Positions 1 to 64,000 of a DNA stretch of 64,000 bases are shown here, piece after piece; the first letter of the stretch is position 1; each line of letters begins with the position of its first letter. The translations under genes were made by a program, and so were the position numbers. The notes beneath the pieces were generated by a model. That model ran no database searches, had not been told where the DNA came from, and saw only the letters and a program-made list of their open reading frames with translations. Source of the DNA: an uncultured delta proteobacterium (GTDB taxonomy: Bacteria > Desulfobacterota > Binatia > UBA9968); the NCBI GenBank assembly GCA_963804165.1, contig CAWDPO010000017.1:384001-448000 (forward strand), in the 5' to 3' direction.

Positions 1-1292
1 TGACCGGTTTGCCGAACCGCTCCCGTTTGACCGAGCACTTGCAGCAGCTTCTCAGCCGTCAGGACGTGCCTGTTGAAGTTGCTCTCTTTCGGGTCAATAT
101 CGATCGCTTCGAAGAAATCAATAATGCTCTGAGCTACCGGAACGGCGACGAACTGCTGCGCCAGTTCGGCAAGCGATTGAAGGACGCCGTCAGTGACGCG
201 GACATGATCGCGCGGTTGGACGCCGACGAGTTCGGCATTGTCGTCGCCCAAGCGGGCGTGTCACAGGTGGCGGCGGATATCTCCCGCTTTGTCATTTCCG
301 CCCTCGAGGCGCCTTTTGTGATCGATCAATTGCCGTTGGACGTTCACGCGAGTATCGGCATTGCGCTCGCTCCCGAGCACGCGACGAGCGCCGACGAGCT
401 GTTACGCCGGGGCGATATGGCGATGCGCTCGGCGAAACGTTCGACGGCAGGGTATGCGCTCTACACCGACGCCATCGATCAGTATGACCCGCAGCGCCTG
501 ACGTTGATGGGCGAGCTGAGTCACGCCATCGATCACGATGAATTGTCTTTGTATTACCAACCCAAGGTCAGTTTAAAAACAGAACGGATCATCGGCGTCG
601 AAGCGCTCGTGCGCTGGCATCACCCGCAGCGCGGCCTGATTGTGCCCGATCAATTTATTCCGCTGGCCGAAAAGACCGGCGCGATTCAACGGCTGACCCT
701 ATGGGTGCTCGAGACTGCGATCCGTCAGTCTACGGTCTGGCAGCGAGCGGGCTTCGATCTCAAGGTGGCGGTCAATCTTTCCGTTCGCAATCTGCTCGAA
801 GCGGCGTTTCCCACTCGGGTGATTTCTCTCTTGAAAGACGACGGGATGGCAGCCAACGGCTTGACCATGGAAATAACCGAAAGCGCGCTGATGGCGGATC
901 CCGCGAAGGCGCGCAAAGTGCTGATCTTGCTGAGCCATCATGGGATACGCTTTTCGATCGATGATTTTGGCACCGGCTATTCGTCCCTGGCTTATCTGAA
1001 GCATCTGCCGGTGAGCGAAATAAAAATCGACAAGCTCTTCGTTTCCACGCTGATGACCGACGCGGATAATTCGACGATCGTGCGCTCGACAATTGATCTC
1101 GGCCGCAATCTCGGCCTATCGGTCGTCGCGGAAGGAGTGGAGGACCAACAAACCTGGGAGAAGCTCGGCGCCATGGGGTGCGACGAAGCTCAAGGTTACT
1201 ACATGAGCAGGCCATTGCCTGCCGATCAGGTTGAACGCTGGCTAAAAGAGTCGCAATGGGGCATCGCAACGCGCGCTTGCGTCGCCGAGTAA
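1..1292 (+). CDS. GGDEF-EAL protein, 5'-truncated by the window; probable c-di-GMP phosphodiesterase
   Basis: The frame opens within LTGLPNR. The GGDEF site is degenerate (RLDADEF). EALVRW and DDFGTGYSSL are intact. Confidence 0.92.
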   Translation, partial: TGLPNRSRLTEHLQQLLSRQDVPVEVALFRVNIDRFEEINNALSYRNGDELLRQFGKRLKDAVSDADMIARLDADEFGIVVAQAGVSQVAADISRFVISALEAPFVIDQLPLDVHASIGIALAPEHATSADELLRRGDMAMRSAKRSTAGYALYTDAIDQYDPQRLTLMGELSHAIDHDELSLYYQPKVSLKTERIIGVEALVRWHHPQRGLIVPDQFIPLAEKTGAIQRLTLWVLETAIRQSTVWQRAGFDLKVAVNLSVRNLLEAAFPTRVISLLKDDGMAANGLTMEITESALMADPAKARKVLILLSHHGIRFSIDDFGTGYSSLAYLKHLPVSEIKIDKLFVSTLMTDADNSTIVRSTIDLGRNLGLSVVAEGVEDQQTWEKLGAMGCDEAQGYYMSRPLPADQVERWLKESQWGIATRACVAE

Positions 1293-1327
1293 ACCACCGG
1301 TATCAGACACACTCAGTGTTAGGTTAG

Positions 1328-4300
1328 ATGGGACAATCGAGCACCCACGATCCCCGATCTCAGGAAGTGGCCCCCGAGTTTGCGGGCCAACCCCTCGCCT
1401 CGTCTCACATCAACGTGCTGATCGCCGACGATAACGTCACGAACCGCAAACTGCTGCGCACATTGCTGGAATCCGAGGGGAACGCCGTGCTCGAAGCCGA
1501 CAACGGCGTCACCGCCCTAAAATTTCTCGAGCAGCGGCAGGTGGACGCGGTGATCTCCGATATTCTCATGCCCGGCATGGATGGGTTTCGCTTGTGTTTT
1601 GAAATCCGCAGAAACCCGAAACTGCGCAAGCTGCCCTTTATCGTATATACGGCGAGCTATACTTCGGCGTCGGACGAGAAACTCGCGATGCAATTCGGCG
1701 CCGATCGATTTATTCGCAAGCCGGCGTCCATCAACAGCATCGTCGAGACGCTCTATGAGGTCGTCGAGTCGGTTCAGAACCGGGACCAAATCGAGGTCAA
1801 AATTCCCGAAGAAGCCGGCGTGATGCGAGCGTACAGCCAGGTGTTGGTGACTAAACTCGAACAGACCATTCTTAATCTGTCAGAGACCAATAAGATTCTC
1901 GCCGAACGAACGACGCTGGCGGAATTTGCGATGGCCGTCAGCACAACGCTTTCACAATGCACGAATTTGCAGGAGATGCTGCGTCAATGTTGCGCTGCCA
2001 CCGTTGACCACTTAGGCGCCGTCTTTGCCCGGATTTGGACGTTGAATGAACGGGAAAAGGTGCTTGAGCTGCAAGCAAGTTCGGGAATGGATCCCCACAT
2101 CAACGGCGCCGATGCCCGCATCCCGATAGGTCGGTCCAACATCGGCCGCATCGCCTCGGAACGCAAACCGCATCTCACTAACGCCGTTATCGGCGACCCC
2201 AGGGTGCAAGATCAGGATTGGATGAGGCGGGAAGGCATGATCGCGTTTGCGGGCTACCCTTTGATGATCGCCGATCAGGTCGTCGGCGTCATGGAGACAT
2301 TTGCCCGGGCGTCTTTCAGTCAGAATACACTTGAGATTATGGGTTCGGTGGCTCGGAGCATCGCCGTCGGCATTCAGCGCCAGTTCGCCGAAGAGGAGGT
2401 GCGCCGGAGCGCAGAGCGCTTTGGCGATCTGGCAGAAAACATCAACGAGATATTCTTCGTCGCGGCTCCGGGGGGAGGACAATTTTATTACGTAAATCCC
2501 GCTCACGAGCAAATCACAGGTCAAAAGTGCGCTGAGCTCTACCAAAATCCGCACGCGTGGCTTGAATGCATTCATCCGGATGATCGCGCGCGGGCTCACG
2601 AGGCTTTGCGAGCCAATTCTGCGGATCTCGATCAAGAATATCGTATTTTGAGACCGGATAGGGAGATACGCTGGCTGCGCTCACGCGCGTATCCGGTAAA
2701 GGATGCCGAGGGCAAAGTAGTGCGGGTCGTTGGCATTGCAACCGACATTACGGAACGCAAGCAAGCCGAAGAGAAAGTAAACCAGAATCTCAACCGTATC
2801 AAGGCGCTGCACGATATTGATCTCGCAATCACTTCGACCCTGGATCTGGCGACAATTTTGAAAGCCCTGTTGGCAAAAATCGAAAATGTTTTCCCCTATC
2901 CCACGGTCACGACAGTTCGGCTGTTGAATCGGACAACTGGTGAATTGGAAGCGTTGGCCTGCCATAACGTCGATCTAGACGATTGGAAGGTAAGTTTCGT
3001 CGATCAACGGGGCGGTCGCGCCTATCAGGTGCTCAAAAGCCACGCGCCTCTGGTTGTGCGCGACGTGCGGGGCCATTCGGATACCGTCAACCCTGCACTA
3101 TTTCAAAAATATGGTTTGGTCTCTTACATCGGTCTGCCGCTAATCGCAAAAGACCAGTCCTTGGGCGTTTTGAACTTCTACACCAAGCAGGAGCACGTGT
3201 TTAGCCCGGCAGAAATCCAATTTTTGATGACGCTGGCATCCCAAGCAGCGATCGCGATTCACAACGCTCAGCTCCACGAACAAACCCAGCGAAATTTCGA
3301 ACGGATCCAAGCGATTCTGGACAGCGCGCTCGATTGTATCGTCACCATGGATCGCGATGGGAAAATCGTCGAGTTTAACCCGGCGGCGGAAAAGACATTC
3401 AATTATATGCGCGCTGAGGTTATCGGCAAGGAACTGAGTGAGTTGATCATCCCGCCGTCGTTGCGCGAGAGGCATCGCCGTGGTCTGGAGCATTATTTGA
3501 GCACCGGTGAGGGACCGGTGCTCGGCAAGCGACTTGAAATAACCGCAATGCGCGCCGATGGTAGTGAGTTTCCCGCTGAGTTGATCGTCAGCCACAGCTC
3601 CATCAGTGGTGGAGCGCCAACTTTTACCGGCTTCATACGCGACATTTCCGCGCGCAAACATGCAGAAGAGCAGATTCAGCGCAATCTGGAGCGCATCCGG
3701 GCGCTCCACGAAATCGACGTCGCCATCAATTCGACGTTAGACCTAGACACCGTCCTGCGAGTGTTGCTGGAAAAAATCGATCTTTTTATTCCCTATCCCT
3801 CGGTGACCACCGTGAGGCTGCGGAACCCGGAAACCGGCCAATTCGAGGTCCTTGCCTGCCGCAATATTGACGCCGCGGAGTGGAAGAGTGAATTCGTCAG
3901 ATCTCACGGACGGGCGAGACGCGTCATGGAAACCAAGACACCCGTTACGGTGCGCAGCCTTGCGACCGATCCGAACACTCATAACCCGGACTTTTATCGT
4001 CGTCATGGCCTGATTTCCTATGCTTCATTGCCGTTGGTCGTGCGCGACGAAGCCATTGGAGTTTTCAACCTCTACACCAAAGAGGAGCATGAGTTTAGCG
4101 CCGAAGAGCTCGAATTCTTGCTGACGCTGGCGGGCCAGGCGGCAATCGCGATCAATAACGCCCGGCTCTACGAGCACACCCAGCGCCATCTCAGGCGCAT
4201 CCAAGGGGTTTCCGAAATCAATACCGCGATCGCCTCTTCGCTCAGCTTGAAGAATGTTTTGGACGTCTTACTGGAGAAAACCGAACTGTTTTGTCCGGTT

Positions 4301-6511
4301 GCGGTCGCGTGCGGCACCCGCCTGTTCGACGAGGCGACGGGAAACATGGTTCCACTGGCCTCGCGCCATATTCCATTCGAAGAATGGAAGCAAGAAGTCG
4401 CGAGCGCCAAGGGACGTCTGACCCGGCTGCTCATCGAGACGAAAAGGCCCGTGGCGATTCTTAACATGCACACAGACTCTCGAACTTCGATGAACCAGTT
4501 CGCGCGCCGACACGGCCTGGTTTCCTACCTCGGGGTGCCGCTGATCGTTAAAGACAAGTTCATCGGCAATCTGGTCATCTATACGAGAAAGGAACATGCC
4601 TTTACCTCCGAGGAGATCGAGTTCTTTTCCAACTTGGGCAGTCAGGCGGCGATAGCGATCCACAACGCTCAACTCTACGAGGAAGCGCGCGCGCGAGAGA
4701 CGCAGCTGCAAGATAGCAACCGAATGCTCTCGGCTCTCCACTCGGTCGCTGCCGCTGCGAATCAATCGCTGGATGTGAATCGCGTGCTACAAGCGGCGAT
4801 CGGCAAGATCACCGAGATTTTTCAATTCGACGCGACTCGAATCCATCTTTTCGAGGGTGATTCCGGCCAGCTCGTGCGCCGGGCATCCTTTGAAAAAGAT
4901 CCCGAACGTTCGACGGCACCGAAACCCTTCAAACCGGATGATGGGGTGATCGGCAAGGTCGCGGCGACCGGACAAGCCTTGGTGTTCGAGGACATCGACT
5001 CGGACGCGCGTTATCGCGAGCTGAGTCGAAGCAAATACTCTGTCCGGTTTCACGATCGTTTCGTTGCTGTCTTTCCGATTCGCGCCAAGTCGGGGATACT
5101 CGGCACGCTCACGTGCCTTGGCCATGAGATGCGAAACTTGGGCATGGCGGAAAGACAGCTTCTGGAAGCGATCACCGACCAGATCGCGGCGGCAATCGAA
5201 AATGCCCGCTTGTTCGAAAAGAACGAGACCTCCAATCGAGAGCTGGCCGCGACGAACAGGTTTTTAGACAAATCTCTCGGTCAGCTCACCAGCCTGTACA
5301 CTGCGTTGACACCGCTTGCGCCCTCGGAATCGCTCGGAGAAATGGTCAGTGGAATCATGGAACGGCTCGTCGAAGCGACGGGCGCGGACGCTTCGTTGAT
5401 TCGGATTTGGAATCGCGATGCGGGCAACTATCCTGTTATTGGGCAGTTGGGCTATCCGCATGCATTTATTGCGGAGGCTCGCCCCGAAAGGTCGGAAGGA
5501 GCCGTCGGTTGGGTGCTCAAGAATAACCAGCCGATCATCTCCGCCGACATTGCCTCCGATGCTCGCTTAAGGCGAAAAGCTCAATTGCCGATCGGATTTC
5601 AATCCTGCGCGATCCTGCCGCTACAGGTACACGGCGAGGTACGCGGTGTAATCCAGCTTTCGAGCCGAAAATTGCGCTATTTCGACAACGACCAAGAGTA
5701 CCATCTCATGGCAGTGGCCCGGCAGATGAGCATCGCGCTGGAAAACCGGGAGCTGTTCTATACCCTCAGGACGTCGCGCAACGAGCTCGAGAAGGCTAAC
5801 AAGGTGAAGGATGAGTTTTTGAGCGTCATGTCGCACGAACTCCGGACGCCGCTCAGCGTGATCATCGGCTACAGCGGGATGTTGAGCCAAAAACAGCTGG
5901 GTTTGCTCACGACCGAGCAAGACCAGGCGGTCGAAGTCATACAGCGCAATTCGCAAGAGCTCGCCGCGATGATTGAAAGCATCATGGACGCGACGAAGAT
6001 CGAAGCCGGTTCGATGCTCGCGGAAAAAGAGCTGATCTCGCTGTCCGACTTGCTTGATGAAATTAGGCTCGCCTACGACTTTGCCACGGGCAAAGACATT
6101 CGCTTGGAGTGGCGCTTTGCGGACGCGCCGCCGGCGATCTGGACGGATTCGCGCAAATTGCGCCAGATCCTTACGAACCTCATCAGCAATGCCATCAAGT
6201 TCAGCGACCGGGGCCAGATCGTCACCTCAGCGCGGCAAAAAATCGAGCCGGGCGCCGGCGCGGATGAAAAATGGATTGAGTTCGAGGTGGCCGACAGCGG
6301 CGTCGGAATTCCGCCGGAGGAATGGGAAAAGATCTTCGAGCGATTCCACCAACTCGATAGTTCCGGAACGCGACGCTTCGAGGGCGTCGGTCTCGGACTC
6401 TACATCGTCAAGTCGTTCAGCGAGTTGTTGGGTGGTCGGGTATCAGTGCGCAGCGAAGTCGGCAAAGGCTCGACCTTTACGGTGCGCTTGCCGATGCTGA
6501 CGGCTTCCTAG
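1328..6511 (+). CDS. Hybrid sensor histidine kinase (REC-GAF-PAS-GAF-PAS-GAF-GAF-GAF-GAF-HisKA-HATPase)
   Basis: N-terminal receiver (IADDN...SDILMPGMDG), two PAS (DITERK, DISARK), six GAF-like blocks, H-box SHELRTPL, N-box NLISNAIKF, G-boxes DSGVGI and GVGLGL. Confidence 0.93.
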   Translation: MGQSSTHDPRSQEVAPEFAGQPLASSHINVLIADDNVTNRKLLRTLLESEGNAVLEADNGVTALKFLEQRQVDAVISDILMPGMDGFRLCFEIRRNPKLRKLPFIVYTASYTSASDEKLAMQFGADRFIRKPASINSIVETLYEVVESVQNRDQIEVKIPEEAGVMRAYSQVLVTKLEQTILNLSETNKILAERTTLAEFAMAVSTTLSQCTNLQEMLRQCCAATVDHLGAVFARIWTLNEREKVLELQASSGMDPHINGADARIPIGRSNIGRIASERKPHLTNAVIGDPRVQDQDWMRREGMIAFAGYPLMIADQVVGVMETFARASFSQNTLEIMGSVARSIAVGIQRQFAEEEVRRSAERFGDLAENINEIFFVAAPGGGQFYYVNPAHEQITGQKCAELYQNPHAWLECIHPDDRARAHEALRANSADLDQEYRILRPDREIRWLRSRAYPVKDAEGKVVRVVGIATDITERKQAEEKVNQNLNRIKALHDIDLAITSTLDLATILKALLAKIENVFPYPTVTTVRLLNRTTGELEALACHNVDLDDWKVSFVDQRGGRAYQVLKSHAPLVVRDVRGHSDTVNPALFQKYGLVSYIGLPLIAKDQSLGVLNFYTKQEHVFSPAEIQFLMTLASQAAIAIHNAQLHEQTQRNFERIQAILDSALDCIVTMDRDGKIVEFNPAAEKTFNYMRAEVIGKELSELIIPPSLRERHRRGLEHYLSTGEGPVLGKRLEITAMRADGSEFPAELIVSHSSISGGAPTFTGFIRDISARKHAEEQIQRNLERIRALHEIDVAINSTLDLDTVLRVLLEKIDLFIPYPSVTTVRLRNPETGQFEVLACRNIDAAEWKSEFVRSHGRARRVMETKTPVTVRSLATDPNTHNPDFYRRHGLISYASLPLVVRDEAIGVFNLYTKEEHEFSAEELEFLLTLAGQAAIAINNARLYEHTQRHLRRIQGVSEINTAIASSLSLKNVLDVLLEKTELFCPVAVACGTRLFDEATGNMVPLASRHIPFEEWKQEVASAKGRLTRLLIETKRPVAILNMHTDSRTSMNQFARRHGLVSYLGVPLIVKDKFIGNLVIYTRKEHAFTSEEIEFFSNLGSQAAIAIHNAQLYEEARARETQLQDSNRMLSALHSVAAAANQSLDVNRVLQAAIGKITEIFQFDATRIHLFEGDSGQLVRRASFEKDPERSTAPKPFKPDDGVIGKVAATGQALVFEDIDSDARYRELSRSKYSVRFHDRFVAVFPIRAKSGILGTLTCLGHEMRNLGMAERQLLEAITDQIAAAIENARLFEKNETSNRELAATNRFLDKSLGQLTSLYTALTPLAPSESLGEMVSGIMERLVEATGADASLIRIWNRDAGNYPVIGQLGYPHAFIAEARPERSEGAVGWVLKNNQPIISADIASDARLRRKAQLPIGFQSCAILPLQVHGEVRGVIQLSSRKLRYFDNDQEYHLMAVARQMSIALENRELFYTLRTSRNELEKANKVKDEFLSVMSHELRTPLSVIIGYSGMLSQKQLGLLTTEQDQAVEVIQRNSQELAAMIESIMDATKIEAGSMLAEKELISLSDLLDEIRLAYDFATGKDIRLEWRFADAPPAIWTDSRKLRQILTNLISNAIKFSDRGQIVTSARQKIEPGAGADEKWIEFEVADSGVGIPPEEWEKIFERFHQLDSSGTRRFEGVGLGLYIVKSFSELLGGRVSVRSEVGKGSTFTVRLPMLTAS

Positions 6512-6559
6512 TGTCCTGCCTCTAAGTTTGCTGCATTATTCCCGCGGCATTCTGACGGA

Positions 6560-6640
6560 AAATCTCCCCTTCCCCTCTTTGTCAAAGAGGGGTGAAAACC
6601 GCAAACTCCGCCTTTGAAAAAAGGCATACAGAGAGATTTG
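6560..6640. repeat. REP-like palindromic intergenic element
   Basis: Hairpins CCCCTCTTTG-T-CAAAGAGGGG and GCCTTT..AAAGGC, enclosed by AAATCTC..GAGATTT. Related CCC..GGG hairpins lie near 26860-26900 and 56575-56615. Confidence 0.55.
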
Positions 6641-6966
6641 CGTTCGATTTCACCTTCTGCCAGTAGGTATAGAAGAGAGATTTGATCTTTTCCGCAGCCG
6701 TCAATCCCTCCTAATCCTTTGTTAACGGAAAGAATGCCGGAACGACCGAGACGCTCGTTTCTCGCGAGCCATCTTCAATGGAGCCGGAATTTCGGAGCAT
6801 CTTAATTCAATCCCGTCTTTATGCGCCTGCACGGCGATCTGCGCACGTTCGCCTGTGCAAGCAGTGCATCCGTATCATCATTCTCGCGTCCCAGACGCAC
6901 TTCCCTTGACAATCGGTTCGCGGCTCAAATAAGGTCAGCTCAAATTCCCCGAGGAGGTATCAAACC

Positions 6967-7806
6967 GTGGCAGCGACACTATGGAAAGAATACAAAACCG
7001 TTAAGGTGGAAAAAGAAGACGGCATCACCTGGTGCATTCTCAATCGGCCTGAAAAACGCAATGCGATGAACCCGCAGCTCCATTACGACATGCTCGAAGC
7101 TCTCACTGAGCTCGAAGTCGACAAGGATACGAAAGTTTTGGTGCTCACGGGCGCGGGGCCGAGCTGGTGCGCGGGTCAGGATCTGCGCGAGTATTTTCGC
7201 GGCACGGATAATAATCCGCTGGAGCGGCGCAAAGCGAGCTGGGCATCGCAAGAGTGGCGCTGGCGCCGTTTGTTCTGGTTCCCGAAGCCCACCATCGCCA
7301 TGGTCAACGGCTTCTGTTTCGGCGGCGCGTTCACGCCGCTGATCGCCTGTGACTTCGCGATCGCCGCGGAGGACGCGACCTTCGGTTTGAGCGAAGTGAA
7401 CTGGGGTATTTTCCCGGGCGGATTGGTGAGCCGAGTTTTGGCCGACGCGATGTGCTACCGCGACGCCATGTGGGCGATCATGACAGGTGATCCGTTCGAC
7501 GGCAAGAAAGCCGCCGAGATGAGGCTGATCAACTACGCCGTGCCGAAAGAAAAACTGCGCGAAGAGACGATTGGCCTGGCGCAGAAGCTGATGAAGAAAA
7601 ATCCCCAGGTGCTGCGCGCGGCGAAGGAAGTCTATAAATATTGCCGCACCATGGATTACGCTCAGGCGGAAGATTACATGGGCGCCAAAGGGACGGCGCT
7701 TCGCCTGACCGATCCGGAAAAGGGCCGCGAAACCGGCATGGAGCAGTTTCTCGACAAAAAGACTTACCGTCCGGGTCTGGGCGAGTACAACCGCAACGCG
7801 AAATAG
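6967..7806 (+). CDS. ech: Hydroxycinnamoyl-CoA (feruloyl-CoA) hydratase-lyase, crotonase family
   Basis: GTG start after GAGGAGG. The motifs NRPEKRNAM, DLREYFR, CFGGAFTPL, FGLSEVNWGI and GRETGMEQFLDKK match the HCHL/Ech subfamily as recalled. Confidence 0.88.
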   Translation: MAATLWKEYKTVKVEKEDGITWCILNRPEKRNAMNPQLHYDMLEALTELEVDKDTKVLVLTGAGPSWCAGQDLREYFRGTDNNPLERRKASWASQEWRWRRLFWFPKPTIAMVNGFCFGGAFTPLIACDFAIAAEDATFGLSEVNWGIFPGGLVSRVLADAMCYRDAMWAIMTGDPFDGKKAAEMRLINYAVPKEKLREETIGLAQKLMKKNPQVLRAAKEVYKYCRTMDYAQAEDYMGAKGTALRLTDPEKGRETGMEQFLDKKTYRPGLGEYNRNAK

Positions 7807-7918
7807 TTTTCTAAGTTCAAGGTTCAAAGGTTCAACGTTCAAGGTTGGGATCGGATTTTGGATTGGCTGAAAGATGCCGCTCCAAAATCCGAAATTCAAA
7901 ATCTAAAACAGGACAGCG

Positions 7919-9082
7919 GTGGATTTCGATTTACCGGAAGAGCTGCGACTCTTAAAAGACACGGTTCGAAAGTTCGTCGACCGCGAGCTGATTCCCCTCG
8001 AGCGCGAGTGCCGCCCCGAAGGGGAGGACATGCCCGAGCAGTACATCAAGCCGCTTCAGGAAAAGGCCAAAGCGATCGGGCTGTGGCTGCTCGACGTGCC
8101 GCAGGAATACGGCGGCGCCGGGCTCGATCTGATGAGCCGCTGCGTGATCATGGAAGAGGTGGCGCGCACCGTGGCGATTCCGTTTCGTTACGCGCCAATA
8201 TTTGGCCCGGAAGTCCGGCCGGTGCTGTTTCATTGCAATGAAGAACAGAAACCGCGCTTTCTTCTTCCCGTCATTCGCGGCGAGAAAAGAATTTGCTTTG
8301 CGCAGACTGAGCCCGATGCCGGCAGCGACCCGTCGGGCATGAAGACACGGGCGGTGCGCGACGGTGATCACTATATGATCAACGGGACCAAGCGGTTCAT
8401 TACCGCCGCTAAGAACGCGGATTATGCGCAGGTCATCGCCGTTACTGACCCGCAGAAGGGCGCGCGCGGCGGCGTGAGTTGCTTTGTCGTCGATATGAAA
8501 GCGCCGGGCGTAACGCTCGAACGATTGTGGCCGACCATGATGGGCGACACGCCCGGACAAATTCATTTTGAAAACGTGCGCGTGCCAGCCGCCGACATGA
8601 TCGGCAGGGAAGGCGAAGGATTCTCCATCGCCCAAGGCTGGATTCAAGAAGGTCGCATCCGCGGCCACGGCGCGCGGCCCGTCGGCATCGCCTCGCGCGC
8701 CCTCGACATGATGATCGAGTATTCCAAAGTCCGCACCACTTTCGGACGCCCGCTGTCGGATAGGCAGGCGATTCAGTTCATGATCGCCGACTCGGCGATG
8801 GAGCTGCACGCATGCCGTTTGATGGTTTACGAATGCGCCTGGCGCCATGACCGCGGCGAAGATGTTCGCCAGATTTCGTACATGACCAAGATTCAGTGCG
8901 CCGAGATGGCGAGCCGCGTGGTCGACCGCTCGATTCAAGTGCACGGCGGACTAGGACTGATGCGCGAGTTGCCGCTGGAATGGTGGTATCGCCAAGTGCG
9001 CAGTATCCGCATCACCGAAGGCACGCCGGAAGTTTTACGCTGGCGCCTGGCGCAGCACATCATCAAGAATCACAAGTCCTGA
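7919..9082 (+). CDS. Acyl-CoA dehydrogenase
   Basis: FAQTEPDAGSD, INGTKRFIT, RTTFGRPLSDRQAIQF, QVHGGLG, ITEGTPEV. Confidence 0.95.
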   Translation: MDFDLPEELRLLKDTVRKFVDRELIPLERECRPEGEDMPEQYIKPLQEKAKAIGLWLLDVPQEYGGAGLDLMSRCVIMEEVARTVAIPFRYAPIFGPEVRPVLFHCNEEQKPRFLLPVIRGEKRICFAQTEPDAGSDPSGMKTRAVRDGDHYMINGTKRFITAAKNADYAQVIAVTDPQKGARGGVSCFVVDMKAPGVTLERLWPTMMGDTPGQIHFENVRVPAADMIGREGEGFSIAQGWIQEGRIRGHGARPVGIASRALDMMIEYSKVRTTFGRPLSDRQAIQFMIADSAMELHACRLMVYECAWRHDRGEDVRQISYMTKIQCAEMASRVVDRSIQVHGGLGLMRELPLEWWYRQVRSIRITEGTPEVLRWRLAQHIIKNHKS

Positions 9083-9233
9083 GCGTCTGCTGAAGCGACT
9101 CACATGTTTTATCAGCTGCGATTGTGTCCCTTTAAAGAATCAAAATTGGAGTGTTGGAGTGTTGGAGTAATGGAGTGATGCGTCCGCTACCCAACACTCC
9201 AATGCTCCGGTACTCCGACACTCCGTTCTGCCG

Positions 9234-10442
9234 ATGACCGACACGAACAACGCCACTTCGCTCCTTTCCGGCTACCGCGTTCTCGACCTGAGCTCCTCCA
9301 TGGGCGCCTTTTGCGGCAAACTTTTGCGCGACCTCGGCATGGACGTCATTAAAATCGAACCGCCGGAAGGGGATGCGGCGCGCGCCGAGCCGCCGTTCGC
9401 AAAGGGCCACGTGCATCGCGAAGGCAGCCTGCGATTCGCTTACTTGAACGCCGGCAAGCGCGGTGTCACGTTGAATCTCGCCAAGCCCGACGGACGGAAA
9501 TTACTTCTCGACTTGGTCGCGCGCTCTGATGTCGTCGTGGAAGATTTTCCTCCCGGTCATCTCGCTGGTTTGGGACTTGGCTACGATGCGCTGGTCGCAG
9601 GGAAAACAAATTTGATCTTGGCGTCGCTGAGCGGTTTCGGCCAGGACGGACCGTACGCTCATTATAAGACTCCGGATATCGTCGGCAATGCGATGGGAGG
9701 TCTGCTCTATATCAGCGGCGATCCGACGATGACACCGTGCAATCCACCCGAGACGCAATCCTACTATTACGCCAGTCTTTTTGCCTCCTACGGCGTCATG
9801 CTGGCGCTGTGGCAGCGCGAGACGCGCGGCATCGGCGCGTGGATCGACACGTCGATTCAAGCAAGCATGGCGCTGCACGAGCACGTCGCCTTTAATTATT
9901 CCGCCGAGGGGCGGGTGATGAAACGTGCCGGCAGCCAGCACCAGCACAACGCCCCGGCGAATCTGTTCCAATGCAAAAACGGCTGGATCGCGCTCTTCGT
10001 CACCCAAACTCACTGGCCGCTATTGCTCAAAGTCTGGGATGATCATGACCCGGCGCTCGATGATCCGAAGTGGATCAATAGCAACCTGCGCCGACAACAC
10101 GCCGAGGATATCAACGCGCAGGTAACCTCTTTCACGTCGCGTTTTCTTAAGGAAGATCTGGCCGAGCTGTTGCAGAAAAACGGCATACCCGGCTTGCCGG
10201 TCAATTCTCCGTCCGACTTCATGAAGGACCCGCATATTCAAGCGCGCGGATTCTTCAGCGCCGTCACGCATCCCGTTCTCGGTTCGTTTCAGCAACCGGG
10301 AAATAGTTTCATGGTTGATGGTGCGCGCACCGGTCCCGCGCCGGCGCCGCTCTTGGGGCAACATAACCAGGAAGTGTTTTGTAAAGAGTTGGGGCTCAGC
10401 ACGAGCGATATAAGCGCGCTCGCTGGGGACGGCGTGATATGA
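9234..10442 (+). CDS. Class III (CaiB/BaiF) CoA-transferase, probable non-catalytic subunit
   Basis: RVLDL, DVIKIEPPEGD, LNAGKRGVTLNL, SGFGQDGPY, APLLGQHN. No Asp is visible at the usual catalytic position (PETQSYY). Confidence 0.9.
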   Translation: MTDTNNATSLLSGYRVLDLSSSMGAFCGKLLRDLGMDVIKIEPPEGDAARAEPPFAKGHVHREGSLRFAYLNAGKRGVTLNLAKPDGRKLLLDLVARSDVVVEDFPPGHLAGLGLGYDALVAGKTNLILASLSGFGQDGPYAHYKTPDIVGNAMGGLLYISGDPTMTPCNPPETQSYYYASLFASYGVMLALWQRETRGIGAWIDTSIQASMALHEHVAFNYSAEGRVMKRAGSQHQHNAPANLFQCKNGWIALFVTQTHWPLLLKVWDDHDPALDDPKWINSNLRRQHAEDINAQVTSFTSRFLKEDLAELLQKNGIPGLPVNSPSDFMKDPHIQARGFFSAVTHPVLGSFQQPGNSFMVDGARTGPAPAPLLGQHNQEVFCKELGLSTSDISALAGDGVI

Positions 10443-10527
10443 TCCATCTCAGATGTCAAATTTCAGATTCTAAAAAGGACGGAGCGGTTTAGCCTTTGAG
10501 ATCTAAGATTTGTGATTAGAGTAGGAC

Positions 10528-11742
10528 GTGAATACCACCAACGACATACTTAAAGGCGTGCGCATTGTCGCCTTCACCACCGGTTACGCCGGTCCGTACG
10601 CCGGCAGGTTGCTCGCCGGTTATGGCGCGGAAGTGATCAAGATCGAGTCCAAGAAGGGCGGTCTCGATACCTTTCGTCATTACGGCCAGCACAAAGACAT
10701 CGATGCGGCGCCGCGCTTTATCGAGTGCAATCTCGGTGTGCGCTCAATGGCGATCAATCTAAAGCATCCCACCGGCGCGCGGCTGATTCGCGAGCTGGCC
10801 GGAAAATCAGACGGGGTCTTGCAGAATTTCCGTCCTAGGGTCTTGGATAAATTGGGTTTAAGCGACGACGAGTTGAGAAAATCTAATGCAAAGCTTGTGA
10901 TCGTGAAACTTCCCGGCTTTGGCAGCGAGGGGCCGAAGAGCAGCTACGGAACCTGGGGTTTTAATCTCACGGCGTTTTCCGGCATGACCTATCTGTGGAA
11001 TCATCCGGAACAGGATCGTCCCATCGGCAGCCAAGGCGTCTATCCGGATCACTTGGGTTTCGTCATGGCGCCGACATTGATCGTCGCTGCGCTGCTCAAT
11101 AGCCGTCGCACGGGCAAAGGCGTGACCATCGATCTGGCGCAGATCGAAGGGACCGCGGCCGTTCTGGGCACGACCTATCTGGAGACGTCGGTCAACGGCG
11201 ATGATCCGCAACCCAAAGGCAATCACTACGCCGTTGCTGCGCCGCATGGTTGTTACCGCTGCCAGGGTGAAGACCGCTGGTGTGTAATCTCGGTCCGCGG
11301 CGACGACGAGTGGCGTGGATTCTGCCGCGTTATCGGACGCGGCGAGTTGGTGAGCGACGCGCGTTTTGTGAGTTTAGCGGCGCGGCTGGAGCAGCGCGCG
11401 GCGCTTGACGCAATCGTCGAGGAGTGGACTCGAGCGCGTCCCGCGGAAGAGGTGATGACGAAGCTGCAAGGGGCGGGCGTGCCGGCCGGTGTGGTGCAGA
11501 CCGGTGCCGATCTATCAAAAGATGCGCAACTGCGCCACAGAAACTATTTCGCCCCATTCGCCGATTCGCTGATCGGACCCTTTGAAATTCCACGCAGCGG
11601 TTTCTTGTTTCGCGGCGCGCAGGAAGAACCTTTGCGCTTGCCCAACCGCTTTGGCGCTGACAACGACGCGATTCTCAGTGAGCTACTCGGCTATGACCGA
11701 GCGACGATCGAGCAATGGCGCCAGGAAGAGATCTTGACATAA
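10528..11742 (+). CDS. Class III (CaiB/BaiF) CoA-transferase, probable catalytic subunit
   Basis: AGPYAGRLLA, GAEVIKIES, QNFRP, GFGSEGP, with Asp retained in GVYPDHL. Confidence 0.9.
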   Translation: MNTTNDILKGVRIVAFTTGYAGPYAGRLLAGYGAEVIKIESKKGGLDTFRHYGQHKDIDAAPRFIECNLGVRSMAINLKHPTGARLIRELAGKSDGVLQNFRPRVLDKLGLSDDELRKSNAKLVIVKLPGFGSEGPKSSYGTWGFNLTAFSGMTYLWNHPEQDRPIGSQGVYPDHLGFVMAPTLIVAALLNSRRTGKGVTIDLAQIEGTAAVLGTTYLETSVNGDDPQPKGNHYAVAAPHGCYRCQGEDRWCVISVRGDDEWRGFCRVIGRGELVSDARFVSLAARLEQRAALDAIVEEWTRARPAEEVMTKLQGAGVPAGVVQTGADLSKDAQLRHRNYFAPFADSLIGPFEIPRSGFLFRGAQEEPLRLPNRFGADNDAILSELLGYDRATIEQWRQEEILT

Positions 11743-11845
11743 CGTCTCGGTTTACGCCTGGAAGCGTTCACGAAACCATTCAAAGCGTCGCGAGTTAACG
11801 GAAAGTCGGCTGACGTTTCTTCACGTTTAGGAGATTGCATTGAAC

Positions 11846-11919
11846 TGTCATCCTGAGGCGAAGCCGAAGGATCTCGACTTTGAAACGAGTTTGAAATGCG
11901 AGATGCTTCGCTTTGCTCA
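11846..11919. repeat. REP-like palindrome interrupted by the IS; its right arm resumes at 13237-13244
   Basis: TGTCATCCTGAGGCGAAGCCGAAGGATCTCG...CGAGATGCTTCGCTTTGCTCA|GCATGACA. Intact family members lie at 26669 and 53334. Confidence 0.85.
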
Positions 11920-11939
11920 TCTATGAAAGCTTTGTCAAG

Positions 11940-12125
11940 GTGGCTGATATTCACATATCGATATTCCGTCAAAGGTTTTGAACAAACTTACTCATATCGT
12001 CCGTAGTCCTGCGCACCCGATGTTATCGGACTCATGCTATTCGCCGTCTTAAGCGGCAGAGGAAAATGCCACAGGGCTGTCGCAATCAGCATTCGAGCCT
12101 TGTTTGGCTCATGAGCGAAACGCGC
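11940..12125 (-). ncRNA. Putative bridge/seek RNA of the IS1111-type element
   Basis: Non-coding region downstream of the recombinase. An internal loop UUCGCUCA-[GAGCC/GGCUC hairpin]-AUGCUGA matches both halves of the insertion site. Ends are approximate. Confidence 0.7.
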
Positions 12126-13166
12126 TTAGCCCCGCGTGGACGACATCGGTTCCCGATAGGACTCTCCCTTCTTAAGCATCCAGAAAGCCGCCTCGGCCAA
12201 GTGTCGGGCGACCGCCACAATCGCTTTGCCATGACCGCGCCTGGCTTTGACGTTTTCATACAGCCGGCTGATATGTCGGTACTGGCAGCGCTCGCGGTTG
12301 AGCACCGCGCTGTTGGCCGCCTCGACGAAGGCCCACTTGAGATACAGGTTCACATCTTTGCGCACCCGCCCGTAGCGGATCTTGCCGCCACTGGAGTTCT
12401 CTCGCGGTACCAGTCCCGCATAGCTCGCCAACTGTTCGGCTCGGCCAAAGCGTTCGATGGTGCCGATCTCAGTCCAAATCACCACCGCCAGCATTTCACC
12501 GACCCCCGGCTCACTCTTCAAGTAGGTCGTCTGGGGGCAGGGAGCAAACGCTGCTTGCATCTTTGCTTCGATGACCTTGAGATTGGCTTGTACATGATCG
12601 AGTTCGTCAAGCATCAACTTCAGCGCTTCGCCGGTATGAGGGGGCAGTTTAGCCAGCAGTCCTTCGAGGATCTGTCGTCCCTGCTTGCCAAAGGCGTCGC
12701 TGATTCCGTCCACCTTAAAGCCGTACTTACTTATAGTGGCGTGAATCCGATTCTTGAGTTGGGTGCGTTGATTGCTCAACACCATGCGGGTGCGCGGCAA
12801 CTCCCGAGCGTCGCGCACCGCGGACGGGGGAATCCGGACCGTCGGCAGGGTTCCTGCCCTCTGCAAACGGTTCATTCCTTTGGCATCCAACTTATCGCTC
12901 TTGTTGACGCTGCCGATCATCAGCTTGGCCAAGCGTGCATTGACCAGTTGCGGACTCCCTTTTCCAACTTCGATCTCATCGACTACCCAGTACCAGTTCC
13001 CAACCGTCTCCACCGCCACGGGAGTTCCGGGATTCCACTTCTTGGTAAAGTTCTCGATGGTTCCACCAACGTGCGCGAGTTTGCACTCATAGAGCTTATC
13101 GCCCTTGTCGTTTTCCACTCGCGCCCAGCTGTAGTGCTTGTGAACATCCAATGCAATGTATTCCAT
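12126..13166 (-). CDS. IS110-family DEDD recombinase/transposase
   Basis: IALDVHK, VAVETVG, KSDKLDA (RuvC-like DEDD). C-terminal PGVG and GLVPRENSSGG...LKWAFVEAA. Confidence 0.96.
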   Translation of the reverse strand: MEYIALDVHKHYSWARVENDKGDKLYECKLAHVGGTIENFTKKWNPGTPVAVETVGNWYWVVDEIEVGKGSPQLVNARLAKLMIGSVNKSDKLDAKGMNRLQRAGTLPTVRIPPSAVRDARELPRTRMVLSNQRTQLKNRIHATISKYGFKVDGISDAFGKQGRQILEGLLAKLPPHTGEALKLMLDELDHVQANLKVIEAKMQAAFAPCPQTTYLKSEPGVGEMLAVVIWTEIGTIERFGRAEQLASYAGLVPRENSSGGKIRYGRVRKDVNLYLKWAFVEAANSAVLNRERCQYRHISRLYENVKARRGHGKAIVAVARHLAEAAFWMLKKGESYREPMSSTRG

Positions 13167-13357
13167 TTGCGATTTCCTCCTTCACCCGCCAGTCTAGTCA
13201 CTGACGCTGTGGATTCCATCGCTTTCATATTAATCAGCATGACACTTAAGTGTTTGGGCGGTTTGCGACCTGTGTAGGATCGGCGAGAGAGTGGATTTGG
13301 AGAAAGTTAGCCAGACCTCTCATAGTTTCTGTCGCGCGTTCGGTCGAGGGGGAAAAT

Positions 13358-14338
13358 ATGTTTGGAGTGTCCGCTTCCCTGGCGCTTTTCCTCGTATTCG
13401 TCGGTCAAGCTGAGATCACCTACGCGCAAGAGCCGGTTAAACTCCGTGCCAGCGTGGTGGCAAAAACGTTCGGCTTCGGCCCGCTCTGGGTGGCATCGAA
13501 GCAGGGATTTTTCAGCCAGCAAAAGCTCGACGTAGAAATTCTTCTGATTCGCGGGTCCGATGTATCCACTCAAGCATTAGCCGGCGGTTCGTTGCAAATT
13601 TCCGGCGCGTCTGCCGATGCGCCGATCGCCGCCTTTGATCGCGGCCTGGACATGGTGATTATCGGCGGCATCATCAATGGGCTGAGCCAATCGATCATGG
13701 CGGGCAAGAATTATAGGACCTACGAAGACTTGCGCGGCGCTACGCTCGGTGCCAATAGCCTCACCGCCGGGACGGCATTTGCTTTCCGGCGCGTGCTCAA
13801 AGCGAAGGGACTGGAATATCCGCGCGATTACAAACTGATTAACGTGGGCGGAACGCCGCAAGCGCTCGCGGCGTTAGCTTCGGGCCAAATCGCCGCAGCG
13901 CCGCTGTCGTTACCCGTAAATTACGTGGCCGAGGAGCAAGGATTCAATACCATCGGTCGCTTCATCGACGTTATCCCGCACTATCAGCTCTCGGTGTACT
14001 CGGTGCTTCGGCCCTGGGCGGAAAAAAATCGTGCGGTTGTCGTTCGCTTCATGAAGTCGATCGCACTGGCGGCGCGCTGGATTTACGCGAATAAGGATGC
14101 CGCGACGGATTTGCTCGCCAAGGAGATGGGCCTCAAGCGCGAATACGCGCGCAAAGGTTGGGAGTTTTACACCGAGAAGGGTCTTTGGAATCCGGTCGGT
14201 GACGTGACCCTCGACGGACTCGGCATCGTCGCACAAATCTACGCCGAACAGAATCAGTTGAAGACGCCGCCCAATCCGGCCAAGTTCGTCGACCAAAGTT
14301 ATCTGCGTGCTGCGCTAAAAGAGATGGATGGAAGGTAG
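13358..14338 (+). CDS. ABC substrate-binding protein, NMT1/SsuA-like
   Basis: Signal peptide, PLWVASKQGFF, EDLRGATLG, GGTPQALAALASG. Confidence 0.88.
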   Translation: MFGVSASLALFLVFVGQAEITYAQEPVKLRASVVAKTFGFGPLWVASKQGFFSQQKLDVEILLIRGSDVSTQALAGGSLQISGASADAPIAAFDRGLDMVIIGGIINGLSQSIMAGKNYRTYEDLRGATLGANSLTAGTAFAFRRVLKAKGLEYPRDYKLINVGGTPQALAALASGQIAAAPLSLPVNYVAEEQGFNTIGRFIDVIPHYQLSVYSVLRPWAEKNRAVVVRFMKSIALAARWIYANKDAATDLLAKEMGLKREYARKGWEFYTEKGLWNPVGDVTLDGLGIVAQIYAEQNQLKTPPNPAKFVDQSYLRAALKEMDGR

Positions 14339-14482
14339 GATTCGAACTTCGTCGGAGATGTTCAAACCGTATCCTTCGTTACGGATGTGTTACGTGATTC
14401 TCGATCGTCCGCGCGCGATCTCTTGAATATTTTTCCACGTGACCCTAAACTCGGCGATCAATGTCAGTGGGATCCGCCTAGA

Positions 14483-15019
14483 GTGATAAACCCGCCCAAG
14501 ACTCTCAAGACCGAACGTCTGCGATTGAGAAAAGCAAAATTGAGCGATGCCGAGGCGATTTTTTGCCAGTACGCTCAAGATCCGGAAGTCACCAAGTACG
14601 TCAGTTGGCACGCGCACAGAGACCTGGAAGAGACGCGCGAGTACATGCGTATGTGCCAGCTCGCCTGGGACGTCGGCAAGGCGTTTCACTGGGTCATCGA
14701 GCGAAACGAAGACAAACAAGTGATCGGCATGATGATCGCGAGAGTGAGCGGAGAAAAATGGGAGCTCGGTTACGTTCTGGCGCGTATTCATTGGGGCCGA
14801 GGATATATGACCGAAGCCCTGAAGGGATTGGTCGCGTGGGCGCTCAAGCAGAAAGATATTTTTCGCATCTGGGCGGTGTGTGACGTCGACAACCTCGCTT
14901 CCGCCCGCGTTATGGAAAAAGCCGGCATGGAACGCGAAGGGGTGCTGCGCCGCTGGTCGGTTCATCCCAATTTGAGTCCTGAGCCGCGGGACTCGTATTG
15001 CTACGCGATTACGAAGTGA
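14483..15019 (+). CDS. GNAT N-acetyltransferase, RimJ/RimL-like
   Basis: LKTERLRLR, ELGYVL..HWGRGYMTEAL, DNLASARVMEKAGM. The GTG start at 14483 is inferred. Confidence 0.9.
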   Translation: MINPPKTLKTERLRLRKAKLSDAEAIFCQYAQDPEVTKYVSWHAHRDLEETREYMRMCQLAWDVGKAFHWVIERNEDKQVIGMMIARVSGEKWELGYVLARIHWGRGYMTEALKGLVAWALKQKDIFRIWAVCDVDNLASARVMEKAGMEREGVLRRWSVHPNLSPEPRDSYCYAITK

Positions 15020-15084
15020 AGAAAAAGATTGAAGTGTTGCAGTAATGGAGTAGTGGAGTGATGGGTGAGGAGAAGAGGTTCCCG

Positions 15085-16135
15085 ATGGCAGCTTGGGAAA
15101 TTGGCATTCGCAGGATTACGGTCAAATACATGGGCGTCGCTGTCCTTACATTTTTGACATTGGTCTGCGGTCCATCGGGCGCGCACGCCGCCAGCGATGC
15201 TATCGGCTCACTGGAAAAGACGGAACTTGTCTTGGCCTATCCTCAGGCGAGCGGAGTTTTCACGCCGATCTTCGTCGGCGAGCGAAGCAGGTCTATTCAA
15301 GAAACACGGTCTCACCGTCAAACTCCAGCAGCTCAATCCGCAACTCTCCGTGCAGGCCGTGGTTTCCGGATCGGCCGATGTCTCGGTTGCCGCCGGCGAC
15401 CTGGTTAACGCCAGCATTCAAGGGGCAAAGATCAAGCTGGTCGGCAGCTCCATGTCGCAGCTTGTTTTTCAACTTTGGGCAGCCAAAGAAATTACTACTG
15501 TCCAACAGCTCAAGGGAAAAACGCTTGCCGGGACGACGCCACGCTCGGTTCTCGAAATCGCCACCAGAGAAGCTTTGAAGCGCCAGGGACTTAACTTCGA
15601 AAGCGATTACAAACTGATCTACATGCAAAGCGTGCCGGCGATTCTTACGGCGATTTCGACAGGCAAAGCCGCAGCCGGGGCCTTGTCGGCGCCGACGACT
15701 TTGAAAGCAAAGGACGCCGGTTTGAATTTGCTCGTCGATATCGCCAAGGCCAACGTTGCCGGACTGCCGCTGGCTTATGGTTTCACCGAGAAATTCATCA
15801 AAGAGAATCCCGGCACAATCACGGCATTTCTAAAGGGAGTCGCCGAAGGCGTGGCGCGCACCAAGAACGATTCGGTCACGGCCAAACAGGCCATCGGCAA
15901 ATTCACCAAGACCGACGATGCCAAAGTGATCGACGACACCTACGATTTCTATGCGCCGTATTGGGTGACGAATCTGACGCTTAGGCCGGAACAGTTGCAA
16001 ACCTGGTTTAGTTATCTCGACGATAAAGAGTATCCGCAGGCCGCAAAGGCGAACCCGAAAGACTTCTACGATAATTCGTTTGTCGAGGCGTTGGAGAAGT
16101 CAGGCTTCTTTCAAAAGCTCGCCCAAGCAAAGTGA
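15085..16135 (+). CDS. NMT1/SsuA-like substrate-binding protein, frameshifted near 15280
   Basis: The signal peptide is in one frame and EAGLFKKHGL...QLKGKTLA...FFQKL in another. Confidence 0.8.
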
Positions 16136-16168
16136 GCGCCGGCGTTTACGCATCAGCCGAGGTGATCC

Positions 16169-17148
16169 ATGTCAAAGTTGATTAGAGCCCTGGCGATTCT
16201 ACTGATGATCGTGGGCGCGACGTCGGCTTCAGCTCAAGACCGCGTGCGCGTCGGTTGGGCGGCCATGACTGCGTCACACACGCCGTTATGGGTGGCCCAG
16301 GAGAAAGGATTCTTGTCGAAGCAGGGACTGTTCGTCGAGCCGATTTTTTTCGGCGCCGGTCCGCCGGCGATGCAAGCGTTGGTTGCCGGCGACCTCGATA
16401 TTGTGGTTACGTCGGCGCCCAATGTGGTCAATCCCCGCCTCGGCGGCGCGGACGTGGTCATGGTGCTCTCGATTATCCCGACGTTTATCGATCACATCAT
16501 CAGCGCAGCCGAGCATCCGATCCCGAACAATTGAAAGGCAAGATCGGTTCGGTCAATCGCTTCGGCAGCATCTCGGAGATGGGGTTGCGGCTATCGTCGC
16601 GCCGCCTGGGCATCGATCCCGAAAAGGACGTGACGATCGTGCCCGCAGGCGGGAATCCCGAGCGGCTCGCGTCTATTTCTAAAGGGATTTCTCAATTTAC
16701 CATCATGAACGAGCCGTTTATCAAAGAAGCGGAGCGTCTCGGCTTTCGCGATCTGGTCAACATGGCGACGCTGAAAATTCCTTTCCATGGCAATGGCGTG
16801 GTGACGCGCGAGGCGACCATCAAAGCGCGACGGCCGGTCATCACAAAATTTGCGCGCGCCATCACCGAAGCGATCCATTACATAAAAGCCGATAAAGAAA
16901 CCACGAAGGCGATCATCGGCAAGTACACCCGGCTCGCGGACCCGGAGGGACTGGAGCGGACCTATCGGAACTACACCTCGGTGTTGATGGATATCCGTCG
17001 CCCGATCCCGCCGGCATGAAAACATTGCTCGATGACATGGCGCCGAAAAACCCCAAAGCCGCGGCCGCCGATCCGAAAAGCTTCGTCGACCAAAGTTTGT
17101 TCAGGAAATGGAGACCGCGGCTTTATCAAGCAGCTACACAAACGCTAA
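16169..17148 (+). CDS. NMT1/SsuA-like substrate-binding protein, several frameshifts
   Basis: ORF pieces 16169-16534, 16255-17019 and 17016 onward join into one SBP (PLWVAQEKGF, QLKGKIG, GGNPERLA, DPKSFVD). Confidence 0.8.
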
Positions 17149-17485
17149 CGGGACCATTGGCGGAAGGTCGCGGCCTGCTACCGCTTTTCTTTCCGCTCTA
17201 GGTTCCTCAGCTTGTGATTGCAAGCGGAGCGTTGTGGATGGTTGCATTTGCGATATTCGTCGTCATCTACACGCCCATCCTGACCCAAGCGAGAATCGAC
17301 AGCCGCCCGGGCTAAGGTTGTGCAAATCGGCGCGGCATAGTACTGGCTCAAAGACGACGGTCGAAGTGCCGGCGCGGATCGCGTCTGTGCTTGGCCTCCG
17401 GGTACTTAAATAGTTAAAGCGGGAACCTACATGAGCGATTAGGTTTTTGCTGCCGATAAAAAGGCTAGGCAAGGAGAGATAGTCC

Positions 17486-18497
17486 ATGAGTCAAATTATT
17501 ATCACTCGGTTCCTAGTCCTGACATTCGTCGTGATCTGCGCGATTCTACGCTGCGAGTCACCGGGATTCAGCCGCGGAAAAACTCGTTGGTCTCCAGTCT
17601 GCGCCGAGCATTGCGATGGCCTTGCCCTGGTTCGCCGAAGAAGCGCGGCTCCATCCGAAATACGATCTCGATTTTCAACTGGTTTACATCGCCTCGTCGG
17701 GCATCGTGACTGCCGCGATGAGCGGCGGCAACGGTTCGGTGGCCCTGGTCGGCGGCGAGGGACCGATCCGCGCCTTTATCGGCGGTAATACCGATTTCGT
17801 TTTCATCGGCTCGGTGAAGAATGTCCTTACGCACAGCATCATGGGCAAGCCCGAGATCAAAAGGCCGGAAGACCTGAAAGGCAAGAAAGTCGGCGTCGGC
17901 CGCATCGGCGGCAACTCCCACTACTTTGCTCAATACGGCATGCGCCAGAAAGGCATGGACCTGGCGCGAGACACTAACTTTATTCAAACCGGTGGGGCTC
18001 CTGAAACATTTCTGGCTCTGGCGACGGGTGCCGTCGATGCCGCCTCGTTGACCACGCCGCAGGACACGCGGGCAGCTTTCCTGGGTTACAATTACGTCAT
18101 CGACGGCAGAGAGCTGAAACCGCCTTACGTCGCGACCGGGTTTGTCACGTTGCGCTCGGTCATCGCCAAGCGGCCGAAGGTGGTCAGCCAGTTCATGCAC
18201 ATGATGGCGGAGTCGCTTAAAATCATGTTGTCGGATCGCGATCTGGCTTTCCGACTCATGTCAAAGAAAATCGGTCTCACCGACCGCAAGGTCTTCGACG
18301 CCGCCTACACCGCGGAGCTTAAAGTGCTGGAGCCGCGCCTGGACATTAAACCGATCGCGATCCAAGCGACCCTCGATGAGATCGCCAAAACAGACCCACG
18401 CGCCAAGCAAGTAAAAGCGGAGCAGTTGATCGACCGGCGCTTTCTCGAAGAGATGGAGAAGGACGGGACGTTTGAGCGGTTGGGACTGGCGCGCTAG
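17486..18497 (+). CDS. NMT1/SsuA-like substrate-binding protein, frameshifted near 17570-17610
   Basis: EDLKGKKVGVGRIG, GGAPETFLAL. Paralogous to 23714-24727. Confidence 0.83.
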
Positions 18498-18649
18498 GTG
18501 GGACGCGAGCGCGTTCAAAGTTCAAGGGTTCAAGGTTCAAAGTTGGGAGAACGAAGACCTTGAACTTTTATAGGCGAGCGCGACCTTCGCGGGTAAGCTG
18601 CCATAACAAGTGACTGCTATGCCGCTATATGAGGTCATAATACGTATCG

Positions 18650-18678
18650 TTGACAACTATTAATGAAAGCAACACAAT
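18650..18678 (+). promoter_or_regulatory. Putative sigma70 promoter of the three-gene module
   Basis: TTGACA (18650-18655), 17-nt spacer, CACAAT (18673-18678), in an AT-rich stretch about 105 nt upstream of the inferred start. Confidence 0.45.
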
Positions 18679-18784
18679 CGCCGCTTAACTGAATCTCGCG
18701 CTGTGCGGAGATCGTGTATCGGTTGCTTAAGGCTGCGTGGGGTCACTTCCGGCCGCGCGGCCGAGGTGCGCTCGGAGAGAACTC

Positions 18785-19545
18785 GTGAACCTTGGCCAAG
18801 TCATCCTGACTGTTCAACACTTCACACGGCGATGGCCAGAAGTGAAGAGGTTTCCAGGCGAGGCGGCGCGTGCCGAAGGCGACACCGATGGCGGCTTCGA
18901 GCGTCACCTGCGCGCAAATCTAGAGGCAGTCGGCATTCCTGGAGATGTCGCGCTTGCGCGCGAGCTTCACTTCCACGACGGACGTCCTGGCGCGATCGTG
19001 CCTCAGCACGAGCTTGACTTGGTCATGCGACTCAGCGAGGGCCCGTGCGTTCTCGAAGCCAAGGCGTGGACTGCCGTCGTCGACAAAGACCCCATCATCG
19101 TGTTTCTCGGTAAGGTGCTCGACTTTATCGCATCGCCGAGGTCTGACTCCCTGACGGACTCGCTCAAGGTGGGCTTTATTGGCCTCTCCGGCTTCACCGA
19201 GGCCGCACGTCGGATCATGTTCGATTCGGCGTGGTGCCGTTCTCCAAGATCGGAGCCGATCTGTCGTTCCAATTCATTGACCTTCAGCTTGCCGAGCTTG
19301 AGCGATGTTGTATCAATGCTAGTGATGTAGGGGCGGAGGATGTGATCACGGCCCGCGCATTCATCGGGCCTTTCGTGGCTTTTGAGCGCAGGGAACTCAC
19401 CACAATTGTGCGAGTCGAGGGCGACGAGGCCATTGTGGACCTTGCCGGACTCAGGCGCGGGGCGGAACTGTATGAAGAGGCTAGGACTGCCCATGCTTAT
19501 GCCCTGGACATTTACCGCAAAGTGAGTAAGCGCTTCACGGTGTGA
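18785..19545 (+). CDS. PD-(D/E)XK restriction-endonuclease-like protein, one frameshift near 19222
   Basis: GTG after GGAGAG. GGFERHL...HELDLV...VLEAKAW...GLSGFTEAAR has Mrr-like motif spacing. The C-terminus is in ORF 19231-19545. Confidence 0.65.
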
Positions 19546-19558
19546 GCAGGGAAACGCG

Positions 19559-20726
19559 ATGCCCAACATCACTCATTTCAACGTCAGCGACGTCGCGCTC
19601 TACTATCAGGGGCTGGTTGCGCTAGCGGCGTCCCCGATGGCGAGCGCGGTCGCAGCTGAAGAGATACGGAGGCGCGCTGTCACCTATGTCGAAAGGCGTC
19701 GGGCTATCTTTTCTCTGCCATCGCCACGAGGACAACTCGACACGCTGGGTGAGAAGATTCTTTTTGACTTGCGCCAGATGGACCTTGCCACTGTCGCGGA
19801 CACAAAAGTTAAACTTACCGCAGCCGGCCTCGCCATCGTAGACAGTCTGAAAAAAGGCGAAGGCCGTCGGGCGCGGCTTGCGATCCTCGCACGGCTCGTC
19901 GAGACCTACGACAACGCCGCATTCCTCTGCACAACGGTCACTCCACCGAAGGGCAAGCCCCTCTTCGTACCGATTCCGCGCGCGACGACGGAGGAGATCG
20001 AGGACGACGAGGGGGAGACCCGTCTTGTGCCGGCCAACCTGGAGTCCGTATGCGCAGCGTGGGTGGAGTGGAGTCTGGAAAACCACCGGCCGGACCTCAT
20101 GCCTCCCGATCTTCAGAAGCAGACGGAGGCACTTGTGGAGGCGTCCAAAGACAAGCGCGGCTTCGCCGAGAAGGCCGCAACGCTCTCGCGCAGATTGTGG
20201 TGGGCACAGCCACGAAGGGCCACATCGCCAAGGCCCCAATCTACCGTACTGTCCGGGATCGCCTGAGCACGGCAGGCGGCCTTAACAGCATCATACGTCC
20301 TGTCCCAGAGAAACCGCTCTCCGTCGAGGTCGTGTTCTCTTGCATGCATTTTGGCCCGCCTTCGTCGCGCGGTGGAAGAGTGGCAGCCGCTGGGGCGGTA
20401 AGTTCATCCCGGACATCTGGATTCACGAGGCGGAGCCAGCACACTTGGAGTCGAGCGTCCTTACGGCACTCCGAGAGGCGCAATCCTCCCTCGTCGAGCG
20501 CGCTGGCTACTATAGGATCTACGAGCTTCGAGACCGAGTCTGCGAGGCACTCGCATTGTCGCAAGGAATGTTCGACTCGGTCTTCGTTTACATATATCGA
20601 ACGCGACCCGGTTTGATGACGCTAGGGGTCGATTACGAGAAGATTACGGCCAAGCGTCTTCCAATCGAGATCCGCGATGGGACCTCATCCAATCTCTTTA
20701 ACCTTGTCGCCTTCAAGGGCGAGTAG
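19559..20726 (+). CDS. Uncharacterised protein with probable N- and C-terminal winged-helix domains, two frameshifts
   Basis: Pieces 19559-20266, part of 20050-20616 and 20340-20726 join. LFDLRQMDLATVADTKVKLTAAG and IYELRDRVCEALALSQGMFDSVF look like wHTH. Confidence 0.55.
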
Positions 20727-20736
20727 GAGGTAGCAC

Positions 20737-22131
20737 ATGCCGTTGCCGATAAAGTCCGGGACCTTGCCGACTTCGAATCATTACGAAGCGCTCGCCCTGA
20801 CAAATAACCCGTTTCCGAGCGACCCGATCATCCGGCCTCGTTCCACCGACCGGCGCACGAACGGCGCGATTTTCGCGGACGGATGCCGCAAGGAGGTCAT
20901 CTCTCGATTTGAGAAGCTCCTCTTGCGTGGCCCGGACTTCGAAAATCGCGCACGCATGGCGCTGCTGTGGTCAGAGGGTGACAAGGAAACCGGCCGCGGA
21001 ACCGGAAAAACGGCGCTCCTTCGCCACTTCCAACACCGAATCAACAATGACTGGGGTGCAACTGAATTCCGGCAGTTCAGTGCGGCGGTCATCTACGTCT
21101 GTTTCCCTGACCAGGTCGATCGCCTGTTCTCAGAGCAGCTTGCGTGGGCGGCCCTCGTCGACGCTCAGGACTCCGGGCTGATTCGCGCCGCGAGCGCGAT
21201 GCTACGCCTCGGGGAGATTCAGAAGCGTTGGCCGAAACAGAGTGATGCACTGCTTGAGGAAATGAAGCGTGCGGAATCTGAGAGCCGCGACTCTGTAGAC
21301 GTGCTGTTCGACGACCAAGTGCTCAAAACCACCGGCCTTATCGTCGAGGACGTCGTCAGCGCCGTCGTCGAACATTTGACTGACGCTGAGGTCAAGGCTG
21401 CGGTCGCCGAAGCGCTTGCCGCTGCGGACCTCACGGGACACCTCCGTTCCTTTCGTCGAGACGGTGAGGTGCGGCCGTACTACGTCCAGCGAGAAACCAA
21501 GGGCCTTACGCATGCGAAGGACGTTCTCTTCAACGACGTCGTCCGCTTCTTAAAGGAGGCAGGATTCGCCGGTGCGTACCTATTCATCGACGACGTCGAA
21601 AACCTCACGGACCAGATGGCGAACAAGGAGACAATCGAGTTTGCCAAGGAGCTTGCGCTGTGCCTTGTGCGTCCAGGGCGTGCATCTGGCGACACGCGCT
21701 TCTTTACCGGCGTGCTCACAACGCACCAGCAGGCGGCAACGAAACTCGCTCGAGGCTGGGGCGAAGCTGGCCTCCAGGGCGTGGCACGGTTGGATGCTAC
21801 GGCGGAGACGTCGGTCAAGGTACCTCTGCCCTCTGAAGATGGCGCATTGGAGATGTTGGGGGAGTACATCATACATCACCGGCTGCCGAGCAAGATTGAT
21901 TTGGAGCCGCTTCATCCATTCACCGAGGCTGCCGCACGCAAGCTGGTATCCGGTGTAAAGCCTGCGCTTCACCCACGCACCTTTCTCCAAAAGGCACATT
22001 TCGCCGTGCGGCAAGCCGCTGACGATGGCTTGAATTCCATCGAGGTGGCGCAGATCGAAAAGCTTTTTACCAACATGGGCGTCGAAGCGACCGCGAGCAC
22101 GGGCGAGCCTGAAACCTTTGACACCTACTGA
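20737..22131 (+). CDS. P-loop AAA+ ATPase with a large helical insert
   Basis: RBS GGAGG. N-terminal LTNNPFP, Walker A GRGTGKT, Walker B YLFIDDVE, lid-like HPFTEAAAR...HPRTFL. Confidence 0.85.
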   Translation: MPLPIKSGTLPTSNHYEALALTNNPFPSDPIIRPRSTDRRTNGAIFADGCRKEVISRFEKLLLRGPDFENRARMALLWSEGDKETGRGTGKTALLRHFQHRINNDWGATEFRQFSAAVIYVCFPDQVDRLFSEQLAWAALVDAQDSGLIRAASAMLRLGEIQKRWPKQSDALLEEMKRAESESRDSVDVLFDDQVLKTTGLIVEDVVSAVVEHLTDAEVKAAVAEALAAADLTGHLRSFRRDGEVRPYYVQRETKGLTHAKDVLFNDVVRFLKEAGFAGAYLFIDDVENLTDQMANKETIEFAKELALCLVRPGRASGDTRFFTGVLTTHQQAATKLARGWGEAGLQGVARLDATAETSVKVPLPSEDGALEMLGEYIIHHRLPSKIDLEPLHPFTEAAARKLVSGVKPALHPRTFLQKAHFAVRQAADDGLNSIEVAQIEKLFTNMGVEATASTGEPETFDTY

Positions 22132-22297
22132 CAGGATCGTTTCCCGCGACGGTATGTGCCTTGGACTGGGTCGAGAAAGGGGTTCGTACAGTGAATACTG
22201 AAACAGCGTCTTCGGCCTCGCGAAAATGCTGGCAGTGCCGTCGTCTTCGATAACCGGCAAGCCCTGCCGTCGCAACAGGGTGAGTCAAACCCTCGGG

Positions 22298-22343
22298 GCA
22301 ACAACCGCAACAACCGGGCGCAACAACCGGGTCAGGCTTGCAT
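22298..22343 (+). repeat. Triplicated GCAACAACCG followed by GGTCAGGCTTGCA
   Basis: Copies start at 22298, 22307 and 22320, at the right boundary of the three-gene module. Confidence 0.6.
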
Positions 22344-22414
22344 AGATGAATGTAGGTTGAACGAGGATGATCGGCGATGGATTTCCGACGCCATCCTCGA
22401 TCTTCTATCCTCGG

Positions 22415-23425
22415 TTAGTTTAGCTCCAGCCCCACCACCTTCGCCGGATTCTTCGTACACACCGTGTAAAGCTCGTCCTGATTCAAGCCGAAGGCTTCCA
22501 TGTACCCGCGCACGAGGCGCATCGCTTCGACGGAGTCGGGGAAGAGCGGCTCGCCGGCGTCGCTGGAAAGCGTGAAATGCTCCGGGCCGACGTCGCGGAT
22601 GGTGTTGTACATGATCTGCGGGTCGACGCCGAGGAGCGGGGAGAGCTCGTCCCAGGTGAAGTTAAAAAGAATCCCGACCGGCGCGAGCTCTTTCATCATG
22701 TCCGGCGAGACGTTCAAGAACGGGCTGTAAGGATGATCGATGACCGCGCGTTTGAGGCCGGCCTTGTCGACTTCTTCAGCAAGCTTATAAATTTCAGAAT
22801 GGGTGGCGTGGCCGAAAAACAGCGCGACGTTGCGATCGGCGCAGAGATGCACAATGTCGCGGATTTCCGGTTTCAACTTGCCGTTCTCATCGAGATCGTA
22901 GTGGCCGACCTGCATCGCTTCATCCCATGGCAGCGGGCCGGTCCAACCCGGAGAGTTGCGGCTTTGCACGAAGCGTCCGTAAGTTCCGACCGTGCTCATG
23001 GTAATCACGTGGGTGAACACCGGCAGCCAGACCGCGGCGATGCCGCGATCGATCATCGCGCTCACCGTCTTCGCCGAGATCGGCGCCATTTGCCGGCCGC
23101 ACACGTAACTCGACCAGCAAGTGATCGGCGTGACGCCTTCCTTTTCCGCCCAGCGATTGACATCATCCTGAACGTCTTGCGTAGCTTTGACCGGATCGTC
23201 CCCGGGAATGCTTTTGAACAACAGGCCTTTCATTTCTGCTAGCGAAGCGCGCTTTGCCAAGTCATAGGGGTCTTGCTGTCCTTCGTGGGTATGGCAGTGG
23301 ATGTCGATGGCATCTTTGACTTTGATATGCGGCGGATGCACGACGCCCGGCTTATATTGCGTGCGCGCGGCATAGGAAGTGACGCAGCGTTCGTGGGTCG
23401 GGGTGGAGACGGTGGGGTTACTCAT
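22415..23425 (-). CDS. Amidohydrolase-fold metalloprotein (DUF6282-like)
   Basis: DIHCHT, FFGH, VIDHP and LSSDAG form a TIM-barrel metal-ligand pattern. Confidence 0.75.
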   Translation of the reverse strand: MSNPTVSTPTHERCVTSYAARTQYKPGVVHPPHIKVKDAIDIHCHTHEGQQDPYDLAKRASLAEMKGLLFKSIPGDDPVKATQDVQDDVNRWAEKEGVTPITCWSSYVCGRQMAPISAKTVSAMIDRGIAAVWLPVFTHVITMSTVGTYGRFVQSRNSPGWTGPLPWDEAMQVGHYDLDENGKLKPEIRDIVHLCADRNVALFFGHATHSEIYKLAEEVDKAGLKRAVIDHPYSPFLNVSPDMMKELAPVGILFNFTWDELSPLLGVDPQIMYNTIRDVGPEHFTLSSDAGEPLFPDSVEAMRLVRGYMEAFGLNQDELYTVCTKNPAKVVGLELN

Positions 23426-23713
23426 AAGAGTCGTTCTCCTTTGTTTAACTTGATTAGATGTTGCTACAATCGCGATGAGTTTGTCAAAGCGTTTCGAAAC
23501 GGTAGAGGTTCAAGCCGTTCAAAACGTTCAATCCCCCGGATCAAGTCCGGGGTCCGTTCAAGTCGTTTAACGCTAAGATCAGAAAGGGCTTAGGCAGGCA
23601 ATAGTTTTGGGAGCCGAAGGGAATGGAGAAATTCGAGTTGGTTTTTGTCCCATTGTTGATATAAGAACGGGTCGGTTGTTAGGGGACTTGCGCGACTACA
23701 CGGAGGACCGGGT

Positions 23714-24727
23714 ATGAGGCGAGACGGCTTCAATTCACAATACTGGACATCTTGTTTGGTCTTCGTGTGGATTCTGCTCTTGCCCGGTTCGAGACTTTTC
23801 GCGGCGGACAAGGTCAATATGATCTACACCGCGCGCGTGATGTCGCAGGCCTATCCCTGGTTCGCTCAGGAGGCGGGACTTTTCAAGAAGTATGATCTGG
23901 ATGTTCCGCTGGTTTTCGTCACGCCGGGCGCTCCTTCGGTGGCGGCGATCTTATCGGGCGACAGCGAGATCGCCATCATTGGCGCGGCAAGCATCACCCG
24001 GCCGTTTGTGCAGGGAAACAAGGATCCGGTCTTGATCGGCGGCATCAAGAGTTTGCTGACTCACAGCATCATCGCCAAGCCGGACATCAAACGGCCCGAG
24101 CAACTCAAGGGTAAACGCATCGGCGTCTCGCGCATCGGCAGCAATCCGCATTATTTCGCGGTGCAGGCGCTGCGCCACTTTGGTATCGAATCGCGTGAGG
24201 TCAGCTACATTCAGGCCGGCGGCGCGCCGGAGACACTCGCGGCGCTGGTGGCCCAAGGAATCGATGCGGCGGTGTTGACCGTGCCGACAGACGCGCAAGC
24301 GCTCAAGCTCGGTTATCACTATGTCGTCTATGGTCCGGACCTTGGCATCGCCTACGCCGCGACGACGATCACGACGCGTCGCTCGATCATCGCCAAGCGC
24401 GGCCCGGTCATCGGCCGCGTGATGCGCGCCTTGGCGGAGGCCGCGAAGATCATGCACACGGACAGAGAATATATGTACAAGGTCATGGTAAAGTATCTCC
24501 GCGTCGACGACCGCAAACTTTTGGAAGCGAGTTTCAACGTGGAAAGCAAAGCGCTGGAGCCGAGACTGGCAATAAAACTGGAAGGCATCCAATCAACGCT
24601 CGACGAGATCGCGCCGACCGACCCGCGCGCGAAGGCCGTGAAGCCGCAAGAGATGATCGACACACGCTATCTCGACGAAATGGAAAAAACCGGCTTCATG
24701 GAACAGCTTTGGGGTGGAAGGAAGTAA
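23714..24727 (+). CDS. NMT1/SsuA-like substrate-binding protein
   Basis: EAGLFKKYDL, EQLKGKRIGVSRIG, GGAPETLAAL. Confidence 0.88.
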   Translation: MRRDGFNSQYWTSCLVFVWILLLPGSRLFAADKVNMIYTARVMSQAYPWFAQEAGLFKKYDLDVPLVFVTPGAPSVAAILSGDSEIAIIGAASITRPFVQGNKDPVLIGGIKSLLTHSIIAKPDIKRPEQLKGKRIGVSRIGSNPHYFAVQALRHFGIESREVSYIQAGGAPETLAALVAQGIDAAVLTVPTDAQALKLGYHYVVYGPDLGIAYAATTITTRRSIIAKRGPVIGRVMRALAEAAKIMHTDREYMYKVMVKYLRVDDRKLLEASFNVESKALEPRLAIKLEGIQSTLDEIAPTDPRAKAVKPQEMIDTRYLDEMEKTGFMEQLWGGRK

Positions 24728-25010
24728 GAACCAAATAAGCATATTCGCTAATGCTTCGTCTGCGGGAAAAAATTTTAGTAGGACTCGCCGCCTGCTGTTT
24801 AAGCAGCGCATGAGCAACAAATGAGCATTAGCAGCGCTGGCGAATTATACCCCACTGAAATAAAGGTAATGTGAGCGAAACGCCGTGGCATAAGCATTGC
24901 TCTATGGCCGAAGAGTTTGGCGAGCACACTCTAATTTAGTATTCGGGCTTTTGCTGTTGCGGGCACGAGTTCCATCAAAGAGGTTTTCGAAACATGAGAG
25001 GAGAATTGAC

Positions 25011-26060
25011 ATGAGTCGTCAGCAGGTTTTATCGACCACTATCAAACGAGGGATCGTTTTTTGGACAATCGCCTTCGCCCTGGCGTTTTGCGGGATTTTT
25101 GCCGGTGACGTTTCGGCGGCTTCGGATTCCCTCGATCAACTTTATGAGAAAGCTAAAAAGGAAGGAAAGATCACGCTCTATGCGCCGCTTTCCGCACAGG
25201 CGATGACGGTCGTTCCGGCCGGTTTCATGAAGCGATTTCCCGGCATCACGGTCGATCATATCGACGGCACCAGCGATAAGCTGATCGCCCGCGTCCTCGC
25301 CGAGCAGAAGGGCGGACGGGTGATCGCCGATGTCCTCAGCGGAGCTCTCACCTATTTGCCGCAGATCCTGGACCTGAAGATTGTTGCGCCTTTAGTCGTG
25401 CCGGAGGCTGCGCCGTATCCCGCACAGCTCAAGGGCGACCTTTGGGTCGCGACCGACATGCAATTTTACATCGCTGGTTGGAACACTAATCTCGTCAAAA
25501 AAGGCGAGGAGCCAAAGGGCTACGAGGAGCTGGGGAACGCTAAATGGAAAGATAGCCTCATGGGCGAGCCGCGCGATTACCAAATGCTGGTCGGATTTGC
25601 CAAGCGGAAGTTTAACAACGATGAAAAGGCAGTCGATCTGTTTAAAAAAATCGCGGCCAACCAGGTCGAGTTTCACCGCGGCCATTCTCAGTTGATCGAG
25701 TTTCTCGTGGCCGGCCAGCGCCCCGTTTGTTTTACTTGCTACTCGCACCATTTTCCGGGACGGGTAAAGAAAGGCGCGCCTATTCAAGCGTTGCTGAACG
25801 AAGGCGTGGGTGAAATCGGTGGGTCCACGACTATGCTAAAAGGCGCGCCCCATCCCAACGCCGCCTTGCTGTGGGTGCGTTGGGCCGTTAGCGAAGAAGG
25901 GCAAAAAGTCTATGCGCAGGCCGGTGAAACTCCCGCCCATCCCAAAGTGGAACCTTTGGAAAAAATCCGGCCGGCGACGCCGTACATGCTTACGATCGAC
26001 GACGTTAAGGAATTTCCCAAGTATGAAAAAATATGGAAGGAGATCTTCCAAATTCGTTGA
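25011..26060 (+). CDS. ABC extracellular solute-binding protein, AfuA/Fe3+-thiamine type
   Basis: ATG after GAGGAG. AKKEGKITLY, WNTNLVK, APHPNAALLW...SEEGQ. Confidence 0.87.
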   Translation: MSRQQVLSTTIKRGIVFWTIAFALAFCGIFAGDVSAASDSLDQLYEKAKKEGKITLYAPLSAQAMTVVPAGFMKRFPGITVDHIDGTSDKLIARVLAEQKGGRVIADVLSGALTYLPQILDLKIVAPLVVPEAAPYPAQLKGDLWVATDMQFYIAGWNTNLVKKGEEPKGYEELGNAKWKDSLMGEPRDYQMLVGFAKRKFNNDEKAVDLFKKIAANQVEFHRGHSQLIEFLVAGQRPVCFTCYSHHFPGRVKKGAPIQALLNEGVGEIGGSTTMLKGAPHPNAALLWVRWAVSEEGQKVYAQAGETPAHPKVEPLEKIRPATPYMLTIDDVKEFPKYEKIWKEIFQIR

Positions 26061-26209
26061 ATGGACCAGGTGAATACAATTCTTGGCCCACAGTTGGCGC
26101 GCGCGTCTTGCGGGGCGATTTATAGATGAAAGTTTGCAGGTCTACGGAAGGACGCAGTTGCGGCGCATCGGCATGATTTAGCGGGGATGTGAAAGCCGAC
26201 GCGCCGCAA

Positions 26210-26470
26210 TCGATCGGATTACTATGCTTGTTGCACCGCCCGTCAATTTCCACGAATTCGGACCGACCGGACGGCCGAAGGTCCAATATTCCCCGAATTC
26301 GATTGGCTCGGAGTTGCTGCCGGTGACGACGGCGCCGGTCTTGGCATCGACCGTGTAATCGAGGAGATTGGCGCGAAGCCGGACGGTGATGAAGTCCTCG
26401 CCGTTCTCCGTCCACACTTCGCTGACTTCGCTTTCGAGCAAGGTAATATTTTCTATGCGGTTTTGTGGTC
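26210..26470 (-). pseudogene. Duplicated 3' fragment of the Tim44-domain gene
   Basis: Near-identical to the C-terminus of 30211-31176 (EVWTENGEDFITVRL.ANLLDYTVDAKTG...). It has no N-terminus. Confidence 0.85.
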
Positions 26471-26654
26471 TGCCCCATTCTCGACGAAGCAATCCGAATT
26501 CACGGACGCAGCTCTGAAATTCTGTTCGGCGATCTAATCGCGGTTTTCTGCAGCGGCGAATCTTTACTGTAAGCTCCTTCGAAAATTGGGGTCGGGGCCG
26601 CGCGAGTGGCCCACTTAAGCCGATCGGCGACAGTGCCCCATTCCTTCCCCTTGA

Positions 26655-26820
26655 GAGACTGTTCTCAATGTCATTCTGAGGAGTGGAGCGACGAAGAATC
26701 TGCTTTTGGTTTTGGGGTTTCGGACACCATGCCGATTCAACCCGAATACGGAAGAAAAAGCAGATCCTTCGCTAGGCTCAGGATGACGCAGGGCAAATTT
26801 TTGGATTGAGACACAGTCTC
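26655..26820. repeat. Composite REP-like palindrome
   Basis: TGTCATTCTGAG..GAAGAATCTGCTTTT / AAAAGCAGATCCTTCG..CTCAGGATGAC (26669-26787), inside the outer IR GAGACTGTTCTCAA / TTGAGACACAGTCTC. Confidence 0.8.
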
Positions 26821-27049
26821 GAAGACAAAGGTAGGGATGATAGTTTAATCAGTTCCCAAGCACCCCTATCCCGGCCTTTCCCTATCAAGGGGAAAGGAGT
26901 CTAAGTAAGATGCAGCGATACGCCACTATTTTTCATCCTTCGCTGGTGAGCGTAAGCTCATGACCCACTTCGTTGTGATAGGCGGGCCTTTTTCTTATAA
27001 TCCGCGAAACTCTCCCCGTCATCAGACTTACGAACCTGGAGGTTGCAAG

Positions 27050-27880
27050 ATGGATTATGTTCGTTGGGTCGAAGCCCTCGACAAATCATTCAATCTTTTT
27101 ATCCAGAGAATCGCCGAGCATTTTCCGAATATCCTGGGCAGCATTTTGCTCGTCCTCGTTGGATGGCTCCTGGCGCGGCTGCTGCGCGCGGCGATCATAC
27201 GATTGAGCGGTAGGCTCGACGGCTTGTTCCACAGCCAGATCAGGGACGATTTCCTCAGACGCTTGGGCGTCGAGCGGCCGGCCTCGACTTTAATCGGCGG
27301 CATCGTCTTCTGGCTCGTGTTTCTGGTTTTCTTCACGGCGGCCACCGAGACCTTGGGGCTGCCGGTGCTGGCGACGTGGCTGAGCGGAGTGTCTTATTAC
27401 CTGCCGCGCATTTTAGTCTCCGCTTTGATCATTCTCGCCGGTTTGTTTGCCGGCAATCTGGCGCGCGATGCCATCGCCGCGACGGCGGGCGCTGCCGGAC
27501 TTGCCTACAGCGAGCTGTTAGGCCGCGCCGTTTACGTCATTGTTCTGCTCGTCGCCATCGTGACCGGGGTCGACCAGTTGGGCATAGAGAGCCGGTTTTT
27601 GACCTTGACGATCACCGTGGTGATCGCTGCTCTGATCGGCGGCGCCGCGCTCGCCTTCGGGCTCGGCTCGCGCACGGCCGTGAGCAACATCATCGCCGCT
27701 CATTACCTCCGGCAGATTTACCGTGTTGGTCAAACCGTCAGAATCCACGACATCTACGGTCGCATCGCGGAGATCACACCGACATCCGTCATTCTCGACG
27801 GGCCGGAAGGACGCGTGCTCGTGCCGGCGAAGGATTTTAGTGAAGTCGCGTCGGTGTTGATCACCAAGGAGAGCGCATGA
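27050..27880 (+). CDS. Small-conductance mechanosensitive channel-like membrane protein (TM-helix repeat, MscS-like)
   Basis: Repeated PNILGSILLVLVGW / LPRILVSALII, ALAFGLGSR, and a C-terminal MscS-like beta domain. Confidence 0.78.
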   Translation: MDYVRWVEALDKSFNLFIQRIAEHFPNILGSILLVLVGWLLARLLRAAIIRLSGRLDGLFHSQIRDDFLRRLGVERPASTLIGGIVFWLVFLVFFTAATETLGLPVLATWLSGVSYYLPRILVSALIILAGLFAGNLARDAIAATAGAAGLAYSELLGRAVYVIVLLVAIVTGVDQLGIESRFLTLTITVVIAALIGGAALAFGLGSRTAVSNIIAAHYLRQIYRVGQTVRIHDIYGRIAEITPTSVILDGPEGRVLVPAKDFSEVASVLITKESA

Positions 27881-28749
27881 ACTCCGACTGGCCGCTGGCG
27901 CGTGATTTTCTGGAAAAGCATCCTTACGAAGCGGGTCTGGTTTTGGAAAAACTCGCACCGGCGCGGATCGCAGAGCTTTTGCGGGAAGTTCCGCTGGCGA
28001 CGGTGGCGAGGGGATTGGAGCAAATGACTTCTTCGACCGGCGCCGCCTGCCTGCTCGCCTTTTCTCTCGACCATGCCGGCACCGTGATCGAGTCACTTTC
28101 GCTCGACGCCGCAGCGCGCATGCTGCGCTGCCTGCCGGCCGGCGAGCGCGATCGTTTGCTTGCAGCCGTTTCGGACCGGCGCGCAGAGCCATTGAGGCGT
28201 CTTCTCACTTACCCGCTCGGAACCGCGGGTGCGTTGATGGATCCTCGAGTACCGGCGCTGCCGGATTCGCTTCAGGTCGGCGATGCGCTGGAGCGCGTGC
28301 AGCGCACGCCTGAACATACTCTTTACTATCTTTATGTCGTCAACCGGGAACAAATGCTCGTCGGCGTGATAAACCTGCGCGAGTTGATGCTCGCGGTGCC
28401 GCAGGATCATCTTTCTGCGGTCATGCATACACATGTCGAGCGTTTGGCGGCCGGCGCGGCCCTGGCGACCATTCTGCTCCACCCGGCATGGCGCGAGTTC
28501 CACGCGCTGCCGGTCACGGACAGTCAAAACAAATTTTTGGGCGCCATTCGCTACAAAACCCTTAAAAGACTGGAACAAGAAAGCGCGCGGCAGCGTCCGC
28601 CGGACGAATCGCTCACCGCCTTGCTCAGTCTTGGCGAACTATGCTGGATCGGTTTTGCCGGGATGCTCACCGGACTTGCGGCAACCGTATTTCCGCGAGC
28701 ACTGCCGACGAACCGAGGCGAGGAGAGCACGCATGATTCCAATGACTGA
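27877..28749 (+). CDS. MgtE N-domain/CBS protein lacking the transmembrane domain
   Basis: LLTYPLGTAGALMDP, YYLYVV...LVGVINLREL, LPVTD. ATGA overlap with the upstream gene. Confidence 0.8.
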   Translation: MNSDWPLARDFLEKHPYEAGLVLEKLAPARIAELLREVPLATVARGLEQMTSSTGAACLLAFSLDHAGTVIESLSLDAAARMLRCLPAGERDRLLAAVSDRRAEPLRRLLTYPLGTAGALMDPRVPALPDSLQVGDALERVQRTPEHTLYYLYVVNREQMLVGVINLRELMLAVPQDHLSAVMHTHVERLAAGAALATILLHPAWREFHALPVTDSQNKFLGAIRYKTLKRLEQESARQRPPDESLTALLSLGELCWIGFAGMLTGLAATVFPRALPTNRGEESTHDSND

Positions 28750-30046
28750 ACCGGCCGCGGTAAATTTGGCGCAGGCGTATTTGCGACTCTATCCCGGCGA
28801 GGCTGCGCGAGTCTTGGAGACTCTTGCGGTCGATGAAATTGTCGCGCTCTTCGGGCGGGAGCCCGCGACGCAGTTGACGGCGCTTTTCGAACGTATCCTG
28901 CCCGACGTCGGCGCGGAAGTTTTGCAGCGCATGGACGCCGACGCCGCGAAAGACGTTCTGTCGAAGTTGGAGCCTGATCGCGCTGCCTTGCTGCTGTCGC
29001 GCGTCGATCAGGAAGCGCAAGCCGCTTTATTGCGAACCTTGGACGGCTGGCTCGCCAAAGAGTTGCAAAGTTTGATGACCTATCCTTTCGGAACCGCTGG
29101 CAGCCTCATGGACCCGCGCGCCACGGTGGCGCGGCCGGAAGCCACCGTGGCGGAGACCTTAAACGCGGTGCAGGCCGCCGGTCGTAAGCGTATTTACGAC
29201 GTCTGTGTCATTAACGACCAAGGCCAACTGGTCGGCACGGTGGCGCTCCAAGACCTGGCGGTGTCCGACGGCCAGGAACGGTTGGAAGAATTCTTGCGCG
29301 CGGCGCCGGTGAGCGTGAGCGCGATGGCGACGCGCGAACAAGTCGTCGACCTCATGACGCAGCACCAGCTCTCGAGCCTTCCGGTGGTCGACGCGGATAG
29401 TCGAATCGTCGGCATCATCCGCCATGACAAGTTGATCGCGGTGGCGCAGGAAGAAGCCAGCGCCGATATTCAGACCATGGTCGGCGCCAGCAAGGAAGAG
29501 CGGGCGTTGTCGGACGTATCGTTCGCGATTCGCAAAAGGCTGCCCTGGCTGCAAATCAATCTGGTGACAGCGTTCGTGGCCGCAACGGTGGTCGGGATCT
29601 TCGAGGGGCTCATCGCGAAATTTACGGCGCTGGCGGTGTTGCTGCCGATCGTTGCCGGACAATCGGGTAACACGGGCGCTCAGGCACTTGCCGTCACCAT
29701 GCGCGGGCTCGCGCTGCGCGAGATTCGCCCGCGTCATTGGCTGCGCGTCACATTTAAAGAAATCAACGTCGCCTTATTCAACGGTATCGCCGTCGCACTG
29801 ACCACCTCGCTCGGTGTCTATGTCTGGAGCCGCTCGATCGGCCTAGCTTTGGTGATCGGTGTCTCGATGATTATTTCGATGGTCGCCGCCGGATTGTCGG
29901 GCGCGGTGATACCGATGATCCTGCTCGCGCTCGGCCAAGATCCGGCGCAGTCATCATCGATCATTCTGACGACCGTGACGGACGTCGTCGGCTTTTTCAG
30001 CTTTCTCGGCCTCGCTACACTATTGGCTAGCATGCTGCCGACGTGA
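28733..30046 (+). CDS. mgtE: Magnesium transporter MgtE
   Basis: TAGSLM, CBS pair, RLPWL, GQSGNTGAQA, DPAQSS, TTVTDVVG. Confidence 0.92.
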   Translation: MIPMTEPAAVNLAQAYLRLYPGEAARVLETLAVDEIVALFGREPATQLTALFERILPDVGAEVLQRMDADAAKDVLSKLEPDRAALLLSRVDQEAQAALLRTLDGWLAKELQSLMTYPFGTAGSLMDPRATVARPEATVAETLNAVQAAGRKRIYDVCVINDQGQLVGTVALQDLAVSDGQERLEEFLRAAPVSVSAMATREQVVDLMTQHQLSSLPVVDADSRIVGIIRHDKLIAVAQEEASADIQTMVGASKEERALSDVSFAIRKRLPWLQINLVTAFVAATVVGIFEGLIAKFTALAVLLPIVAGQSGNTGAQALAVTMRGLALREIRPRHWLRVTFKEINVALFNGIAVALTTSLGVYVWSRSIGLALVIGVSMIISMVAAGLSGAVIPMILLALGQDPAQSSSIILTTVTDVVGFFSFLGLATLLASMLPT

Positions 30047-30210
30047 CGTATTGATTGGACCGACCGGAATGCAGTCCTTCGCCTGCAGTTGGCGCTCGCA
30101 TTTTATCTGAGCTGGTGAAGTTTTATGGATCTAAGGAAGGAATCAGGTGCGGCGCATCGGCGTGATTTAGCCGGGATGTGAAAGCCGACGCGCCGCAATC
30201 GATCGGATTA

Positions 30211-31176
30211 CTATGCTTGTTGCACCGCCGTCAATTTCCACGAATTCGGACCGACCGGACGGCCGAAGGTCCAGTATTCCCCGAATTCGATTGGCTCGGA
30301 GTTGCTGCCGGTGACGACGGCGCCGGTCTTGGCATCGACCGTGTAATCGAGGAGATTCGCGTGCAGACGAACGGTGATGAAATCTTCACCGTTCTCTGTC
30401 CACACTTCGGTGATCTCACTTTCGCGCAGGGCGATATTCTCCATGCGATTTTGCTGGTTGCGCGCGCGCAACTGGCTCAACTCTTCTTCCCAGGTTTGCA
30501 TCAACTCGCGGCCGCAAAGCGAGTTTAGAGCCGCGGTATCCTGCTTGTTCCAGGCGCCTTGAACCTTGAAGAAAATATCCTGGGCAGTTTTCAGGAAACG
30601 ATCGGGATCGAAGGTCCGGTCCATCAGCGTCAGAGAGCGATAGTCGATCTGGTCATTTATTGCCGGCGCTTCCTGAGCGGGTCCGCTTGCGGGAGTGTAT
30701 TGCGTGTAGGGTTGGCTATTCTGATACTGCATCGAGCCGAAGCCGGACGATGCCACTGCCGAGCCGCGAAACTTGCGATAAAGGAAATAGGCCAGGCCGC
30801 CGAGCAACAGAATCTCGATCATGCCAAAGCCGCTACCGCCGAAGCCGCCAATGCCGCCAAAACCATGAGCTAAGCCGGAAAAGAGCATGGAGCCGAGAAA
30901 TCCGCCCAAGACTGCGGTACCCAAGCCACGCATAAAACCGCCGCTTTGAGGCATCATGCCTGGTTGTTGCCCGGGAGTCGCCTCGCGTCTTTGCTGCGTC
31001 TGGCTTGGCTGTGACGGTCTACTGGGTGAGCTGTAGCTGCGCGAGCCGCGAAAACCGCCCGAGCGGCCGCCGCCGGCGCGTGCGTCGACGTAACTCTCTA
31101 AAACCACTTGCGATAAGCCAATGACGGCGAAAAGGCTAATCGCCATCAGGACTGTTGAGCGTTTTGATATCCACAT
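30211..31176 (-). CDS. Tim44-domain membrane protein
   Basis: Signal peptide, ARAGGGRSGGFRGSRS, Gly-rich TM segment, FDPDRFLKTA..FFKVQGAW, EYWTFGR..WKLTAVQQ. Confidence 0.9.
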   Translation of the reverse strand: MWISKRSTVLMAISLFAVIGLSQVVLESYVDARAGGGRSGGFRGSRSYSSPSRPSQPSQTQQRREATPGQQPGMMPQSGGFMRGLGTAVLGGFLGSMLFSGLAHGFGGIGGFGGSGFGMIEILLLGGLAYFLYRKFRGSAVASSGFGSMQYQNSQPYTQYTPASGPAQEAPAINDQIDYRSLTLMDRTFDPDRFLKTAQDIFFKVQGAWNKQDTAALNSLCGRELMQTWEEELSQLRARNQQNRMENIALRESEITEVWTENGEDFITVRLHANLLDYTVDAKTGAVVTGSNSEPIEFGEYWTFGRPVGPNSWKLTAVQQA

Positions 31177-31379
31177 AAGTTTGCCTCCTACGATTAAGAC
31201 GCAGTCTATGCTGGAAAGAGCTAATGTCAAGCTCGCTGTCAGTTATGTGAATATGCGGTTTCCGACGATTTGACGGGGCGATCTCCTTTCTCGTATGTAT
31301 TGAATTCTCGATGCATTTTCTTACCCATCCTTTGTGTCTAGTGGGCTGCGTTGCCGGCCCGAGAAATAGGAGGAGAGCT

Positions 31380-32395
31380 ATGATATGCAGGTTCCGGCAC
31401 GTATTTTGGGTCGCGGGTTCGCTGCTGATCGCTTTGCCTGCTGGACCGGTGGTCGCGCAAACCAAAATCACCATCGGCGTCGCGGCCATGAGCCCGCGCA
31501 CGATACCGTTGTTGATCGCACAAGAGCAGGGGCTTTTTGCTAAACAAGGCATTGAAGCGCGCATCGTCTTGATCAAAGGCGCGCCCATTCTCGTCGCCAG
31601 TCTCATCTCCGGCGACCTCGAAGTCGGTTACACCGGCGGCACGTCGGTGCTCGGCGCGGCGGCGCAAGGGCCGTACTTAAAAATCCTCTCCTCGATCTCC
31701 AGTAAGCTCACGCATACGATGCTCGCCAATCCGAGTCTCAAGACCGCCGAGCAATTGCGCGGCAAGCGCTTCGGCATCCAAAGCATGGGCGGCACCACCT
31801 GGATGCACACCATCCTGGGTCTCGAATATGTCGGTCTCGACGTCAAACGCGACCACATCAACATACTGATGATCGGTGACTCGGTGCTGATCGGCCAGGC
31901 GCTGGAGGCCGGCCGGGTGGATGCTGCAGTCCTCGATGGCGTGCTGGCGCGGCGGCTGATCAATAAAGGTTTCTCGGTGATCGTCGACCTTACTCCCGCG
32001 AATATTCCCATGGTCAATCAAGCCGTCGTCGTGGCCCCCGACTTTGTGCAAAAACGCCCGGAGCTCGCCGAACGGATTCTAATGGTACTGGTGGATAGCC
32101 TCGCGTATACGCTTGCGCCGATGAACAAGAGCGTCGTGGTCAAAACTATCATGCGGCGCCTCCAGATCGACGACCCAAAGGTCAGCGAGGAAGGTTATCA
32201 GGATCTCATGACGAGCATCGAGCGCAAGCCGTTTCCTTCGCTCGAAGGGCTGCGCAATATTCGCCGGCTTATGGCGACGCAAAATCCCAAAGCCGCGAAC
32301 GTCAAGGTCGAGGATCTGATCGACGCGCGGATCATCCGCAAGCTCGATGAGAACGGGTATATCATAAGGTCGCCGCGGGTTATGGGCTGAAGTAA
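31380..32395 (+). CDS. NMT1/SsuA-like substrate-binding protein, probable frameshift near the C-terminus
   Basis: PLLIAQEQGLFAKQG, EQLRGKRFG, ALEAGRVDAA. Confidence 0.85.
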
Positions 32396-32466
32396 AGATC
32401 GAAGGATTGGGAGACCGGATTCATAAATCTTACGGGACTTCCGTGCGGCGTGCGCGAATGCATAAT

Positions 32467-32517
32467 GCATCTAACGCAAGTCTGTCGCGACGGCTTCCGC
32501 TCATCGAATGATTCGGC
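32467..32517 (-). other. Degenerate attC-like site
   Basis: On the minus strand, right after the HIT stop: GCCGAAT..GAGCGGA..AGCCG..GTTAGATGC, the same skeleton as the site at 40283. Confidence 0.5.
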
Positions 32518-32518
32518 T

Positions 32519-32945
32519 TTATACTTCCAGCGCCTCGCATATTTTTGCAGCGGCTTCCTCAATTGCCTCACGCGCTGGCCGGTGATTGTAGCTTTCCGAG
32601 AATCGAAGACCAAACCCATCGCCAGTGAAGCGGGGAATCACACGGAGATGAGCGTGAAAAACCTCTTGCATCGCCGCCTCACCGTCTGCGAAAAATAAGT
32701 TTACGCCCTCGCAACGCAGACCGCTCTTCCGAAGGGCTGCGCTAACCGTCTGCGCGACAGCGAACATCCTGCTTCCGATATCGGCTCGCAGATCCGCCAG
32801 ACCCACGAAGTGTTGTACAGGGACAATGAGCGCATGCCCGGGATTGACCGGTCGGAATGTCCATAAACGCTGCGACTCGGTCGTCAGCGTAAATGAACGT
32901 TGCTTCCAACTTTCCGGTCAGTGTGTCGCAGAATATGCACTGCAT
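32519..32945 (-). CDS. HIT family protein, frameshifted; third His of the triad reads Arg
   Basis: CIFC..AFMDI..PVNPGHALIVP...QEVFHAHLRVIPR. Confidence 0.8.
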
Positions 32946-33048
32946 GGCATTCTACTCCGGCGATCGCGCGCCTGCAGGGTCGCCGCGTGCTTCGCTGGGT
33001 TCGTTCCGAGGTGTGGCTAGGCGCTTCGAGTGACTACAGTACGGAGAT

Positions 33049-33780
33049 TCAATCGACGACAAACGCATGGTCGGCGTACTTGATCCTGCCGGGCATGAGC
33101 ACCTCGGCGTACACTCCGAAGTGCGATTCGGCGCGAGCAATACTCCTCAATATTCTTGGATCGGCCGGCAGATCGGTTTGTGAGAGCTCCACCATAACGC
33201 AACGCTCCGTGAGATCTCTTACCCGCAGCCTGACCTCATCGCCAATGCAAAGCGTCTTGCCGAGCCAGCCTTGTTCGACCTGCGTCTCCCCCGGCACATC
33301 GATCAACAGATTGGGCCGAAACCGACGGTCATCGACACGCGCCTCTGGCAGCACCGTCCGCAGCCAGGCGAGGGACGCGGTCGTAAGGAGGTGAAGAGGC
33401 CCGGCGTCGAGATGTGAGATACCACCCTCAGGAGTAAGTGTGACCGGCTGACCTAAAGTATCGGAGAGCGCGGCGTGTATGTCAGGATCATCTCCCAGCA
33501 TGCTGCGGCCGTTTGGGAAGGTGATTCTCGGGAGATCGCCATCGTAAGCGGCACGGAAAGCGAAGAGTCCGTCGATCTGCCGAAACCGATGAGTAGTCTT
33601 GCCGCTTCCAAACTTTCCATCGACATCACGAACTGCGAAGACGCGATCGCCATCGACGCCGCGCTCATTTACAATGATGTGGTCGCACTCTTCACCGAGC
33701 ATCGACTTCACAGGGTAGCGCCAGAGCCTGACGACTCTTCCCGTCACATCACCGTATCCTGCTGGGTTTCTCGGTTTCAT
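33049..33780 (-). CDS. MOSC-domain protein
   Basis: LWRYPVKSM.GE, GDRVFA, RRFRPNLLI, RCVMV, FGVYAEV.PG.I. Confidence 0.9.
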   Translation of the reverse strand: MKPRNPAGYGDVTGRVVRLWRYPVKSMLGEECDHIIVNERGVDGDRVFAVRDVDGKFGSGKTTHRFRQIDGLFAFRAAYDGDLPRITFPNGRSMLGDDPDIHAALSDTLGQPVTLTPEGGISHLDAGPLHLLTTASLAWLRTVLPEARVDDRRFRPNLLIDVPGETQVEQGWLGKTLCIGDEVRLRVRDLTERCVMVELSQTDLPADPRILRSIARAESHFGVYAEVLMPGRIKYADHAFVVD

Positions 33781-33897
33781 GACACCTTAACCGCTGGCGA
33801 GTCCTCTTTGGGAAACAGCCGCTGTCCAATGCCATGGGCTTCGTCTAAGTTCATAGTTACATCCAAGAAGCGGTTCGCGAAGTGGAACGCTTTGAGA

Positions 33898-35851
33898 TCA
33901 CTGCGTAGCGCTGCTGGGTTTGCGCGTCGGCGATATTGCGGGAACCGCTTTGCCGCGCTCCCAAACAATTAGACTCACGCCCAACACTAGGCCGGCGGCG
34001 TCGGCGATCAGCCATGCGCCGTGCCAGGTGGGGAGCATGAGCAGCAGGCCGGCTAAACAGAATAGGCTGCGCTTAAACCAATCCAGCGGACGAAAGAGAA
34101 AGCCGGCGCAGCCGACGGCGAGCAAGAAAGTTCCAATGGACGTGGCAATGACGGCGAGAACTATCTCGCCGAGCGTGCCTTTCAAAATCAGCGCTGGATG
34201 GAGCGCAAAGACAAACGGAACCACATAGGCGGCGATGCCGAGGCGCATGCCGGTCCAACCGGTTTTCCAGAAATCCGAGCCAGCGATGGCCGCCGCCGTG
34301 TACGTCGCCAGGCAGTCGGGCGGGGTGATGAGGGACAGCATGCCGAAGTAAAAAAGAAACAGATGCGCGGCTAGCGGATCGATACCGAGCTGGGCTAGCG
34401 CGGGCCCGACGAGAACGGCGAGGGTGATGTAGACGACCGCGGTGGGTAGGGACATGCCGAGAAGAATGCAAACGACGGCGGTTAACGCCAACAGGGCCAG
34501 CACGTTGCCGCCCGAGAGACTTACCAATATAAGCGACAATTTGAAGGTCAGACCGGATAATTGGAGCGCACCGATGACAAGCCCGGCCAACGACGTGATG
34601 ACGACGATATCGAGCAAAGTACGCCCGGTTTCTTCGATACTGGTAATGATTTTTCCGAGGGTCGGGCGGGTGTCTTTCTGCAAGGCGCCGACTAAAAATG
34701 TAAGAATTACGGTTGCGATGCCCGCCTTGCCTGCTTCCCAGTTAAGAAACATCAGGACGTAGATTAAAAAACCAAGCGGAAATATGAAGACCCAGCCGAT
34801 GCGCATGATGCCGCGAAATTTTGGAATCTGGTCCGCCGGCAGACCGCCGAGGCCATGCTTGGCCGCCTCGAGATCGACTTGGGTAAACAGAGCCAGATAA
34901 TAGAGCGGGCCGGAACAGATGGCCGCGAGCGCGACTTGGCCGTAGGGAATATTCAAAAATTCCGCAATGAGAAAAGCCGCTGCGCCCATCACCGGCGGCG
35001 TGATTTGCCCGCCGTTCGATGCGACGGCTTCTATCGCCGCCGCCACGTGCGCGGGATAGCCGGTTCGTTTCATCAGCGGGATCGTGATCGCCCCGTCCAC
35101 CGCCACATTGGCGACAGCACTACCGGAAACTGTGCCGAACAGCGCCGAAGAGACTACCGAGACTTTGGCCGGACCGCCGCGGTATTTCCCCATGGCAATG
35201 AGTGCGATGTCGGTGATGAACTTGTCGCCGCCAACCGCATAGAGGGCCTGGCCGAAAAAAATAAAGGCAATGACGACGCTGGCTGCGACCGTGAGAGGCA
35301 CGCCCAAAAGCGCATTGGAATCAAGATAGAGATAACTTGCAATGCGTAACCACGAGGCGCCTTTCGCGGCCAAGAAGACCGGGAAAAAAATCTGCGAATT
35401 TCGCATAGAAAATACACGCAAGCCCGACCCAAACGAGGGGCCATCCCGCAACGCGCCGCGTCGCTTCCAAGATTAGAAGAATTGCCAAAATGCCCAAAAT
35501 CCAGCGCTCCGGCGATAAAACGCCGAGGCGGTAGGCGATGGATGGATACATCACCATAATGAATCCGCCGGTGACCAGACAGCCGAAAAAGCAAAACCAG
35601 TCGTTCCAAGGAACACTGTCGCCGCGCTCGTCACTCCGGCGTTTGACGCGCAGAAACACGCCGGCCATGCCGAACGCAAAAAAGAAACCGAGAAACTGTT
35701 CCTTGAAAAAAGTAAGATTTAAATAAACGTGAAGCTCGCCGGCCCACGCCGCCGACACCAAGGTGAGAGCGATGACGATTATTTTCTCGAGGATCCGGAC
35801 ACCGCCGGTCAACGGACGAAACTTAGTGGCGGGATTAAAATCGTCGCTCAT
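33898..35851 (-). CDS. TRAP transporter fused 4TM/12TM permease, frameshifted near 35350-35400
   Basis: GGPAKVSVVSS, SGSAVANV, EAVASNGGQITPPVMGAAAF, ITPP. The N-terminus is in ORF 35321-35851. Confidence 0.88.
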
Positions 35852-35958
35852 TTCTTAAGATCGAACCGTTTCAATCGTTCAGTCGTTCAAAACGTTCAAA
35901 CCGTATTCGGAACGAAGTCCCTTTCGTCCCGTGGAGTCTTTGGCGCGAGCCGCGGTTG

Positions 35959-36999
35959 TCAGCGGTTGAGCGCGAGAAGCCGGTTCTGTGTTTCGTCCAT
36001 CTTTGCCGACCAAGCACCATTGTCCTTGAAATATCGGATGGCCGCGGGATGATAGGGAGCGTCACTCGGCGTCGACGGCTCGCGCTTTCGTCCATTCCGC
36101 AAAGCCCGGATGGAATTGGCGGAAGCTTGTCGACATTCACCCATATCGCTTGCAGGACGTTGCGTACCACCGCGTCGGGCAGCGCTTTGTGGCCAACCAG
36201 ATAGATATCGTAGGTGTACACGCAAGTGTCCTCGACGATGCCGGTGGAGGAGCCGGCTTTGACGACGGACAGATAGTAACCCGGCACCGCTTTTTTTATG
36301 CGCGCTTCGCCCTGCTTCGAGCAGTCGAGAGGAATATAACGGATACCTATTGCGGCATCGGCTTCTTTCATTTTCGCCATGCCGATCGCGCGCGTGGTGA
36401 CGTCGGCGCGACCCTGAACCAGCGCGTCGACGCCTTCGTTGACGGCTGGAACGGGCACGACTTTAACATCATTCCACGTGAGTCCGCCGTTGGAGAGGGC
36501 GCCGAAGACGTTGTACCAGACGGCAAGTTGGGCAGGATATTCGCCGGTCACGCGTTTCCCTTTGACATCGTCGATGGTCTTGATCGGCGAATCTTTGCGC
36601 ACAATCAGGCTGCTGCGCAGCGGCGAGCCGCGCATGATCAAACGCGAGCTGGCGACATGAGGAAAGGGGTTTTTTCCTCCGGCTTTGAGCCTCTGGCCCT
36701 GGTACACCATGCCCATATCGACCGCATTCACCACGCCGAAGTCGAGCTCGCCGCTATCTAACAAGCGGCACGAAGGTGCTGGTGCCGGCGTAGTGGTTGA
36801 ACTTGCGCCTGTATCGGCGACGCTTCGCTGACCACTTTGGCCAAGCCGCTGGCCAGAGCATAGAAAAGCGAGCCGGGCGGGTTGGTGCCGATCGTGATGG
36901 ATTTGGGAAGCTGCTGTGCCTGTGCCGGGCCGCAGCTGGAGGAGTAGTGACACCAGTAGCGAAGCCAAAAGAAGCGCCGATGTTCCATCTCGTTTTCAT
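35959..36999 (-). CDS. TAXI-family TRAP solute receptor, several frameshifts
   Basis: ITIGTNPPGSLFY, DVKGKRVTGEYP, PYHPAAIRYFK. Confidence 0.83.
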
Positions 37000-37064
37000 C
37001 GAATCTCCTCTTTCACCCAAGAAATCTATTTTTCATTTTTTGCCGCAGTCATTGAAGCGCCGGC

Positions 37065-38096
37065 TCACGGATTGAGCGCCAGAAGTTTCTTCTGTGCTTC
37101 GTCCATCTTTGCCGACCAGATTCCTTTTTCCTTGTAGAACTGCACGGCTGCCGGATGATACGCCACCGTCACGTCGGCTGAGGCCGCGCGTTCGCGCGTC
37201 CATTCTTTGAATTGCGGATTTAACGGCGGAAGCTTTTCAATATTGTCCCAGATCGCCTTCAGCGTCGCTTGCACGACTTCGCCCCGCAGCGCTTTGTGGC
37301 CGACAAAGTAGATGTCGTAGGTAAGCACACAAGTGTCGGCGACAACGCCCGGCGACGTTCCCGGCTTGATCGTGGTGAGATAGTAACCCGGCACCGCTTT
37401 CTTGACGCGCTCTTCGCCCTGGGGCGAACAGTCCAACGAAATATAACGGACACCCGTCGAAGCGTCGGCTTCACGTACCTTGGCGGCGCCGATCGCATGA
37501 TTGGTGACGTCGGCGCGCCCTTGAACGATCGCATCGACGCCATCGTTGACGGCGGGAACCGGCACGACTTTAACATCGTCCCAGGTATATCCGGCGCTCG
37601 CGAGGCCGGCGTAGAGATGAAACCAGATGGCGACGTTGGCCGGATATTCTCCGGTCATGCGTTTGCCCTTGACGTCGTGGACGGTCTTGATCGGAGAATC
37701 TTTTTTGACGACCATGCTCACCGACAATGGCGAGCCGCGCATGATCAATCTCGTGTTTGGCACATGCGGCAGCGGATTTTTGCCGCCCACTTTCAATCGA
37801 GCCGGTCCCTGGAACGACAGGCCCATTTCGATGGCATTGACGATGCCAAAATCGATCTCGCCATTGTCGAGTAGCGGCAAAAAAGTGCTGCTGCCGGTAT
37901 AGGGCTGAATGCCCGCTTGAAAGGGCGCGCCGCCGCTGATGACACTCGCCAGACCGCCGGCGACGGGATAAAAAACCGTCCCCGCCGGATTGGTGCCGAT
38001 CGTTACGACTTGGGGCTGCTGGGCCTGAGGCAGAACCAAATCAGAAACAATAGCGCGATCAGAATCAAAGCCAGTGCTCCATTGCGCGCGCATATG
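37065..38096 (-). CDS. TAXI-family TRAP solute receptor, tandem paralog
   Basis: VTIGTNPAGTVFY, DVKGKRMTGEYP, YHPAAVQFYKEKG. The N-terminus probably has indels. Confidence 0.85.
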   Translation of the reverse strand, partial: HMRAQWSTGFDSDRAIVSDLVLPQAQQPQVVTIGTNPAGTVFYPVAGGLASVISGGAPFQAGIQPYTGSSTFLPLLDNGEIDFGIVNAIEMGLSFQGPARLKVGGKNPLPHVPNTRLIMRGSPLSVSMVVKKDSPIKTVHDVKGKRMTGEYPANVAIWFHLYAGLASAGYTWDDVKVVPVPAVNDGVDAIVQGRADVTNHAIGAAKVREADASTGVRYISLDCSPQGEERVKKAVPGYYLTTIKPGTSPGVVADTCVLTYDIYFVGHKALRGEVVQATLKAIWDNIEKLPPLNPQFKEWTRERAASADVTVAYHPAAVQFYKEKGIWSAKMDEAQKKLLALNP

Positions 38097-38312
38097 GCTA
38101 CCTCCTTTATAGGGCGGTCAATCTAATCCCAGCCATAGTTTGTGTCAACGGATAGATGGCACTAAAGAAACTCGGAAGAATTCACCGCAGAGACGCCGAG
38201 ACCGGAGGGGAAAGCATGCCTTGCCCCTAAATCTATTTCCCTCGCGTCCTCAGCGTCCGCTCAGCAAACCTGATCCTCCTTCGGCGGCTCCGCGGTGATT
38301 CTTTCTCGTTCT

Positions 38313-39394
38313 TCAAGGAAGCGTCGCTCCGAGATGCTTCGCAAGAAAATCACCGATGGCCGGACGGTAGCGGAACGGCATGTTGTTGCAAACGTGATTG
38401 CCGCCTTCGAGCAAGAGCCACTCTTTAGGGCCCGAGGCTTCGTCATAAATCCGTTTCGCCTGCTCCACCGGCACGAAATCTTTGTCGCCGTGGACGACCA
38501 AGAGCGGGCAGCGAATTTTCGACGCCAACCCTTCGAGCGTGCAGCGGCTGTGCAGTTCGACTAATTTCTGTTTGTCGTAGACCTTCCAGATATGCGCGAT
38601 GCGCGCGAACTCGAAAGGATCTTCGAGACGATTGAGCACGCGGGTGCGATCGTACATGCCGCCGGCGAAGGCGCAGGCTTTGATGCGCGTGTCGCAAGCG
38701 GCGGAGCGCGGCGCGAGATAGCCGCCCATGCTCGGTCCGAAGACGCCGATGCGGCTGGCGTCGACTTCGGGCAATTTTTCGAGGTAATCGATCACGGCCG
38801 AAGTCGCGCGCTCGAACTCGACGATGAGTCCGCCTTGAAACCAGCTCTCACCCTGGCCCGGCCCATCGAAAGTGAAAGTCGCCATGCCGCGGCGCAGAAA
38901 CCGTCCTCCATCGTGCGCGCTTCTTCCTTGGTCGACTCCAAACCCGAGATGATCATGACCACGGGCGGTTTGGTGATTCCCGCCGGCACGCGTAGGTAGG
39001 ATGCCATGCGAAAATTTTCAAACGGCACTTCGTGGCGCACTGCCGGCGGATTCAAATACGGCGCCGCCTTGGCGTAACACTCGACGCGCTTCTTCGCCGC
39101 GGGAACATACTCGTCAAGATTTTGCGGCGAGTTGTTGCAACCGAAGTGATAGGCCATGGACGCCATTAAGTATGCCTCGGTGGCGCTTTCCCGATTGCCC
39201 GCCGATTCGGCTTTACGCGCAAACTCTTCATGTCCGGCAGCGGTCACGCACCATTCCCGGCACCAGTCGTCCCAAGTCCCAATGCGCTCACCAGTCGTCA
39301 TCAGATCGTTGTAATCGATCCCCTGAACGATCATGCGCGGTGCCCAGGTTTTCAGAACGTGATCGACGGTCGGATCGGGATGATTGGTGAGCAT
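38313..39394 (-). CDS. Alpha/beta hydrolase, 2,6-dihydroxypseudooxynicotine hydrolase/FrsA-like, frameshifted near 38895
   Basis: GLESTKEE, FDGPGQGE, GPSMGGYLAPR, HGDKD, GGNHVCNN. Confidence 0.82.
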
Positions 39395-39499
39395 TGGACT
39401 GCCTCCTTGTTTGATAGGTGTAAGTTGCGCTCTGCTTTTCCGTGATCGAGTCTTACGCCGCAAAGGTAATCGATTGCAACCTGCCCCCGTTCGCAGGTG

Positions 39500-40260
39500 C
39501 AGCCGGCTACTTCATTTCTTCTCTCAGCAAGTTTTTGCTTTAATAGTTCGAGAGAATCCGGTCCGTCCAAGACTCTCACCGAGGCAGAAGCGGTCAATGT
39601 CCTTCCCTGAGCAACTGCAGGATCGGGCTGGAACACGGCTTTTAGATCATACACTCCTGGTGGATTACTGATATAAAACTCATCAAAATAAGTTCGCGTT
39701 CCCCGTAATCTAGCGCTCTCGTTCATTGCGCCGGCTCCAGAGAACCCAGATGCTGAGGCCAGCTCCCTAAGCTGACTGGTAAATTGGTCGAGCCTGTTCT
39801 GCCTGACACTCTCCGGCTCAAGGATATCGATCGAAACCGATAAATAATGAATTCCCTTGCCATACCCTTGCCCGGACGAAAATATACGAATCGGCAGCAG
39901 TTCCCATTCGTTTGTACCGACCCGCCTCACCTCCAGTGAAACAGTAGGTCCAGGCCTCTCTTTGAAAAAATCGGGATGTTGATTAGTTGCACGAATCGAT
40001 AACGGACTATAGTCGATGCCTGGGGAAACTCGGTAAGGAACGTTGGTTACAAACTGAATCTGAAACTCCAGGCGCTCCGCTCTTTTGAGAGTGACGGGAC
40101 TGTGCGGCAATTTCGCTCTTTGGTTATTTCCCTCGCTGAACTTGAGAGACAGATACGGTGCGGAAGAGGCAGATTGTGGGAATCCAGCTTTGACACTAGC
40201 GCTGCAGAAAGCAATCACTAGCGTTCCGTAAATCAACCTTTTCAAAAACTTAAAACTCAT
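39500..40260 (-). CDS. Hypothetical secreted protein, probable cassette cargo; 3' end uncertain
   Basis: Signal peptide and lower GC. The computed ORF runs to 39352 and overlaps the next gene, so the true stop is probably near 39510. Confidence 0.55.
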
Positions 40261-40282
40261 TTGTTTCTCGGGTCCTTACACC

Positions 40283-40347
40283 GCATCTAAACGTTTCGGC
40301 TGAGCGGCTCAGTCTCCTAAGTTTCCGCTCAAAGCTGGTGGTTCGGC
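40283..40347 (-). other. attC-like integron cassette recombination site
   Basis: Minus strand GCCGAAC..TGAGCGG..CCGCTCA..GTTTAGATGC. It lies about 10 nt after one stop codon and about 22 nt before the next ATG. Confidence 0.7.
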
Positions 40348-40356
40348 GTCGCGTAC

Positions 40357-41111
40357 CTATTCGACGCCGGTTGCAGCAAATGCCGCCTTGGCGGCCGAAG
40401 TCATCAGAAAACTGATGAACGCTTTGGCCGCCTGTGGAGACTTGGCACTGGTCATCGGAGCTGCGGCGTAGACAATGTGACTTTGGATTTCCGCGGGGAG
40501 CGGCCCCACTAGCTTTAGACCTTTGGTTGCGATGATCTGCGTTATTGTGCCCACGCCGATGTCGTTGCCCGTCCCTTGAAGAATGCGCTCAAACACAACT
40601 GGAGGATCGACGCGAATAATCTTCGTTTTCACTGTGTCGGCAATGTTGAGACGATCGAGAACTTGGCGAAGTAATTGCCTGACGCGACGTTGTTGAAGAC
40701 GATCGAATCAGCGTTCAGCAGTGTCTGCTTGAGCGCCTCAGTTGTGGTGATAGCGGTACCGGGGGCGTCGGCACGTGCGGTCAGGCCAAAGCCAACGCGC
40801 CCGATCACGGGGTGTTCGCCACGGACCACTTTTCCAACTTTAAAGAGTTCCTCGATGAAATTTGGCTGAATGATCAGGACGTCAGCGACTTCACCGTCTG
40901 CTACCTTCTTGTGCACGACCGGTGAAGTCCCAAAGGTAAACTCAACGTGGTGCCCGGTATCGCGACGGAACGCTTCGCCAATCTGGATCAATGCCGGCCG
41001 AAGGGGGCCGTCGCTCAGAACCTTGATCTTTTCTTGTGCATGAACCGACGGCTGTGCCGTCACGAGCCCAAGGGCGCAAACCACCGCTAGGACGTAAGCG
41101 CTCTTGTTCAT
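40357..41111 (-). CDS. ModA-like substrate-binding protein, frameshifted near 40650
   Basis: FRRDTGHHVEFTFG, DGEVADVLI, ASGNYF, LVGPLPAEIQ..VYAAA. Confidence 0.8.
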
Positions 41112-41127
41112 CGCTGTGCCTTTCTGT

Positions 41128-41179
41128 GACGTCGAACCAGCCCCGATCGGCTTTGTCCGCTGAAGCGGGATGGTTAGGC
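41128..41179 (-). other. Short attC-like site
   Basis: Minus strand GCCTAAC...CAGCGG..CCG..GTTCGACGTC. Its 3' core is 9/10 complementary to GACGCCGAAC at the far end of the ModA-like gene. Confidence 0.6.
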
Positions 41180-41287
41180 GGCGCCGATGGCCCTACAAGT
41201 GTACAGCTCTATCCCAGCACTCCATCAGGATCTTCATGAAATCTCCTTCACGGACAGCCGCGCGGATTGCCTTGCCGGTGATTGGAC

Positions 41288-41683
41288 TTATCCCCTTTTT
41301 CTCCCTGAGTCCTCATCATCTTCCGGCATGTCATTCTCCTGCGTGTCCTCAGCCGCTTCGCGATCTGCATAAAACTTAATCCATGCAGCAAGATGTTCGA
41401 GCAACTCGGGCGGAATTTTGTCTTTGTCCAAGACGCCGGTGACGATCGCGTGCGCGACCGGCGCTTCGAGGTGATTCGTGTTGTATTTCACAAAGAGCTC
41501 ACGCGGCGGACCTTGATGAAACTTATGAATGAGATTGCTAAGCTCCGAGCTGGTGTTGTCGCCGCGCTTCCAACGATCGAACGCCTCAGCCAGCGGTACA
41601 AGCGCCCGTCGCAGTTCCTCTTCATGAGCCTCTCCCGCCCACGTCCTAAGAAGCCTCTTCAGCCGCTTTGGGATCTCTGTCAT
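41288..41683 (-). CDS. Hypothetical protein (131 aa)
   Basis: Clean ORF with helical character and an acidic tail, within the cassette-like array. Confidence 0.6.
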   Translation of the reverse strand: MTEIPKRLKRLLRTWAGEAHEEELRRALVPLAEAFDRWKRGDNTSSELSNLIHKFHQGPPRELFVKYNTNHLEAPVAHAIVTGVLDKDKIPPELLEHLAAWIKFYADREAAEDTQENDMPEDDEDSGRKRG

Positions 41684-41786
41684 AAATTCTAGTTCGTGTG
41701 GCCAGCAAGCTTAGCCGCTGTAGGAGTCTGGAGTATTGGGGTTAAATTCATCACTCCATTACTCCATCATTCCAGTACTCCAATCT

Positions 41787-42858
41787 CTAATCGGCGCAGC
41801 CGCGAATCTTGGTCGGCCCGCCGGCGGCCTTTAGCGCTTCTTCGCCGAGCTTGACGTCGACGACCTGCTCGTAGGTAGGTTTTTTGTCGGCCTGAATGTC
41901 GCCGTTCTCGATGCCGTTGTCGATGGACCAGTCGGTACGCTCTCTGGAAAAGCCGGTGTTGACGCTCCAGACGCAATTTTTCACCAGGTAATCGTACGAG
42001 AAACTGACAGCCTCCTGAGGCTTCTTCGTCGCTTCCACCATGATCGGGATGACTTTTTCCTTCTGGTTGTAGATGACGCGGTTGGCCTCAATGAGGGATG
42101 TCGCCACGTCGCGCACCATGGCGCGGTCTTTGGTGAGCATGCTGTCGGCCGCGCCGTAAGCGTTGAAGAAATATTTCGGCATCAGCTTGGAGAGATCGAC
42201 GAGCACGTGCACACCCGGTTTTTCCTTCTGCGCCAGGTGAACGTCTTCCGGATGGAGCGCCACTCCGTTTAGCTGGCCGGCAAGAAGACCCGGGAAGTCT
42301 TCCCGCGGTCGCTTGGGAAATGAACTGAACGTCGTCGACTTTGAGGCCGGCGGTCTTGAGCACCTCGCGGCCCATCACCCAGTTGAAGCCGCCCACGCCG
42401 CCGCCGGTGGCGCTAAGCCGCTTGCCTTTAAGGTCCGCCGCGGTTTTGATTTCCTCGCTTACCATGTAGGCGTGCGGCAATCGTGGCGCCATGCCCCAAA
42501 ACTGCTTTGCCTTTAGGCCCTGCGAGATGGCTGTAGCGTTGATCGTGGCCACCGCTTGGCCTTGGGTGACCGCCGCCAGATTGGCTGCCGATGAGCCACC
42601 TTCGAACTCGACGATTTCGGCATCGATACAACGGCTTTTGAAGATTCCCAAATCGCGCGCCACATAGACCGGCGTGTGCACCACGTTGGGTGGCGCGACC
42701 GACACGCCGATTTTTATTTTGCGCATCTCTTTGCAAGGAGCCTTGGTTTGAGCCGCGGCGGTGCCGACTTCGGCAATGATCCCGGTCATAGCGGCGATCA
42801 TCATCAGCACCGCGCGCAACGCCAAAATAAGACGATTGCGATCATTTTCACTCGTCAT
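41787..42858 (-). CDS. NMT1/SsuA-like substrate-binding protein, frameshifted near 42290
   Basis: PVYVARDLGIF, ADLKGKRL. Operonic with a permease and an ATPase. Confidence 0.83.
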
Positions 42859-42879
42859 GTCTCGCCTCCTTAATTTGCG

Positions 42880-43755
42880 TCATTCTTGGTCCGGTTGGTG
42901 CATCCATGGTGCTACTCGCTTCTCAACGAAACGCAGCAAGCCGGTCAAAGTAATACCGAGAAGACCCAATGTCGCGATAGGTACGAACATCGCGTCGGTG
43001 CGATAGATGCTGGCATAGCGCGAGATCAGATAGCCGATGCCGGTGATCGCGGTATAGAGATCCGCGAGCACCATGCCGATCAAGCCGCGGCCGATTGCCA
43101 GCCGTAGGCCGGTCACAATGAAGGGCACCGCAGCGGGCAAGACGATGTGGATCCAGAGTTGTCTCTCACTGCAGCGAAAGGCGCGGCCCACCTCGGTTAG
43201 ATGGGCGTCGACGTTTTTAACACCCTGGTGCGTGTTGATCACGATGGGGAAAAAGGTAAAGAGAAAAACCACGGCGATCTTAGCGGTGGTCTCGAAGCCG
43301 AACCAGAGGACCAATACCGGCACCAGTGCCACTGATGGTATGGAATAGAGCGCCGTAATATAGGTGTCGAGAGCGACATCGACGACCCAGAAACGCGCCA
43401 TGACGAGTCCCAAGGCGATACCGAAGACGGTTGCGAGACCCAGGCCGGCGAACAGCACGATGAGGCTCTGGGAAAGATATTTCCACAGCTCGCCGCTGGC
43501 GATCATTTTGGCAGCAGCATTGCCGACCGCGGTGGGATAGGTAAATAGGACTGGATTGATGTGCCGGCCCACGTATTCCCAGGCACTAAGCACGACGACG
43601 AGAGAGATCACCCGAATCGCTATCTGAGTCGTGGCCCAGCGACGTTGCACGGCCCGTGCTCGCTCCCGCGCCGCCTGTTGCTCTGCGGCAAGCTCTTGGT
43701 GCGCGGTAGGCGCTGACGCAGCGGCGGATCGCTCTTCAGTGCTGCTGATGCTCAT
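42880..43755 (-). CDS. ABC permease, SsuC/TauC type
   Basis: IPSVALVP, FFPIVINT.QGV, LPAAVPFIVTGLRLA. Confidence 0.9.
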   Translation of the reverse strand: MSISSTEERSAAASAPTAHQELAAEQQAARERARAVQRRWATTQIAIRVISLVVVLSAWEYVGRHINPVLFTYPTAVGNAAAKMIASGELWKYLSQSLIVLFAGLGLATVFGIALGLVMARFWVVDVALDTYITALYSIPSVALVPVLVLWFGFETTAKIAVVFLFTFFPIVINTHQGVKNVDAHLTEVGRAFRCSERQLWIHIVLPAAVPFIVTGLRLAIGRGLIGMVLADLYTAITGIGYLISRYASIYRTDAMFVPIATLGLLGITLTGLLRFVEKRVAPWMHQPDQE

Positions 43756-44525
43756 TGCATCACCACCGAGGGACGCAGCTCCTCCCAAATATGGTTTCGG
43801 ATCTCGGTGTAGCGAGAATCGGCCCGCACCGCCGCTGGATCGCGCGGTCGTGGAAAACCCACCGTTAAAATTTCCTTGATGCGACCGGGGCGGGACGCCA
43901 TGACCGCCACTCGGTCACCCAAGATAATTGCCTCGTCGATCGAGTGGGTGATGAAAATCATGGTCTTACGTTCGCGCTCGTGGAGTTGAAGCAATTCCTC
44001 CTGAAGTACCTCGCGGGTTTGGGCGTCCACCGAAGCGAAGGGCTCGTCCATCAAAAGGATCTCAGGATCAATGGCAAGGGCGCGCGCTAAGCCCACCCGC
44101 TGCTGCATGCCGCCGCTTAGCTGGTAGGGATAATGGTTTTCAAAACCGGTCAATCCGACCAGCCGGATGTAGTGATCGAGGCGCTCGGCGATCAACTCGC
44201 GAGGCGCGCCGGCGATTCTAAGCCCGAAGGCGACGTTGTCCACCACGGACTTCCACGGCAATAAGCCGAAATGTTGGAAGACGATAGCGACGCCTTCGCG
44301 TGGACGATCAACGGCTTGATCGTCGATCAGAACTTGTCCGGTACTCGGCGGTAGGAGACCGCCGATGCAGCGCAGTAAAGTCGTCTTACCGCAACCGGAG
44401 GGCCCGACAACGCAAAGAACTTCCTGGTTGTTTATTTGTAGATCAACATTGCGAAAGGCGACGACGGTTCCCTCGAGGAAAAGCTTGCTGGCGTGGTCAA
44501 CCACGATTTTGGCGCCGATAGCCAT
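43752..44525 (-). CDS. ABC ATP-binding protein, SsuB/TauB type
   Basis: GPSGCGKT, LSGGMQQR, LLMDEPF, ITHSIDEA. Confidence 0.94.
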   Translation of the reverse strand: MAIGAKIVVDHASKLFLEGTVVAFRNVDLQINNQEVLCVVGPSGCGKTTLLRCIGGLLPPSTGQVLIDDQAVDRPREGVAIVFQHFGLLPWKSVVDNVAFGLRIAGAPRELIAERLDHYIRLVGLTGFENHYPYQLSGGMQQRVGLARALAIDPEILLMDEPFASVDAQTREVLQEELLQLHERERKTMIFITHSIDEAIILGDRVAVMASRPGRIKEILTVGFPRPRDPAAVRADSRYTEIRNHIWEELRPSVVMQ

Positions 44526-44690
44526 GCGAAAGATCTATCAGTTTAGAAATGCCTTTGTGAAAAAAACGCGCCGAAACGTACCAAGGCACCCACGACCTGT
44601 CAAGACAAGCGGAAAAGATTGAGTATCGAACATGGAAGATCCAAAATCGCGATTCTCAATCTTCGATCCTCCATTTCCCTGTAGCGCGCA

Positions 44691-45842
44691 TTACCGCCCC
44701 CACAGCTCTTTTGTTGCCAGGCGCGCGCCTTCGGCCATCGCTTCAAACTTCGACCAGGCGATTTGTGGATCGCCGACACGCGGGCCGAGACCGCAATCGG
44801 TTCCCGCCATAACGTTTTCGCGGCCGACGATCTTGGCGTAGCGGAGCAAACGATCGGCGATGGCTTGCGGGTGCTCGACGATATCCGTTGCATGGCCGAC
44901 GACCCCGGGCACGAGGACTTTACCAGCGGGAAGCTTTACTTCTTCCCAAACGCGCCACTCATGCTCGTGGCGCGGATTGGCGGCTTCAATGGAAATCGTG
45001 TTCGCTTTCACTTTGAGAATCAGATCGATGATGTCACGCAGCGGAATATCGTACTTGTGCGGGCCGTGATAACTGCCCCAGCAGGTGTGAAAGCGCACGC
45101 GGTCCGATGGGATATCTCTCAGGCCGTGATTGAGCGCGTCGACGCGCAGCTCGGCGTACTTGCGATATTCCGGCACGGTCATCTTCGACATGAACTGCCA
45201 GCCGTCAGGCAGATCGGGATCGTCGATCTGCAGCAAGAAGCCGGCGTCGACGATCGCCTTATATTCCTCGTGCATCGCGTCGGCGATGGCAATCAGATAG
45301 GCTTCGTCGCTCGGATAGTAATCGTTTTTCATCCAGTGCTCGATGGTGCCGGGCGCGATGGCGGGAAGAAAAGCTTCTTCGTAATTTTGGTCCTGAAGCC
45401 CTGCCTTGAAATCCTCGATTTCCGATTTCAGAGAATCATGGCCGACATATTTCAGCGGCGCGTCGCAAAACACCCGTTTGACGTTGTCGCCGCGATGATA
45501 AGACCGATTTTGAAAATACTCGCGGAATTCCACCAAGTCGCGGGCATAGATCGTCGAAGTCTGATCGCCGGGCTTGGCGTCGCGCTCGATGAAGCCGCTC
45601 AAGCGCTCGCGCGCGTAGCGTGAGAAATTCGACTTGCCGACTTCGCCGTCGTTGATGATGTCGACGCCGCAGGCAATCTGTTTCTTCACCGCTTCCGCTA
45701 CCGCGGCGCGGACTCTTTGGCTGAAAGCGTCCGGACTCAATGGTGTGCCCGAGTCTTTGGCGATGTGCATCTGTTTTAAATCTGGCGGCTGCGGCAAGGC
45801 GCCGGCGTGGGTGGTCAGTATTCGGTCAGTGCTGTATTTCAT
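44691..45842 (-). CDS. Cobalamin-independent methionine synthase II family (single-barrel MetE-like)
   Basis: ILTTHAGALP, NDGE, LQIDDP, Zn ligands HTCWG, E and TDCGLG. Confidence 0.88.
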   Translation of the reverse strand: MKYSTDRILTTHAGALPQPPDLKQMHIAKDSGTPLSPDAFSQRVRAAVAEAVKKQIACGVDIINDGEVGKSNFSRYARERLSGFIERDAKPGDQTSTIYARDLVEFREYFQNRSYHRGDNVKRVFCDAPLKYVGHDSLKSEIEDFKAGLQDQNYEEAFLPAIAPGTIEHWMKNDYYPSDEAYLIAIADAMHEEYKAIVDAGFLLQIDDPDLPDGWQFMSKMTVPEYRKYAELRVDALNHGLRDIPSDRVRFHTCWGSYHGPHKYDIPLRDIIDLILKVKANTISIEAANPRHEHEWRVWEEVKLPAGKVLVPGVVGHATDIVEHPQAIADRLLRYAKIVGRENVMAGTDCGLGPRVGDPQIAWSKFEAMAEGARLATKELWGR

Positions 45843-45957
45843 TAGCTTTCCTGTTCTAAACGGCTGGAATGATTGAAACTGTTGGAACGATTATAACCGT
45901 TCCATACGTTCCAGTTGTTCCAGCCGTTCCAAGAGGTTGTCACAGAAACGATACCAT

Positions 45958-46992
45958 CTACTTGAGTGACTCCCCGACTTTTTGAACGAAACTAAAATCG
46001 AAGACGCGCTCCGGCGGCACCGGTTCTTTCGGTTTGATGCGCTGCGACGCGGTGGCGATCATCTCGCGCTGGAGTTTCTCATCGACGGTGGGCGTTTGCA
46101 GATAAAGCTGTACAGCCGCATCGTAGATTCGCTCCGCATAGCGTTCCTTGTCCTTGCCCAATTCGAGATAGGGTCCCTTTATGAACTCGATCGCGTATTT
46201 CTTGTCGTTCCTGATGAGTCGAACCGCACGCGTCGTCGCCCGGATCATTTTGCTGACCAGATCGGGACGGTCTTTGAGGATGGCCTTGGTCGTCGTGAGT
46301 CCGCCCATGACGGCGCGGTAGACATCCGCGCCGGCGGCGAGATTGCGAAAGCCTTCATCGACGGCAAAAAATTTCTGCGGGATCTGCAGCATAGTGGCGT
46401 CGATGGCGCCGGCTTTCAAGGCGACGTAGGTCACGTCGCTGGATCCCAGCGGGAGCAAAGTGACTTGCTCCGTCGGGACCTGATGGGCGATCAAAATCTG
46501 CCGCGTGAGAATTTCCGCCAATGATCCGACTCCCGAAACACCGAGCTTTTTACCTCGCAGTTGTTGGATATTCGTGATGCTCGGCAGCGAAATCAAATCG
46601 AATGTCGGACGGTCCGTTAGAGCGTAGATGAGTCGGAGGTCGGCGCCGCTTACCGCCGCGCTGATGCCGGTGCCGGTCGCCGTGGCGAAATCGATGCCGC
46701 CGGCTAACAGGACCTGCGGCGTCAGACCGGCTTTCACAAATACAAGCTCGGGTTCCAAGCCTTCTTCGCGAAACAATCCTCTGTCGCGGGCGATCATATA
46801 GGGCATGTCGAGGATGCTGCGTGAAACGTAACCGATGCGCACGGGCAGGAGCTTGGCGGATTTTTCCGCGGCCCACAGGTTCGCGCGAACTAAAAGAAAG
46901 GCCACGAACAAACTGCAGGGCGGCAATAATACGCGCACTGTTGTTCTCACGGCTTGTCGCCTTCCCCGTGCGTTATTTGAATGAATCCGCAA
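45958..46992 (-). CDS. NMT1/SsuA-like substrate-binding protein
   Basis: IARDRGLFREEGLEPEL, QLRGKKLGV. Start uncertain. Confidence 0.85.
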   Translation of the reverse strand: MRIHSNNARGRRQAVRTTVRVLLPPCSLFVAFLLVRANLWAAEKSAKLLPVRIGYVSRSILDMPYMIARDRGLFREEGLEPELVFVKAGLTPQVLLAGGIDFATATGTGISAAVSGADLRLIYALTDRPTFDLISLPSITNIQQLRGKKLGVSGVGSLAEILTRQILIAHQVPTEQVTLLPLGSSDVTYVALKAGAIDATMLQIPQKFFAVDEGFRNLAAGADVYRAVMGGLTTTKAILKDRPDLVSKMIRATTRAVRLIRNDKKYAIEFIKGPYLELGKDKERYAERIYDAAVQLYLQTPTVDEKLQREMIATASQRIKPKEPVPPERVFDFSFVQKVGESLK

Positions 46993-47965
46993 CTCTCAAT
47001 GCGAAGCTGAAATCGAACACGCGCTCCGGCGGCGCCAACTCCTTGGGTTTGATGCGCTGCGCGGCCACGCTGATCATCTCTCGCTGCAGCCTTTCATCGA
47101 CGGCGCCGGAAGTCAGGTAATACTGCAGCCCGGCGTTGTAGATACGGTCGGCGAAGCGATCACGATCCTTGCCGAGGTCGAGATACGGTCCTTTAATGAA
47201 CTCCACGGCATATTTCCTATCGGCGCGAATGAGCCGGAGCGCTCTCTGCGTGGCGCGAATCATTTTTGTCACCAGCTCGGGGCGCTCGTTGATCGTTGCC
47301 TTCGTGGTGGTCAGCCCGCCCTGGACGGCCCGGTAGAAATCCGCGCCCGCGGCAAGCTTTCGGAAGCCTTCGTCTTGAGCGAGGAACGTCTGCGGGATCT
47401 GCAGCATGGTGGCGTCGATGGTGCCGGCCTTTAACGCAATGTAAAGGACATCGCTTGTGCCCAGGGGTAGAAATGTTACCTGGTCGGGCGGAATCTTGTT
47501 GGCGAGAAAAATTTGCCGGGCGAGAATCTCCGCAAGCGCGCCAAAGGCCGTGATGCCGATTTTTTTGCCGCGGATTTGTTGTAGCGTTGCGACGCTCGGA
47601 TGGGCCAGCAGGTCGAAGGACGGCTTGTCCGTCAGGGCGAAGACGATCCGCACGTCGACGCCGCTCACCGCTGCCGCTACAGCCGTGCCGGTCGCCGTGC
47701 CGAAATCGATCCCGCCGGCGAGCATCGCGGGAATCGTCTGAGCCGCTTTCATGAAAATAAGCTCGGGTTCAAGCCCTTCCTCGCGAAAATAGCCGCGGTC
47801 ACGGGCGATGATAAAAGGCATGTCCAGGATGCTGCGCGAAACATAGCCGATGCGCACGGGCGGGAGCTTGGCAGTTGTTTCCGCCGGCCAAATCCGCTCG
47901 ACCGGGGCCGCAAATAGTACAACGACGGCAAGGCCGATCAGTGCGGAGCGAAGTCCAATAGTCAT
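46973..47965 (-). CDS. NMT1/SsuA-like substrate-binding protein, close tandem paralog of the previous gene
   Basis: Shares VRIGYVSRSILDMP, IDATMLQIPQ, FIKGPYL and PPERVFDFSF. Confidence 0.87.
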   Translation of the reverse strand: MTIGLRSALIGLAVVVLFAAPVERIWPAETTAKLPPVRIGYVSRSILDMPFIIARDRGYFREEGLEPELIFMKAAQTIPAMLAGGIDFGTATGTAVAAAVSGVDVRIVFALTDKPSFDLLAHPSVATLQQIRGKKIGITAFGALAEILARQIFLANKIPPDQVTFLPLGTSDVLYIALKAGTIDATMLQIPQTFLAQDEGFRKLAAGADFYRAVQGGLTTTKATINERPELVTKMIRATQRALRLIRADRKYAVEFIKGPYLDLGKDRDRFADRIYNAGLQYYLTSGAVDERLQREMISVAAQRIKPKELAPPERVFDFSFALRVADSFK

Positions 47966-48050
47966 CTTTTGTGCTTCCGCTTTACATAGGCCCAGACGCA
48001 AGCCTCAAAACTTCAAACACGAGACCCGAAACGGAAAACCCGAAACCATC

Positions 48051-48719
48051 CTATGCATAGGCGTCATAGATGCCGTCGAACTTGGCGAGCTTGAAACGCA
48101 CCATGTTTTTGGCGGCGGCGCGCACCAGTTCCTTTTCACGATCCGAATTGGCGTTGCGGGCGATGGTCTCGGCGGCCATCGCCGTGTGTTCCTGGTCGAC
48201 TTTGCCGTGCACGATAAAAAAAGTACGGGCGCGACTATCGAGACCGAAATGCTTCTCCAGCGCAGCATCGAATTCGTCCGAGTATCGTTGGACCATGGTT
48301 TCGTTCACCAGCGCGCCGGCGCGGGTTTCCGCCGCTGTGCCGAGAAACATGCCGCGAATGATCGCTGCGGTATGGGCGACGCATTCGAAGATCATGATCT
48401 CCTTGTCGAAATCTTCGTCGGTCAAACCCATGGCTTGGCCGAACCGTTTCATTAACGCGGGATGGGACGATTCTTCAACGAAGAGCTCGACGAACTGATT
48501 GTACGCCGGCGGGTTGCTGGCATTCTTCACCATGCAGAAGGCGAGCCCCTTGTTGATCGCATGATTAGATAGGTAGTGCTGCATGGCGAAGCCGGCGAGA
48601 CGCTTTTTAGAAAGCTTGCCCTGGCGCAGCTCGCTGAAATACCGGCCGTTCATCAGCTGGTCGACGCCCGGCCGTATAATTTCATGCAACACGGACTCGA
48701 CGAAAGCTTCGTTTCCCAT
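48051..48719 (-). CDS. Heme-oxygenase-like dimetal oxidase (CADD/PqqC/TenA fold)
   Basis: EESSH...NE...FFIVHGKVDQEH gives an E/H/E/H/D/H ligand pattern as in CADD. Confidence 0.78.
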   Translation of the reverse strand: MGNEAFVESVLHEIIRPGVDQLMNGRYFSELRQGKLSKKRLAGFAMQHYLSNHAINKGLAFCMVKNASNPPAYNQFVELFVEESSHPALMKRFGQAMGLTDEDFDKEIMIFECVAHTAAIIRGMFLGTAAETRAGALVNETMVQRYSDEFDAALEKHFGLDSRARTFFIVHGKVDQEHTAMAAETIARNANSDREKELVRAAAKNMVRFKLAKFDGIYDAYA

Positions 48720-48777
48720 AAAAACTCCTTAGATTCCGTTAAAGTTGAGACACAGAAACATTCTCAGAGGAGAAAAG

Positions 48778-49320
48778 GAGTGTCAAGGGAGAATTTTGCC
48801 GAGCGGCGCCTGCGAATCGGTGGCGATCAACTCACATGGGCTCCCCGTAAGTCCCCGTTTATACAGATCGGCTAAAAACGCTTCCCAGCACGCCCCCGAT
48901 TCACTGGCTGCGGGATAAAAATCAATCATCTCATGGCGGCCTTCCACCGTGATGCCGAAGGCACAAAGTAAGATCTTCTTTTGCACCTTGACCGCTCCTT
49001 TGCTCTTTAACACTACGCCATCGAAGAATAGATACTGATATTGATCCTTGAGCGCACGGCCGTGATAGCCACTGACCTCCTGGTCCAAATCCCGCGCGAT
49101 GCGCGAAATCGTGGAGGCCGAGACCTTCTCTCCCAGCACAGGAGCCAGCACTGAGGCGGCTTTGCGCGTCGACAGCCCTAAACAAAAACAGGCCAACAAC
49201 ACCTTATCGACCGAGCGGCAGCGCCGGGCATAGCGCTCAAAGAGCTTGGAAGGAAACTTTCCCCTACGGCATCTCGGCACTAAAAGCTCGATATCTCCCA
49301 TCTCGGTCAACAGATGTCAT
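48778..49320 (-). mobile_element. IS256-family remnant (internal transposase fragment plus one probable end)
   Basis: GDIELLVPR, GLSTRK, VSASTISRI, YLFFDG, GITVEG, LYKRGL..LIATD. CAAAATTCTCCCTTGACACTC at the 3' end resembles an IS256 inverted repeat. Confidence 0.8.
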
Positions 49321-49459
49321 TTGGCCAACCTTGGTTGACAGCCCGGCGTGAGCCTCCTTATATTCGGTTGCGCCGCCAGTGGACCGAGGACGCGGCGGCA
49401 ATCGACAGATCAAGGGCGTAGGAATCTCTTGAGGCCAGACAATTTTGAGAGGATATAAA

Positions 49460-50302
49460 ATGGCCAAGGCGACGCTCAACGGCGTAGAAATCTACTATGA
49501 AGCGGAGGGGAGCGGCGAAGCAGTGCTGTTCCTGCCGGCTTCTTGGTGGCCGTCGGACACGTGGAACGTTGGGGTCGTGCCGTTTCTGTCACGCCGATTT
49601 AGAACGATTATCCTCGATTGCCGCGGCACCGGCCGAAGCGGCAAGCCGAACGACGGCTACACGGTGGAGCAGTTCGCTCGAGACGGCATCGCCTTGTTGG
49701 AGCATCTGGGCGTGCCGCGTTGCCACGCTGTCGGTTTCGCCCTCGGCGGCCAGATCGTTCAAGCGATGGCCATCGAGCGCCCCGATCTGGTGGCAACGCT
49801 GACTATCGCGGCTTCCGGCGCAGGGGCGAAAACGCTCACGGGCGGACCGCGTAGCTTGTCGCCCGATACGGAGCGCGAAATTCGCGACATCGGCTTTGAG
49901 CGCTACATCCGCAACTACATCGAGAACGACACGATGGCGTTTACCCCAAAATTCTATCGCGAGCATCCGGAAGTGGTGGCGGCTCTCGCCGATGCGGTTT
50001 GGTCGGGACAAAGCACGGTGGAAATGTTTCGCCGCCACGAGGACGCGCGGCTCACTTGGGATACTCTGGCGAAGGCGGCCGAGGTGAAAGTGCCGGCGCT
50101 GATTATTTGCGGCGCCGACGACGACGTGAGCCGGCGCGGCAGCACGCCCGTCGGCACGGCGGAGCGTCTCGCCGAGCTGACGCCCGGCTGCGAATTGTTT
50201 TTGATTCCAAACACGAAGCATATGACGTTCTGGGATGGCACCGGTGGATTGGTTGCGCTGCAAGAGTTCTTGATCCGCCACCCGATTGGAGCAACGCAGT
50301 GA
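49460..50302 (+). CDS. Alpha/beta-hydrolase-fold protein lacking the Ser nucleophile (copy 1)
   Basis: DCRGTGRS, GFALGG at the nucleophile elbow, GADDD, KHMTFWDG. Confidence 0.88.
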   Translation: MAKATLNGVEIYYEAEGSGEAVLFLPASWWPSDTWNVGVVPFLSRRFRTIILDCRGTGRSGKPNDGYTVEQFARDGIALLEHLGVPRCHAVGFALGGQIVQAMAIERPDLVATLTIAASGAGAKTLTGGPRSLSPDTEREIRDIGFERYIRNYIENDTMAFTPKFYREHPEVVAALADAVWSGQSTVEMFRRHEDARLTWDTLAKAAEVKVPALIICGADDDVSRRGSTPVGTAERLAELTPGCELFLIPNTKHMTFWDGTGGLVALQEFLIRHPIGATQ

Positions 50303-51306
50303 TTTTCACATCCGAACTCTTCAAGAGGTTTCTGCGCAGTGCATTCATGTTCTTCATCTGTTGCGTTGTAGCGGCGCTGTCGAGTTTCGTCGAAGCGCAA
50401 ACCAAAAAAGTTCGCGTCGCGGTTCCCGGCTACACGATCGCAGTGCTGTCGTTTCTTGCCGCCAAGATGAACGGCTATTACGTTGGGGAAGGTTTGGACG
50501 TTGAACTGATCGCGATGCGCGCGCCCACGGCTAATTTGGCGCTCATCGGCGGCAACGTCGAGTTTTCGGCAGTTCCACTCGCCGGTCTTACGACCGCGCT
50601 GCGCGGCGCACCGTTGAAATTGATTTTCTGCCAGTTCGACAAACCGCAGCATTCGCTTTACGCCAAGGCGGAGTTTCCCAACATCAAGGCGTTGCGCGGA
50701 AAGAAAGTCGCTGTTTCTGGCCTCGGTACCATCGACGATATTTTGCTGCGCGAAGCACTCGGCGGGAGTGGTGTCGATCCCGCACGGGATGTCACTGTTC
50801 TCGCGATGGGTGCAGCGGACACCCGATTTAGCGCTCTTGTCAGCGGCGCCATCGATGCGTCGATGCTGATCGCTCCGGTTTCCTTTTACGCTCAGGAGCA
50901 GGGATTCAAAGAGTTGGCTTCGTTTCAGGACTTAGGTTTTGTTCTGCCCAGCGGCGGTATCGTTGCTCGTGACGAAACCTTAAAGAACGATGCGATCACT
51001 GCGGAACGATTTGTCCGGGCAACAATTATGGGTTTCTTGTTCATGCGCGACAATCGTCCGGGAACGCTCAAGGTCATGTCGCGAATGCTTCGAATTGATG
51101 AGTCGACGGCGGCCAAGCTTTATGACTCGTCTCGGCCAACTCTGACAAACGACGGCACGGTCACGGGAGAATCGGAAAAAAAGATGACCGGTATGGTCCT
51201 CAAAATTGCTGGCGTCAAAGAAGCTCCACCGATGGATAAGCTCTATGACTTCTCGCTTGTGAAGAAAGCCCATGCGGCGCTACAAGCGAAAGGGTGGCGC
51301 CCGTAA
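50299..51306 (+). CDS. NMT1/SsuA-like substrate-binding protein
   Basis: GYYVGEGLDVELI, LRGKKVAV, RFSALVSGAIDA. GTGA overlap with the upstream gene. Confidence 0.86.
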   Translation: MIFTSELFKRFLRSAFMFFICCVVAALSSFVEAQTKKVRVAVPGYTIAVLSFLAAKMNGYYVGEGLDVELIAMRAPTANLALIGGNVEFSAVPLAGLTTALRGAPLKLIFCQFDKPQHSLYAKAEFPNIKALRGKKVAVSGLGTIDDILLREALGGSGVDPARDVTVLAMGAADTRFSALVSGAIDASMLIAPVSFYAQEQGFKELASFQDLGFVLPSGGIVARDETLKNDAITAERFVRATIMGFLFMRDNRPGTLKVMSRMLRIDESTAAKLYDSSRPTLTNDGTVTGESEKKMTGMVLKIAGVKEAPPMDKLYDFSLVKKAHAALQAKGWRP

Positions 51307-51352
51307 CCAAGGCGCATTGTGGAATCGAGCAAACAGACTAGCGAGGTTGACC

Positions 51353-52183
51353 ATGTCTAGCGCGAAAATCGGCGACATCGACATCTATTATGAGGACCAT
51401 GGACAAGGCGAGCCGGTGCTGCTCGCGCCGCCGTCGTGGTGGCCGAGCGATACCTGGAAGGTCGGCGTCGTGCCGTTTTTATCGCAGCGGTACCGCACGA
51501 TCATATTTGATTGCCGCGGCACGGGTTATTCGAGCAAGCCCGATCATGGTTATACGATCAGCCAGTTCGCCAAGGACTGCGCGGGTCTTCTGGAACATCT
51601 GAAAATTTCCCGTGCTCATGCGGCGGGATTTGCGCTCGGCGGCCAGATCGTGCAGGCGCTCGCCATCGAGCGGCCCGACTTAGTCGCAACCTTGACGATC
51701 GCCGCCGCTGGAGCGGGAATGAAGGCGACCAGCGGCGCGCCGCGCGAGGCGCGCAATACCGACGAGGAGGAGATTCGCGCGCACGGCTTCGAGCGCTTCA
51801 TCCGCGGTCATATCGAGAACACACACATGGCGTTCGATCCGAAGTTTTACAAAGAGCGCCCCGAAGTTGTCCAGGCGCTTTCCGACGCGCTATGGAAAAG
51901 GCAGACGAGCCCTGAGCAGCACCAGTATCACTACGAGGCCCGGCGCACCTGGGACACCCTCGGTAACGCGCCGAAGGTCAAAGTGCCGACGTTAATCCTT
52001 TGCGGCGCCGACGATGACGTCAATCGTGGCGGCAGCACGCCGGTCGGCACGGCGCGCAAACTTGGCGAATTGGTTCCCGGCTGCGAGCTTGCGCTCGTGC
52101 CTAACGTCAAGCATATGACTTTTTGGGACGGCGACGGCGCGCTCCACGCGCTGCAGGATTTTTTGCAAAGGCATCGCATTTAA
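51353..52183 (+). CDS. Alpha/beta-hydrolase-fold protein lacking the Ser nucleophile (copy 2)
   Basis: PPSWWPSDTW, GFALGG, GADDD, KHMTFWDG. Confidence 0.88.
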   Translation: MSSAKIGDIDIYYEDHGQGEPVLLAPPSWWPSDTWKVGVVPFLSQRYRTIIFDCRGTGYSSKPDHGYTISQFAKDCAGLLEHLKISRAHAAGFALGGQIVQALAIERPDLVATLTIAAAGAGMKATSGAPREARNTDEEEIRAHGFERFIRGHIENTHMAFDPKFYKERPEVVQALSDALWKRQTSPEQHQYHYEARRTWDTLGNAPKVKVPTLILCGADDDVNRGGSTPVGTARKLGELVPGCELALVPNVKHMTFWDGDGALHALQDFLQRHRI

Positions 52184-52226
52184 TAACGTTGAACCTTGAA
52201 CGTTTGAACTCTTGAACCAGCGGAGG

Positions 52227-53287
52227 ATGAATCGGGTCATGAAACTGCGAAATTTCACAGCTGTCATCGTTATATTGCTCGTGAGCGGATTTGCCGGTGG
52301 CGCGGGCTACGCGCAAGACAAGGAGTGGCATCACACAACTTTACAACGCCGCGAGGAAGGAGGGCAGAGTTGTCATCTGGGGGCCGACGGACGCGATTGT
52401 CTATCAAAGAATGCAGGAGGCGATGGATAAGCAGTACCCGGGGATCAAGATCGAGTCCTTCGAAAGCATCCCCGAGCCGCTTGTGCAGCGAATCATCGCC
52501 GAAAGCCAGGCAGGTAAGCCGGCGGCGGTCGACGTCATACAGTCCGGGTCGTTGCGAGCGCTGCGGCCGCTGATCGATCGCGATATGCTGGCGCCTTACC
52601 CGGGATGGGAAAAAGTATTCGGCCTCGATGCCGTCTATGCGAACCAACGGTTCGTCGGCGGTTATAATCTGACTTTGCCAATCGCCTACAACACCAAGAC
52701 GGTGAGCGCACAGGAAGCGCCCCGAAACTTGGGAGGATCTCGCCGATCCGAAATGGAAGGGTAGGAAAATCATCATGGAGGCTCGTCTGGTGCCGTTCGC
52801 CATGCTCGGCACCGAATGGGGCAAGGGCAAGGCGATCGAACTCACCAAAAAAATACTTTCACAGCAGCAGCCCCTGATCGTTCAAGGCGGCACAACCGTA
52901 GCCAATGCGCTGGCTGGCGGGCAGGTTTCGATCGCCGTGGGCACTTACGCTTTCACGATCGAAGGCTTGAAAAAACAGGGCGCGGCGGTTGATTGGGTTG
53001 CGGTCTCGCCCTTGCCGGTCCTGACGTCCGCGGAAGGAGTTCTCAAAACCGCGGCTCATCCCAACGCCGGGCGATTTTTTGCCGGCTGGATGGGGACCGC
53101 CGAAGGGCAGAAGATAAGATACGCCGCGAGGGGCCAAGCCATGGAGGTGGGCAGAAACGCAATCGGTAACGTCGCCGAAAGAATCAGGAGCCAGAAACCG
53201 GCAATTATCTTGGAGACGGATAAGACCTTCACGTCGATTCTCGAAATTCAGCGCGAGCTGGGAAAACTGCTCGGCGCGCTGCGATAA
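52227..53287 (+). CDS. ABC solute-binding protein, AfuA type, two frameshifts
   Basis: AARKEGRVVIW, IAYNTK, AAHPNAGRFF. Confidence 0.8.
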
Positions 53288-53333
53288 CAATGAGTTTACC
53301 CTCGCTGGGAAATAACAGAAGAAAAAGACCGAA

Positions 53334-53446
53334 TGTCATCCTGAGCCAGGGGCGAAGGATCTGCTTTCGTTCAGTGGCCGCGACGCTTGGATCGCGTGCA
53401 GGCTTGTAAAAGCAGATTCTTCGTCGCGGCGCTCCTCAGAATGACA
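53334..53446. repeat. REP-like palindrome, same family as the IS target
   Basis: TGTCATCCTGAGC..CGAAGGATCTGCTTT / AAAGCAGATTCTTCG..CTCAGAATGACA. Confidence 0.82.
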
Positions 53447-53498
53447 TTAGTGGGCATCACAGTTTTTGTGCTATTGACCTGTAAAACAAGATCCATCG

Positions 53499-55279
53499 AT
53501 GAGCGTAGCCCAAACCACCCTCGATAGAAGCGCGCGCACGCGGACGTGGCCATGGACTCGGGTGTTATCGGTCCGCTCCCTTGCTTTCGGCGCGACGCTT
53601 GCCGTCGTCTCCTACTTGGTTCTCGTGCCGCTTATTATGTTGCTCTTTGCCAGCGTAAAGAGCACCGAGGATAAGTTGCCGTTCGAAGCCACGGGCATGA
53701 CGATCGCAAATTACACCACGGTTCTGACCAGTCCTTCGACCTTGCCGATCTTTGTCAATACTTTTTTCTTCACCGCCGGCTCGTTGGTGATCGGATTGCC
53801 GCTCGCGGTGCTCATGGCGTGGCTCTTGGAGCGCACCGCCATTCCAGCGCGGCGCTGGATCGCCACGCTGATCCTCGTGCCGATGACGATTCCGTCGCTG
53901 CTCTCGGCGATCGCCTGGATTCAGTTGCTCGATCCGCGCATCGGTCTCATCAACGTCGTGTTGCGCAGCGTTTTCGGCATGTCGGGCGACAGCGGGCCTT
54001 TCGATATCTATTCGCTCTACGGCATGTGCTTCGTCCAAGGTTTGCGACTGGTGCCGTCGGCGTATCTCATGATCGCGGCCTCGTTTCGCGCCATGGACCC
54101 GTCGTTGGAGGAGCAGAGCGCCATGGCGGGCCGCGGGCGTCGCGCAAACGACTCTGCGCATCACGTTGCCGATCATGCGCCCGGCGTTGCTCGCGATGTT
54201 GATTTACTACATCATCGTGGTCATCGAGTCCTTCGATATTCCGGGGCTGCTCGGTTTCACCGCGCGCATTCGCGTGCTCAGCACCGCGATCTATTGGGCG
54301 ACCCATTCTGAAGTGGGATTGCCCGATTACGGGTTGGCTTCGGCCTTGGGAGCGATGGTGTTGGCCGTGGCGTTGTTGCTCATGTGGGGATATCAGCGTT
54401 TGACCGCGCACCAGGAAAGATTCACTACGATCACCGGCAAGGGCTACCGGCCGCGGCAAATCAATCTCGGCGGGTGGACGGTTCCGGCCACGGCGCTCTG
54501 CGTTGTCTATGTGGCGCTGGCGGTGGTGTTGCCGTTCTTGATGCTGATCTGGACCAGCGTGCAGCCGTTCTATGCGGTTCCGTCGGCGGACTCATTCGCT
54601 CGCGTCACTTTCGAGGGCTACTTCAAAATCTGGCAGGAAAGTACGGTCATGCGCGCGCTGTGGAATACCACGGTGCTGGCGCTGGTGACTTCGGCGGCGA
54701 CGATCTTGCTCGCCGTCCTCGTGAGCTGGTTCGTGGTCCGGCGCACACGAGCGGCGGACGGCTTGTCGCATTATCTCGCCACGGTCTCGTTCTTGCCGCA
54801 ATGCGTGCCGAGCATCGTCATCGGCTTGGCGTTTATTTTCGTCTACGTGCGATTTCCGATCCCGATTTACGGCACGCTTGTGGATTATCGCCTTGGCGAT
54901 GACGACGCGCTATCTCGCATACAGCTCGCGCACTATGACTTCCGCGCTGATGCAGGTGCACGGCGAGTTGGAAGAAGCATCGCAAATGTCGCGCGCGCCG
55001 TGGGCCCGCACCCTGCGTAAAATCACCATGCCGCTATTGGCGCCCGCGATGATCAACGTGTTTTTCTGGGTGGCGGTGCATGCGATGCAGGAGCTATCGA
55101 TGGCGCTCATGCTCTACAATCCCGACACGGTGGTCGTGTCGACGATGATCTGGAGCATGTGGCAAAACGGCCGGACCATGGACGCGGCGGTTTTGGGCGT
55201 CATATTGATTTTGCTCTCCGCTATATTGCTGCTCGGCGGCCAATTGTTTGCGCACCTCCGGCGCGATTCCAATTCTTAG
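53499..55279 (+). CDS. ABC permease, FbpB type, two frameshifts
   Basis: Duplicated permease halves, DPSLEEQS, TITGKGYRP, ELEEASQMS. Confidence 0.85.
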
Positions 55280-55392
55280 GCCAAGAGTTGAATTCCTTAG
55301 CGAGCTTGGCGCCTTTGCGGGAAAATTCGATCGGAATTTCTATTCGTGCCAAGACGCAAAGAGCGCAAAGGTTCGGAGTCAGATGGGTGTAA

Positions 55393-56491
55393 ATGATTAG
55401 CGTCAGAGAATTGCAAAAATCATTTGCCGGTGCCAAAGGCGAAGTTAGGGCGCTCCGCGGCGTGTCCTTCGAAGTGGGCAAGGGCGAGCTGTTTACCTTG
55501 CTCGGTCCGAGCGGCTGCGGCAAGACCACGACGCTTCGCTGCATCGCCGGATTGGAGCAGCCGCTGTCCGGGGAAATTCTGATAGACGATCAGCCCGTTT
55601 ACAGCGCGGCGAGCCGCATATTCATTCCGCCGGAGCGGCGCAACATCGGTATGGTGTTTCAGTCCTACGCCATCTGGCCGCATATGACGGTTTTTCAAAA
55701 CGTCGCTTATCCTTTGACGAAAGAGGCGGGCCGCGCCGAGATCGGCGAGCGAGTCGCGGGGATTCTCGACCGATTGAGTCTCGGTCCCCTGTCGGATCGG
55801 CTGGCGCCGAACTTGAGCGGCGGGCAGCAGCAGCGGGTGGCGCTGGCGCGCGCGCTGGTCGCGCAACCCCAGGTGCTGCTCTTGGACGAACCGTTGAGCA
55901 ACCTCGACGCCAAGCTGCGCGAGCAAATGCGCTTCGAGCTGAAGGCACTGCAGGAGTCCTTCGGTATCACGACGGTATATGTAACGCACGATCAGGAAGA
56001 AGCCCTCGCGTTATCGGATCGAATCGGCCTTATGCACGAGGGCGCGTTGATCGAAGTCGGGTCCCCGGCGGACCTTTATCTGCGTCCGGCGCATCGAGTG
56101 ACGGCGGATTTCTTGGGAACAGCAAATTTTCTTCCGGCGCAAGTCGAACGCAACGGCAGCCAGCCGTGGGATGAGATGATGGTCGCGACAGCCGATCGGC
56201 TCGTTCGTCGCGCAGCGCAGCGTAGAATGGCAACCGGGAATGGCCGCGCAGTTGTTCTTTCGTCCGGAATCCGTCGAGTTCCTCGACGAGGCAGCCGCGG
56301 CGGACAGCTCGCCGAACCAGGGCGCCGGCGTCGTGGAACGGGTCACGTTTCTCGGGAATTCCGCGGACGTGATCATGCGCTGTAACGACGTCAAACTGCG
56401 CGTGCGCACACATCCCGCGCGCACGCCGGCTGTGGGCAAAGCCGTCCGTTTTGTTGTGGCACCTAACTCGTGCATTGTTTTTCCGATTTGA
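55393..56491 (+). CDS. ABC ATP-binding protein, FbpC/PotA type, frameshifted in the C-terminal region
   Basis: GPSGCGKTT, FQSYAIWPHM, LSGGQQQR, LLLDEPLSNLDAKLR. Confidence 0.9.
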
Positions 56492-56694
56492 AAGGGAAGG
56501 CTTCTAGAAGCCGCCATGATAGTCAATTTAGGATTAGATCGATGTATGGGCGTGCGGCGCACGCCCTCGTTTTGACACCCCTATATCAGTCTTCCCCCGT
56601 CGAAGGGGGAAGAGGTTGCGGTCGATGCTTGAGGGAAGCTCCCAGCAAGCCAGCCCGGTTTGCGGAAACAGTGGTGCAATTTAGGAGCAGTAGC

Positions 56695-57642
56695 ATGACG
56701 TCAGAAAATATTTCGAATGACAAGGATCAGCAGAACAGCATCGAATGGCGGCTTTACACCAATATGCTGACGACGCGGGTGTTCGAGGAGGCGCTGGTCC
56801 GCTGGGAACATGAGGGGAAGCATTCGGCGCAGACCTTTCCGAGCAAAGGGCAGGAAGCGATTGCGGTGGGAACTTGTTTGGCGTTGGAGCAAGGCGACGA
56901 TGTCATCCCGTCTTTTCGCACGCGCGGCGCGATGGTCGCGATGGGGGTGCCCATAGTCGAGCAGATTCGCGAGTTTTTTCACACGCCGTTCGCCGTAGGA
57001 GATGCGCGCGATGCGCCGCATCACGCGTCGTGGCCGGAGCGCGGCGTGATGCCGGGCTCGACGATGATCGGCGGCCACCTGGCGATGGCCGCGGGCATCG
57101 CATTGGCCGATCAATGCGATCGGGCCGGCAATGTCAGCGTCGCCTTTTTCGGCGACGGCACGCTCGGTTCCGGCGATCTGTACGAGACCATGCATATCGC
57201 CGGCGCGTGGAATTTGCCGTTGATATTGGTGTGCGAGAACAATGGTTGGGAGATGGCGACGGCCTGGTCGAAGGTTCGCAAATCGCGCTCGTTGATCCCC
57301 TACGCCGAGCCGTTCGGTTTTGCGACGCGCAACGTCGACGGTAATGATGCTTTAGAGGTTTATCAGGCGGCACGCTGGGCGCGCGCGACGGCGCTCGCGG
57401 GTCAGCCGGTGTTCCTCGATTGTTTCACGTTTCGCCTCGGACTCTACAGCTCTCACTTCGGCGAGGTGCGGAGCGGTATCGAGGGCGACTTGGCTGAATG
57501 GGAAGCGCGCGATCCGTTGAAACGGTTGGGAGATTGGCTGGTTGGGAAGGGTTTTGCTTCCGCCGCCGATCTCGATCGGTTGCAGCATGAGGAAGAGAAA
57601 CGAATCGACGCGGTTTTTGAAAAAGTAAGGAGTGAAAAGTAA
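56695..57642 (+). CDS. ThDP-dependent dehydrogenase E1 alpha-like subunit (atypical)
   Basis: GQEAIAVG, ThDP motif GDG...CENNGW, VDGND, RDPL. Confidence 0.88.
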   Translation: MTSENISNDKDQQNSIEWRLYTNMLTTRVFEEALVRWEHEGKHSAQTFPSKGQEAIAVGTCLALEQGDDVIPSFRTRGAMVAMGVPIVEQIREFFHTPFAVGDARDAPHHASWPERGVMPGSTMIGGHLAMAAGIALADQCDRAGNVSVAFFGDGTLGSGDLYETMHIAGAWNLPLILVCENNGWEMATAWSKVRKSRSLIPYAEPFGFATRNVDGNDALEVYQAARWARATALAGQPVFLDCFTFRLGLYSSHFGEVRSGIEGDLAEWEARDPLKRLGDWLVGKGFASAADLDRLQHEEEKRIDAVFEKVRSEK

Positions 57643-57730
57643 GGAGTAAGGGAGTAGGGAATGGACGAACCCCTCACTCCTGACTCCTCACTTCTCACTC
57701 TTCCAACGGAGTAGAAGAGGCAAGTCAACG

Positions 57731-58682
57731 ATGTCCACCATGAATTACCGCGATGCCGTCAGCAAAGCACTGCAGGACTCCATGCGCGAGGAGCCGCGCT
57801 TGATTATCATCGGACAGAACATTGCCAGCCACGCGCTCAAGCAATTGGCCGATACCTACGGCACGGAACGAGTGCGCGATTCGTCGATCAGCGAGAGCGC
57901 GATGGTAGGTATGGCCGTCGGTGCGGCGATGAAAGGTATGAAAGTTCGTGGTCATGATCGCCTACGCCGACATCGCGTCGGTGTGCCATATGGCGATCGT
58001 GCAGAGCGCGGCAAAACTTCATTATCTGACCAACGGTCGTCTGAAGTGTCCCGTGATCATCCGGCTGCCGATCGCGCGTTTCCGCGGCCACGGGCCGGAA
58101 GGCAACGAAGTCGGCGCATCGTGGTTTTACAATGTGCCGGACTTGAACATCGCCATGCCGGGCTCGGCGAGCGAAGCTTACTGGAGCTTTCGCCAGGCGC
58201 TGCAACGACCAACGCCGACGCTGTTCTTCGAAGACCGCTCGATTCACATGCGATCGGGAGAAGTGGACGAAACCAATCCCGGCAGCAAAGCGCAGGTCAC
58301 TCGCTCCGGCGACCGGTTGACCATCATCGCTGCGGGACGTACCGCGGCACTCGCCGAAGACGCCGCCGACGAGTTGGCCGGCCAAGGTTATCGCAACGCC
58401 GTGGAGGTGGTAAGCCTGGGATTCATCAAGCCGTTGGATAAGGAAACGGTGCTCAGGGCCGCAAGCAAGACGGGCAGAGTTTTGATCGTGCAGGACGAGC
58501 CGGCAGTATCCGGCTACGCGCCGTACGTCCGTTGCGTGCTCGATGAATTACCGGCGACGAAACTTACGCTGGCGCCGCGCATTCTCGCCGGCGCGGACCA
58601 GTATCTGCCGTACTGGGATGAACGACCGTTTTTGCCTTCCTTGGAAACCGTGATGGCCGCGGCAAAGGAGTTGATGCGATGA
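57731..58682 (+). CDS. ThDP-dependent dehydrogenase E1 beta-like subunit (atypical), frameshifted near 57945
   Basis: ERVRDSSISESAMVG, PTLFFE, IKPLD..KTGRVLIV. Confidence 0.85.
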
Positions 58683-59704
58683 AGGCAAATAACAAAATTC
58701 TGCTGCTGAGTGGTGCGCTGGTTCTGCTAGGGTTTGGACCGGCGATCGCTCAAGTGGCGAATCCTGAACTGCTCGCCCAGGCAAAGAAGGAAGGGCGGGT
58801 GACTTGGTACACCACCGTTTCGATCCCTGAGAGCAAACAATTCATGGACATGTTTGAGAAACAGTATCCGTTCATAAAAGTGGACCTGCTTCGTTCCGGC
58901 TCCGGGCCGCTGGTCAATCGGATCGTCAGCGAGTACGCGGCAAAAACCTACGCCGCGGACGTCTTGCACGGCATGTCCAGCCGCGGCGGATTCACTGTGC
59001 TCAAGCAAAGAAATATCATCGGCCGCTACGACTCGCCCGAGCGCAAATATTATTCCGCCGACCTCAAGGACAAGGATGGATTCTGGTCGTCGACATTTCA
59101 GAACACGTTTGTGTTGGCTTATAACAAGCGGAACGTAAAGCCTGACGATGTTCCGAAAACCTACGAGGACTTGCTGAAGCCCTTGTGGAAGGGCAGGCAG
59201 ATCATCAACGACACGGACAACTTCGAATGGTTCGACGGGCTGCTAAAGTTTTGGGGCCGCGACAAAGGCATGGCTTATTTCAAGCGGTTGGCGCAGCAAG
59301 ACCAGATTTTTCAGCGCGGTGCCCGCGGCCGCATCCAACTCGTGGCGGCGGGCGAAGCGCCGCTGACGATCGGCTACGGCCCGCATGCGCAAAGTTACGT
59401 CAACCAGGGCGCGCCCATCGAGTGGGTGCCGTTGGAGCCGGTCGTGGTTATCGTCAATACCGTTAGCTTGGCGCAGCGTGCGCCGCATCCCGCGGCGGCA
59501 AAACTCCTTATCGACTTTCTGCTCTCCAAAACCGCGCAGACGAAACTTCGCGAGATGAGTCGGATCCCATCGCGCGGCGATGTCGAATCCGATCCGCCGC
59601 GGCTGATCAAGGGGTTTAAGAAAGTGGTGCAAGATATCGAAAATGAACATATGGCGGAGTCGATCAAGCTTTATCAGCAAACCTTCGGTTTGGCTCCAGG
59701 GTAG
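58679..59704 (+). CDS. ABC solute-binding protein, AfuA type
   Basis: AKKEGRVTWY, AYNKRNV, APHPAAAKLLIDF. Confidence 0.88.
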   Translation: MKANNKILLLSGALVLLGFGPAIAQVANPELLAQAKKEGRVTWYTTVSIPESKQFMDMFEKQYPFIKVDLLRSGSGPLVNRIVSEYAAKTYAADVLHGMSSRGGFTVLKQRNIIGRYDSPERKYYSADLKDKDGFWSSTFQNTFVLAYNKRNVKPDDVPKTYEDLLKPLWKGRQIINDTDNFEWFDGLLKFWGRDKGMAYFKRLAQQDQIFQRGARGRIQLVAAGEAPLTIGYGPHAQSYVNQGAPIEWVPLEPVVVIVNTVSLAQRAPHPAAAKLLIDFLLSKTAQTKLREMSRIPSRGDVESDPPRLIKGFKKVVQDIENEHMAESIKLYQQTFGLAPG

Positions 59705-59841
59705 AAGCTGAACTCGTTCAATCGTTCAAATCGTTCAAGCCGTTCAAAACGTTCGGAGGTGGAACGGCGACTTTCGAAGACAATCATGCGGTGTGCCGTT
59801 GACCCAATAAAAATGCGCTTTGAAGATTTCCGGAGCAAATC

Positions 59842-60675
59842 ATGGCGATTGCGAATGTAAACGGAGTCGACATTTATTATGAGACGCAGGGGAGCGGAGA
59901 ACCGGTTTTGCTGGTTCCGCCCAGCTGGTGGCCGTGCGCGACGTGGAATATTGTTGTGGTTCCGATCCTTTCGCAGCGCTATCGCACGATCATGTACGAC
60001 GGACGCGGGACGGGGCAAAGTGGTAAACCCCGGGACGGTTATACCGTGCGTCAGTTTGCCGCTGATGGCATCGAGCTTTTGAAGCAACTCGATGTTACCC
60101 GATGCCACGTCGTTGGCTTCGCAATCGGCGGCCAGATCGTGCAGGCGATGGCGATCGAGCGACCCGATCTCATCGCGAGTTTGACAATAGCTACGACGGG
60201 ACCAGGCTCACGACGGCTCGACGGCACGCAGCGGGAAGTCGGTCCGGAAGCTTTGGAGGAGATCGGTAAGATCGGGTTCGAGAAATACATCCGCAGCCAC
60301 ATCGACAATGACCACATGGCGTACAATCCCGATTACTACCGCGATCATCGCGAGGTGGCCGCGAGTTTGGCGCAGGCGCTATGGGCGGGGCAAAGCACGG
60401 TGGAGCAGTATCATATCCATGAACAAGCGCGGCTTAGCTGGGATACGCTGGCCGAGGCGGCGAAAGTAAAAGTGCCGACGCTGGTTCTTTGCGGCGCGGA
60501 CGATGGCGTCGAACGGCGCGGCAGCACGCCCGCAGCAACTGCGAAAATGCTGGCGCCGTTGATTCCGGGATCGGAGTTAGCACTGATTCCCAAAACAAGA
60601 CATATGACGTTCTGGGATGGCGATGGCGCGTTGATCGCGTTACAAGATTTCTTGGCGCGCCATCCGATTGCTTGA
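59842..60675 (+). CDS. Alpha/beta-hydrolase-fold protein lacking the Ser nucleophile (copy 3)
   Basis: PPSWWPCATW, GFAIGG, GADDG, RHMTFWDG. Confidence 0.88.
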   Translation: MAIANVNGVDIYYETQGSGEPVLLVPPSWWPCATWNIVVVPILSQRYRTIMYDGRGTGQSGKPRDGYTVRQFAADGIELLKQLDVTRCHVVGFAIGGQIVQAMAIERPDLIASLTIATTGPGSRRLDGTQREVGPEALEEIGKIGFEKYIRSHIDNDHMAYNPDYYRDHREVAASLAQALWAGQSTVEQYHIHEQARLSWDTLAEAAKVKVPTLVLCGADDGVERRGSTPAATAKMLAPLIPGSELALIPKTRHMTFWDGDGALIALQDFLARHPIA

Positions 60676-60740
60676 AAATAAGCAGAGTTCAAAGTTCAAG
60701 GTTCAAATGTTCAACGCCGGACCCGAGGAACAAAGCAAAA

Positions 60741-60773
60741 ACTAGGGGCGGGTTTCAAACCCACCCCTAGTTG
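60741..60773. repeat. REP-like hairpin between convergent genes
   Basis: ACTAGGGGCGGGTTT-C-AAACCCACCCCTAGT. It may double as a terminator. Confidence 0.6.
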
Positions 60774-60815
60774 TATACTTCGTGTTCTTCGCGTCCTTCG
60801 TGGTGAATATGTTTC

Positions 60816-61673
60816 TTACGCGAATTTTGCGGTCACCAGCATCGAAAGCTTGCCTTCGCCATCCAACGCCCACAGCTTCGCTTCGCGGCCGTCCGCGGAG
60901 GGTGAGCCAGCGAGGGCAACCTTGCCGCTGGTATCGTACACCGAGCGCAGATTCTGAAAATCAAAATTGGTCATGCGGCGATTCGGCAGTTCCCTGCGGC
61001 ACATCTCCATGAGCAACTGCGAGATCAGCGAACTTTGTACGACCAGCCCGGGGAGTTTTTCCACCTTGGTCACGTAGTCGCGATCGTAGTGGATACGGTG
61101 GCTGTTGAAGCGGATCGCCGAGAAACGGAAGAGCAGCGGGGGATTGGGCTCGACGACTTGCTGCCATTTCGCTTCTCCGGGAACGGCGGGCGTGGTCTTT
61201 GGCGCCGCGTCTGCCCGCGCTTCGCTGAGCATGCACATATCGCGTTCTTCGACGACGCAGAGTCCACTTTTAGTGGACAGGCTGTTGCGTTCGATCACCG
61301 TCACCATGGCGCCGCTCGGTCCGTCGTCGATCTGAATATCGGCGATCTCGGTCTTGCGCGTGACTTCGTCGCCGATTCTCAACGGCTCTTGGAACGAAAC
61401 GCGCGTGCCGCCGATGCGACGGCGCGGCAGCGGAATAGGCGGAGCAATTCCTCCGCCGGACGCCTGCCCGTCGGTACGCATCTTGTCCGGCCGGTGCGAC
61501 GCAGGGAATAAGCCGCCGTACCAACCGGGCGGGATCGGCGAGCCTTTGTCCAGCGGTGGATTCTCCAATCCCAACGTGGCGGCGAATTTTACCAGCAGCG
61601 ATGCCGAGACCACGTCAGTAGCGGTTTCACTCTTGCCGATGTAGCTTTTGAAGCTTTCCAAGGATTCAGCCAT
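60816..61673 (-). CDS. Double hot-dog acyl-CoA hydratase/dehydratase (HTD2/mesaconyl-C4-CoA hydratase-like)
   Basis: LPRRRIGG..F..PLRIGD, LLFRFSAIRFNSHRIHYDRDY..E..PGLVV. Confidence 0.82.
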   Translation of the reverse strand: MAESLESFKSYIGKSETATDVVSASLLVKFAATLGLENPPLDKGSPIPPGWYGGLFPASHRPDKMRTDGQASGGGIAPPIPLPRRRIGGTRVSFQEPLRIGDEVTRKTEIADIQIDDGPSGAMVTVIERNSLSTKSGLCVVEERDMCMLSEARADAAPKTTPAVPGEAKWQQVVEPNPPLLFRFSAIRFNSHRIHYDRDYVTKVEKLPGLVVQSSLISQLLMEMCRRELPNRRMTNFDFQNLRSVYDTSGKVALAGSPSADGREAKLWALDGEGKLSMLVTAKFA

Positions 61674-62056
61674 AGCGTTGACCTCCATTTGGATTTGTCT
61701 GTGATGCGAAGACTATTCCCGCGTGAACGGCTGTGTCAAGCCAGCGCAGCATCTTCGACCACCATCTGCCTCATCTAGAGGGTCTAGAGGGTCGTGCAGC
61801 GCCCGGATTTGGACTTGGAATTTGTCAGCGTCAGGGAAACAGGTTTAGATTGCCCGGGAAAGGCGATGCGGTGCATTGTTCGCAGCGCCTATTTAGAAAC
61901 CAGGCCGCCTCTAGGTTTTGGAAAATACGCAGTCCGTGAAAGAAATGCGGAAAACCGTGTATACTCAAACCAGTTCAGTTGGAATGGTTGTCGTTGAGGC
62001 CGTTACAAACAAAGAAAAATTTCCAATTCACTGGTTGAAATTCGGGGAGAATCGAA

Positions 62057-63436
62057 ATGATGAAGATCTCCGCCAACGTGCTCGAAGCCGTCGGTAACAC
62101 TCCGCTCGTCCGCCTCAACCATATTACCGCGGGAATTTCTGCGACGGTCTGCGTGAAACTCGAGGCGTCCAATCCGGGACGGAGCGTCAAGGACAGAATC
62201 GCGCTTGCGGTGGTCGAGGATGCGGAGAGGAAGGGATTGCTCAAGCCGGGAGGCACGATCGTCGAGCCCACTTCGGGAAACATGGGAGTGGCGCTGGCGA
62301 TTGTCGCCGCGGTCAAGGGTTACAAGTGTATCTTTACGATCCCGGACAAAATGAGCATCGAAAAGATTCGCCGCCTGCGCGCTTTTGGCGCGGAGGTCGT
62401 CGTGACTCCCACGGCGGTGCCGCCGGAATCCTCCCAGTCCTACTATTCGGTTGCCAGACGTCTTGCCGAGGAGATCCCGGGCGCCTATATGCCCATGCAG
62501 TACGATAACCTCGCGAACCGGGAAGCTCATTACGCGTCCACGGGTCCTGAGATCTGGCAGCAGACCGACGGCAAGATCACTCACTTTGTCGCTGGGATTG
62601 GAACCGCGGGGACAATCTCGGGAACCGCCAAATACCTGAAAGAAAAAAATCCCCAGTGCACGGTCGTCGGAGTCGATCCTGAGGGATCGATCCTCGCCAA
62701 GGCTTTCAAGCGCGAGCAATGGTCATGGAGCGACTCACACCCGTACAAGGTCGAAGGGATTGGCGAGGACTTTGTGCCGAAGAACCTGCTCGTCGAATAC
62801 ATCGACGACGTCGTAACCGTTTCCGACCGCGACTCGTTTCTGATGGGCAGACGGCTTACACGGGAGGAGGGCCTCTTCTGTGGAGGATCTTCCGGTTCAG
62901 CCGTTGCGGGCGCGCTTGAATACGCTCGCGAGCGGCAGGTCGGCAAGGACAACCTTGTCGTCGTCTTACTTCCCGACGCGGGAGAAATCTATCTTTCGAA
63001 GATGTACTCCGATGAATGGATGAGGCAAAACCAGTTTCTTGGCAAAAGCGCCCGGGTGGGCGACATTCTCGAATCGAAGCGGCGAAAGCTTCCCGGGCTT
63101 CTGTCGGTCGAGATGACCTCCACCGTGCGCGATGCGATCACCACCATGAACCGATTCGGTGTCTCGCAACTTCCCGTATTCGATAAAGGGAATCTCGTCG
63201 GGTCGCTATGCGAGAGCGCGCTCTTCCAAAGATCTATGGAGACTCCCGAGGTGATGGAGCTTACTATTGGATCTCTGCTCGAGCCGCCGTTTCCCACGGT
63301 CGGGCCGGACGAAGACGTCTATGAGGTCGTGCAGCTCCTCAAGTCCTCGCCGGCCGTTCTCGTCCGCGATGCGGAGAAATACCAGGGAATTGTGACACGA
63401 TTCGATATCGTCGGTCACATAGGTGGACAGCCCTGA
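62057..63436 (+). CDS. cbs: Cystathionine beta-synthase (PLP) with a C-terminal CBS pair
   Basis: VGNTPLVRL, NPGRSVKDR, EPTSGN, GTAGT, YKVEGIGED, YLSKMYSDEWM, then SQLPV CBS domains. Confidence 0.9.
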   Translation: MMKISANVLEAVGNTPLVRLNHITAGISATVCVKLEASNPGRSVKDRIALAVVEDAERKGLLKPGGTIVEPTSGNMGVALAIVAAVKGYKCIFTIPDKMSIEKIRRLRAFGAEVVVTPTAVPPESSQSYYSVARRLAEEIPGAYMPMQYDNLANREAHYASTGPEIWQQTDGKITHFVAGIGTAGTISGTAKYLKEKNPQCTVVGVDPEGSILAKAFKREQWSWSDSHPYKVEGIGEDFVPKNLLVEYIDDVVTVSDRDSFLMGRRLTREEGLFCGGSSGSAVAGALEYARERQVGKDNLVVVLLPDAGEIYLSKMYSDEWMRQNQFLGKSARVGDILESKRRKLPGLLSVEMTSTVRDAITTMNRFGVSQLPVFDKGNLVGSLCESALFQRSMETPEVMELTIGSLLEPPFPTVGPDEDVYEVVQLLKSSPAVLVRDAEKYQGIVTRFDIVGHIGGQP

Positions 63437-63466
63437 TGGCACGGAAGACGGGCGGCGGGCAGCTCC

Positions 63467-64000
63467 ATGCAATTTGCCACGCGCGCCATCCACGCCGGAC
63501 AAGAACCCGAAGCCGCGACCGGGGCGATCACCGTTCCGATCTATCAGACCAGCACTTTCGCTCAGAGCGCGCCGGGCGTCCACAAAGGTTACGACTACTC
63601 GAGGACCGACAATCCGACGCGCAGCGCGCTCCAGACGGCGCTCGCGAGCTTGGAGTCGGCCGAATACTGCCTCGCGTTCTCCTCCGGTATGGGCGCGGCG
63701 ACCACTGCGATGTTCCTGTTCAAAAAGGGCGATCACGTGGTCTCCTCGCGCGACGTTTACGGCGGTACCTACCGGCTCTTTAGGACGGTGCTGGAAAACT
63801 TCGGGCTCACATTTTCCTTCGTGGAAACGTCCAGCGGCAGAGAAATCGAGCGCGCCATGACTCGGCGCACCCGGCTGGTCTGGATCGAGTCGCCGACCAA
63901 CCCGCTTCTCCGGATCACCGACATCAGGGCGGCGGCGAAAATTGCCCATCACCACGGCGCTCTCTGTCTGGTCGACAACACCTTCGCATCGCCGGTTTTC
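63467..64000 (+). CDS. Cystathionine gamma-lyase/synthase family, 3'-truncated by the window
   Basis: MQFATRAIHAGQ, PIYQTSTF, YSRTDNPTR, AFSSGM, YGGTYR, WIESPTNP, VDNTFASP. Read by hand because the open frame is absent from the ORF track. Confidence 0.9.
   Translation, partial: MQFATRAIHAGQEPEAATGAITVPIYQTSTFAQSAPGVHKGYDYSRTDNPTRSALQTALASLESAEYCLAFSSGMGAATTAMFLFKKGDHVVSSRDVYGGTYRLFRTVLENFGLTFSFVETSSGREIERAMTRRTRLVWIESPTNPLLRITDIRAAAKIAHHHGALCLVDNTFASPVF

Follow-up and report, generated by a model that had tools for sequence, protein, structure and literature searches.

An IS1111-type recombinase and its predicted guide RNA in a REP-like palindrome

What places an insertion sequence inside one particular arm of a REP-like palindrome? 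The question is raised by positions 11920–13234 of the 64,000-nucleotide stretch of DNA analysed here (the window), where an element carrying a recombinase gene interrupts such an arm. Insertion of IS110-family elements into REPs is described as long known, with IS621 and ISPpu9 as examples (PMC12288879). In the IS1111 type, the non-coding region is described as lying downstream of the gene and the seekRNA as having a top-strand match 5′ of a bottom-strand match, the two overlapping at the insertion point (PMC11187229); for 93% of IS1111 elements, a bridge RNA with target and donor loops is reported as predicted in the right end (PMC11208160). The element is very probably an IS1111-type member of the IS110 family, comprising a 346-residue DEDD/Ser recombinase and a predicted structured RNA of ~120 nt, with guides that fix the insertion site, a proposed donor loop and a putative promoter at the circle junction.

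Anatomy, copies and empty site

The initial annotation had taken this locus for an IS1111-type recombinase, a reading supported by profile matches, protein length and sequence motif, an 8-bp subterminal repeat and a long non-coding region downstream of the gene. The protein matches PF01548 (DEDD_Tnp_IS110; E 3.7e-11) and PF02371 (Transposase_20; E 3.3e-21), and scores 230.2 bits against a cut-off of 140 for NCBIfam NF033542, 'IS110 family RNA-guided transposase'. Its C-terminal domain (residues 214–337) can be aligned by sequence to the IS621 and ISCro4 recombinases of known structure (E about 1e-10); the alignment with IS621 (8wt6; E 2.6e-10) covers these residues only. D7, E53, D91 and D94 are candidate DEDD residues, assigned by their likeness to IS621. 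The Ser-Gly motif is S259-G260, within GLVPRENSSG at residues 251–260, and both this sequence and the length of 346 residues fit the 330–350 residues and GL-P----S(t)G described for the IS1111 group (PMC11187229). None of the named relatives is close, identity in a plasmid collection reaching at most 33%; IS4321 and IS5075 align in one piece over residues 1–337 at 23% identity (E 3e-11 and 6e-10).

The IS110-family element of IS1111 type first seen here is confirmed; it measures 1315 bp without its core. Non-coding DNA is shared unequally between its ends, 68 nt upstream of the gene (5′) and 206 nt downstream (3′), the longer region lying downstream as in the IS1111 group. The 8-bp subterminal inverted repeat is within the range of 7–17 bp given for that group (PMC11208160). 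Coordinates are collected in Table 1.

Table 1. Features of the element and its flanks in the window (RE, right end; LE, left end)
Feature	Position	Strand	Remarks
REP-like palindrome left of the element	11846–11917	.	Partner arm, inner arms and left part of the interrupted unit, ending at the core
Partner arm of the left palindrome	11846–11856	-	TCAGGATGACA on the minus strand
Core CA (TG in element orientation), RE junction	11918–11919	+
Insertion sequence	11920–13234	-	Own orientation: RE at 11920, LE at 13234; ends from 10 in-genome copies and two natural empty sites
Subterminal inverted repeat, RE arm	11923–11930	+	ATGAAAGC on the plus strand; 3 nt inside RE
-35-like hexamer TTGACA	11933–11938	-	Ends 13 nt before the RE terminus
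Third hairpin P6	12017–12029	-	Two outer pairs 85.7% paired across relatives, three inner pairs only 40%
3′ donor guide (proposed)	12032–12041	-	Other copies AAUAGAUGA, RE terminus plus core; window copy with one extra base at 12036
Inner hairpin P5 of the proposed donor loop	12042–12058	-	97.8% of cells paired; 2/5 pairs changed on both sides
5′ strand of the proposed donor loop	12059–12068	-	CAUUUUCCUC; LE pairing partial only
Target-binding module (predicted fold)	12071–12135	-	Outer stem P1, 12128–12135 with 12071–12078; invariant P2, 12121–12124 with 12081–12084
3′ target guide	12086–12093	-	AAUGCUGA; contains the exact reverse complement of TCAGCAT (13234–13240, plus strand)
Inner hairpin P3 of the target loop	12094–12111	-	Compensatory changes between lineages A and B
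5′ target guide	12112–12120	-	UUUCGCUCA; sense of plus-strand left flank and core
Recombinase gene	12126–13166	-	1041-nt ORF, 346 residues; Pfam, NF033542, IS621 alignment
Subterminal inverted repeat, LE arm	13221–13228	+	GCTTTCAT on the plus strand; 6 nt inside LE
-10-like hexamer TAATAT	13227–13232	-	Starts 2 nt inside LE
Core CA, LE junction	13235–13236	+	Second copy of the core dinucleotide
Rest of the interrupted REP arm	13237–13244	+	GCATGACA

Searching the genome from which the window comes (7.5 Mb in 46 contigs) at the DNA level returned 12 matches. The window copy and three others, at 99–100% identity, form lineage A (L001–L004), and six near-full copies, 80–82% identical to the window copy, form lineage B (L005–L010); one truncated copy, found as two pieces, completes the set. 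The 346-residue ORF is intact in 7 of the 9 complete copies and is broken in L004 (209 residues) and L010 (222 residues). Across the whole element the two lineages are 82.3% identical. Inside the target loop identity falls to 59.4% (19/32 positions), and over the next 65 nt, which hold the donor loop, it reaches 98.5% (64/65).

The genome also holds a natural empty site. Contig C25 is a version, 97.0–98.6% identical, of the region of contig C20 that carries L004 and L009, and it has neither element. This is either a strain variant binned together with the rest or a duplication; in both cases it is a natural empty site and the insertion is clean. The uninterrupted site on C25 reads left flank, TCA, GCATGACA, and so bears out, in the stretch lacking the sister copy L004, the empty site that had been reconstructed from the window copy. 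Neither the window's own genome nor the fragmentary contigs of four metagenome runs yielded an empty allele for the window copy.

The core was narrowed from the 3 nt (TCA) first claimed to 2 nt, CA on the plus strand. In the relatives L013, L019, L025 and L026, in which the right flank starts with G, CA alone is common to both junctions, and T is therefore the terminal base of the element. The 3-nt core had been read because this terminal base happens to equal the adjoining flank base.

The target loop and the choice of site

We examined the non-coding region downstream of the gene for matches to the site. The RNA string given in the initial annotation for the minus strand at 12081–12124 is correct letter for letter, and both guide matches claimed there were recovered: UUUCGCUCA corresponds to left flank and core (7/8 for the 8-mer originally proposed), and AAUGCUGA corresponds to core and right flank. 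The former has the same sense as the plus-strand left flank and core and would therefore pair with the other strand. The two target segments have the order of a seekRNA or bridge RNA, with the top-strand match 5′ of the bottom-strand match and an overlap at the insertion point. When the 206-nt region was shuffled by mononucleotides, 61 of 300,000 shuffles gave both matches in the same arrangement. A scan of 11700–13400 against Rfam 15 at E up to 1 returned no match.

The predicted fold of the loop is borne out by an alignment of 36 sequences. All eight pairs of the outer stem P1 show compensatory changes, the 4-bp stem P2 is invariant in 36/36 sequences, and four of the five pairs of the inner hairpin P3 have changed on both sides. 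Over the whole set of stems, 88.4% of cells are paired, compared with 72.6% in shuffles and 32–41% when partners are slid, and the covariation score is 0.411 (0.133 in shuffles, 0.037–0.063 with partners slid). These results bear on the idea that the loop guides nothing and is target sequence left behind by imprecise excision, captured passively. Both loop strands do repeat target sequence, as such a relic would, but the pieces stand in opposite senses around a conserved hairpin, their stems are kept paired by compensatory changes, and several phyla show this architecture with differing targets, so that we find a captured relic scarcely credible. A loop that guides insertion remains the preferred reading.

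The interrupted palindrome belongs to a large family. TCAGNATGACA occurs 175 times in the genome on both strands, N being A in 78, G in 73, C in 24 and T in none, and five times in the window against 0.03 in shuffles. The inner arm of the unit reads GAGAT-N′-CTTCG, its variable base being complementary to N. Units are paired head to head and mostly join unlike subtypes (27 G/A, 8 C/A, 2 C/G and 1 G/G, seen from both strands); hence the TCAGGAT and TCAGCAT arms around the window copy are normal for the family and are not insertion damage. Five unoccupied arms had been reported in the window, reading TCAGGAT or TCAGAAT. The readings stand and the count does not, since four arms match TCAGNATGACA exactly and six are plausible at no more than one mismatch. 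These arms had also been set aside as mismatching the guide; the TCAGAAT arms are not simply non-targets, being the target type of lineage B in the same genome.

Comparison of guide and target in further copies, as the initial annotation had proposed, was positive both within this genome and across relatives. The copies that share the window's loop do not lie at unrelated sequences: all four are in TCAGCAT arms. Lineage B, whose loop strands are GAAUUCUGA and CGCGGCUCA, lies in TCAGAAT arms in six of six cases. None of the 73 TCAGGAT arms in the genome holds a copy. The left flanks of lineage B end in GCGGC (twice), TCGGC, AACGC and TGGGC, and the empty allele of the L009 site on C25 ends in GCGGC. 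Occupancy by lineage B rises with the length of the contiguous match to the 5′ guide, from 0/56 sites at 0–1 nt to 1/21 at 2 nt, 1/7 at 3 nt, 1/3 at 4 nt and 2/4 at 5 nt. These counts exclude L009, whose far end lies beyond the end of its contig; the empty allele of L009 is among the free sites with a 5-nt match.

In lineage A the contiguous match to the 5′ guide does not tell occupied TCAGCAT arms from free ones: the runs are 2, 2, 2 and 0 at the occupied sites, and some free sites reach 3–4. Counted over all guide positions, the four occupied sites each match at 4–5 of 7, and none of the 30 sites with three or fewer matches is occupied. The lineage A guide has C where three of its four targets have T. 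By eye, bulging out this C would give an 8/8 match to the window site.

Relatives beyond this genome extend the comparison. A protein-based scan gave 80 loci at 40–84% identity in Binatia, Nitrospirota, Chloroflexota, Rokubacteria, Acidobacteriota and others. The loop pattern, a regular expression, matched 44 of 92 loci (36 distinct loops), the other 48 loci being truncated, masked or more divergent; the covariation counts therefore describe the nearer half of the family. In all 25 elements with a recognisable left end, the 3′ guide (its last five nucleotides before UG) matches the element's own left flank at four or more of five positions; the mean match is 4.24 against 1.67 for non-cognate pairs, and none of 20,000 permutations was as high. 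By reading, these 25 elements comprise 17 different left-flank 5-mers, all 25 elements being matched. For the 5′ guide and the right flank (element orientation, core excluded) the mean longest exact run is 4.85 against 3.15 for non-cognate pairs, again with 0 of 20,000 permutations as high, and runs of at least 5 occur in 12 of 26 elements against 6% of non-cognate pairs. All these counts overstate independence, because the elements are related to each other. At the level of sequence, guide and flank covary across relatives in other phyla.

The relatives weigh against a recombinase that reads the shape of the REP hairpin directly, the matches in the RNA having no part in target choice. Such a recombinase would suit two observations, namely that every site in the genome lies within one palindrome family and that the left guide is a poor predictor of lineage A occupancy. 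Yet the relatives lie at non-REP sites of unrelated sequence, with loops altered accordingly, and lineages A and B, which differ mainly in the loop, use different arm subtypes. Direct reading of hairpin shape is thus very improbable, and we retain the RNA-guided reading.

In that RNA-guided scheme, built on direct observation of the anatomy, the copy set, the empty site and the covariation of guides with flanks and within stems, the RNA would be encoded directly after the stop codon, in the right end. Its target loop would present a short guide on either side of an inner hairpin, the 5′ guide pairing with one strand of the core and one flank and the 3′ guide with the other strand of the other flank and the core. 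Together the guides would set the site and orientation of insertion at the CA/TG core, within the TCAGCAT subtype of the genome-wide REP-like palindrome. By analogy with the published family, the RNA is probably made, bound by the protein and required, strand exchange would take place at the core, and a circle would be the intermediate.

A proposed donor loop and a predicted circle junction

The initial annotation could not place the donor-binding loop with confidence. We located a candidate downstream of the target module, recognized by a 3′ strand that equals the right-end terminus plus core. This strand repeats the last four nucleotides of the element's own right end (TAGA, GATA or GAGA) followed by UG in 21 of 22 distinct elements, the exception being the window copy. 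The loop had been missed because the window copy has a 1-nt insertion in this very strand. On the protein tree the three states of the strand need three changes, of which well-supported branches force only two. Support for the apparent covariation of the donor loop is accordingly real but thin, at 2–3 independent changes.

The 5′ strand of the proposed loop behaves differently in two clades. In a more distant clade it complements core and left end for about 5–6 nt. In the window's clade, agreement with a perfect complement of core and left end is 3/6 next to the core and 7/11 overall, and a 5′ strand that perfectly complements the left end was rejected for this clade. By eye, the position 5 nt into the left end seems to covary in seven of eight clade members, a set too small and too closely related to carry weight. 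Inspection by eye of the relatives' sequences for a stem that closes the donor loop gave just 3–4 inconsistent pairs, and no such stem is claimed.

The contrast between the loops invites a bolder reading. The sister lineages would have divided subtypes of one REP family by rewriting the target loop alone (59% identity there, compared with 98.5% in the donor loop), and the donor 5′ strand would have largely lost its complementarity to the left end. Donor capture would then use half a guide, for the right end and core, and the protein would hold the left end by way of the subterminal repeat. We consider this combination quite unlikely. If true, half-guide donor capture would be a mechanistic variant of bridge recombination that departs from the scheme of IS621.

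The extra base at 12036 raises a separate matter, which is whether the window copy is still mobile. Lying inside the donor guide, the base may leave this copy unable to move itself. The insertion might stop the copy's own RNA from holding the ends, leaving it immobile or moved only by the RNA of a sister copy. The base is private to the window copy, being absent from the eight other aligned in-genome copies and from contigs of metagenome runs X2 and X5, it interrupts the sole donor-strand match that covaries across relatives, and two other copies in the genome, L004 and L010, are visibly decaying. Against this stand the window copy's intact ORF and its identity of more than 99% with the sister copies. 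Faulty assembly of the metagenome bin could account for the base, the guide might tolerate a 1-nt bulge, and the second loop may be non-essential, because an 82-nt RNA is described as enough for ISEc11 (PMC11187229). Loss of mobility is therefore possible, though on balance unlikely. We favour the reading in which the second loop, whose 3′ strand copies the right-end terminus and core, would hold the circle junction.

Joining of the ends would also bring together a promoter. With the 2-nt core between them, the -35-like TTGACA of the right end and the -10-like TAATAT of the left end would stand 17 nt apart across the circle junction, a statement of geometry only. The recombinase and the RNA would then be co-transcribed from the excised circle. 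A promoter at the junction is described for the IS110 family (PMC12288879). The sequencing runs listed for the stretch were metagenome contig sets alone, sharing at most 0.32 of the words; in four of them, whose contigs were fragmentary, neither a circle junction nor a joint across the element was found. Two joints within contigs were seen, from 11939 to 12015 and from 11946 to 12390 (opposite strands), each in a single contig with a short side.

Relation to known systems

The architecture is that published in 2024 for bridge- and seek-RNA systems, of which this is a clear but ordinary example, and the element at 11920–13234 leaves the known mechanism unchanged. What it adds is a cleanly delimited, compact IS1111-type recombinase (346 residues and ~120 nt of RNA) whose target guides can be read, whose core is 2 nt and for which a natural empty site exists; its host belongs to an uncultured soil lineage. 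A natural experiment comes with it, in which two lineages in one genome differ mainly in their guides and land in different subtypes of one repeat. The pair is convenient for studying the rules that guides follow, the mismatches they tolerate and the way in which IS1111-type systems recognise the donor.

By sequence, only the C-terminal domain (residues 214–337) aligns with IS621. The core here, TG, also differs from that of IS621, which is CT. The two systems are alike in having a recombinase of the DEDD and Ser type and target and donor loops that each carry two guides around a hairpin, the RNA being predicted and its donor loop proposed in our case (Durrant et al. 2024, PMC11208160; PDB 8wt6). 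They share, too, a 2-nt core, insertion into REPs and a promoter at the circle junction, here by geometry only (PMC11208160). Unlike our element, IS621 belongs to the IS110 group; its RNA is described as lying in the left end, ahead of the gene, and its strand matches as following the reverse order (PMC11187229).

ISPpu9 of Pseudomonas putida is likewise an IS110-family element present in several copies at a fixed position inside REPs, often REP pairs (PMC12288879). In contrast to the present element it is assigned to the IS110 group, is described as being without subterminal inverted repeats and recombines at an AG dinucleotide (PMC12288879).

Named enterobacterial IS1111 members are far removed in protein sequence, IS4321 and IS5075 standing at 23% over residues 1–337. 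In organization the element resembles ISEc11 and ISXne4, which are described as having a recombinase of ~340 residues with GL-P----SG, inverted repeats in subterminal position and a long stretch of non-coding DNA following the gene (Siddiquee et al. 2024, PMC11187229). Those two are reported as close relatives naturally re-directed by changes in the loop, and they share with our lineages both a pair of short target matches overlapping at the insertion point, the top-strand match lying 5′, and re-direction by loop change only (PMC11187229). Here the target is a subtype of a REP-like palindrome, and the re-directed pair lies within one genome, splitting between its two lineages the subtypes of a single repeat family.

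The REP-like palindrome family and its candidate spreaders

The REP-like palindromes of this genome fall into three subtypes, in which the variable base is A, G or C (TCAGAAT, TCAGGAT and TCAGCAT arms, respectively) and never T. Within one unit, the outer-arm base is complementary to an inner-arm base, and units that lie head-to-head mostly join different subtypes (27 G+A pairs and 8 C+A pairs genome-wide). This combination of pairing inside the unit with unlike partners across the pair points to a hairpin that each unit would form on its own. Pfam Y1_Tnp (PF01797) is matched 18 times in the same genome, and many of these matches lie within open frames of ~320 aa. These are candidate REP-associated tyrosine transposases that could spread the palindromes.

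Features of the window and of other contigs of the same genome
Feature	Location	Strand	Note
REP-like sequence	window 11846-11917		
REP-like sequence	window 13234-13244		
REP-like sequence	window 26669-26788		
REP-like sequence	window 53334-53446		
ORF flanking element	window 10528-11742	+	404 aa
ORF flanking element	window 13250-14338	+	362 aa
Y1_Tnp example	C15:112517-112879		PF01797 match
Y1_Tnp example	C17:3813-4139		PF01797 match
Further IS110-family copy	C34:140631-141638		
Further IS110-family copy	C6:244528-245535		
Further IS110-family copy	C34:114998-116005		
Further IS110-family copy	C15:59413-60420		
Further IS110-family copy	C12:27142-28290		
Further IS110-family copy	C26:32216-33364		

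Sites and insertions within the genome

The IS1111-type element of the window is intergenic, lying between two ORFs that are both unaffected, and interrupts no gene. At least two additional IS110-family lineages are present in the genome in multiple copies, with the loci on C34, C6 and C15 grouped together and those on C12 and C26 forming another group. An unoccupied TCAGCAT arm on the minus strand of contig C17 (offset 294369, reverse-complement numbering) carries an extra TCA ahead of it, reading …TTCGT TCA TCAGCATGACA, and its left flank is similar to that of L003, a lineage A copy of the element. Either natural variation or a footprint could account for the doubled TCA. Elsewhere, two contig ends, C20:82150-89976 and C25:1-6926, are 97.0–98.6% identical apart from two IS insertions, which reflects either strains mixed together in the bin, whose contamination stands at 5%, or a segmental duplication.

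Related elements in other genomes

Two related loci, L022 and L024, share a left flank that reads …GGATTTGAACC…ACCTT upstream of the left end and looks like the end of a putative tRNA gene on the opposite strand. The stored record of a third, L028, has its RNA region (about 2250–2350) masked by consecutive N, and this region was left out for that reason. In five Nitrospirota loci (L014, L015, L016, L041 and L080) the element is flanked by the same palindrome family as in our genome (…TGTCAT-N-CTGA, …CGAAG-N-ATCT…). Their 3' guides, the target-loop strands that match the left flank, track the REP subtype, being AUCC in L014 and AUUC in the other four. With the palindrome shared and the guides matched to its subtype, the sequences indicate that the REP-like family and the IS family co-occur across phyla.
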